A stretch of 58,365 bases of DNA, filler included, from Bipalium vagum (taxonomy: Eukaryota): the NCBI GenBank assembly GCA_037834085.1. It is 3 parts of 3 records of this genome, joined end to end, with 100 filler letters (N's around TTAATTAATTAA, not from the genome) between each part and the next. Parts side by side here need not be neighbours in the genome. Positions count along the whole stretch, not along the records: positions 39,235 to 58,365 come from JBBMKC010009748.1; 2 more parts are not named here. One strand, written 5' to 3'. The notes under the pieces were generated by a model that was not told the DNA's origin, did not search any database, and saw only the letters and a list, made by a program, of their open reading frames with translations. Made by a program: the position numbers and the translations under genes. How positions within the stretch are numbered: position 1 is the first letter of the stretch; the number at the start of each line of letters is the position of its first letter. Positions 1-58,365 of the stretch are shown here, one piece after another.

Positions 1-160
1 AAAAGCAAAAGGAGGTAAATTAGCAAAAGAGCGGATTACCATTTGCTTACTTTGTTCTTCCACCGGGGAAAATTTTAAGCCTTTAATAATTGGGAAATCT
101 GCAATGCCTCAAGCTTTTAAAAAGGCTATTCCAAGTAATATATTTTGGAGATCGAATAAT
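1..160 (+). mobile_element. pogo/Tigger transposase fragment
   Basis: Frame 2 reads KAKGGKLAKERITICLLCSSTGENFKPLIIGKSAMPQAFK...FWRSN, typical of Tigger DDE_1. Confidence 0.8.
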
Positions 161-168
161 ATATATAT

Positions 169-361
169 ATTTATTTTTTAAATAGACGCATTTCAATAGT
201 TTTGAACAGATTTTTTCCAGACATCTATTATCAAGAAACATGTTTCGAACTATTATCAGTTCATCATCATCATCATGATAATAGTTCGAAACATGTTTCT
301 TGATAATGTTTGGAAAAAAATTGTTCAAAACTATTGAAATGCGTCTATTTAAAAAATAAAT
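169..361. repeat. Long near-perfect inverted repeat (foldback, ~90-bp arms, 17-nt loop)
   Basis: 169-258 is the reverse complement of 276-361 apart from a few mismatches and one short indel. Confidence 0.9.
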
Positions 362-672
362 TTATGATATTCACAAGATTAAAAAAAAAATATATATATA
401 TATAGTCATATTTTAAAAGGAAAATATTTTGCTCAAACTAATATACATTCAATAATATTCATACACATGATGACTGATAATACTTGTTTAAAAAGAAACA
501 ATATCACAACGCTAATATAAAAAGATCTGAAAATTCTTATAATTTTTCAATTAAAACACGTTTAAATATGTGGGGATTGTAGATGATCAATAACAAAAAT
601 TTTAAAGAAGCAATTTATTAAAATTTATAAAATTAAACATTGTTCTATTTTCACAAAAAGCCACAAATGACA

Positions 673-804
673 TCATTTATTCTTACTAGAATCAATAATT
701 TCTCGCAATTTCTTAAACGATTCCAACAATGCGTCAATGTATTCTTGTCCGTCGGATTTGGAAGAATTATTCCACGTGGTGATTATCGCTCCACACATAT
801 CGTC
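673..804 (-). CDS. CPT2: CPT2 exon 10 (terminal)
   Basis: taatag|GAC; [11 protein letters not shown]...SKNK, then TGA at 675-673. Confidence 0.85.
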   Translation of the reverse strand, partial: DDMCGAIITTWNNSSKSDGQEYIDALLESFKKLREIIDSSKNK

Positions 805-3800
805 CTATTATTAAATGTATCATAAATATTGAACTACAAAACCACGTACCATAATTCTATATCCGATCCCATATCCGTGAAGGCTTACCGCTGCAAATGA
901 TCCAAGGAATAACGCCTCAGAGGGAACAGTGCTGGTGCTAATAATTATTTCATTTATTGAATTATAGCTGGGGTCGGTAAATATCCCAGGCACTTTACCA
1001 GACAATTGAGCAAAGTGTTTCAGTCCCATCATGTGTCTGTCCCACCCTGTTTATAATGATATCACATTAGCGCTGTGCTTCAAATAAAATGAAAAATGAT
1101 ATTGAGAATTCGACACAGTTGATCCTTGTCGACGTGATTCAACCGAAGAATCTGCCATAACAAATTTGGAATTTTTTCTATGATTTTTCAAGTTTATTAT
1201 AATTATCACTTTTATTGATTGCAAATTACTTCATATATAACAAAGAATTATCAATAAGTTTTATTTTTAATACATTCTTTGATTGTTTTCGAATTCAAAA
1301 CCTGATTTTCTGATATTCAAAAAACTTTGTTTTTCTTTCAAAAATATTAATTACTGAGCTTATAACTTTATTAATTATTGTGCTCTTGAATTTTATTTTA
1401 AAAGCGTTATAATTTCAATTTGAAAACGTCTTTTTTCGAATATGATGTTTGTTTCAAAGAATTAATTTCTGTTTATTCTACTTGGCTATTAAAATTATAA
1501 CAAAGAATCCAAAAATTTCCTTTTTCCTATTTTTTATTTAATTTATAAAGTAACAAAAGATGTCATTTTGCAAAATGAATAATAGCATTGACATTTCTAA
1601 CGTAGTTCTGGTCATTATTTTTTTCTATAAACGGTAAATTGGTGTCCTGTGCCATATGAATCTTTATAATGAAAAATCAGCTGCTTTAAATTGCGTAAAA
1701 CTCTTAACAAATGTGAATTTACACAATTTTTTTTGTATCATAGTATTAAAAATTAAAAATATGAAGGAAGTGCTAATTATATAATCGAACATTCTGAAGC
1801 TTATTTACTAAATAGTTAAATATTTCAAAATGTGATATTCTTACTATTAAAAAAATTATATTATATAAATATTAAAAAAGGATAATTATTTCATTACAAT
1901 TTGTGAATGGTACTTAGAAAAATTCAAAGGTGATGTATTAGAAGTAGCTCAATCTGTGCTATGAATTTTATATATGACCTGGTATATATATACCTGGTAA
2001 CACAGTATTTTAGACTGTCAATCACAAGTCATAAGCCATAGGTTTGTTTCTTAATATTAGGTATATCCATAAGTCTTTACGGAACAAATACTACAAAAAT
2101 TTATTTTATAAAAAAACATTTTAATTAGTTATTTAATATCCATCATTATTGTCTGCCAACGTTCAGGTAGAAGTTCGATTTCGTGTTTGAAGAAATTTGA
2201 TCCTTTTCGGCTAAATAAGAGATACCATTTTCAATTTCATATTTGTCACTGAGACCCTTTTCTTTCGAATAATAATACAATAATCTGAACAGATGATAAT
2301 CTGCCAATGCCATATTTAGTCTGTTTTTTAAGTGAGGCAGGAGTTTCCAACAAAACTCTTTCAGCTTAATTCTGGTTGTTTAAGATGTGTTGGGTTTTAC
2401 GTTAGCTTGTTACAGAATAATACCTTTTCGGTTAAGCAGAGATAGACTCGTAATCTTAACCTATCACGTAGTCGATCTAATTACCTACAGTAGGCATCAC
2501 TGGTAATAGTTTTACCCATATCCAATTTCAGATATCGATAGACAGCTGTTTTGGAAGTATCCGTGAGTTTGTACAATTCCAACGTCCTTTGACAGAATCT
2601 TCTTGCCCCAAGTCTTTTAGGTCATCCTTTTTTTATTTCGTTAGATCAATTCAGTCTTGGGTTATCTTGAAGATCGTAATCATAGTTGCGAAACTTTCTG
2701 AATCATCTTTTCACATGTACTTATACATGGATGATCTACCAGTGTCATTCATATTATATCTTGCGTTTATTCAATATTTAAAGTCATGCAGCACGTATAT
2801 CCTTAATGTTTCTTCTGTAAAGGCCATCACTAAAAATAATACTACCTTCAAACCAAAAAAAGTGTTTTTGTAATTCTATCAATTTTCACCAAATGAGTTA
2901 GATGTTGTCTTAAATACATATGTTTACTTGATTTTAAAGACTTTAAATTTCAACTCTATCTGAAAAAGATAAAATTCTTTTATTATTCAATTATGATAGA
3001 TTACTGGTTAAGATGGGAAAATTGATATAAAATACACAACGGTATAAGATTTATCCAACGCATATAATTTAAATAAAAACCATGCAACACTTTTTTTTTC
3101 TTTAAAACCTTGAAAACTCCGAAGAACTGGTAGCAGTAATAACAAATGCCATTCGTAAACGTCGCTCCAGTAGCATCTGTGACATTTAACAAGAGACTGC
3201 CATTCCAACAAGTACTGTTGTAAAAATTATTAAAGATGAAAAATTCAGAGTCGTACATCGAAAAAAAATTCCACTTCTATCAGATAAACAAAAGACTAAA
3301 AGGATGAAGAGGTGCCGACACCACAAATATAATACACGGCACCATTATGTGGATATTGACTAAAAATGGTTCGAGTTTCACTCCTTCAATCATGAAGGAT
3401 GTCTGTGATAATAATAGTCCAAAGGAAAAAGTTCTCATAGTAAGCAAGGCTAATATTTCAAAGATAATGATAATAACTGCTGTTACCAATCGAAACTCTG
3501 AAAATATTTTCAACGGTCTGAATGGCATTTGTAAGATTTAGGTATACTACGAAGTCTAACGATCTTCGTAGAACCTCAACAAAGCAAATATATACAAAAT
3601 TAACTGCACCATGATTTCTTCTATCTTCAAAGAACTGATGTGTAATGACATTATGTATGCAGTTTCAAACAAGATGCATTGATTTAAAAACGCTTTCATT
3701 CAAATGAATAATGCTCGTCCACATGTTGCTAAAAATAATATTTAAAAAATGACTTTGGGGACAGTATAATTCCAAAAGTCACTGTTACGAATCAGCCGGT

Positions 3801-6800
3801 TCAATCTCCAGAAATAAACGTTACTGATGTCAGATTTTTTCATTCTTTAAGCCAACGATCCCGAAAAATCATGTGTAACAAACTGGATGAATTGTGGATC
3901 ATGCTACTAGCTGAATTTTGGTCTACCAAAAAAGTAAGATTTACTTCTTTCTTCAGCAAAAGATATTGTACCATAAACCCTTTTATTGGTTCAAAAGTGG
4001 CAGCTGTAAATATTAAACATGAATTTCTTCTATTACAATGTAATGTTATTGCTGATTTATTTGAAAAATAACTTTACATTCTTCTTTACTTTAAAATAAT
4101 CAATCCACTTTTTCATAGTTTGGAGATAATTAATTAAATTTATCTAATTAAAAATAAATGAATATGAATAATAAAATTTCATTACAAATACTTCTAAATG
4201 ATTTACACATAAATAATTCAACTAGGTGTAGAAAACAACATTAAATAATAGTCAATGAAAAGTAAGGCTTATGGAACGACGTGGTATTTTCGAAAAACGG
4301 ATATTTAAATTTCCAACTTTTAAACAAATTAAACAATCTATTGATTAGTTATTTATTAGACTGTTATCAAAGTGTGAATTATTTGAAAATACATGTTATA
4401 AACTTTTTAAATATTTCATAAGACAACCTATTATTACGAGGGTGGTTCAATAAGTCCGCGAAAAATAAAATAACGACTAATATATTTACTAAGAACAAAG
4501 TTTATTTTTCAAAATAATCTCAAAGTTGATCTATACACTTCAGCGTATCTCAAGTTTATTAATTCCTTCTTTATAATAAGATTGATACAGTCCATCAAAA
4601 TAAGCACTTAATTCATGAATGATTTCAATATCCAATTGAAATTTTCGATCAGCAAGCCATTTTTTCATGTCTGAAAAGAGGAAATAATCAGTCGGAGCTA
4701 AATCGGGAGAATATGGTGGATGTGATAGCAGTTGAAAGTGTAGTTCATGCAGTTTTGCCATTGCAACTGTCGATCTGCAAGGCGGTGCGTTATCATGAAG
4801 GAACAACACCTTTTTCTTTAACACGTGTGGCTGTTTCACTTTAATCTCTTCATTCAAACGGGTCAATAATCCACTATAACATTTTCCATTAATTGTTTTT
4901 CCTTTTTCAAGATAATAGGCTAGAATTACACGTGCGCATTCCAAAAAATGACAGCCATGACCTTTCCAGCAGATACAGCAGTCTTCGCCTTTTTCGGAGC
5001 TGGTTCGTCTAATTTTATCCACTTCTTTGATTGATTTTTAGATTCAAGGGTATAGTGGTGAATCCAAGTTTCATCAACAGTGATAAAACGACAAAGAAAA
5101 TCATTTGGATTGTCTTGGAATAAAGCCAATCCTTGTTCCGAACTTCGCATACGCTCATTCTTTTGGTCAACTGTGAGCAAACGCGGCACCCATCTCGCAG
5201 AAAGTTTTCTCTTTTCCAAATCTTTATGCAAAATTGAAAATGTTGATCCAACTGATATGCCAAAAGCCTGGGGTGTCTCACGCACTTTGATTCGTCGATC
5301 ATTAAGAACAATATCGTGAATCTTTTGAATAATTTTCGATGTTTTCACTTCGTTTGGACGATCAGACCGTGCGAGAACATCTATGCTTGTACGGCCACAA
5401 CGAAATTCGGTGAACCATTTATGCATCATCCTGATTGATGGTGAGGAGTCAAATTTGTGAGGAGTAAATTTGTTTTACTGATTGTTTTACCTCTCAAAAA
5501 ATAATGTTTCAGGAGGACTGGAAATTCGTGATGTTCCATTTTCATATTGATAATTGTTATTGATAACTTTGAAATGTGATATAATTAAAAAAATTATGTA
5601 TTTATCTGAATTTTCGGATTTTACATAAATTATGTCTAATTTGTTTATTAACAAAGTTTAAAAGCACTAATGTTAAAATTTGTTTTTTTTTTCAAGGACT
5701 TATTGAACCGCCCTCTTATTATGATAATTATTATTATTTTAAATTGTGAATATGAAAGTGTACAAATAAACTTATTAATTTTGATTTTTACAAAGACCAA
5801 AATCATAAAGACCAACGACACTAAGAAGTGACTTATACCAAAGGAAAAATAGATGCATTAAATTAAAAAATTACTTGATATTTGCTAAAGATGATAATTT
5901 ATATGTTCAAGATTTTAATGTTTTTAATGTTAAACATTTTAATGTTTGTTTATAATTTGTATAAAAAAAGAGTGGTGAATTATTCAATTTTTAATTGATT
6001 ATATGCCCATCTAATTTTGTCAATGTGATATAACATGATTGGTAAATTCAGTTCGGTCGGAAATGAATTATTTACCTTTGAAACATCAATAGAAAAATTT
6101 TAATTGATTAGATGACATCAACAATTATGTTTAAATATAATTCCGGAACGTTTAGTGATACTAAAAATAAATATTAAAAAAATGATTTATTATTATTATT
6201 ATAAATTATAACAATATATTTTATTTAATATTTTAACCTTTTCCCAACAAAGCTTCCAATTTTAATTTACAATGCTTCTTGGAGCAGTTCACGAGAGCCT
6301 CGTATAATGAAGAGTCCGAACTTGAAGACTTGCTTACTAATTCACAAAAATATTTTGATTCAATAGTTGCTTGTCTGAGTGTCTCTGTCCGCCCATGCTT
6401 AAATCCTGATGTACTGACCGACTCATACGAAGCCGCCAGCTTGCTGTTCAGTTTATAATAAGCCATCTAAAGCAGAAAACGTTGACTGATTTCCAGAAAA
6501 TGTAAAGAAAAAATTTAACTTGGAACGCCAATTGTATAATGGCATCAGAATCAATAGAAGTTGAATCCAGATAATTTTTACTAAGAAATTCACTTTGACC
6601 TATGTCTAAATTCAGTAAATGACGTTTTTCATCATACTCTTTTTTGGCAAGAGGTAAAATGTCTTCGGTAAATTGGGGACCCAAATTGAAAGTTAATTTA
6701 TTTACTTGGGGTGCAGGAAGTTGTGATCTAAAAAGAAAAACAATGTGGAAATTTGAAAAATAAACTTATAAAAATTTATACAAGTAAACTTCATAGTTTA

Positions 6801-9800
6801 AAAAGAAAAGGAATTTCTTTGAAAAACTCATTCTTTACTTGTTGTCTTTACTTAAAAAAATAATTTCAGTACTCAAAAAATATATCATTATTAGAATTGT
6901 TAAGTATAACATTAAATTATTGATAAACATGAAAAAATCATTTGAGCAAAATTTCATTTTCATTTAATAAACCATTAAAAATAAAATTACTGGTTGTTCA
7001 TTTCATTAGTTCAAAAAATTTGATAATTGAATAAAAAATAGTTAATATATAATTGATATTTATTTTTTTGTCGAATTTTGTTAATATTTTGAAAAATGAA
7101 CAGATTTGTGCTTCAAATATAAGGTTAGTAACTATCAAAAATCACTTAATAAATAAATACACTTACTCTTCCATTGGAGTTAGTGGATTGAAAAATTGAG
7201 GATTTTTTTCACTATCCTTAAAGATTTCATCAAAATATGTTAAAACAGCAATACCATCTCCCCAGCTGTGTTCAAAATTCAATGCAGCTTGACCCTTAGA
7301 ATCGATAATTAATGAAAACGATTTATCGAACCACCGATTTTCTGCAGGACCATGAAGGGTATTATATATCTGGTTAAAAGAAATTTATATATTTAGCTTA
7401 CACCTTAGTTAGAAAAATTTCAGAAAACAATCAAATTTACGCAAACCACATAATATAGAGTAACTTTTCGTAAATTTGATTGAAATTCGATAAATCGAAA
7501 TGATATATATTAATTAACAATATACAATTGAAATATTTTTTGTAAAAAATTTATTTTCTTAAAACATGCACCAAAATCTACCGTTAAGCAAAACATACTT
7601 ATTCAATAAGTTTAAATTAATTATAAAATAATTTACCTCTTATTTTCAAACATATTTTTATATCAGTTTAGAATTTAATAAAATAAATCTTTAAAATATA
7701 AAAAATAAGTTTAAAAATCTATAATCTCTCTAAATATTCACATGCAGATTTGTTATTTTCATAATAACTAGTGAAGTTTTCGGTTATATTTCGGCATAAG
7801 AACATCTAAGGCCATGCTCTAAACGACCTTGAAGGTATTTCATTTATACAGATCCAATATTTAAATGATTTAATAATTTGAATGAAGTTTTATTTTCTAA
7901 TTTTGTAAATTAATCAAATTAAATAAGTTAATACAAGTTTATGCAGAAGTATATAGAAAAATATACAAAATATATATAATTCTATTCAAAATATAATATA
8001 TAGAAAATTATTCAGAAATAAACAGAAAAAATTCGATTTTTTCTATTTAAATTGGATCACATTTTATTCAGCCAAAAATATCAGCTGCACGGTTGCTATT
8101 AAAATGTCAGTTTTCATTGTTTTGTCATTTTTTTAATATTAAATCAAATTTACAGGCATTTTATGCTTCGAAATCAAAGACGGATCTTACGATGGGGACA
8201 GTTTTATGGACTTTAGTAATGACAAGCTATACAATCATTTCGATCGAAATCCTGAGGATTTATTGGTGATGGACAATTGCAGGTTCCATCACCCCAAAGA
8301 TGTTATTACGTTGCTGACAGAGCGAGGTATTGATTACAGATTTCAGCCACTATACTCGCCTCAGCTATACTATATCATCCTTTATGAGAACCATTATAGA
8401 TCGAGACGATTGGTTACTCAAGTACTCATGCATAATGTTATAGATTTAAGTGATTATTTTCGCAACATGAGGCGGTTTATAGAAAAACCTTGGCGAGACA
8501 ATAATTTATTTAGTGTACATTTCCACTATATATTTTGAATATTTTTCTATATATTTCTGCATAACCATGTAATTCGACTATAAGCCTTAAAATTTTAAAC
8601 AATTTTTATTTCAAAAATGTAAATTAAGAATTATAAAATATTATTAATTATTATTATTATTGATCTGTATTAACAACAGACCAAATTGGCTATTTTAAAA
8701 CATTTAATTTGTAGAGTAACATAAATTAAGGAAAGTATAAAAAACCTCAAACAAATAAAATCTTTGGTCTTAAATTCGTATTCTTTAGTAAATGAAAAAT
8801 TTTGAATTAATTTAAATGTAAGTAATTATTAAAGTAAATCATTATTCAGTTTAATGAATTTTGCATCACCCTTTGATTGATTCAAATATTTCTTCAATCT
8901 CTAATATATTTCTTAATAACAGTTGATCGAGATTCAATTCATTGTATATTTTTGATATACAAAAAGGTATTCTTATATCAAAACCAATTAAAATAAATTG
9001 GAGAAAATCAAAAATTAATCACGATTTTGATGATAAATAAATGAAGATACATTCTAGAAAAGAAAAAACTATACAAACCTAATAATTTTCGACATATCTG
9101 TATTAAAACTAAAATACAAAATCTGATCATAAAATGTTTTTAAGTTAAGGAATCAGTAAAAGTAAACATGTTTAATGATAGTCAGCTGTTTGTTTACTTT
9201 GTTCTTGACTGCAATGTTTCAATTTTTCAAGTGACTAAATTTAGAAAAACCATGAGTCTTTAAATTCGAAACACAACTGATAATATTAAAAATTTAAAAA
9301 GATGAAAACATGAAAATAGAATTTCAGATCATCAATTTTTAAAGCTGAAAGAGACATTTAGTAAAGATTAAAGAATGACAAAATTATGGATAAAAATAAT
9401 TAAAATTTAACCATGTAAAAGTTTGAATCATTATTAGGTACATTACAATCTAAATAAATTACCAATTCTTTCTCGGAGTCATAAGAACAACCATCTAAGG
9501 CCACTACAAAAACTGAAGAGTCAATTTTACGAAGAATTTCTTCATTTCCTAACTGTATTAGTTTTTCTCTGGCAGTGCTCCATTTATCCCGATTCATGGT
9601 AGTAAGCACTCCAAGTCCTGGATACTGGTAGCTAGAGACTACTGGTTGATCGAGAATAAATCTTAGATTTGCAAGAATCTGTTTCGGTTCAACTCCACAT
9701 CCCTATTATCTTTGTAAATCTTTATATCAAATATGACAATAAATAATATCGGTTTTAACGAGTTTCATTATATAAAGAAAGTTACAAAAACTGCACCTTT

Positions 9801-12800
9801 TGTTTTGCTTTTAAAAAACAAGGCTCTTTTAATATTATTTAAATTTTAAAATATATATAACAAAGGTTAAATTAATTTTATTCAGAATATTTATTTTTCA
9901 CTTTACCAAACTATTTTAATGACATTTTTAAAATGAAAATGTTTTGTGTATAAAAATAAAAAAGTATGTAAATTATCCTAATTTCCAGAGATAATTATTA
10001 TCATAACTGTTAAAATTTCAGAAGCAGCGTTATTTAAATATAAACATTTGATTATTTAACAAATGTTTTCTGATAAATTTGAAGGATGAAGTTTGACAAA
10101 CCTTTGAAATTTTAATTCACCAATGAACTTTTATCGATCAGAAATTCCTATTGGATATTTTACAATATATAAATTCGTAAAGTAAATAAACAAATTTTAA
10201 TTTAATTCATTATACAAATTTGATTATTAAATGTGACTGATTTCACTTTGGATTTTAAGTGAACTTGAAGAAGAAAAGGTTAAGATTAATAAAATAAAGG
10301 ATCATATATTGTGTGGAGATTCCAATGCAAAAATATTGAAGATAAAACTTTTTAACTTGGAAAATCCAAATAATATTATTCTACGTTTTAAGGATTTCGA
10401 AAATGTCTCGGGTTAGATATGATTGCTATACATAAAAATAATGGTTATTTCAATTAAAATGATACATTTTATTTATTATAGAGACAGCATTATCTACTTT
10501 ATTCGTTATACTTGGTCTATTTTTAGAAAATTTTCAATTTCGTTTAGTACAATTGATTTTTTATGTAAATTAATTTATTATTTACTCTCTTAAAGTTTCT
10601 TTGGGTAAACTTTGTAAACATTTTGCAGTTAAATAACGGTTAAAATAATAAAATTTCAAGGTTATTTTATAACCAAATTGAAAATAAATAAGCATAAATT
10701 ATTATTAAAATTATCAAACTAAAATTAAAATTATCAATTCCAAACTTTTATCATTTTTCATATCGTAAATAAATTCTAATAAAGCATCATTGATTAAGTT
10801 CTATTTCTAATATGAATTTTTTTATCCCTGATCACATTCCATCTATGGTATTTGTATGATTTCCAGTTTCTTCAGTAACATGAATGGTTAATTACCTTAT
10901 GCTTCATAGTAAGTAGAGGTTCAATGAAATTGTAACCTCTCCATCCATCCGTTTTTACATTTTTTTATGGTTTCGGACGAATCTTGTGTCATTTTTATAA
11001 TATTTTTGAGGAATCTCGCAGACACAAATGTGATACTAATAAATATTCATGGAATTTCACATGCCTTTTTTCAAAAACCGTATTTTTTAAAAAATACTAA
11101 TTTACTTTTGACATGTTTTTACATTTCATCTATAATACTTTTAATAATTATTGGAACTATATGGTACAATTTAGATATTTTTGATTGAATTACAGAATTA
11201 TCAGTAAGATATCTTAATTTTCTTAGGAAGAAAGAAATATTCATCTTATCTAATAATTTTGTCATTGATGCATTCATATTTCTAAAATTACATTGTATAT
11301 AAATATTAGAATAATATAATTTTCTCTACTGATTAAAATATATTAATCAATATTTATTTTTAAGAAAATCTATTTAAAAATTTGGATTATAAAGGACTTT
11401 TATACACATATTAAGTTCCACAGTTTAAACAATACAAACTTCAACCGTTATATTTTATAATTACATAAATTACATTACAAAGAAAAAACATTAAACGAAA
11501 ATAGGATCTTCATTAAATTTTTAGGAAATTATTTTTTTATCACAATTTGTTCGACGCTAAATTCTTAATTTAATTCAAAAAATTTTAATTTATCTGCCCT
11601 AATAAATTAAAATGAATTTTCCTAAAAAGTAAAATCAAATACCATTATAAAAGAAGTTCAATTAATGTTTTTTTAAAAATAATAAAGATGACCATCGCTT
11701 AGATAAATAGATAATAAGAAATAAACCAACATTATCTTTGAAAATATCAAATATGTACATTTGACTATTGTAGATAACAACAATATGGTTCCCGTGCTCT
11801 GATTTAAGGATTTCGTCTTTGCCCGGCTTTGGAATACGAGTAGAATTGATTAAATTTTGGAGTTGGCTCATATCTAACGGGTAAGCCTGAATAATATTAT
11901 AATTTTTTCAAAATTTTTCATATTTAGAATTGCAGAAAACTCAATAATATTTTATGATTAAAATATATTATTTAATTTGATCTGTATTTTTGTATAAATC
12001 ATAAAAATGATAAAGCTCGATAAGTGATATAGAATAAATTATTTCCTTTATGATAATAAAAATAGACTATGCTAATGAAAAGAAAAACAAAAGAATGACT
12101 ATAATTAAGAACAAGATAGATAGATACATAGATATTATCATCCATAAATCATTAATGATCAAGGCACGAGTAACCGTATTTTAGATAATAGATAATTTTT
12201 TTTTCAATTTAAAAACTTTTTTGTAGTTCTGTAACGAATTCTTCCATTTCTACGAGTTACATTCTAAATTACTAATTAAAGCGATACTCACAATTCTGTT
12301 TTTACCTTTCACTTGAATAACCTAATTCAAGTTTTCAAATCTTTAAAATCGTTTTTCGAAATGTTTCATGAATAGGCATTTAACAGAGTTACATTATAAA
12401 AAATTTACAAAATAATAAAGTTTCTTATTCATCTTACAGCTTTTATTCATGTCTTATTTTGAGAAATATTTATTTCAAACTTCATTTATTATGTAACTTT
12501 GAAACCTGTTTTTAAATTTTCATTGAAAAGTATATTGTGGATAAATATTATTTTCACGCCAGATAAGAAAACAGGACCCCTTAGCTATATTGAAGAAATA
12601 AGGTAATTCAAAATGATTAAGATCAATTATTTTTGTGACTTTATGACCACACATTATATTTAAAGAAAAATAAGTATTGATAAAAATTAAGATTTGAACC
12701 GCCAGTAAGATAATGACAGGACTAATAAATAATAATATAATACATTTCAAAATCATTATTTTGAAATCCTATTTAGATTAAATATTTTTACACTGTTTAA

Positions 12801-15800
12801 ATTTCAAAAAATTATAAACGGGAGAAATATTAATTAATTTCTCTTAATCCAATTCAAGATTTAAATTTAAAAAATATTTTACCTAATTACAACTTTTTCA
12901 ATTTAACTAAATAAAAAAACTTAAAAATCACTTTGTAAGAAATAATTTCACAGTTTATTTATAATTGAAATCGAATGTGATGTCAGGTGAATACAATGTG
13001 TGTCAAATAAATAAAAAAATATATATATACACCTAATATAAAACATTTATTTTAAAATATTTTTCAAAATAGTCTCCTACGACATCTACGCCTTGGAGCC
13101 ATCGCTTCTCACACGAAGAAAAACATTCCGTATTCACTTTTTGGAATGGTTAATAACTCTGACTTTGATTTTTCTATTTTGTCATTTATGGTATCAAATC
13201 TTCTTCCTTTAAGTACCATCTTTAACTTTGGGAAAAGGAAAAAAGTTGCACGGAGCCGTATCTGGAGAATAAGATGTAAGAATTTGAGTATTATTTTTTA
13301 ACAAGAATTTTAAAATTGAATGTGCACAATGAGGGCGAGCATTATCATGATGAAGGAACCAATCCCATCTTTCTCATTTTCTGCTCTTTTCTGACAAATA
13401 GCCTCTCTTAATCGGCGTAAAATTCTGAGATATATTTCTTGGTTTACTGTAGTACCTTCCAGTAGATATTCATAATAAACCAAACCATAATTATTAATAA
13501 AGATTACAAAGGAAAATCTTGTTCTTTGATTTTTACATCCTTGCTTTTTTGGTTTTTTCGTCATGCGACACTTTCCATTCGAGTGATTGGCTTTTTATTA
13601 CAGGATCATAGCCAAAGGATCCTGTCATCCTTTATAATTTTATCCATCTACGTCGGATTTAATTCTGTGTTGTTTAATTCGTTGCATCTTCTTTTGAGTC
13701 GAGCTAAGCTGCATATACACAAATTTGGCTGGTGTCTTGTATTAAAAATATACAGTATTACATGAAAATGCTTGAGATTATATAATAATTAATTATTGTC
13801 TTTTTAAATGAAAACAAAGAATTTAATGACTGCATGATATTTATTTTCTTTCCATATTAGAAAATTCAATAAGACTTTAAATTAAAGCTTCTTATAAACA
13901 GCAATTGAATCGAAAGGTTGAAATTATATTTTGGAATATTTTCCTATGTAGCATAAAAAATACAAGTTTAGAAATTTTGGTTCCGTTAACGTTTAACAGA
14001 TTTATATTGTTTTTAAAAATTGTTTTTTTAAATAAATTTTTATTAATAACAGTTTCAAATTGAACCATTACACATTTTTCATGATTATAAAATTAATATT
14101 TTATAAAAGAATTGTTTAAACTTACTTTGCAAAGATATGCTGCATACCATGAAAGTGATTGAGGTATGTATCTGATCCAATTGCGAAAGAAATCTGTGTC
14201 TGTTTTACTTTTGTTAACATGATAAATCAAAGGATCCAACAAATTAGACCTCAAGGACAAGCAGAAGCGTATTGAGCTGTAGATCATATTTGTAGCTCGA
14301 AAAAGTTGATTACTGGATTTGGTATTTAATTTAGAGTTCTACAAAAAAATTAGTCTAATGAAAACTTGTTTTAAATTCAAGAATAACATAAATCCTTGAA
14401 AAATTTTTAAATAATACAGTAGACTTAATTGTTAGCTTGGGAGAAAGTTTATGTGGTTTTATGTTACACCTATTTTAGAGTAGTTTCTTTTATTGTTTTA
14501 GTCTAATGTAAAGGAAAATTTTATGTTGACTACTTGAAAAAATTATCAATACATTTTATTATAGATGAAATTCCTCGTATTGCAATTTATTTTCAATAAA
14601 ATTCCTTGATGATTTGATAATTTATAAAGAAAAGTTCGACTTTGCTGCGCTAGAGAAGAGACTAAGAGACTTCTAAACGGTAATATTTTTGTTTTTCTAT
14701 TAATTTATGCGGTACCCATGAATCTAAGTTTTAACCTTACTTATTTCTTTTAAATACCTATAATCAACATGTAGTTCTTCTGAAAATTCACGCGTTGTTT
14801 TGCGCTGGTCAGTTTCGATTACAGTTTTCAGTTCCATACTTCTTATCTTGTATACTTTAATCTCCTCTGCGGAATTTGGAAACCAATGGTGGAGTATTAT
14901 TAAAACGGCACCAAAGCTTAAACTTTATATGGGGAAAATTAATGTTCTTTTTTATCTTTATTTATACTTTTAAAGAATTCATTTTGACTAGGGACAGAAA
15001 ATTACTGTTATAACTAATCAAAAATATATACAACAATGTATACAGTCTGATACATTAAATTGTCCACTACAAAAAATTCAACACTTTTTCAATTAAATAA
15101 ATTTATATATATATATATATCAGGTAGTTTATAGTTGTCAATTCTAATTTAAAGTTTTGTAATTCATTTTGTTACACCATGTAAGTGTTTTTTGCATTAT
15201 AATTCAGCTAGAATATTAGTTTTGTTTAATTTCATATATATACATCAAATTATACGTCGTTTCGATTTAACGCCTTTTGACAAAGGACAGATTTATCCAT
15301 TACGCAAACATGCGGAATGAACATATGAACAGATAGCCAGTACTCTTGATTTGACACTGTCTGTTGTTAGTACATATTTCAAGCGAAACATCAATAATGA
15401 TCTACCACATGAAGGAAACCGTATCAAATTAAAGACTGCGAAAAAAAACGGATAGGTTTTATAGGCATATTGCGAGATATGTCGAATAACATCCGTTCAA
15501 AGGAACTTTGCAAGTAGCATCAGACTTGTCTGCAATCCAAAAAGTATCATATGGCACGATCAATCAGCGCTTGAAGGATATCTGTTTTCTTTCTTTTTCT
15601 CCAGAACACAAACCATTCCTTTCAAACGCTTACAAAGCAGCGCATTTGTTATGGGCACAACAGCATCCCCAAATAAACTGGTCAGCAATCATCTTCAGTG
15701 ATGAATCAAAGTTCCAGATGAATAATAGACAACAGTTCGTATGCGTAAGAAAAGCACTAGATTGCTGGATCGGCTTGTTACCCATCTTCCAAACAGTTCA

Positions 15801-17448
15801 TGTCACTACAAGGTGTGGGGATCATTTTTCTAGAGATTGTTACAGCAATTTGGTTAGAATTCAACAGCGGCTTATTCTGAAGGATATGTTGAGCTATTAG
15901 AACAGAACCTTCCTTTCGTCGATCAAATGAACAACATAGAATTATACCAGCAAGACAATGCACCAATCCATACTGACAAATTTACAAGAGATTGGTTCGA
16001 TGATCATGACTTACCTCTTCTGCCATGGCCAACAATCAGTCCCGATGCTAACCCATCGAAAATGTGTTGGGGCGCATGAAACAAACCTTAATCATATCCT
16101 CATAAAGCCAACTACATCTGACGCTCTGTTCAGCAAGTGTCATGATTTGTGGACCACTATCATGGGAGAAGAGAATTACCGGTACAGCCATATAGATTCT
16201 ATGGAGCGAAGGCTTTCCGCAATAATCGATGCAGCTGTCGGATATACCAAATATTAACAATATATTGTTGTCTGTATATAAATATAATATAAATGTAATT
16301 TTTTTACTGGACAATTTAATGTATCAGATTGCATATATATCAATGTATCCTTATTTTCATTCCACGAGAATTTTAAATTCTTAAGTTAAATAATGTAAAT
16401 GTTATAAAATGTTAGTATAACTCAAACTCAAATATTTAAAATTTAAATAAAATCAATTACTTTAAAAAAATAATTTTAGTTTTTCTGCACAGTCAGATTT
16501 TTTGTGTTACAAATAAAATTATTGGTGTTAAACTTCGTGATTATGTATCCTTTTTAGACATAAAAACAATTTTTTCTAATTATCATATTATTTCAAAATT
16601 CCTGTGGGATAAATCTTATGAAACATTAAGAATCTAGGATTAAATATAATGAAGAAAAATCAATATTAAAATGAGATCAAGCGCCCTAAACAAATAAAAG
16701 GATAGTACAAAATTCAGACACTAAATTGATAGATTTAAAAATTTATTTAAAACAAATTAATTTGAGAAATAAGAGTAATTGCAACTTAGAGAATCTGAAA
16801 AAGAAATACACAATATGCAATTGTATAATTTATGGACTTTGAAGGCAATAAAACACCAATTGCTCAAAAAAATCTATAGGTTTTGTTACAAAACATAAAA
16901 GTAAAAAAAAGTAACAATATGCTACTTTGTGAATTTTACGTAAAAAAAATTATTCATCAATCCTGATTCTAAATTCATTTTATAAATTTACTTTGAAAAC
17001 CATAGTTGGATTATGCGTTAAGACTACAGGCTGGCGATCTCTCAAATATTTGTCAGTCCAAAGGATATTAACGTAATTTGTATCCTTATGTTCCTTCTGG
17101 AAATTTAACAAATTATTCTGAAATTTTGGCCCCTCATTTGACAAAAATGATTCAACGTGGTTTGTTGTTTCAGCCATTGCAACTGAATCTAATAAACAAG
17201 ACTACAAAAAAATATTTTTTCACTCATTGTTTAAGATGACAAATTGATTTTACTTGTGATGCTTTGTATCTGCCTAGGGTTTCTTCCAATTTCGGAATCG
17301 GTAAATTTGGTAGACTTCGTTGAAAGTGATTCGTTGGGATCACTGATCTTTGTAATAAGTCAGCTTCGTTAATGTTAAATGTTTTGGTGCCATAAAACGA
17401 AACAGAATTCCTTTTTAATTTTAATTTTTGTGCAAATATTTTTTTCAT
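673..17448 (-). CDS. CPT2: Carnitine O-palmitoyltransferase 2, complete 10-exon gene (660 aa)
   Basis: Exons 17254-17448, 16992-17201, 14126-14338, 11731-11886, 9463-9702, 7167-7369, 6520-6727, 6238-6466, 850-1046 and 673-804 have GT-AG boundaries with matching phases and total 1983 nt. Motifs [40 protein letters not shown], catalytic [28 protein letters not shown] and STS are collinear with vertebrate CPT2. Confidence 0.96.
850..1046 (-). CDS. CPT2: CPT2 exon 9
   Basis: GWDRHMMGL...IISTSTV...GYGIGY; followed by a 45-bp intron. Confidence 0.9.
2110..2750 (-). mobile_element. Degenerate mariner remnant
   Basis: The minus strand gives a C-terminal [10 protein letters not shown] motif; heavily disrupted; limits approximate. 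Confidence 0.55.
3300..4284 (+). mobile_element. DD39D ('plant mariner'-type) Tc1/mariner remnant
   Basis: YVDID*KWF (cf. VHIDEKWF), [14 protein letters not shown]...[15 protein letters not shown] and [16 protein letters not shown]. The second-to-third catalytic spacing is 119 nt (120 expected for D39D). Possible right end ...ATGGAACGACGTGG-TA at 4284. Confidence 0.7.
4437..5716 (-). mobile_element. Full-length mariner (DD34D) element with frameshifted transposase
   Basis: TA-flanked TIRs CGAGGGTGGTTCAATAAGTCC / GGACTTATTGAACCGCCCTCT; 1280 bp. ORFs 4926-5429 and 4540-5022 carry [24 protein letters not shown] and [16 protein letters not shown]. Confidence 0.95.
6238..6466 (-). CDS. CPT2: CPT2 exon 8
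   Basis: MAYYKL...[18 protein letters not shown]; phase-1 donor. Confidence 0.9.
6520..6727 (-). CDS. CPT2: CPT2 exon 7
   Basis: VNKLTFNL...[11 protein letters not shown]; followed by a 53-bp intron. Confidence 0.9.
7167..7369 (-). CDS. CPT2: CPT2 exon 6 (catalytic His)
   Basis: [18 protein letters not shown]...[12 protein letters not shown]; absent from the ORF track, translated by hand. Confidence 0.92.
7934..8569 (+). mobile_element. Internally deleted IS630/Tc1-like element
   Basis: TA-flanked ~40-bp TIRs (CAAGTTTATGCAGAAGTATATAGAAAAATA / TATTTTTCTATATATTTCTGCATAACCATG). ORF 8206-8538 has [10 protein letters not shown] and FQPLYSPQL. Confidence 0.85.
9463..9702 (-). CDS. CPT2: CPT2 exon 5
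   Basis: [16 protein letters not shown]...[19 protein letters not shown]; GT-AG, phase 0. Confidence 0.9.
10250..10480 (+). mobile_element. Possible non-LTR retrotransposon APE endonuclease remnant
   Basis: [13 protein letters not shown] resembles the GDFNA motif; very short and degraded. Confidence 0.4.
11731..11886 (-). CDS. CPT2: CPT2 exon 4
   Basis: [25 protein letters not shown]; GT-AG, phase 0. Confidence 0.9.
12994..13760 (-). mobile_element. Degenerate mariner remnant
   Basis: [47 protein letters not shown], and C-terminal VGDYFE. Confidence 0.75.
14126..14338 (-). CDS. CPT2: CPT2 exon 3
   Basis: [16 protein letters not shown]...[12 protein letters not shown]; GT-AG, phase 0. Confidence 0.9.
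14431..14960 (-). mobile_element. Degenerate mariner remnant
   Basis: N-terminal [23 protein letters not shown] motif; TIR-like TTAGCTTGGGAGAAAGTT near 14432. Confidence 0.55.
15043..16331 (+). mobile_element. Full-length Tc1-like (DD34E) element with disrupted transposase
   Basis: TIRs CAGTCTGATACATTAAATTGTCCA / TGGACAATTTAATGTATCAGATTG; left TA intact. Motifs [29 protein letters not shown] and C-terminal [12 protein letters not shown]. Confidence 0.92.
16992..17201 (-). CDS. CPT2: CPT2 exon 2
   Basis: tgtag|TCT acceptor; SCLLD...[18 protein letters not shown]; donor AAA|GTAAAT. Confidence 0.9.
17254..17448 (-). CDS. CPT2: CPT2 exon 1 (basic N-terminal targeting peptide plus [14 protein letters not shown])
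   Basis: ATG at 17448; donor CAA|GTAAAA; followed by a 52-bp intron. Confidence 0.9.
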
Positions 17449-17639
17449 TCTTATTTTCCTTTAATTTTTTCAAATATTTTTTAAAACACTCAAAAAGTAT
17501 TATTTGACCTAGAAAATTAAACAATTTAAAAATATTATAATAAAATATTTCTATTCAATTTTTAATTAAGAATAATATTAGTGTCAAAGTTAAAAATTTT
17601 AATTTAATAATAATCTAATAGAGTAGCTTATTAATATTG

Positions 17640-18075
17640 AATTAAGTTATAAAATTAAAAATTATCTTTAATTTCTAAACTTTAAAATCTTTGGATTGAT
17701 AGAGAAACTGAAATTTATAATAAAACATTTGAGGATTTTTATGATGATAATGAAATAGAAATTTATTCAAATGATAATGAATAAGAAGGTTTAATAAAAC
17801 TTTGAAGAATATTATGTTTCAAAACTTTAAGGAACAAAGATTGAAAATGGTTGCATTTTTTACCCAAATTAATTATATTTTTTATAATAATTAAATTCAT
17901 AGATCAATTGATATCTCCTAATAAAGATCGTCAAAATTGGTTATTATTTTCAAAGTTAATAAGTATTTTGGCTTACTTCCAAAACTCAGATGTTATTTTT
18001 TTCGAAGAAAATAGTCTACAAAATACGAAATATAAAATAAATTTGCTTATAATTTTTGAAAATAAGATGAGCTAA
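17640..18075 (+). mobile_element. Polinton/Maverick-type integrase remnant
   Basis: LWIDRETEIYNKTFEDFYDDNEIEIYS...FLPKL...IHRSI. Paralogous at DNA level to 56960-57290. Confidence 0.75.
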
Positions 18076-18699
18076 ATTAATTTAAAATGAAAATTATTTT
18101 TTAATATATATTATTTCAGCTATTGTTTGGATAATTTTGTTTATTTCCTTTAAAATAAGGTATTAATTATTTTTAATTATCATTTTATTAAATATCTATT
18201 TTTATTTTAGAACATGCAAATTTAAAAATTGAATTCCAGAAAATAATGAATTATACAAAGGCATAAAGTGGTAATGATAGAAATTTAGAGAACGTATATT
18301 TATATTTTGAAAATATTTTAATCACAGAAGATTTGGAAATGTCATCACCAAATAATACAATTTTCGATGAAGAATAATTATTGGATATTCCAGTAGTTGT
18401 GAAGTATTATTTTAAATTCAATTTTTATGGAAATCACACGAGAAGAAAAGAATGAAGAAAAAGAAACATTAAAAATTATTTTAAATTTGAAGATCATAAA
18501 TGCATTGAAAATCTGTGAAATTTTGAAAAATACCTATGCATAATCAAGAAATATGACGTGCAAAGTAAAATGGAGTATAAAATTGTTAAAATATATCATG
18601 ATAATTTGTTTAGTGGCGCTAAAATTGATTTGCAATATTTATTAATACAACATTAAATAATTATTTTTTAATTTAGAAATGGAAGAGATAACTTTTGAA

Positions 18700-19404
18700 T
18701 TAACACAAGAAATGAATAGGTATGCAGTTATTGTTACATTAGCCGCCGGACACAGAAATTAGAAATTAATAGAAATTTCTTAATGTGGCCAGATCGTTTG
18801 TCCCTAATGTTATGCACACAAAGTTTTCATCATCTTTAGTAGTATTGGGGTGTGTTGTGAGAAACGAAGGTCATGTTAAGCCTCCGTATTTCTTTCCAAA
18901 GGGACTTAGAATTAATGCATCTCTTTATATCGAGTGTCTGAATACATATGTGAAGGCCTGGATTGATTGTGTTCCAACAAGACTCAGCTCCCTGCCATAC
19001 AGCATTAAAAACATCAAAAATCCCTACCGCTAAATTTTAACGACCATGTCACTCCAAACTTATGGTCACCTAACTCACCTGATTTAAATCCTTTGGACTA
19101 TTTCGTATGCTGCGTCGTAGAGAAGAAGACTAACAAACACCCTCATACTACCAAAGATTCATTACGGTCTTCTATAAGTTCTATGATAAATATGAACAAA
19201 AACCATTTGATAGTGGCTTGTAAGCTTTTCAGAAGCCGCCTTGAAGCTGTATTTGATACTGAAGGCAATGTTATTGAATAAATCAAACTTGTCTACTTAA
19301 AACAAATAAAGTTTCTAATATTGCTTAAAAATAGACATTCTTTTCATTAAAAATATTACTTACCTTTGATATCAATTGTTGTCCTCAAATAGCTGACGCA
19401 TATG
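18700..19404 (+). mobile_element. DD37D (maT-type) Tc1/mariner remnant
   Basis: TKFSSSLVVLG..NEGHVKPPYFF, FQQDSAPCHT and WSPNSPDLNPLDYFV. D-D spacing is 115 nt (114 expected for D37D). Confidence 0.8.
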
Positions 19405-19751
19405 TATTTGTATATGTGATTCAAGGTAATGCGTCAGAAAAAATAAATAGTTTCCCTAAAGAAATTACATAGCATATTTGAAACTGAATGGTATTCTTTA
19501 CTCAAGAAATTATGTGAATTTTCACATTCAATTTTTAAAATTCATTGAGAACAATACAGAAATTTTTCAATATGGTCTATTAATAAGTTATCAAAAAAAC
19601 ATTTTGGTTATTCAAATCCTTTGTATTGTTAGGTTAGCTAAGGACATATCCCTGTTAAACTTTGTAAAAATTATATGTTAAAGAACGGAAAGGGTATAGA
19701 ATATTTATAATTATTATAAAATAATGATTAAGAAAGCAAAAGAGTAAGAAG

Positions 19752-19752
<1 letters not shown>

Positions 19753-19823
<71 letters not shown>
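19753..19823. repeat. (AAT)n microsatellite running into a gap
   Basis: Perfect trinucleotide run. Confidence 0.95.
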
Positions 19824-19923
19824 NNNNNNNNNNNNNNNNNNNNNNNNNNNNNNNNNNNNNNNNNNNNTTAATTAATTAANNNNNNNNNNNNNNNNNNNNN
19901 NNNNNNNNNNNNNNNNNNNNNNN
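19824..19923. other. Artificial assembly linker N44-TTAATTAATTAA-N44
   Basis: Exactly 100 bp with a 12-mer giving stops in all six frames; identical to the linker at 39135. Confidence 0.95.
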
Positions 19924-21112
19924 TATTATTTTGTTATTATTATTTTTTTTATATTTATTAAAAATCTTTTAGTTTATTTTAAAATATTAAAATTTAATTT
20001 ATTAATTTAATTTAATTTTTTTTTAATTTCCTTAGCTTAATATTGTATAATATATTATTATATTTTAAAATTAATTAGATAAATAAAACTTTTAATATTA
20101 GAAAAATAAAATGATAAATAAAAAAATAATATAAATAATATAATATTTATTTTGTTAGTAATATTAATATAATATTTAATTGATTTTAATTTTAATTTTA
20201 TAATTTTCTATTTTCATTAATTTAATTAATTTTAATACATCAAAAAATAATTTAATAATTTAATATTATATATTTTAGAATTATAATGATTTATTTTTAT
20301 TTTATCATATTTTAAAAGTTAAGCCACAAATAGAAATAATATTATATAAATAATATAAAATATGTCTCTTTCTCATTGCGAAATATTGCATATTTTTCAA
20401 TTAACGTATTTGCTTTTAATCGGCTTAGCACTGATAACACTTTCCAGTCCTCTCTGGACCCTACCCCTTGGGGTTGGGGCTGTAAGATCAAGACTGTCTC
20501 TAATCTCCTTTTGATCAAAGGGAAATTCCGTGTCACAGACTTCATCCCCAAATATGTTTCATAATGAAAATTTATAATGCAAAATAATAAATCGGAAAAA
20601 GTAATATTTCTGGACTTTTTCTTTCCAAAAAGTCTTACGAGTGAGAGGAAATCCAGCGAAAGGTGGACACGTTCGAAAGAAGATTTTTTTTACAATTTAA
20701 TTAACCTTCGAAAGCATTGGTCTCAGTGGATGATGAAGGGTAAAAATAATGTGACAGATGTCAGGTCTGGTAACCGAATACAAATTGTTGGTCTTTGCCA
20801 AGTGTTGGATATTTTCATATTATTTTTGCTTTTTACCGTTTCCTTGGTGAAAGACACTCCTTGGTTACGTCCTCCGAACCCATTAGGTGTGCTTTGTTAA
20901 CATCCGCCAGCTTATGATCCATAAATACCAGATTTTCAATAACTTGTTAAATATATCATCAAAAATCCGAAATATTCAAACAATTTGGTCAGATCATGGG
21001 AATCATAAATAAATAATTATAGAATTAATAATAAATAATAATAATAATAATAAATAATAATAATAATAAATAATAAAAAATAAATAAAATTAATACTTTA
21101 CAATTATATATA

Positions 21113-22027
21113 CATGGTGTGACAACAAAGGCCCAGGACTTTCGGTTCACAAAATCAAAGGTACATAAATCAACAATGAATCATATTTCATTACTGAAAG
21201 TAGTCACCATTGACATCAATACACGAAGTACATCTTTTATACAAAACTTTTATAAATTCCTCTTTTGGAAAACCCTTTAGTTCACTTGTAACATTCGTGT
21301 GAATATCATTTCCGTTTTGGGAATTACATGAAATTTGGAGCTAAGTCCGGTGAATATTGTAGATGATTGATCGCCATAACTTCCTTTTCATCCAGAAAAC
21401 TCTACGATTTTGAGTTATGAGAAGGTGCACTTTCCATTCCCTTTAGTACTGTAATGAGGTCTCATTCTGGGAGTTCTTTTCAAAAGCCGAGGCATCATTT
21501 CTTTGTATTAAACAACATTGACTATTTTATCAGAAGTTTGAAATCTTGTGAATATCTTTTTCTTACCTAAATCCTTAATCAACATTTTCCGAATCGATTC
21601 TTTATTGATTTAAGCTCATCTTCAAGAATTCTTAATGTAATACGTCTATCGTTTTCAACAATTTCCTTATTTTTGTCAATTTATCCTCATTTCTGGAGGT
21701 AGATGGACGACCACTAAGGTCATTATCGAAAGGATCGTCATAGCCTTCACAAAATCGAAAAAAACATTCAGACACCATAGATTTTGAAATTGTATTGTTT
21801 CCATACACGATTATCAACATTTCGTATGAGTTTTGTCCAACTTAGCAAAATTTTATATTCACTCTGTTCCATTCTGAAATTGTGATCTTATTTAAAATGT
21901 TAGCAAAATCATTAATCAAATTACTTTACATAAACAAGTTGATAGTTGAAATAAAATATCCACAGGTTTCAATGTGTTTCATTTTACAACTGTATAATTT
22001 GTGTTATAATAGTCCTGGAACTTTTAT
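21113..22027 (-). mobile_element. Degenerate mariner remnant
   Basis: VYGNNTISKSMVSECFFRF...SGRPSTSRNE; C-terminal DVNGDYF; partial TIR match around CCAGGACT. Confidence 0.75.
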
Positions 22028-22510
22028 ATATTATCAAATTCTGATTGGTTAAAATTATTATTTTTGTTTTTTTAGAATATTTTTTTCAATTAATCAGAGA
22101 ATCCATTGATGTTAACTGTCTCCTATTTAAATATTAATCCCTCACAGTTGTTCTTTCATTAATAATGACACACGTCTTTTATTCATCGTTATAACGTTCC
22201 TATTTATATAATAAGTCGGAATTGATGTTTGTTATTGCCCATTTCATAATGACGCTAAATCAATTTTATCGACTCAAATAAATTGATGTATTTAAACAAA
22301 GTTACCTTTACTTTTTATAATTAAAGTATTAAATGTGTTTTAGATTTATTACTTTATAAAATAAATAAAATTTTACTAAAAGAGTGCGTTGCCAGAAACC
22401 GAGTGAGCTATGGGGACAATCCAATATTAACGAAATATTTTCTGTCACAGAAGAATAAATATAATTTTTAATATTTGTAATTATGAAATTAATTCATAAA
22501 ATCTCTTCAG

Positions 22511-23150
22511 GTAAGCCTATCCAGTGCTGGGTTCCCCAAGAATTTACTCGATCATGGGAAGAGTATGCTGAAAACTTTTGCTGGGTTTCCAACACATACT
22601 TCTTGCTACAAAATGAACAAATCCCCACCGAGGACATAGACAGATTCAAAAAGAGATATATTTGCTATTATCAGTGGGTGGCCATTGTCTTGGCTGGCCA
22701 AGCGTTGCTGTCTTGGGTACCCAATGTATGTTGGAGAGTTTGTTCACATCGTTTACCGCTGTTACTGAAATCGGCAAAGGAAGCTGCAATACCGGATCGT
22801 GAACTTCGTCTGAAAGCCGTAGCGTGTCTGGTGGCGACGTTAGATGAACAATATGAAGCGTATAGCCGTTTTATCAGAAAAGGCAGTTTTCTCCGCCGTT
22901 GTACTTGTGGTATTGCACCGAATCTGAGGCTCACCGTACTTTTTGTTGGAGTTCGTTGCTTGTTCCTTGCCAACTCAGTCGGCCAAATCTACCTCATGAA
23001 ACGTTTCGTTGGGGCAAACAGTACCCTGTTTGGTTTGGACTTAATATCAGATTTGTTATCAGAAAAAGAATGGCAAATAACGGGACATTTTCCACGTGTT
23101 ACCTATTGTACAGTTAAAGTTCGGAAAATGGGCCAAACTCAACCCGCAAG
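22511..23150 (+). CDS. Innexin (gap-junction protein), internal exon of 640 nt
   Basis: ttcag|GT acceptor and AG|gtaagc donor. Motifs KPIQCWVPQEFTRSWEEYAENFCWVSNTYF, YYQWV and W..TGHFPRVTYC. The N- and C-terminal exons were not found in the window. Confidence 0.95.
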
Positions 23151-23927
23151 GTAAGCTGTTTATCATTAGTATTACGAGCCCCGAGACCTTTATTTAAAGA
23201 ATGCCTCTGTACCCCAATGGAGAACGTTCGAAAGAGCCATTGTCACCCGTCTTTCCTTAAGCTTTTCTTTTTGTTAACAGAACAAATCTGTCGTCACAAG
23301 ACAGAAAAGAGTCTCCTTCGTCGCGGAGAGGAGTCTCGGTCTCACTCTGAAACGGCATTGAAAGGCGTTCTTCGTCCTCTCCTGCGACGGGGATCGGGGA
23401 AAATAAATTTCAGTGGGCAAAATTCAATTATGTCTCAAGTAAAGAACCGATGCAATGTATCTGATATAATTCAATTTATGAGTGAATGGGAAAGGGAAAA
23501 TAGCAAAAAATAAATAAATAAACAAATCCAACTATTTCCGATGATAAATGGCCGTTTTTATGTTTTGTGTTTATAATTTATATCTTTTGACAAAGCCGGC
23601 CTCGTGGTCGCGCCAGGCGCTGCGAGCCGGGCGAAATTAATGAACAGAAAAATGGAATTATATGAAGCGATTGTCAAATCTTGTAGGGGTAGGTGGACGC
23701 AAAATCGGCCCGGACATTCCCATAGTATTTCTCAAAAATCCCGCTCCTTACAAATTGTTTTAAACGATCGCCTTCAACAATTATTTGTGACAAAATTCGA
23801 TTTAGATCTTCATATTATCAAAATTTTATTAATCTGTACGGGATAATAATGGTAATTATCGTAATAATTATATTAATAATGATAATAATGATCATATTTA
23901 AATAAAAAAATAATAAAATAGATTAAT

Positions 23928-24252
23928 NNNNNNNNNNNNNNNNNNNNNNNNNNNNNNNNNNNNNNNNNNNNNNNNNNNNNNNNNNNNNNNNNNNNNNNNN
24001 NNNNNNNNNNNNNNNNNNNNNNNNNNNNNNNNNNNNNNNNNNNNNNNNNNNNNNNNNNNNNNGAAAAAAGTAAAATTGATAATATTAATAAAATAAATNN
24101 NNNNNNNNNNNNNNNNNNNNNNNNNNNNNNNNNNNNNNNNNNNNNNNNNNNNNNNNNNNNNNNNNNNNNNNNNNNNNNNNNNNNNNNNNNNNNNNNNNNN
24201 NNNNNNNNNNNNNNNNNNNNNNNNNNNNNNNNNNNNNNNNNNNNNNNNNNNN
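23928..24252. other. Two sequence gaps (N runs) around a 36-bp island
   Basis: Ns at 23928-24062 and 24099-24252. Confidence 0.95.
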
Positions 24253-24789
24253 AAAGTTTAATAACTAATATTAATAATAAAAATATAAAATTAAATTTAA
24301 AAACTATATATTAAAATTAAATAAAATAAAAATACTGAAATAACAGTGGTATTTAAATAAAATAATAATGATGACAATAATCATAATAATAAATAAATAA
24401 AAAATAATAAAAATAAATTAAAAATTAATATTAATATTTAAGAAAAATATTTTTTTATTTTATTTATTATTAATTTCAATTTCTTATTCATAATAAAAAT
24501 GTTTTATTTGCTTAGAAATTTTTTTGGATAATAAAAATATAAAAAATTATATTATATCTTTCTAATACTCACATTCCAAATGAATTAATCCCTGTCCTAA
24601 TTAGACCGCTTTTCCTCATAATTGTAATGTAAGTAAATATGTAACGGAAAGTACATTCGAAGTAACTGCCAAATTTATAACAAATGACATAAATTGATTT
24701 ACTATTTGTTTAATTAAGGGTATGTGTAAGCTTCCATCGTTTTAAGACAGAGAATTTTTATTAATATATAATCAATAACGTGATACATT

Positions 24790-25030
24790 TGATCAAAATA
24801 TTTGTTGTCATTATTAACTGCTCTTTCCAATCGTTCAGGCAAAAGACTTTGGACTTGGATTGAATAAAATTGTCAATGGATGTCTGCACCTCTTCAACAT
24901 TGCTAAAGTGTATATCAGAATGGCTGTGTTGAATGGAGTGGAATAGTTAAATGTTGTTTAGGACAATAACCGGGAAATTTGCTGGATGTGGTAGAATTTC
25001 CCATTTTAAGTCGATTTAAGTCCAGTAACC
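24790..25030 (-). mobile_element. Mariner 3' remnant
   Basis: KWEILPHP and LPERLERAVNNDNKYFD motifs. Confidence 0.6.
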
Positions 25031-25099
25031 ATAGTATTGTATTTTAAATATAGTAAAAATAAATAAATAAATTACTACCAAAAATACTACGAATAAATC

Positions 25100-25600
25100 A
25101 GATCACTGCATGCCTCCAGTCTTTTGATTTAGTAATAAATAAACCCTTCATAGATAAAATAATTAGTGAAAAATTATTACATTGAAAAAATGGAGAGGAA
25201 AACTTAATTAAGCCTAAAATTAATATTGTAGCTGAATGGGTACGGAAAGCATAGAACTCGATTTCTCCAGAAACTGTCCGTGTTGCCCTGGAAACAGCAA
25301 TATTTAAACACGATGAGTTTGGTCAAATTAATATAGATTGCTTAGCAAACAATCTTCATCAAGTTCCAGATTTTAAGGACATTTAACGTTTAGTAGAGGA
25401 AATCGATGACTTGGCAATGATTAATGAATAAATTTTACATTAAACTTCTCTTTTTTGTTCTTAAATTTATATTTTGTTTTCTTTAATTTTCTTAATAAGC
25501 CATTCAAATTTTTACAAGCCACTACCAGAATATAAGCCATTATATCAAGTTTTAAAAGTGTTGCAGTCCAAGCCACTGGTTAGTAAAAAGGGAAACACGA
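25100..25600 (+). mobile_element. pogo-like 3' remnant
   Basis: TACLQSFDLVINKPF and VAEWVRKA*NSISPETVR motifs. Confidence 0.65.
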
Positions 25601-28600
25601 TATTATTAATGAATCAATATATTATTAACAATATTGTCGTTATAATGTAACAATTCAGTTATATATATTGATAATCAATTAAATATTTTATTTCCAAATA
25701 ATGATGAAAAATCAATCGATAATATAATTTCTGTTATTATTTAGGACATTCTCTCACCTCTCCACCAGCTTTTCGAAACATTTATGCCTGAAATCGATAG
25801 ATCTACTCACAAAGAAATTTGCTAACCGCGTTTTAATATCATAATTTAGAAACTGGCGATTTTAGATAAAACCAAATGACATAAGAAGCTTAACTGTATT
25901 TTGTAGAGCAGAAAATAAATTTAAAAAACTATCTGAAATTAAATAAATTTGATACAATGAAACAAGACCATAAAATAATTAAATCACGATAAATTGTGAA
26001 ACTAATATTATTATCACAATTTAAATTTAACATCTTTCCAATGTAACTTTGTTATCATCCAAATTGATTATTATCTCTTTATTTTTGCAACGTTTTTTAA
26101 GTCACAGATTTTATCATCTCAGTTTGTAAGCTTTGAAGATATAAACTTATAATGAACAATCTTTTCAATGATGGACAAATCAATTGCTTAAAAAAGATGA
26201 GATGGAGAATGAGAAAAATATATTAGCGAATATATCACAGGCGATCCCAATTTATTAGGTAGATATCCTATAAGAAAGACCCAGAAAAGTTATGCGCTTA
26301 TTTAAGTTTAAGACAAGACAAATTTCTACTAAGAGGTTTATCTTTCAAAATCTTCCGTCTAACCCTAAATGAATTTTGGGACATTTATTTGTATTAGATA
26401 AGGATAATACGATTCGAAACCAAATCCATTTCCCAAGAATACATAAAAGGGTTGGCCGAATGGTGAAGACGTTCGTGTGAGAGTATCGGTCAGCCTACCT
26501 GCTTTCTATTTTTAGTAACAAATAAATCATTTTTCCAAATACACCCGTTTTCCACCAGATCTCCGCCGGAATTCCTTTCTATCACGTTTATGTTTTCTTT
26601 AATTGTAAAATATTGTCAAATCTTACATCGCTTCACAATTTCGATTGTCAAAACCCAAACCTGTGTTATGTTTTAATATTTAATAAAAGGACATTGGGAT
26701 TTTATGATGTCGCTTGCCATTTCCTTCACACTTCTGAAATTGATTTGCATATAGTCGTGATGGATAAATGTGCGATGGAGGTGTCAAGTATTCATCTGAA
26801 ATGCCAGCTTCAGAAAGTGACTTTTTATGATATCATTTTGCTACTTGTAAGCTGGGCTTGCCATTTAGAAATAGTGCGGGAGAGCGTCAGAAATTCGCTA
26901 TTTCATCTTGAAAAATATTAAATAATAACATCATTTTTTGGACATTTATTTCTATAATATTTTCTGCAAAGGCAGATCTCGGCAGATGGCAAAAGTCCAA
27001 CGATTTTATTGAACCGATCACAATTAATAGTAAATGATCTTTTTATTTCTATGATCCATGTCATGAAATCAAATATTCATTTTTCATTCATTGGTACCCT
27101 TTATTATTGTAAGCATATTTTTTTATGATAATTAATTTTATAATATTTTAAGGACTGTAACAGGAATACAAAAAAATTTTATTTAATAATTTAACAAAAA
27201 TTAATCTATATATAATATAAATTAAATATATAAGATAAAGTTACTATAACAAATATAAATTATATATAATATAACCATATAAAATATTTTATAAAAAGTA
27301 TTAAACATGTAAGTTATAATAAATAAGTATAATATTATTATTAAAATAATTAAATAACAATAGGAAATATCTGAAATTCAGATAAAATCAAATTATTTAA
27401 AAATAAATTCTATTTTAAATAATCGAATTTTAGTAAATCAATAATCAAATAATTACATTTTATAATTATTTCTTTTAAATAATTAATTTAAATCAATAAA
27501 TGTTATATATGGTTGAAATTTCTGTAATATGATAATTTGTTTAAATATTCTTATTTGTGGAAGAAAAAAATTTAACTGAACAAATGAACAAGTTGATAAA
27601 TCAGATAAATGTCATTAATATTTTTTATTAAATGAATATTTAAATAAATTTAATTTAATTTCATATATAATATCATATTAAAATAATATTTATTAAATTT
27701 TTTATAGACGTAAAATAAATTTAACTTTAATTAAATTATCCTTCTCACAAAACAAATGAGATATGCCGTAAAAAATAACAAAAACCTGGAACGTTTTAAA
27801 CAAAAATTTTTTTCAAAATGATTTTTTTTCTCCGGCCTACACATTTGATATAAAAATAGTGTCAGTTTATTTTATAGTAATATAATTGTGGTCCATACAT
27901 CCCCAAATCCAGATGTATTGTTTCTAAGCAGTGAAGCTTGAAAATAGGAGATATTTTTGACATCCATTATCTTGGATATTTATATGTTCGTCATGAAAAC
28001 GAAATCATTTCCTTCATTATATTTGTTTTAATCATATCTATTTAATATTGTTTTAATGATTTCCATAGAGAAGAACGTATTACAGTAAATATACAAAACT
28101 GACGCTTAATCAAAATTGAAAATTGTCTTTACTTTTTCATCTTTGGAATTAAAGGTTTTTTTAAAATCAATATTAATAATTAATATTTTTAAAAAGATTT
28201 ATTATAAATCAAGGTATTTGATTGGTTGATAACGTGTTGCTATTTTTATCCTCATATTTCATAACTATGACAAACATAAAAATTTGTTATGCAAAGAAAT
28301 CAAAATATTTAAATCGATCGGTAATACTTTCAAACTTAATCACACTTTAACGATTTTGCACATTTGTTTTAATGCATAATTTTTCTGAATATTGGAAGGA
28401 TTGATTCCAATTTTTGAAGCTAATATGCATTATTACATTAGAAAAAATAATTTTGCAATATCTATTTTAAAGATATCAAATAATCAATGGAAAAGTGCAG
28501 TTAAAAAGGAAATTTTCAAGTTTACAAAGTCTCATCCTGGTGAAATTTGCTTGACAAAACTAAAATCTAAATTTTTAATCAACTTTTTGCTTTAGAAGAT

Positions 28601-29145
28601 GGGATCTGAAAATATTAAAATTTTTCGTGCACCGCTGTTACGCAGTGATATCAGTACACCTGACATAAAATAGATGCAATGCGAGAAGATGAATATATTA
28701 CTGAAGAATTAGAAAAACGTTCTTTAACGATATGGAAAACACCTGTGGGTTCCGATGCATCTTACCAAACAAATGAAACACCTGGTTGAAGAAAATCCAT
28801 ATTTAACTCCAACAAGTCAAAAAGCTGGTACCAATATTACCCTTTCTTCTCATCAAAGAGTCTTTCAAGTTGACTTGTATCAAAAATATCCAAATGAGTT
28901 TCTCACATCATCAATATGTATATCTCAAAGAAGTTGAGGTAACATTGGAGCAGTACTTATTATGATTTGGATTGTTGATAAAGAAAATAGAGAATATGTT
29001 GAATTCCCAACTGTTCTATGTTAAATGTAACGATAATAAATAATAAAAAAGGTCTTAATAATAATAGGGATAAGTGTAAAAGAAATAATAGAAATATATA
29101 TGGAACGTATCCTTGACAAAAAGTGAATATTAAATTATTTTACTA

Positions 29146-30281
29146 TTAGATGAGTGCGTTGAAAATGAGCCTTTCTCAACAAGATAATGTACTTATTTAC
29201 AAACTATAAAAGGACACTAATCAAAGTCCTGAGGACACTAATTCCTCAGAGAAAAAAATCTTTATTTTTAACATGTTATCTTCTTGTGTTACCTTGACTA
29301 CCAACATAATAGTAGCTGCCTAGTGAGTGACCTATTTTTTAAACTCTTCAAAGGATTGGAAGTACTTCTGGACAATTGAGTGTTAAGTGAGTAGCCACAT
29401 GAAGTAGAACTTCTTATTGAAGAATCACTAAAATTTCCTGAACTTGTTTTGTAACAAGTAATCCAGCAAATGTCATACAGAAAAATAAAGTTATATGATC
29501 CTTTGTCAAATTCTGGTTACCATCCTTTAAATTCTTCTGACAACGTTGAACCAATTCATGATGAATGACAACCTTATGGTGGCTCCATATTTATTATATA
29601 GCCTCATTGTCGTGAAATGAGTCTTAAGAAGTCTGTTCACAACTCGCCGGGGTTGCAAATTTTTTTTGTGCACTTAGGATTATCAAAATAAATCCGTTTT
29701 TTAATCATTCGTTACAATTTGATACAGAAAACACTTCTTCTTTTTATGTCTGTAGACTTGAGCTCGAACGCTACCTATCTTGCTTTTTAAGAGATCAATG
29801 ACATGGTTTATAAGAGTGATTAAATGATGATCGACCAACACAATAATTTTGCAAGTTCAAGTTGCGTTTGACAAGGATCTGAAAACACTAATACATACAG
29901 ATCTTCATTTCCAAACTGTCTCTTATGTCCTAGGCATTCCTTATTTCCAACACTAAACTTCGTTTTTCTAAAATGTATAATACAAACCGTCTTTTGTAAT
30001 TTCCTAAAGATGGAGTATTGTCGCAATAAACCTCAGAACGTATTCTGTGAATTTGGACTGTCAATTTTCTGAGATTAGAATGAAACAGTATCACTTCGCG
30101 CAAATAGTGCTTATTTCGTATGTGAAAAAATATATATTGGTGCTAATATAAGAAAAATTTTTACTGAATAAATTTGAACAATATTCAAACTATATAATGC
30201 AAATTGATTCGTTTAAACAAAAAATTATTTTTATTAATACAGTTATTTTAAAAAATGCTCACTTTCAACGCACTGTCCTAA
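29146..30281 (-). mobile_element. Mariner element, degenerate but with both TIRs
   Basis: TA-flanked TIRs TTAGATGAGTGCGTTGAAAATGAGC / GCTCACTTTCAACGCACTGTCCTAA; motifs DPCQTQLELA and IYFDNPK. Confidence 0.85.
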
Positions 30282-31917
30282 TACATTAAAACAAAACATA
30301 AAAATCGATATTACTTTAGAGATAATCTAGAGCAAAACAAATGAGGTTATAACATTATATATTAACAGTAGTAAGATTTATTTGTAATAAATATATAAAA
30401 TGCTTTACAACAAATAAATGGAAAGAAAAGTATTATGAACGTTAATAAATCCACTTAGCCTTTATAATTAGATAATGAGGCCGTTCTCAAGAACGCAGTG
30501 AGAATTGTCGAGTGGAAGCAATATATTTCAGAAAATAAGATTATTAATTTTAAGGGGCAACAAGGCTGAAGAAATACGAGGAAGGATAATTTCCTTTCGA
30601 GGAAATCACAGAATTAATCAAATCATTCTTCCTGATGATTTAACAAATTAACTTGGTAGGCAGACCGATGCTGCCTTGGCTGCGTGGGTTGACGATGGGT
30701 CTCAGGTCATCCTTAATATGCTTCGTCTTATTGAGATTGCAGAGTAGTGGGACCACGAAATTGTTGGATTTGTATGGCTTATTTTGTATTTCGGCCCAAA
30801 AGAAAAAATTAAGTGTTTGAACTCATAAAAATAAAAAAGAAATGAAAGGAACTTTCTGTAGTGTTTATTCGTAAAGGGAGGCAAAGAAAAATAAATGGTC
30901 ACCACAAAGATTTTATGACACGTCTAAACCTTATAATCAACGAAATATTACATTACCTTCTAGGCTTACTGTCACATATCATTGTATGAGAGGCCTTTTG
31001 GTTTGGAAAATAGATGGGTCCATATTTGGATCAAGAAACCAGGTTTATGTAGGCCTTTTTGAATAATTTTTAATTCTGTATGTATATCATAAATGTAATA
31101 TTCCATTTAGTTTTCAATTAAGTTTGACTTAATAGAATTAATTTTTATATATTGTACATCTATTTCTGCAATTATAAGACGCAACCGGTACATCATGGGA
31201 AATCACATTTAAAGTGAAACATCATCAATTGACATCTCGAAGAAAATTGAACTTTTCAATACATTCAAAGTGATATCAAATATCGCGCTGAAAAGTATTG
31301 TAATAATGAAGCAGTAAAACAAATTTAATCAATTATCAATATTTAATTTATTAGCTGATATAATTCTCTGTTAACTTTTCTGACAACAATTTGTGTTTAA
31401 TCTGTACGGATAACAAATTGAGGGGTATCGCTAATGATTGTGAATATAAATACCACCTTGATAAGGACTCATGACCAAAAAGAGTCTTTTTCGTAATCCA
31501 TAAGGCATTCACCATTTTCATAACATTTGAGCTCGGTGTTCAGTATAGTTTTACCAAAAAAAATACCATAAAATATTGATTATATATGAAGCAGTAAAGC
31601 TGAAAAATGAAAATTTTATGAAATCGATTATTTCCTCTTACGACCTGAATTATTGAAGGAAATTTTTAGCAAAAACACTTCATTTTTTATTTTTCTTAAA
31701 TTATTTCTGTAGGAAAATATTTTATAAAATCAAGTGGAATCGAGCATGAATTATTTTTCGTTATTGTACAAATTTTGCATTTTCAATTATTAATATTAAG
31801 TCAGAGGTCATTGATGAAGGGCGTCACTTTTTAAAAAATCAATAGCAAAGGTAGAGAAAATCGATAATAATGCGTTCATCTGGAACGAAAGTGACAGAAG
31901 ATTATCAAAATTGAATT

Positions 31918-32470
31918 ATCTGGTGACCTGAAAAGGTTCAGTCTTTATTTTAAATAATAAGGAAACATCTTTTTTCTTATAACAAACAAGCTTTATTGAT
32001 TCAAATATGTTCCATTTCATTTGATAATATTTTGCCATTAATTCATAATGCCGCGATGTTGAATTTCTCTTTGAAACTAATAAGAAAATTAGACAGAGAA
32101 CAATGTCTGGACTACATGCTGGATGCATCGGAATTTTCCAGCCAGTCTCTTTCAATTTTTGAAGAGTCATTAAAGATATGTGCCTTGATGGCACACAAAC
32201 CATCTTCTATTGAGTACGTGTGAGTAAGAAGGTCAAACTTTTTCTTGCTTGATTTAATCTTTCAAGATGTTGACAATTGAATATCGTTAATTGTTTTCTA
32301 GGATATAGTATCTCATAATGTATGAATCCTTTCAAACGGCGTAAAACAGACATCAACGTTTTTTGAAGACAATCTTCCCTTTGTAATTGTTGGTGGAGCG
32401 TTATCATTTTTCAACTAAAACCTTTTTCTTACATTATTATTATATATGATCCCCTTTTTTGATCCGGTGA
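31918..32470 (-). mobile_element. Degenerate mariner remnant
   Basis: TLQKLKETGWKIPMHPACSPD and KGFIHYEIL motifs. Confidence 0.7.
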
Positions 32471-35339
32471 TAATTATAAAGAATTATGAAACTTTCTTAT
32501 AATCTTAATAATTCATTAAAATCAATAATTAAAATTGTTTTAATTATGGATTTTTATGTAGGAGCAGAAATTTGAATAAATAAATGTTGTTATTGTCAAT
32601 GACGTTTTATAAATGGAGTATAGACAAATTCAAAGTCTTTTTTTATACGAAGGACCCTTTTTTTCCAATAACATATTGCTAAGAAAATCAGATCAGAAAC
32701 GCGCAGCACTTAGTCGCAGAAAGGTATGTTACAAACGCTCCATCTCCTCTGATATGCAAGGTTTGTGGATTCAGAAATGAGTTCAAAACTTTAAATTCGA
32801 TGACGATAAAGAATTGACAAGATTAATTATATAATTAATACCTGTCAAGCTCATTCCTCATTGATCGTTCTATTAAATTTGACACAGGCATGTGTCCATA
32901 AGAAAAAAGCCTTTGTCATATTTATACACCTAATGTTTATTATTATCAATGTAATTTTATTATGTTACAGATAAATCAAGTTTTATATAATCGAGAAATG
33001 TTTCAGTGCCATCAACTTCGTTTGGGGGCGCGAATGTTTATTCGAAAATTAATTTAATTTTTAAAATTATTAATATAAAATTTCTTAAAAATTTAAAATT
33101 ACTATCAACTCGTTAATATAATCTTTAAATATATTTTAATAAATTATTTTAATTTATTTATGCAACATCCACCATTAAGAAATGTTAGTGGTATTATGAT
33201 AGATAAAATGTTAGACAGTATTTTAAAATAAGTTTCAAATAAATCAACTCAAGTTTAAATTTGTTTTAATAATCGACTGTTTTGATACAATTTATTTTCG
33301 CACTAATTTAAAATATCATGTGTATATTAATTAATTAATTAATTAATATTTCTGTAAATTTCTATTTACATTAAAATTTTTTTTTATTTTTCACGTTTTT
33401 TTATTGAATATTTAAAAAGTATACTCAAGTACTAAAAAATTTTATTTTAATGTTAAATAAATAAAAAATATTTGACGGAATAATGTTTTTATAGGTTGCG
33501 TAAAATCTTAAGAAAGCAAAATTGATAAATTTGATTTTTTTATTAAAAACTGAACAAGGTCATCTAAAAATTCATTAAATGTAGAACAGTTCTTCTTCAA
33601 ATATAACAATAATTATAATTTTCATAATAATATTCATAATCTTAAAAATAATAAAAAAAAATTTATTTTTTAATATTTTTATATTGCAGCAATTAATAAC
33701 AGCGTATAAAATATATTTCTAAAGTTTAAAGTGCAATATTTTTAATTTTTATATTTATTTATTTATATTTATATATATTTTAAAAATATTTTATTATTTA
33801 TTTAATTTTTAATTTAAATAAAAAATGAAAAAAATCGGTAATTAAATAATAAAATAGGAAATTGTAATAATAATAAAAAATAATAATAATAAAATAATAA
33901 AAAACTAATAAAAATAATAAAATAAAAAATAATAATAATAAAATCATAATTATCACAAAGTCACCTTCCTCGCAAAGTATAATTTTTGAAAATTTTTCCT
34001 GGCCCTAAATCAAATTGATAAAAGTGCAAAACGCTTTAGGAAAGATTTAACCCAGGATGAAATAAGCATTATTCCCAAATCAAAGAATCGTCCCTTTCCC
34101 CTGAACATTTCACAAATAAAGAAATATTTGATTTTATATATTTAAATTATATTTATCAAATTCCTTTGGGACGGAGATTAAAAAACAAAATTTATCCAAA
34201 ATATTTGAGGGTCAAATACTCATTTCATTTCTTTAAATAATATTTTTATTTTTAATATTATTAATATTATTTGATAGAAGCTGAATTATTATTTAAAATA
34301 TTATTATTATCAATATTATTATTTTAAAGATTTAGTTTAAATTAAAATTAAAAATTAAATTTTATAAATTTTGGAGTAATGAATTAAGCATATTCGTAAA
34401 TTAAAAGTTAAATAATTTTTAATGATTTAATAATGATTTTTTATAAATGAATGATTAATGATTAAACAAAAAGAATTATTTTACTTATATATAAAATAAA
34501 GGGAAAGCCCCTTTCGAGTACTCTATTATTTTCATATCATATTAATACATTCAATTTTGACTTAATCAGTTCAAACAATAAGGATACTGTGGCAGTAACA
34601 AATAATAATAATAATATTAATATTATCATTATTATAATTTTATTTTGTATTATTTTATTATTATCATTATTCTTATTGAATATCTAGGATAATAGAACGA
34701 AAAAGATTGTAAAATAATTTCAATTCTTTCCTAATATGGATTGAAGTGGAGAAAGATATTTTGTGACATTAATGGAAAAATGTATCAATGAGACCCCATC
34801 TATTTTGGTAATGCCTATTAGACAAAATTGCTTTCGATTGCGTTAAATGATGCGGAGTAATACTCTCAGTGTTCCTTTGTATTTTCCTACTTCATCAAAT
34901 CAACTCTATCCTGTTCCATTCCCCCAGGCTCAGACGAAATAGATTTCATTTATGAACATTTTTTTAGGACAAAGTCAGACGTATGAGTGAAAGATGGAGG
35001 CTTTAAATTTTGATGAGTTACAATAACGACGACGAAGGAGACTTGAACAGTTAGAAAATGTCATTCAATATACAAATGTTCAGGAATCGAAAAGGTTTTC
35101 TGATTTAGTTATTTGTCTTAAATATTGACAGCAAAATAGTAAGGTGCTGCGTAGTTTTTTAGAAAGATTTTACGGTTAAAGACGAGTATAGAACGAAATA
35201 GAATTCTATTTAGAATCAATATTCGTGGCACGCTGTAAGATGTTTCAAAGGCTCAAATTAAGTAATTGTTGCTTAACCAAGGCTTGTTACTATTTTTAGA
35301 ATTTTATGAGGTCCAATCGGAAAATTGATATTTTATCCT

Positions 35340-36200
35340 TTAATAATCAAAATATTGTGTCAAGGAATTAGTAGTTTTTATCTTTGGAATATATCCAAAT
35401 GAACACAGAAAAATATTTTTGAATGTCAGTCGGTGATATATTTTCAAGAAGACTGCAAAACCTGTGACTTTGTAATTGTAAAACTTCTGTAATTGTGCCT
35501 CAATATTTGGTCTCTTTGAAGAATTCTTCATTTTGAAACTTCTATACATTCAAATAATTTCGAGGAATCAACATTAGTAATAACGCGACGGAAATTTATG
35601 ATGCGAATATGGCGAATGTAGTGAGACTTATCATCCAAGCATCTTTACCTAAGTTAATCAAACAATGTGTGCTGTTATACAGGAAAAAACGTTTTCTGTT
35701 TCTTAAAATAGATTTCATATTTGGACTCAGTCTTCTAATTGTTGAGAATAGAGCTGAGTATTTATGGTGCTGTTTTTTTCCAATAGTTCCAAATACCAAA
35801 TATCATAGATATCAAACAGAACAGACAGTAACACGATTTTAGAATGTACCAGATTTTACACGGACGACATCTGCTTGGTTAAAATGCAATCATTGCTTGT
35901 TTCTATTGTTCTTGGTATAGAGAATGAATTTCTCATCTCCAGTTATCAATCAATCAAGAAATTGATCAGTTACTAATCGGGAGAATAATGAATGATAGTT
36001 CTTAGAATTCCACCCTCGTTTTGAAATTTTTACGAGACCCAAGTAATCAGATGCTGATCTTTTCAATGTTTTTAAAGTGTTCCAAATGGTTTTCAGATTG
36101 CAACCATATGTCACAACCAAATCATATGTGGTTTGCCAGGGATTTGATTTGATGACTGCTCGCAACACGTCATCATCCACGACATATGCGTCTCCGATAG
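35340..36200 (-). mobile_element. Degenerate mariner remnant
   Basis: DDDVLRAVIKSNPWQTTYDL and RLVTD motifs; limits approximate. Confidence 0.6.
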
Positions 36201-36600
36201 TCTATTAAATTTATTTTTTATTATTTTAATAAAAATTTAAGGATCAATAATTTTCAAATTCATAAATAAATTCAATAATTGCAAATTACTCATACATTAA
36301 TTAAACAAATTACAAATATGATATTAAATCACAATATTACTTATTCCTTAACATGATGTCATATTATTTATAAAAAATGTATCCTTATAAATTGTACTGA
36401 GACATTTTCAATGTTTACATAAAAATAATTTAATTTTTGTCAAACGAATTTCTTTTTTCAATATTTCTCTTGGTAAGCACGAAGGAATTTGATAAAGAAT
36501 GATTTTGTTGTGAAATCTGAAGTCAAAGATGTGGGAGAATCAAGATATGTTAATTAGAATTTGTTATGTTTAGGGAGAAAAATAATTAATAAGACACAAC

Positions 36601-37587
36601 GGTTCCCAGACAAATGTGAGCCGAGACACAGGTGCAACGCAAAACTAAAGAAAACTCGGATTAAATGAAAAAAATATTTTCTGCTAGGGATTTAATTGTC
36701 CATAAATGTTCATAAGATCATGAGGATATTTGGAAAACTCATCTTTCTCAGGTGACGTTTTGATATGGCTGGTGTGATATAATTAATAGCGCGATTTTTT
36801 GACTGTTGACATGGTCATTCATCACATTGATTTCTCAGATGTTCACTGCATCCACTCGTAAAATAAATGTATTTTTTGACATCTTTGGCTACAATGACCC
36901 ATATTTTGTCATAACCAGCAGAAATCATTTAATGTTGTCTCTCTGCAGTTTCAAAATTTGGATTATAGCACGCTCCATCATCATGTTTTGTTTTAAGGGG
37001 AGTACCTTTGTAGCTCTGAACTGTCTGTTATATTGTCTGCCTCGTTCCAATCATTCTTTAGTAAATCATTTACTTTTCTTATGTTTATTTCTTTAGAATG
37101 CATAGTTTTCCCCTTTTTATTTTCATTTTGGTTCTTAATTCTCGACGACTAATTATCATCAATTCTTTTGTTAATTGTTCCTGGTCCAGCTTAGCAATCA
37201 AAATTCTAGCCACTGGTCTTTCAATCTTTTTCATGTAAAAATTGATATGCTCATCTGTCCTTTTGTACTTCATGGTTTCCTCTAAGTCAATATTTTTTCT
37301 GGGAAATAACTTTCTTAAATGATTTTAGTTTATTAGTGATTCGTCCTGGTATTCATAGCCCTTACCAATGTCTCAATGAATTAAATATACCACTAATAAA
37401 CCATTTTAATGTAGATTATTCTAAATTTAGAAATACTTTTGTGGACAAATAGCAAATTAAATTCAGTGATTCTTACTGAGGAGGTCGTAAACACTACACC
37501 ACTTTTTAAATTGACACATTTCTGTGTGTCTCAGCTTATTCTATTTTGAGCTCCGCGTCTCACTATTGCCAGTTTGACTGTGGAATC
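36601..37587 (-). mobile_element. Possible Mutator-like (MULE) remnant
   Basis: Imperfect terminal inverted similarity (GGTTCCCAGACAAA..GAGACAC vs GATTCCACAGTCAAA..GAGACAC) with degraded coding-like interior. Confidence 0.35.
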
Positions 37588-39134
37588 ATAATCGTTAAAT
37601 CATTGTAAATTGAGGTATAACACTCATTGGCAAATTATTATAAAAATATAATAAAACTTTTATTTATTTATTTATAAAGTAAAATAGAAATATGTACAAA
37701 TAAGAAGAAATATAATTAAATAAATATAAATATAAATAAATATTTTAGGAATTTTTAAAATATTTTAATAAAAGTTTTTTTAATTTTTTTTCTTTTTTCA
37801 AATATTTTTTTGCAATTAAATTTTTTATTCTATTTAAATATTGGAAAAACTTTTTAAGAGAATTTATATTATTTAACGTGAAATTATATTAAAATAAATA
37901 TTTATTAAATATAATAATTTTTTAATAATAGAAGATTTTAAATAATAATTTTATTAAATTATAATTAAGAAAATTTTATCATTAGGAAATATTTTTATTT
38001 TATTTATTAATATTAAAAATTTACAATATTATTATTGGTCTAATAACTTTGTATGGGAGAACATAATAAATAAAAATTAAATAATTTTTAATTTATAAAA
38101 TTAATTTTTTACTTTATTTATAATGTTTTTAAATGTTTTAAACTTTATTTAAACTAATTCTTCTTGAAGATATTTATTTTCCATAAATTATATATAATTA
38201 TATATATGAATTAATAATAAAATAAAATATATAAAAAATAAATGCATTTTAATTATTTCTTTTTTATTTCATATTTATTTCATTATCCTAAAGGACATTT
38301 TAGAATAAAAAATTTTTTCTAGTAAATTTTTGAATATTCTTAAAGACCTCAAAAAGTTTAACCAACCTTCTTTCAGAGATAGTTTGCTATTAAAATAGTT
38401 TGTTATTATTATTAAATAATTTGTTATTAACTGCTTTCCATGCAGTTCCGTTTTTCGGAATCCAGTAAACCATGTCCCCCACTTGATCTTTTAATAAAAA
38501 TTTTTTTGGACCAATCAGATTGCGAAAAATGGTATAAAAATCCCCTGTCAAAACCACATTCAGTTGGAGTGGGAAATGATTCCAAATCGAATGGTTTTGC
38601 AAAATTACCAATCAAAATAAAATCCACGACATCCAATTTGTTTCATTTCGATTTTAATTTAATTTTAATTATTGTCATATTTATATTTTGAATATTAATT
38701 AAAACAAACATTATTTTTCAGAGCCGCCGTAAATATTTGATGATAAAATGAAATTAGCGAATTTTATTTGAGCAAATTAAATTTGTATAATTTTTAAATT
38801 TTATGAGCTCCCAGTGACAGAAGGACTTAGGGAGTTTGTGTGGCCTCTTTCGAGTTGAGAGAGATCCCATATACGCCCAGTAGATCACAATGGGGTTGGA
38901 ATACGAATATACTCTTACTGATCGGATCAAAGAGAACATTAATTTTTTTGAAAAATTTTGGGTTTTTTTTTAATAAAATGAAACAATTACTATTACTTAA
39001 TGAGAATTGCATCATGATTATAATTATTTCTTAAAAATTAAATTATTATTATAATTAACAATATATATAAAATAATAATAATAATAATAATAAAAAAAAA
39101 TAACCATTAAAAAAAAATTTAAAAAAAAAAAAAA

Positions 39135-39234
39135 NNNNNNNNNNNNNNNNNNNNNNNNNNNNNNNNNNNNNNNNNNNNTTAATTAATTAANNNNNNNNNN
39201 NNNNNNNNNNNNNNNNNNNNNNNNNNNNNNNNNN
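39135..39234. other. Artificial assembly linker N44-TTAATTAATTAA-N44
   Basis: Same 100-bp structure as 19824-19923. Confidence 0.95.
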
Positions 39235-39417
39235 ATTAAAAGTACAATTTTGATTCTTAACTTCAAATCAAGCGGCATTTGCTAAATCTAATTTTAAAAT
39301 ATTAAAACAAACTTAGATTTACATACTTTAATATTATATAAAAGAAATTTCAATCGATTGAATTTAATGAAAGATATTTAAGTTTACTTTCCACAGGGAC
39401 TTATTGGACACCCTGTT

Positions 39418-40380
39418 TGGTCACTATTATTATTAATGATATTTCTCCATCTTTCTGCCAAATTCGTAAAACTCCTGGAGTTTAATGTACCGTATGATAG
39501 ACTCATCGTCACTGCATGTCTTCCCGTTCAAGGAATTCTGCAGCTACCTAAACAAATGATAATCGGTAATAGCCAAGTCTGGTGAAGAATCAATAATCAA
39601 TAAATCCACTCAAGAATCAATAATTTTTTTCGGGTGATCAAAGATTACTGTGTATTGCTGGTAGACAACACCCTTCAGAATTTACAATCTTGGACGCTTT
39701 TCGTGGATTCATTGCTCACCTTTATCAATTGAGAGCAGTACATATTCGAATTAATCGTTTGCCAAGATGATATCAGCTCTTAATAAATTACATCTTTAAA
39801 CTCACCCCAGACAAAAAGCATGATCTTCTTGGTGTACATTCCTGCCTTTACTGATGATTTTGGTGGCTCACCAGGACGATCCCACGATCTTTTGTGGTGC
39901 CCATTGTCATATACAACCCAATTTTCATCACTGGTAACTAATTGCCTCAAGAAAGGATGGTTTTCTTTACCGTTTCAACAATGAATAACATATTGATAAT
40001 CGTGCCAAAATATTAGCCTCCGTTAATTTATGCAGTACCTATCCATTGAGTTGTGAAACGAATCCCAGATTACGTAGGATATTTTTATCGTTGAATGCGA
40101 TGTCTCTAGTATTGTTGCGATTTCCCGAATTTTGTTCGATGGATTACTTTCGATATTGGACTTAATAGCATTGGGATCAATATGAGATGGGCCTGCGGAA
40201 TGGGATGCATCGTTCATATCGAATTTTCCACAACAGAATTTGACGAATCATTTTTGGCATACTTGTATAGTATCAACTCAATATACCTTACATATTTTCC
40301 TATGTGTATCTGAGGATCGCTTGCTTTTTAAAATTAAAATAATATACAATATATAATACTTAACTTTTTCAAAAAAAACA
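39418..40380 (-). mobile_element. Degenerate mariner remnant
   Basis: LRQLVTSDENWVVYDN..KRSW, SPDLAITDYHLF and LAERWR motifs. Confidence 0.8.
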
Positions 40381-40999
40381 TGACGAAAATGCAGTTTTTA
40401 TCTTGCATAATGATATTTTAATTATTGCTTAAGATAATTATATTATTTAAACAAAAACGAAATGATTAATTTATGAAAAAATGATTTACAAATTCCAATA
40501 TTAAAAAGCACTGGAACTTCAGTTGTTCAGAATTATTTTGGAGGTCTTACATCACTCGCCATATTTACCACATATCGCAACTTCTGATTTCCATTTGTTA
40601 AATTCTATTCAATCAGCACTTGGAAGCATTCGTCTCGGATGAAGGCCTTCAAAATTGGATTGATATTTGGATTGGTTGAAAAGAACTATAGTTTTACTTT
40701 CGCTGAATCCTTTCATATCCTGAAAGATTGCTTTTAATATAAAAAATTTTAATAAAATAAAACTTAAGTCTTTGATTTTTAATAAAAACCGGAGTCATAT
40801 TTATAGACCTACAATAATATAAGAAGTTGTTTTCCATAGATGAAAAAATAATTTTTGTCATTCTATCCAAAAGAAATGGCATTCGTTATTATTTTCTGTT
40901 ATTTATAAATTTTATTTATATTATATTTTCTTGAAGTTTTATAACTACAATTTCCGAGAACATACTGAGGTCGACCTATGTTTCATATTTTGTCCAATA

Positions 41000-41800
41000 T
41001 TTTAATTTAAGGCCAGAGATCATTACATAAAACTACTGTGGAAAAATGTTTTTATAGGCAGGGATGATAGACTAATTAAATAACAAAGATTGTGGACATC
41101 TGTAGTAAAAATAAAAATTGTAGAAGTTAATTAAGACATATCCGATCACAAAAATTTCAGTATTTGTTATGGATAAATGTAAGCTATCAAACAGTTCCGG
41201 AAAAATGTAAAACAACTTGGGAAGCTGAAAAAGATTGAAAATTGGTATTGGATGATTTATATTAGAAACAAAATCTGAGTTTTAAGGTGTGCCACCGTTT
41301 TTATTTCTGAACATAAATGGAATTTTTAATCAATTTCAAAGTGCAATAAAATATTCATTAAATATAATTTTCACAAGCCCTAAGCAAAATGATTAATTAG
41401 ATCATTATCAAGGTTTGCAACATTTTTCAAAAGTATAACTTTACCACAAGAAAATTAAGATTAAAATTTTGTGGTATGCTTGAAGCATCATTTATGAGTT
41501 TCTGACTTGGAAAACCAATTACAAAAAATAAGTATTGAAAAGAAATCCATCATTCGCCTGAAAATAAAAAATATCGTCTTCTATACTTTTCATAAATAAC
41601 AATAAGAAAGTTGTATGCTCTCGGGTACCAAGATATACATTATTATCAATTTTCGCTAGACTTCATATCTACAGAATTTCCAATGTTTCTGAAAATAAAA
41701 TTCTGCTAGATGATGGGTTGCTAAAAGTGTTTGTCAACATGACAACAAAATTCTTTTAATCAAATTAATTCCCGTTGTGAACTATTTGACTATTGCTTTG
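41000..41800 (+). mobile_element. Highly degraded mariner-like remnant
   Basis: Only scattered mariner-like peptides; limits approximate. Confidence 0.35.
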
Positions 41801-42106
41801 CTCATTGCTTAGATTTATAAATATTATTTGGTATTCAGTAATTACATCAGTCTCACAAATAAAAACAAAAGTAGCACTGGGGTTTAAAACCCTCTTTAAA
41901 AATATTAATTTAAGAATATTTTTAATCTATTTTACTGTGATTCTAAATCGGCAGAAGAAATCATTCTTTAGAATTAAAAAATAAAATAGAATTTTTATAA
42001 TTTTAGTTTTTGTATCCAGAAATTTCAGACATGTAGGAGTTAAAAATAAAATTATTGACATTAAATTTTTCATTTTTATCATATTTCAAATACTTATTGT
42101 AAAAAC

Positions 42107-45100
42107 CTGATCTTTTTTCAAAATGCCACTACGGTTTTTGTCCATCTCCTTCAGGACCTTTCTAAAAGATTCTAAATCAAAAGGCTCTCGAGACTTGATA
42201 AGTTGAATTTCAGCTCTTTGAAGCAAATCTAAATCCGTGATCTCTGATTGAACTCTTAGTCCAGTATCAATTTCTTCAGCATCAATTGCTTCAATACTAT
42301 CACGTCCTACATTATTTATGTGATTCTTTAAATCAAATAATCGACATATACCACTCAAGGAATGTGCTCTTTCAATGTAACTAATTAATTTTTCATGATG
42401 AACTTTTCCTCCTTTGATCTGACATTTATGAATCAAAAAGTCAAGAAGACGATTTGGTAGATCAAAATGAAGTTCAGAAAAAGTAACTAAGCAGTCGGTT
42501 ATACTGACAAATCCATCTTCAGAACTTGAATGAATTTTTCTCAGTGCCATCCTTAAACTTCTTAACTTTTGACGACTTACACCTCTTAAAACAGGAATAA
42601 GCTGATGATGTAATGAATATTCTTCATTTTTCTTGCTCTCTTCATCATTTTGAGAATTTTCTTCACCAAACACCTCTTTTTAAAAAAGTCTATTAATTAT
42701 ATTACACAATTATATAGTTATTATTTGGATTTTTTTTAAAATTACGACGATAAATTTTATAATTGATAAAGTTTTAATTTAATTTAACTAATAATTTCAT
42801 CGAAATTGAAATAAAACATATTTGAATCTCAAGAATTTTCCAAAGAGAATTTCTGATCAGATTACGGTCTATGAGTCTCTCTTAAAATTGATTTCATTTT
42901 CACAAAAAATTCATTTAATGATATCAGCCATCATTTTTCGATATTTTATAAGAAATCAGATAATTATAAAATGAATATGTCAATTTCAAAGATGCATTCA
43001 TTGATGGACACAAATCAAGGTTTTTTGTATAAACGATGCGATGTATAAACGATAAAGATTTGGAAAATGTATGGATATTTCGATTTTTCAATTGGCTGAG
43101 AAAAATATCAATATAAGAGAAGATATTTTAAGAATTGAAGCTATGTTTGCAACAGATCTTAAAATTTTAAATATCATATGGTTGGATTGCTAGGTTTAAA
43201 AAAGACACGATTTAAAATCAAAAGTTTAATTGAATGAAACTGGAAATATAAATTTTAAGAAGATTAATTTCCAAAAAAATTTAATAATATATATTCTAAA
43301 ATTATGCCCTGCACAATTTTTATAATATGGATTATTCCGGGTTTGTGCACAGAGTCTCCATCAAACAGAAATGTAAAGGGGTATGAAAATAGCGAAATCA
43401 GAATCACTAATGTATAGGGCCACAAAAAAATTGACTTAAAAATGATGTAAATTGACCTATAACATACAAAATTGACTTTATTGTCCTTAACCATACAAAA
43501 GTTGACTTTAAAATAGCAAAAAATATAATCAAAATAATAACAATTTATTTCAAGAAAATCATTATCTTTTGTTCAAATACATAACAAAATATTGGTTAAT
43601 ATTTTCTTTTTTGAATTGTCTATCATTACATAAAAGCTTTTTAGGAGTCGAAAAACTTCTTTCGACAGCTGACATTTTTGAAGCATATCATAAAGTTCCG
43701 GGGAAATCTCATTTCGATGTATTTCCATAATTACTTTTATTTCGTTTTTCTGTAACATCTTTTCAATATACTTTTCAGCTCACAAAGGTCTTCTTCAAAG
43801 GAAATAGATTTTAAAATATTGAAGATTGTTTTAATTAAAATAAAATAGTTTTCGCATTGGGTAATTAATGACACTAACTGATAGTAATGAAAAAAGTCGC
43901 TGCCCTTGTTTATTTTTAACGCATGTAGATTTAATTGACGCAATTAAGTTATCCATGAAAAAGACATGGATATAAAATATGCCATGATTCACTGCACATA
44001 TCATATATGGCTCGGCATCTGTGAGAAGTAAGCAAAAATTTTCTCGACTACATCCTAGAAATGGAATAGTATCATTTATAATATGAACAATACCAGTAGA
44101 TTTAATGAATGAATCAAGAATAAGATATTTACATAAATAAGAGACGCCTAGATTTTCAAGAATAACCTTGAGAATATTAAAAAATTTATAATTCAAAACT
44201 TCTGATTTATCCATAATTTTAAAAATCTGCTTGTTTTGTACATAATGCTTTCACTGGATTTCGTCATTGTAAATAGCTGATAAACGTGTTTCATTGGTAG
44301 AAAGATGATCTAAAGACTAAAAATGCTCGAAGAGATTGATTTCGCAATTTCCACAATGGAATATCAGCAGCTAGGAATGCTTTTGTTAGATTTATAGTAA
44401 AATCCTCACTGTTCTTTGGCAAAAATTGCTATTTGAAAAGTTTCTTTGAACTTGTTTGGCTATTATTTTGAAGAAATTTTAAATGTTTAATTGTTGCTCG
44501 ATGTTTATCAACAAAATTTTTTTATGAAACTTGATCTGTATTGAAACACATGAATCATTATAGATTTTGCAATTTTCGTATTTTTAAATATTTAATTATT
44601 ATTAAAATATTGCTTTATTATTAAAACAATTTTAATTTTATTGCCTTTATTGACTTTTTTGTGGCCTTACTGTATTTTGCTGCAATGCTGATGGTAATGA
44701 CAAAAGAAAACTAATGGTCATAGGAAAATAGCAACCCAAATGTTTTAAAATTTGTCTGTTTCAAAGCGAATTCAAAAGTATGGATGATCAATAAAGATTT
44801 TAATGATTGAATTATAGAGTTTAATGAAGACATGAGTATCAAAAACATAAATATTGTTCTAATATTGGATAATGCTCCATGCCATAAAGAATGCCAATTA
44901 TCAAATGTCAAAATAATTTGCCAAAATATTCTAAAGGAATCCTACAGCCTCTTAATACTTGTGAAATCAAAGAATTTAAATGCTACTATAAAAAGTTATC
45001 TTAAGGAAATTGTTAGAATTTTCGTTGATATTTAATGATATCATAGAAAAATGTATAATTAGCAGATTCTATCTATATGATACAACAATCGTGGAATCAA

Positions 45101-46409
45101 ATTAGCTCGTCCACAATTCTAAATTGCTGGATTCATACAGGTTTAACCAGTCCCCATTCGACATTACCAGAGATTAAATTTTCTTTTGTCGAGGATATCC
45201 AATGTCTTAAAGATCAAATAAACATTTAAGGTCCATACACCACCGTAGATGAAAATATCTCTGCGTGGCAGGAACTACAAACGGAAGATATTGTTGACAT
45301 GATAACCACTCCTAATAATATATCTGGAAGTTCTTCCGATGAAGATAATATTACAAGTAGTTCCGAAAAAGCATTATCTTATCAAATTATATTTAAGAAG
45401 GATCCTACTTTTTTCAAGTTATCAAACGACTTATTTGTTGCCTGGAAAAAAATTTGATGAAAAAACTCTTGATCTTTCTACAGTATTATTATCTATCAGA
45501 AAGTATTATTTTAAATTCTCAACCACAGGTCAAGAAAACTTATATACTGGATTTCTGTAAATAAAATTTTTAATGGTGATGATTTCCCTTTATAATTTCA
45601 TTTTTAAAACAGATTTTTTATTTTGTACCCGTTCTAGTGTTGCATAATCAAGCTTACCCGGAATAAAGGAACCCCGTTATAAAAATTTATAAAATAAAAT
45701 TGAAAAAAAATTTATTGGAACTTGTATTAGACAAAATATATTCAAAAATTAATTAACGTTTAAGAAATAGAATTTTGTAAAATAATTATTGATTTTAGTA
45801 ATAATGTTATTTTTAATTAAAAATATGCATAATGAAAAAGGAAATGCATGAATATATAATTTTTCTGAAATTTACCTTCCTCTTTTGACTTGAAAGTTGA
45901 GGGACCAAATTTACTGAACGTTGCGATAGCCTGTGAATAAAATGATCTAACAATGGACCACAAAATCATAATTGAATAATTATTTTGAAAAAGATTAATA
46001 AAATAAATACATTAAAAGTATTAATTCTATAAATATTTTTCAATAATATAAATTTACTTTCACTTTCACGGACCCTCTTTTGGAATTATTTTCAGCAGGT
46101 TTCTTTTTTAATGTTTGGTTACCAGATTTAGGTAATGCTGGTGACCTTGTGGGTTTTGGTGATTTCGCTTTTGATTTATCCTGAAGAATTTTCTGAGAAG
46201 AATTAGGTTTTTTTGCCGAAACTTTAGAAACAGGGGTTTCTTTAGGAGCCACTTTCGTATTTATTGCAGACGACATTAAATTTTCAGGTTTACTTTTGGT
46301 ACAATCAATTACTAACTGAATTTTATTTAATCCGCTCATTTACAATGCAGTTGATAAAGGACAAACTTACCACAGCCAAACGGGTAGTATCTTCCAACAA
46401 TTGCTGCAT
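42107..46409 (-). CDS. Uncharacterised protein with degenerate EF-hand-like repeats (possibly C1orf87-like), 3'-incomplete
   Basis: In-phase GT-AG exons 46371-46409, 46058-46315, 45876-45930 and 42107-42675. Contains a Lys/Pro/Ser-rich region and EF-like loops SSEDGFVSITD and MDKNRSGILKKDQ. Ends at donor CAG|GT with no downstream exon found before the linker. Confidence 0.7.
42880..45680 (+). mobile_element. Tigger/pogo element remnant, interrupted by a nested element
   Basis: GWIARFKKRH, RIT-[insertion]-FCCNADGNDKRKLMVIGK, LILDNAPCH, LQPL and SWNQISSSTILNCW. Confidence 0.8.
43415..44669 (-). mobile_element. hAT-like (DUF659/CGGBP-related) element nested in the Tigger
   Basis: TIRs TAGGGCCACAAAAAA / TTTTTTGTGGCCTTA with subterminal TTGAC repeats; motifs AFLAADIPLWKLRN and ENFCLLLTDAEPYM. 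Confidence 0.75.
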
Positions 46410-47969
46410 TATAACAAAGATAATTGCTAAATAATTCAAATGAACTCACCTTTAAGGGTTAAAATGATTTATATAACTTTGATAATATTATTGTCATTGG
46501 TTTCCTGAGAACATTTTATTAGAAGATAATATTGTAATTATGATTTATACAACTTATTTTTCTCTTTCGTTATTAATTTATCAAAACGAATCTTAGTTGT
46601 CAGGAAATCAGTGTTCCTAACCAATGGAAAACCACAACGAAACAATGAATCTCTGAAAAGAATGACATAAGAAAACTTTCAGACTGCCACATTCAATGGA
46701 TATGAAACAAAAGAAAAATTATCAATATCGTTAAATATGTTAAAACAATGAGATTATTAATATGACATCAATATTATTGTCAATATTATATATTACTTTT
46801 AATTATTATATTGTTAATAATCTCTATTAAATGAAAGTCCTTTTCCGATATTTCAAATCGAGGGAAAAATAAAATTTTAAATTTAAAGTTTTATTTTAAA
46901 ATGAAAAATTTTTTAAAACAAAATAAAAAAGTAAATTATACAAAAAAAATTAAAAATAATTTTAATTTTTACATATTTGTTAGGTTAGCCAAGAACACAT
47001 TCCTTTAACCCTTTAAATTATCTTTTGAAGACCTTAAATGGTATATAATAATTATAATATTAATAAATTAATTATAAAGACCTCAAAAAAGTCAGAAACA
47101 TGCTAATAATAATAATACTACAAATAATAATTAAATAGCAATTATAAAAGTCAAAAAATTAATTATAATACTGAATAATAATACTAATTTTTTATCAATA
47201 AATGATCTAATCTCGACAATGGCAAATGTCGAATACCAAGATTAGACCAGGGTCCACAATTAGAAACCGATTTAGGTTTTATTACCTTTGAAAATTTTGA
47301 TCCAACTTTTACTGACTATTCGATTTGATTATTATTGATTGTCCTGATTTTCAGTATTGCTTTATTAATTTTGAATACTTGAGATATTTTACATTGGAGA
47401 CTGTTATTGTGCGATGACCTATGTGTATCTGCGTTAATAGAATAAAGTTTTATTGTAGTCGTTTTGATTCAATTATTTTCGAAGACGTTTTTGACAAAAG
47501 TGACAGGGTCGGTAAATTTATGAGCTAAGTGCTACGATAAGGTTTCATAGTAATATAAAGCGTAACTTATTTATTTAAAAAAAGTATTAGTGCTGTGTAT
47601 CAGTAAATTTATAATCAAAACGACTGTCAACTATCCGTATATTTTAAAAAATAATTATTTCATAATCTTATTTAATTCTATTTAATATTATGATAATATT
47701 TTTTAAAGATATTTTATTATGATTTTAATTTTTACTTTACATTTACAAAACCATTTTCTTTTGTTGAAAATCTTATTTTATTTTATCTTAAAATCTTTTT
47801 AGAACAATTTATTAATTTAAAACAATTTTAATTTTAAAACAATCTCTTAAAAACAATTTTTATTTCCTTAGTTACAATAGATGAAACCTAACACAATGTA
47901 GCTTTTGTAACGTTTCAAGATATAGCATATATTTATAGGACATTATTACATCACCAATTTTACCGTTGA

Positions 47970-49141
47970 TTAAGTGCACCGGAAAGTAATAACATAGTAA
48001 TGACAAAATTCAAACAAAAAAATTTTTAATAAATATTTATTTTTGATAGACATAGTTATTCTCTTTTCAATAATCTTCTGCCATCTGCAATGTAAATTTT
48101 CAAACCCGATTCGATAAAAATCAATTGGCTTTAGAACGAAATATTTTGATAGGGCATTTGAATATCTTCCTATTTTTTTCCCACAGAAAATGTTGAGCGA
48201 ATATGGTCATTGAGGCAAAACTTCAAACCAAAATTTATTAATTTTGTCCAGGTTCGTAATGAACAGTGTGATTTTGTATTCTCGTTTTGCAGAATAACCC
48301 CTTTTCTGTTGACAATCGCTGGGCGTTTTTTTTTTAGTAAAGATTAAATTTATTATCCAATTGTTCGCACCAAAGGTCTGCATTTACAATGTTTCCTCAT
48401 TCCAGCAGTTCCGCAAATACCCCACCGAATGCAAAAAGGCGCCCTTTTGGGATGTAATCTGGTTTACATAGTGAAAATTCATTCGAGGAAACCCACGACC
48501 TTTTTCGTTTAGGATTATCATATAAGATTCATTTTTCGTCTGCAGCGGTCAAGCGATCAAAAAACTTTCCTGCACTGTATCGTTGAAGCAATAATTGACT
48601 TGTATTCATTCGATTAACTTTATTGCTTTCGGAACGTTTATGAGGTACCCACAAATTTTCTTACTTTGCGAATCTGTTGCAAAATTTATTGGATGGTTGG
48701 CCAACGTTGATTAAGTGTGTTTGATATTTACTCGATACTCTTACACTTATTTGTCTCTACATTCGTCCTTAAGATTTCATTATACAAAGCTGTTGGTCTT
48801 CCTCATCGATACGAGTCCGAAACATCTAAAGAACCGGATCTAAACTTTGAAAATCACTTTTAGTATTTGCGAAAGTCAAATGATTTTGGATAGGCATTGC
48901 AAATATTTTTCGTTGCAACTGTTGCGCTACTGATTTTAATAAATTCAAACATCATACACTGCTGGATATGCACCTCTTCTGGCAAAGTAAAACTACAAAT
49001 AAAGTTTAAGATTCAATATTTTACAATGAAATAAGTTACCTTAACTTTAAAATGTATTTGGATTGATTTTAAAATTAGCAATCAATTGATAACTATTAAT
49101 GAAGTTTTTAAAAAAACGGCATTACTTTCCGGTCCACCTAA
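47970..49141 (-). mobile_element. Mariner element, degenerate, with both TIRs
   Basis: TIRs TTAAGTGCACCGGAAAGTAAT / ATTACTTTCCGGTCCACCTAA-TA; motifs WVPH and ILYDNPKRKRSW. Confidence 0.85.
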
Positions 49142-49594
49142 TATATTACATATATATATTACATTTTACATTTTCAGTTTTAAAATCATTGTCGATATTG
49201 AAAACGTTTATCAATTTAAATGAAATTTATATTCCGAATTGTTTATCAATAAATTCAACGTGTTCGAAGAGATTGAGCGGGTGGGGGAGGCTCGGTATAT
49301 TCATCGAAATCATAACACGTAAAATTTTGTCATACTTAAAAACAGTGTGAATTATTTATATTAGTTCGTTCGAAATAAATAAACTCCAATTCAATTTTTA
49401 TAAAAATTGATTCATTACAAATAACAAAGACTGTCAAAAAATGGAAGTAAAACCAAAACGATTATCAATAAAAACGAAAACAAAAAAACTACTTGACCTG
49501 TCCATATAATATACCTGACGCGTAATGAAATGAATTAAAAAAGTAATTGAGACTACAATAAACACTGAACGGTAGTGGTGAAATCAATAAAAAA

Positions 49595-49800
49595 TGTCGG
49601 CCATTTAACCTTTACCTGAAAAGCCGGTCGTGATGGCGAGTTGATCCAGGTCACAGAATTTAGTACAGCAATACCCAAGTCAACGTCGCCCGCCCGCTAT
49701 CACATTAGACAGCCACAGTTGCAAACCACTTCGTAGAGCCGGTGTGCGTGCTTGATTATGATTGGTTACCTTTCATCAGTTGGTGTGTCGTTATTAACCT
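49595..49800. promoter_or_regulatory. GC-rich island upstream of the nuclear receptor (probable promoter region)
   Basis: GC-box-like CGCCCGCCCGC, ATTGG at 49761 and Inr-like TCAGTT at 49776; lies between two divergent genes. Confidence 0.5.
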
Positions 49801-49871
49801 TTATTATTTTCTAGCAAAGGTTGATAGCGCATCAATCGATTTTTAATAAATTTTTTTTCAATTTAAGTCAA

Positions 49872-52800
49872 ATGAATGATACTTGTCACAGTAAACATTA
49901 TTTGCTATTATCAAATGAATCGATTGTCTCCAATTTAGAATCAATGCATTCGAATGAGTTTGAAAAATCCAATGCTTCATTCACCAGTGATGGGGACTCG
50001 TTGATTTCCAATGGTATTTTTTCTCCGAACATCAAAACCAACATAGTAGATCTTGCTCACGAAGAATCATTGTCAATTGATCAACAGGAAAAGGATATAT
50101 GTGTAGTTTGTGGTGATCATTCTACAGGTTACATTTTTCATTTTTGTTTTTCTTAAATCCATATCTGAAACTACAAACAAGATTTCATAATTTTTTTTGT
50201 CAAGGTCGTCATTATGGAGTGCTGTCTTGTGAGGGTTGTAAAGGATTTTTTAAAAGATCCATAAGAAATGGAAATCAATATCGCTGTAGAGGAAGTAATG
50301 TATGCATTATCACGAAGGCTTTCCGAAATCGTTGTCAGTATTGTCGACTTCAGAAATGCTTAAGTGTAATAGAATTAGTTTTTTGTGTCGGTTATTGTAT
50401 ATTTTTAAAGGAAGGCATGAGAAGTGATTGGGTTCAAAATGAGCGGAAAATGAATGCTCATTTGAAATCGAATTCCTCTAATATTTTCGAAAAACAGGCT
50501 ACAATTTATTTGCCTATTAGACCGAAACATACGGAATTGAGACAAAACGATCTGGGTAAAACAGAGTTGTCAGTGGAGTAAGGGTTATTTATTATCACTT
50601 TCACTTATTTTCAGTGACAAAATCGTTATTGAAAAATACCAAATTTAATGGTAAAATAATATAATTAATGAAAAACATAATTTGTTGATCTAAAAAATAT
50701 TATCTGGGTAGATGTGGAAGAAAAAATATTTTTATTTATAGCATCATCCAAGTTTTGTTTCTTTAAAAAGCATACTAAGAATGAAATGAGTAAAAATGAG
50801 CTGGTTATTATTAGTTTGATAAAGAAGAAATGTCGGTTTTTACTGGTTGACTTTAAAACTAAGTAACTCATTTGATTATAAAGGTTGTTAATTAAAACAA
50901 AATATTTTACTATCTATACACTATGAAACAAGTTTGGTAATTCCAACAAAATAAAATTGTCGAGTCGACAAACTTCATAAAGGTTGCTTCGACAGCACCT
51001 TGGATTTGAAGCATTTCTGAAGTAGAAAGTTAATGAGGTGCTTGAAGATATATTAATCCATTTGTAATACAAGGTCTGGGGAATTAAATGGATGAGGCAA
51101 AGTTCAATAGCCACATTCGTTCACTGTTTGCAGGGTCAATTTTGAGATGTGTAAAGGTATTGGGTTTTTCATAAGATCAAAGGTGATCACATTTGCTGAA
51201 TATTTTTAGGCATTTCCTAGATTTCCCAAATATATTTCTGTTATATATATTAATCTCATTTAGAGAAACTAATTGACTAAATAAAAGTAAAAAAATCAAA
51301 AAAATAATTTTACTTAAAAATGACCAAATCTTGACATATAGTCCAGAATGTTTGTTATTTTTAAAATCTAATTTATGGTAATGATCATTTGTCCAGTCAA
51401 ACACTTTATATGCATATTTCAATTTGTTTTCTTCAACTGAAATCATAAACAGATTTTAAAAGATTTATTCTTACTATTTCAACAGCGATGGGTTTCTGCC
51501 TCTTAAATTAGTATTTCGTACAGTTATTTATACTAATGAACAAAATATTTTAGATAACAAGTTTTTGATCTTTTATTATGTCTTAATTTTTTCTTATAAA
51601 TAACAATGTAAAATACTTTCTATTTAAAAAAGGTCATATATATATTAATTAAATATCTGTACACACATAACCGAAAAATAGTCACAAGATTCATTAGAAT
51701 TAGAAAAGGAAAGTTTCAGTTCACATCCAGAACACCTTGAATTTGTTTATAGCAAAATGGTGCAATAAACAAACTCGAGAAACAGTATGGCTTCATTTGA
51801 ACTCATATTTAACCGATTTTCTGTAGAGACTCCAGGTCAGAAACATAATTATCTATCCACGTGACTTGAATTCTAAATTTTTTGGACTCAGTCATGACAT
51901 TTATAATTGTGTATCAATAAATTAATATTTTAATCACTTCCTAAATTAAGAAAGAACAAAAAATAAAATAAGTAAATAATGTTATGGATAAATGAAAAAA
52001 TTATATTTCTAGACTTTTTATCCATTTTAAATTAACACTAAAATAGGTTTAAATTTAAGTGATTTGTTAAACAGCAGTGTAACTGAATCAGAACATGTCA
52101 ATTCTTTCATCAATGATCAATGTATGGATAATGAAGAAGTATCAGTAATCAAGAAAGAACTAAATGACCCAGTAATATCTCCAAGTGATCATCATATATC
52201 ATATAAAAATGAAGCGAAATCTGAGATGTTGGATTCTTTAAATTTTATTTTTCAAATGGACCCACTTTCTCTGCCTACAAGATTTACTATTCAGTTTATT
52301 AATGAGACATCTTATAGAATTCTCTTTTTAATTATGGAATGGGTTGGTCACCTCAAATTTTTTGAAGATCTCAAGTAATAATCTTGAACTGTTGAGCGAC
52401 TTTATTTTTTGTTGTTCCAGTTTTCAATCCCAATATAGTCTAATTAGTCATAGTTGGTTAGAATTGTTTATAGTTGCAATGTGTCAGGTTGCTTCCAGTA
52501 TCCACATGGATTCCATGCTAAAGTCGATTTCCAGTCATATCTCACAATCATCATCACAACATAGTGAGAATATGCTTTGGTTTATTTTTAGGAATCTTAT
52601 AGTTGTGTAGGTCAGATAAAGGAAATAAAAAGGGAAATAGACAAGATGATGATGATAAAAAAGAATATTGTGGAAAGTAATTTTACAAATGAGAACCTTG
52701 CTTATATTCGTTGCTTGCTTCTTTTAAATCCAAGTAATTTTGACCTCTCATTTCAAAATATTTTTGATATTTTATGAATTATTTCTCGTTATGAACTTTT

Positions 52801-53246
52801 TTTTCAGTAAATTTTCCTTCATTACTTGACCAAGAGAAAGCTCAAGCTCTTTATAATCGTCTGAAGATTGAAATTTGTGAAAATATTTCTAAAGAAAACA
52901 ATTATGGTGGAGTTTTAAAAATGTTTAATATATTTCAATGCATTGGTGAAATTGAAACTCTGAACAAACCAGTGATTGAAAATATTTTTTTCGCAGGTGA
53001 TTCAACAAAGATTTAAAACAGAATTTTATTATGGATTTGATAGGTCTTGTGAGGTCCGTACAAATAGTTCAACTTTTACCTCTTATAATGAGAACTAGTC
53101 AATTGGTGGGATTCAATTCAGTAGCGCAAAATTCTTATTCTAAATCAAAAGATCCAGAAAACTTAGTATTGCCAAAGACTGACTATTTGAAATCTTTGGA
53201 GCCACTAAGACATATCTTGTCAACATTAAATGAACCAGCTAAATAG
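49872..53246 (+). CDS. Nuclear receptor, TR2/TR4 (NR2C)/Hr78-like, 9 coding exons (~527 aa)
   Basis: Exons 49872-50127, 50205-50365, 50411-50555, 50615-50650, 52047-52374, 52421-52563, 52611-52733, 52808-52996 and 53044-53246 (GT-AG, 1584 nt). C4 zinc fingers [46 protein letters not shown] motifs [33 protein letters not shown] and [10 protein letters not shown]. Confidence 0.9.
50700..51500 (-). mobile_element. Possible P-element-like transposase remnant in the NR intron
   Basis: Weak motifs [13 protein letters not shown] and LLSFKVNQ; degraded. Confidence 0.3.
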
Positions 53247-54499
53247 TTCATGTTCGAATGTGGTAAAAATCTGCTTTGTCTGTGAATAGATAAAGGTTTA
53301 TTCTTCATGAAACAATATTTAAAATTTAATTATTCACCTGCTTTTTGATCACTATTTTTGCATTTATACCTTCATATATGTGATATGATTATTTACAATA
53401 TACAATACTGTTACTTATAAATACTCATAGTTGAGTACTTTGATATCGAATAATTTATTCAGAAATAATTTTCCAAAAAGTCATATTTTTTTATAAATAC
53501 AAAAAGACCGGAATAAGAAAATCATTTTATTATGACAAACAGATAATATGACTGAACGATTGCAATTATACAGGTTGGGTCTAAAAATATGTCAAGGTAC
53601 TGTAGAATAAGAGTAATGAACAGAATTAAATATTGTAAGAACCTTACGACCTAAAATGATCAACCTTGTATGATCCCATTTCATGTTGGTTGTCAGAGGA
53701 ACTGGTCTACTAAGTAAATTCGAACCAATGTGAGAAACAAATCATCACCGCATGATCAATACAATACAGATGATCAAAAGAGGAATTGTTGTAATAAATA
53801 AATTTTTGTAAATGATGCAATATGCTTAATATAATATTTGACATTAAATTTTATTGTGATCTTGTCCTTTTTGCAGATCTTGCCAATACGTTTTAGGTTG
53901 ATTTTTTAATTTCTAGAAATTAATTAAATGTGTGGGCACAGTTTATTTGGTAATAAAAGAAACAATCTAAATAACATTTTTATCGACTGCCAATCAGAAT
54001 TATATAAGAAATTTATGATTTTTATTAGATTTTAAATTTTGCTTTAATTATTAAATCCTTTTATCAATTACATCTTTCCATGTTTCTTTAAAATCTATTA
54101 TTAGGTTGTAATATAATTTTTCCTCATTTTGATTTTATTTGTAGAGACAATAAAATATTTTTTTACGAATAATAATGAAAAATCAATAATTTAATTTTTC
54201 ATTAAATCATTATTTTTTAGGACTTTCTTAAAATATAATTTATCAATCTGTCTCTAAGACTCCGATATAGATCCGTCTAGATTGTCTTATATTCTTGTGT
54301 AGTCATTTTGAAATAATAATTCAAAGTTGAAACAATAATTATAATGTATTTTATTCAATCCGATTAACCAAACAAACTTTTCAAACTTGGACCTCGCTTT
54401 TTATTAAAATTAAATTATCTACTTTTTTAAAATTAACCAACATTTTTTTAAAAATTAAAAAAAACATTATAATTTTTAAAAACTTTAAATTAAAAACAT

Positions 54500-55620
54500 T
54501 TAATATTTGTTAATCTAGGCACGAGGTCCTTATATAAAAAATTCAAACAAACTAATTCTTCGAATCACTCCTCATAGTCTTCAAATTATTTTTTCACTAT
54601 TGATAAATTTTAATAAATTACTAGTGAAATGTGAAACCTCCTTCCTGCAATTATTTTACTTTTTTTACTATCTTAGCTTAGTTAGAAGTAACCTTAGCTG
54701 AGCCCTGCCTTCTCTTCACTATTCTTTCCTATTCACTGCTAATTCGAATCCCTACTTGAATCACAATAACCACTATAAACCTTAGTCGTTCACAAATAAA
54801 TCAAAACAATCACTATAAACTTTATCTTATATTTGCGCAATGAATCAAAGTAATCAAAATGAAACTTTAATTATCACAATGATAAAACGCAAAAAGTTTG
54901 AAATCACAACGAAGATATAAGTTATCAATGAATAATAATGAATCTGTGACTAAATATCAATATAATTATTAATTAAGAAAACCATTAATTAAAGAAATAT
55001 CAATTTTTAAATGAAACAAGAGAAATTATCGCCGTTAAATCTCAATTAGTCCCCGGGTCGCCCGCTAGGCTCTTTACAACCACATATGGATTCCAAATCT
55101 CGATGAGACTCATTTAAAGATCTTCTCACCTTGTCATTTAGAAAGAAATATAATAATAATGAGCTACTCTGAATTTTTCAAATTATCGACAAAATTGCTT
55201 TCTGGTCGTAACTTTGACGAACTCAACAGACACTATTTAATACTATTCGGTCCTCCGAATCCCCTAAATTTAATAACTTAAGCTGAACAACTTAAATCTT
55301 TTATTAGCATAAAAAAACAACATATATAACAATGTTATTAACAAAAATGGTCAAAATGTTGAATTTGCTTTTCAATTCCACTTCTCTCAACTCGATCCTC
55401 AAAATTTCTTTTTGGCTCTGGCCCGTTCCAATTCCATCAGCTCTTTTTTGTTGACTTCCCATCTTTCTCTTCCTATCATTCACTAATGAATTTCTTAACC
55501 TATGTTTCGCCATTTCTATTTCCTTCGGACCAGCGTTCCTGACTTCCTTCTGAGTTACTTTCTTTGTTTTCCTTTGGATCACTATCTTTTTTTCTCCCTG
55601 TTGTGAGCTTGTGATTTCAT
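54500..55620 (-). mobile_element. Possible LTR-retrotransposon remnant
   Basis: NDKVRR and NPYVVVK resemble the integrase C-terminal GPY/F region; charged ORF 55304-55582; weak. Confidence 0.3.
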
Positions 55621-56040
55621 GGTTTTTTGTGTAACGCGTTAAATTAAAAAGGCATTATTTGAAAATTGGTCCAAGTTTATATAAAATGTTTAGTAAAACA
55701 TCCATATTATTCCATTTTCCAGATTAACAGGGATTGACTGTATTGTAAATTTTGTAAAAAAAACACATCTCTAAAAATAATAAAAGTCATCATGAAAATA
55801 CTATAAACATGAAAAAATAAACAACTGAAAAACAACGAGAACGAAGAAAAAGTAATGACATCAACGAACAAAAAACGAGAACTAAAAAACAACTATTAAA
55901 AAGTACAACAAAGGAGTAACAAAAAAGTTTTAAATATTCAAGAAATTCATGAAAAATATCAAAGTTTTTTTTAAAAAAAAGGTGGTGATTTAAAATCAGC
56001 AATTATAAATAATACATATTTTAATAAATTTACAACATGA

Positions 56041-57440
56041 AAATATCTAGGAGAATTACATTAAAAATCCTTAAACCCTTTTAATAAAAACAAATACTGT
56101 GTACTAATTTATGGGTCAAATGGAGTTGAGTGGACTTTTCATCGATGTGTGCTAGTGTTTTTAAAGTTAAAATTTTCAGTTAAAAATGGAATTCAGAAAA
56201 TGTAAAAAAATATATGAAAGCTTAATATTTTATATAAAACTTTAAAAATGCAATATCTTCAAATTGCGGGAAACTCCTAAAATCTTCTAAGGACTGATCC
56301 CGATAGTAAAAACAGAGAAGAACAAATATTTATAAAAGATTAGAAGCTATAATGAAATAGTTGAAAATTTTAAAGACAATCAAGATTTATCAATTCTTCA
56401 AATTCCAGAACCTGGTGCCATTCCAATCAACAGAATGATCAAGCAACAGTGAAATATGATGTAAAATATATCTACAGATTTACAAGATTGTCATGTTGCT
56501 GATGTTGAAAGGATATATGAAATGAACAATATTCAAAATCCAACCCTAAGAGAAAATCTTAAAAGAGCTTTAGTAAAATTAATCGTGCAGAGCAAGATAG
56601 CTTTCGGGTTAGGAGGATTATATCTTTCGATAGCTGTAGGGTTAGGATTAGAAAGATCAAGTAAAAATATTGCAAATGAAAAAATATTTGAAAACTCTAA
56701 AGTTATTCCTCCTGAAAAAGTAAACAATTAGTAAATGAACTTCATAAATAAATTAGAAAACCCAAACAGTATCTTAAAGTTAAAGTTTTTGGTCAGCAGA
56801 TTTAACATTTGTCCCAGGAGAAAAATATTGTAAAATACTTCTAACAGTTATTGATTTATATAGTCGTTTTGCTATTGTTGTTCCTTTAAAAAATAAAACT
56901 TGAAATTCTATAACAGATGCTTTTGATGAAATATTTGGAAACTAACAAAGACAACTTTAAAAACTTTGGGTTAATATAGGTACTGAATTTTACAAAAACA
57001 CTGAGGATTTTTGTGATGATAATGAAATAGAGGATGAAGGGAAAATTTTTTTAAAATTTACACAACAAGGAAACAAGAAATGGATTATCAAATTTAATTA
57101 ATTTGTATGACAATAAAATTCATAGATCAATTTGTATATCTCCTAACGAAGCTACTAAGAATTCTGAAAAATTAAAAAAAACTGAAAAACATGAAAATGA
57201 AACTACTTTAAAATTAAATTCTATATCAAAAGTCAAACAAAGTTCCAAATTTGAGATCATGTAAGAATTTTCAAATATAAAAATAAATTTGAGGAATGTT
57301 ATACAATAAAATGGACAGAGTAAATATTTTTATAAATGAAATTTATTATACAAACCCAATGGTTTATGGTATTATAGATTTAAATGGTGAAAAAATATTA
57401 AGGAGGTTATATGAAAATAAGTTGCAACAATCTTATTTAA
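56041..57440 (+). mobile_element. Endogenous Polinton/Maverick (adintovirus-like) fragment: PLA2-like gene plus retroviral-type integrase, pseudogenised
   Basis: GELH*KS...KYC; PGAIPIN..DQA.VKYDVKY..DLQDCHVAD..IYEMNNIQNPTLRE..RALVK..K..FGLG; then ELHK*IRK, WSADL, KYLLTVIDLYSRFAIVVPLKNKT, LWVNIGTEFY and WTE..YGIIDLNGEKI..YENKLQ. Confidence 0.85.
56101..56381 (+). ncRNA. 5' half of a group I intron (IC1/viral-like), truncated
   Basis: GCTAGT (56151), 14-bp P2.1 stem 56155-56168/56238-56251, core P element AAATTGCGGGAAA (56261-56273), P5 stems and GACAATC (start of Q). It interrupts the PLA2-like reading frame just after YC. Confidence 0.65.
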
Positions 57441-58365
57441 GAAGTAAGACCGAGTTTTGAAAATGATTTTTATAAATTAATTTGGAAATACTCATTTATA
57501 TCATCTAATATATTTAACTCATAATATTATTGAGAATATTTAGACAGCTCTTATTTTTATTAAGTGAATAACATTAAATATTTATTAACATTTTTTTTCA
57601 AGATTATGGTTTAAAATTTAACAAGCATTTATCTTTTTATGGCTTTTAATATTGGAATATTTAAATATTAAATAATTAAAATTTATTTGAAATTTATTAT
57701 ATTTTAAAACATTAATAAATTTCAAAGTATAATTAAATAATAAAGATTAAATTAAAGAATTAATTAAAACGAAAACGCTGAACGATTGCATAGATAAGCA
57801 TGATTTAAACCGTTTACCTATAAAAATTGTGGAGACTCCCACCTTCAGGCCAACCAAATCAACCGAACCCTTCAAAAACGTCAATCCAACCAAAGCAATC
57901 AAAGCCTTCGAAGCAATAACATTATAGCATTGATTTTAAACATTTTTAGTGATCATTTATTGTTTCATTTTATGTATAAAAAACAAAATATAATTCTGTT
58001 TAATTTTATTTATTTATTTGTTTCATGTAAAAGTTAAAACCCGGAATTTGATTTTAATAATTCTCCTTCTCGTCTGTTTAATTAATATAAAATATAAAAT
58101 AAAATATAAAATTATAGTAAAAATAATATATAAAATATAAAAAATTAATCATTTTGATGATTAATTTATAAAATATTGGGAAAAAATTGTTTAGTATTAG
58201 TATAACATAAAGTAACTATAAATAATTTTTCAATAAAAATTTTAATCAATGTTACTATAAATAAATTTATGGTAAAAAATTTTTAAGCTGAATTCTAAAA
58301 ATAGTAACATAAAGTTACTATAATTAAAAATACAGAAAAATAAAATAATATAAATACTGAAGTGT

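Follow-up and report, generated by a model that had tools for sequence, protein, structure and literature searches.

Genes at the locus and boundaries of the exons

The window (the whole stretch of DNA analysed here, 58,365 nucleotides) contains on its plus strand a decayed gene for a phospholipase A2-like protein, PLA2X, which is interrupted by about 205 nucleotides of intron-like sequence (~56117–56321). Directly behind it lies a decayed gene for a retroviral-type integrase (56734–57433, plus strand), recognised by tblastx matches of up to 73 bits with PLA2X loci from metagenomes and showing a weak match to Pfam rve (E 0.035, a 23-residue piece). The same gene order is found in the related metagenome loci. 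A PLA2X gene and a retroviral-type integrase are features of Polintons and adintoviruses and, with the two adjoining in the order known from the related loci, the proposal of an endogenous Polinton/adintovirus-like element was upheld. No further element genes (protein-primed polymerase, capsid, ATPase, protease) were returned by tblastx with the 39 short related loci. Upstream of PLA2X the minus strand carries a lysine-rich open frame of 116 codons (55304–55654), for which neither Pfam nor Atlas gave a match. GGNCC sites number six in 53201–57480 versus 1.8 expected, all of them before 55700, where the DNA may lie outside the element; there are none in 55700–57480, a stretch too short for a depletion to show.

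There is no N gap after 39234, and hence none between the element and a multi-exon NR2C-like nuclear receptor gene at 49815–52610 (plus strand; best PDB match NR2C2 (TR4)), the PF00105 domain of which was detected at 50117–50578 with an E value of 3.9e-22. Nuclear receptors are animal genes, and the gap-free stretch shared with this one supports the residence of the element in an animal nuclear genome. The base composition is even along the window. On the minus strand, 42086–46339 holds exons of a host gene that matches EF-hand / DUF5580 weakly in Pfam. Another remnant from the integrase family of the element was found among host DNA at 17678–17921, 80–83% alike to 56953–57146; neither PLA2X nor an intron signal was present near it. 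Two stems on the plus strand, at 226–308 and 20734–20835 (33 and 21 pairs), are possibly small inverted-repeat elements. Mavericks are described as expanded in Dugesia (10.64898/2025.12.11.693146).

The 5' exon of PLA2X (55975–56116, plus strand) was delimited by its translations, by weak tblastx pieces at 55975–56076 and by a match to P0006, an uninterrupted close PLA2X relative used as exon reference. Between its GELH and KTN..FMG stretches the reading frame shifts and is broken by stop codons, and the last codon of the exon is the Gly of the HxFTG motif. The frame that matches the homologue reads LIKTNTVY*FMG at 56081–56116 and aligns with LNKTNAIHNFTG of P0006, a match equalled in 1 of 300 shuffles; it replaces the NKNKYC frame of the earlier note. 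The YCGP motif expected there occurs in none of the 39 related PLA2X loci, the motif being of the HxFTGPG type, as in most of these loci.

The 3' exon, likewise with frameshifts and stops, extends over 56322–56731 (plus strand) according to protein matches to related loci. Among 335 stretches of eight residues, TNIYKRLE at 56322 agrees best with the motif found behind GPG in 32 of the 39 loci (13.6 vs 5.1), and the distance from it to the next motif is 98 nucleotides here and 99 in P0006. The gene thus resumes at 56322, some 60 nucleotides before the earlier estimate (near 56382). Further downstream an unbroken piece of 88 residues (56465–56728) found 14 relatives. Two of them, P0001 and P0013, match PF08398, the parvovirus-type PLA2 domain, strongly (E 1.7e-9 and 8.9e-11, respectively). 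PLA2X exon matches lie on both sides of the insert, and its place inside a PLA2-like gene is supported.

An alternative pairwise alignment with viral introns sets 56331–56344 against the 3' strand of intron P5a/P5. The exon reading of these letters is preferred on account of the protein match, the motif spacing and a contig depth rising from 56325. Since the 3' exon resumes at 56322, the words TTAGAAG, ATTTTA and GACAATC are exon letters. All motifs named earlier do exist, among them GCTAGT at 56151, CTTCTAA at 56284, TTAGAAG at 56340 and GACAATC at 56375; the nested stems TAAAAT/ATTTTA and CTTCTAA/TTAGAAG nevertheless had to be given up as intron parts, and GACAATC as an intron element, this last word lying within PLA2X coding sequence. 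Pairs of TAAAAT and ATTTTA number 393 in the window. The insert shrinks from the ~280 nucleotides first supposed to the size given above.

Structure of the intron remnant

The intron follows the HxFTG motif, behind its Gly codon, and precedes the next exon, with the 5' splice site probably after U56116, as judged by homology of the exon end. Folding of 56105–56160 yielded no convincing P1 with a U-G pair, the region being decayed; the letters between the exon motif and GCTAGT (56117–56150, plus strand) are likely what is left of the intron 5' end (P1/P2 region).

GCTAGT at 56151 opens the next part (56151–56251, plus strand), in which a P2.1 stem surrounds a loop of 69 nucleotides, a layout shared with viral introns in the alignment. 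The arms of P2.1 (56155–56168 and 56238–56251) form 14 pairs, two of them G-U. This stem had been singled out in the earlier note, and it is present, but it is not above chance by itself, since the plus strand of the window holds 22 stems of at least 14 pairs within 120 nucleotides. The letters AATATCTTC-AAATTGCGGGAAA follow at 56252–56273. Matches of the nhmmer profile, the covariance model and the 18-mer described below assign 56249–56278 (plus strand) to J2/3, the P3 5' strand and the P element, which comprises J3/4 and the 5' strands of P4 and P5.

The last part (56283–56321, plus strand) consists of the P5a arms, a remnant of P5c and an A-rich bulge, as indicated by the bulge profile, the gaps in the viral alignment and a depth of a single copy. 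TCTTCT at 56283–56288 pairs with AGAAGA at 56316–56321, and the A-rich bulge is at 56305–56312. P5b and part of P5c are deleted, leaving gaps of ~28 and ~13 nucleotides relative to the three best viral introns. At 56321 the intron sequence ends abruptly and everything from the P5 3' strand onward is missing. Searches after 53000 detected no Q element (P4 3' strand, P6) within 3 mismatches and no R or S element (P7 guanosine site, P8, P9) on the plus strand with 2–3 mismatches allowed. The single deletion held responsible in the earlier note does not suffice, as at least three losses are needed.

P2.1, the P3 5' strand, the P element and P5a with its bulge are thus in the correct order and on the correct strand. 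P5a with an A-rich bulge (P5abc type) and P2.1 are features of the IC type, and the two are regarded as marks of subgroup IC1. The remnant resembles an IC-type group I intron and, this copy being without the core, is classed as a remnant.

Rfam RF00028 produced no match in 54000–58365 at E values up to 10. Its gathering score (50 bits) was not reached; the copy is without the 3' half. Over the window, Rfam gave two chance snoRNA matches only. The earlier note had regarded the lack of a covariance-model signal as speaking against a group I intron, and this copy indeed gave none with RF00028, whereas models made from nearer viral introns match clearly.

These viral introns came from IMG/VR, at least 128 stretches of which match the 18-mer at 56261–56278. 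In 16 of 20 such loci tested, RF00028 scored above the gathering score across the 18-mer match, and the remaining four have a Q-like element downstream of it. To avoid circularity, viral introns were gathered by the Q element, which is absent from the window. Among the 120 distinct introns obtained, 24 contain the exact 18-mer and 55 have a recognisable P element within 230 nucleotides. An nhmmer profile of 54 of these introns, selected in part on P in that source introns had to have a recognisable P within 230 nucleotides, gave a sole match in the window, 56237–56280, at 26.5 bits (E 3.2e-8), compared with a best score of 1.2 bits on 10 shuffled windows. A covariance model of 28 of the 54, subject to the same selection on P, matched 56221–56307 at 28.9 bits (E 1.3e-5), the next best score in 40000–58365 being 9.4. 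In 35 of the 54 introns, CTAGT precedes the P element by no more than 75 nucleotides.

A further profile was restricted to P5c and the A-rich bulge (48 of the 54 introns) and is an independent test, as it contains no P-element letters. It ranked 56297–56314 first of 116,694 positions in the window, 36 nucleotides downstream of the P element and on the same strand. The P3/P4 segment 56237–56280 and the A-rich bulge 56297–56314 are accordingly both far above chance, and the identification of a group I intron remnant with an IC-like 5' half stood up to the analysis, through the profile matches and the order of the elements on the plus strand. The fold of the insert, taken as 56101–56385, was no better than those of 100 shuffles (z −0.7).

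Copies of the element and its intron

Copy data were taken from one public sequencing run, from which the window itself possibly derives. With 2,897 contigs matching 55700–57500, the element forms a large and old family. There are 127 contigs on 56095–56375, and the conserved parts of the intron are common to 30–41 of them (40–41 at 56143–56149, 30 at 56254), the 40–41 contigs differing from the copy in the window at three places in 56143–56149. The summed depth amounts to ~2,200 on the conserved intron parts versus 17–25 for single contigs, where tens of copies are the safe reading, contig depth not being equal to copy number. It falls to 300–460 in the P2.1 loop and to 19–29, the level of a single copy, at 56295–56324. 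Because of this low depth the deletions are those of the present copy and not of the whole family. Eleven contigs continue past the first deletion at 56288 with letters that by eye resemble the P5b hairpin of viral introns, and 17 have a longer P2.1 loop, so that copies with more of the intron, anticipated in the earlier note, do exist.

Intron-free copies of the element are probably also present in the genome. The summed depth of the 5' exon is ~10 times that of the intron. At 56089, 46 contigs depart from the sequence of the window, and in one deep contig 56085 and 56347 are connected through a run of unknown letters.

These data bear on whether the intron, though real, might be dead throughout the genome, having been truncated on entry or having lost its core in every copy, so that a half-intron is merely carried along. 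No catalytic core (P7/P8/P9) was seen in the other copies within the 30 letters visible past the points at which contigs depart, all genes of the copy in the window are decayed, and 80 of the 127 contigs are less than 90% alike. Against this, the joints at 56295–56324 have the depth of a single copy and hence are not shared, and the 11 contigs at 56288 continue differently. Moreover, conservation among the copies peaks on the structural elements and falls in the loop, as under selection for an RNA fold. We consider a family-wide loss improbable.

Less weight still, and very little in absolute terms, is given to a chimeric contig, or to an origin of the element or of the intron-bearing contigs from a contaminating or symbiotic protist or fungus. 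The published intron-bearing Polinton-like viruses are all from protists (PMC12220804), the nearest introns found are in giant-virus-type contigs, and the library and organism of the run are unrecorded. Such an origin is opposed by the gap-free connection to the nuclear receptor gene and the even base composition, by the second integrase remnant among host DNA, and by the many diverged single-copy contigs (depth 17–32), which are as expected for an old host repeat; PLA2X is, in addition, described as typical of animal adintoviruses (PMC8502044). Finally, an unrelated insertion or a spliceosomal intron with a chance likeness to group I in AT-rich DNA, for which the silence of RF00028, the unremarkable fold, the commonness of 14-pair stems and an acceptor-like word TTTTCAG at 56173–56179 could be quoted, is refuted for practical purposes by the nhmmer, covariance-model and bulge-profile matches, two separate profiles having their top-ranked matches 36 nucleotides apart in the right order and on the right strand, and by the conservation of exactly these parts in other copies.

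It is highly probable that 56117–56321 is what remains, as a broken 5' half, of a group I intron carried in PLA2X by a many-copy Polinton/adintovirus-like element of an animal genome, the catalytic core being lost here and intact copies being predicted as likely self-splicing.

The P2.1 loop contains the start of a reading frame, MEFRKCKK (8 residues, 56186–56209, plus strand by translation). Seventeen contigs leave at 56208–56209 and carry further letters with a median of 209–210, and MEFRKCKK is likely the stump of a longer intron-borne ORF. The longer loop insert is possibly a homing nuclease gene, by analogy with viral introns: a long ORF occupies the same loop at 2 of 133 viral P elements (L037 and L043), both GIY-YIG-like, and other viral intron ORFs start with a similar Cys-x2-Cys, one of which (L018:1584-2243) has a Vsr/DUF559-like nuclease domain. 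Four viral contigs (L006, L007, L011, L017) were seen to hold three to five group I introns within 3 kb.

A mechanism can be proposed in which the intron of the element family follows the Gly in the PLA2 motif and, in a working copy, would fold, bind guanosine and splice in two steps, restoring the PLA2X frame. Two-step splicing triggered by guanosine is described for other group I introns (PMC10964413). The loop-encoded nuclease, likely of the homing type, would copy the intron into intron-free copies of the element, and the intron may have originated from the pool carried by giant viruses and protist Polinton-like viruses. Once integrated, the copy in the window decayed: stops and frameshifts arose in both exons and the integrase, and P5b, part of P5c, the putative ORF of the loop and all from the P5 3' strand through the intron end were lost. 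The proposal in its full extent is a working mobile group I ribozyme in PLA2X of a bilaterian Polinton/adintovirus family, whose intact copies would self-splice in the nucleus and spread via the P2.1-loop nuclease, and one or more other animal genomes would have Polintons that share the same invasion. We put this forward tentatively, as a serious possibility and short of an expectation.

Comparison with known introns and elements

A group I intron in a protein gene of a virus-like element that has multiplied in animal chromosomes would mean that Polintons can bring such ribozymes into the nuclei of animals, and that a message of the polymerase II type tolerates them, which bears on the open question why animal nuclear genes are without group I introns. 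It would also mark gene flow to or from animal Polintons, with giant viruses or viruses of protists as the other party. As a genome that combines copies bearing the intron, others probably free of it and decayed ones, the present one could serve as a test bed for the cycle of homing and loss; the copy in the window is dead and only points to the family.

Nuclear group I introns are described as confined to rRNA genes, those of animals being from non-bilaterian lineages and some sharks (PMC10964413). The passages covered of bioRxiv 10.1101/2023.08.22.554363, PMC11296320 and 10.64898/2026.10.13.758929 contain no more than brief mentions of group I introns. No report of such introns in animal Polintons was found in the literature covered.

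PLA2X is given as a virion gene of Alpha adintoviruses, and no intron in adintovirus PLA2X is reported in the passages covered of the same source (PMC8502044). The PLA2X of Alpha adintoviruses and Polintons (PF08398) agrees with the present gene in its PLA2-like domain of the GExH..HxFTGPG type and in the adjoining retroviral-type integrase (PMC8502044). The related PLA2X loci, in contrast to the intron-interrupted gene described here, are uninterrupted in the 32 of 39 with a readable motif, and such an intron was found in none of the 39 (20 of them also scanned with Rfam). One of the metagenome PLA2X loci (L281:337-382) matches the histone 3' stem-loop.

Group I introns (RF00028) are known from protist Polinton-like viruses, namely of Paulinella micropora (53), Desmodesmus armatus (2) and Rhodomonas lacustris cluster C3 (44) (PMC12220804). 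As at the present locus, they represent group I introns in a protein gene of a nuclear-integrated Polinton-type element. By description, those elements differ in having protist hosts and, in Rhodomonas, in the interrupted gene, which encodes ~50 residues and is found upstream of the capsid gene; the present intron belongs to an animal genome and interrupts PLA2X beside the integrase.

The IC1 introns of nuclear rDNA of the Tetrahymena type (PMC10964413) have in common with the remnant P2.1, the P5abc extension with an A-rich bulge and a AAAUUGCGGG P element. A close likeness in layout is shown by the introns of giant-virus-type and other contigs in IMG/VR (L001–L256, many named GVMAG). A PLA2X gene is present at none of these 256 loci, three scans of viral contigs for PLA2X relatives found none, and a longer, 32-letter pattern of the window has no match in viral contigs. 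Neither these loci nor the 39 related PLA2X loci thus offered an outside example of a group I intron paired with PLA2X. While the viral introns are complete, with R present in 43 and S in 36 of the 54, and lie outside PLA2X, and the window has the 5' half only, inside PLA2X, both show the succession GCTAGT–P2.1–GCAA, the exact 18-nucleotide P element and P5a with an A-rich bulge.
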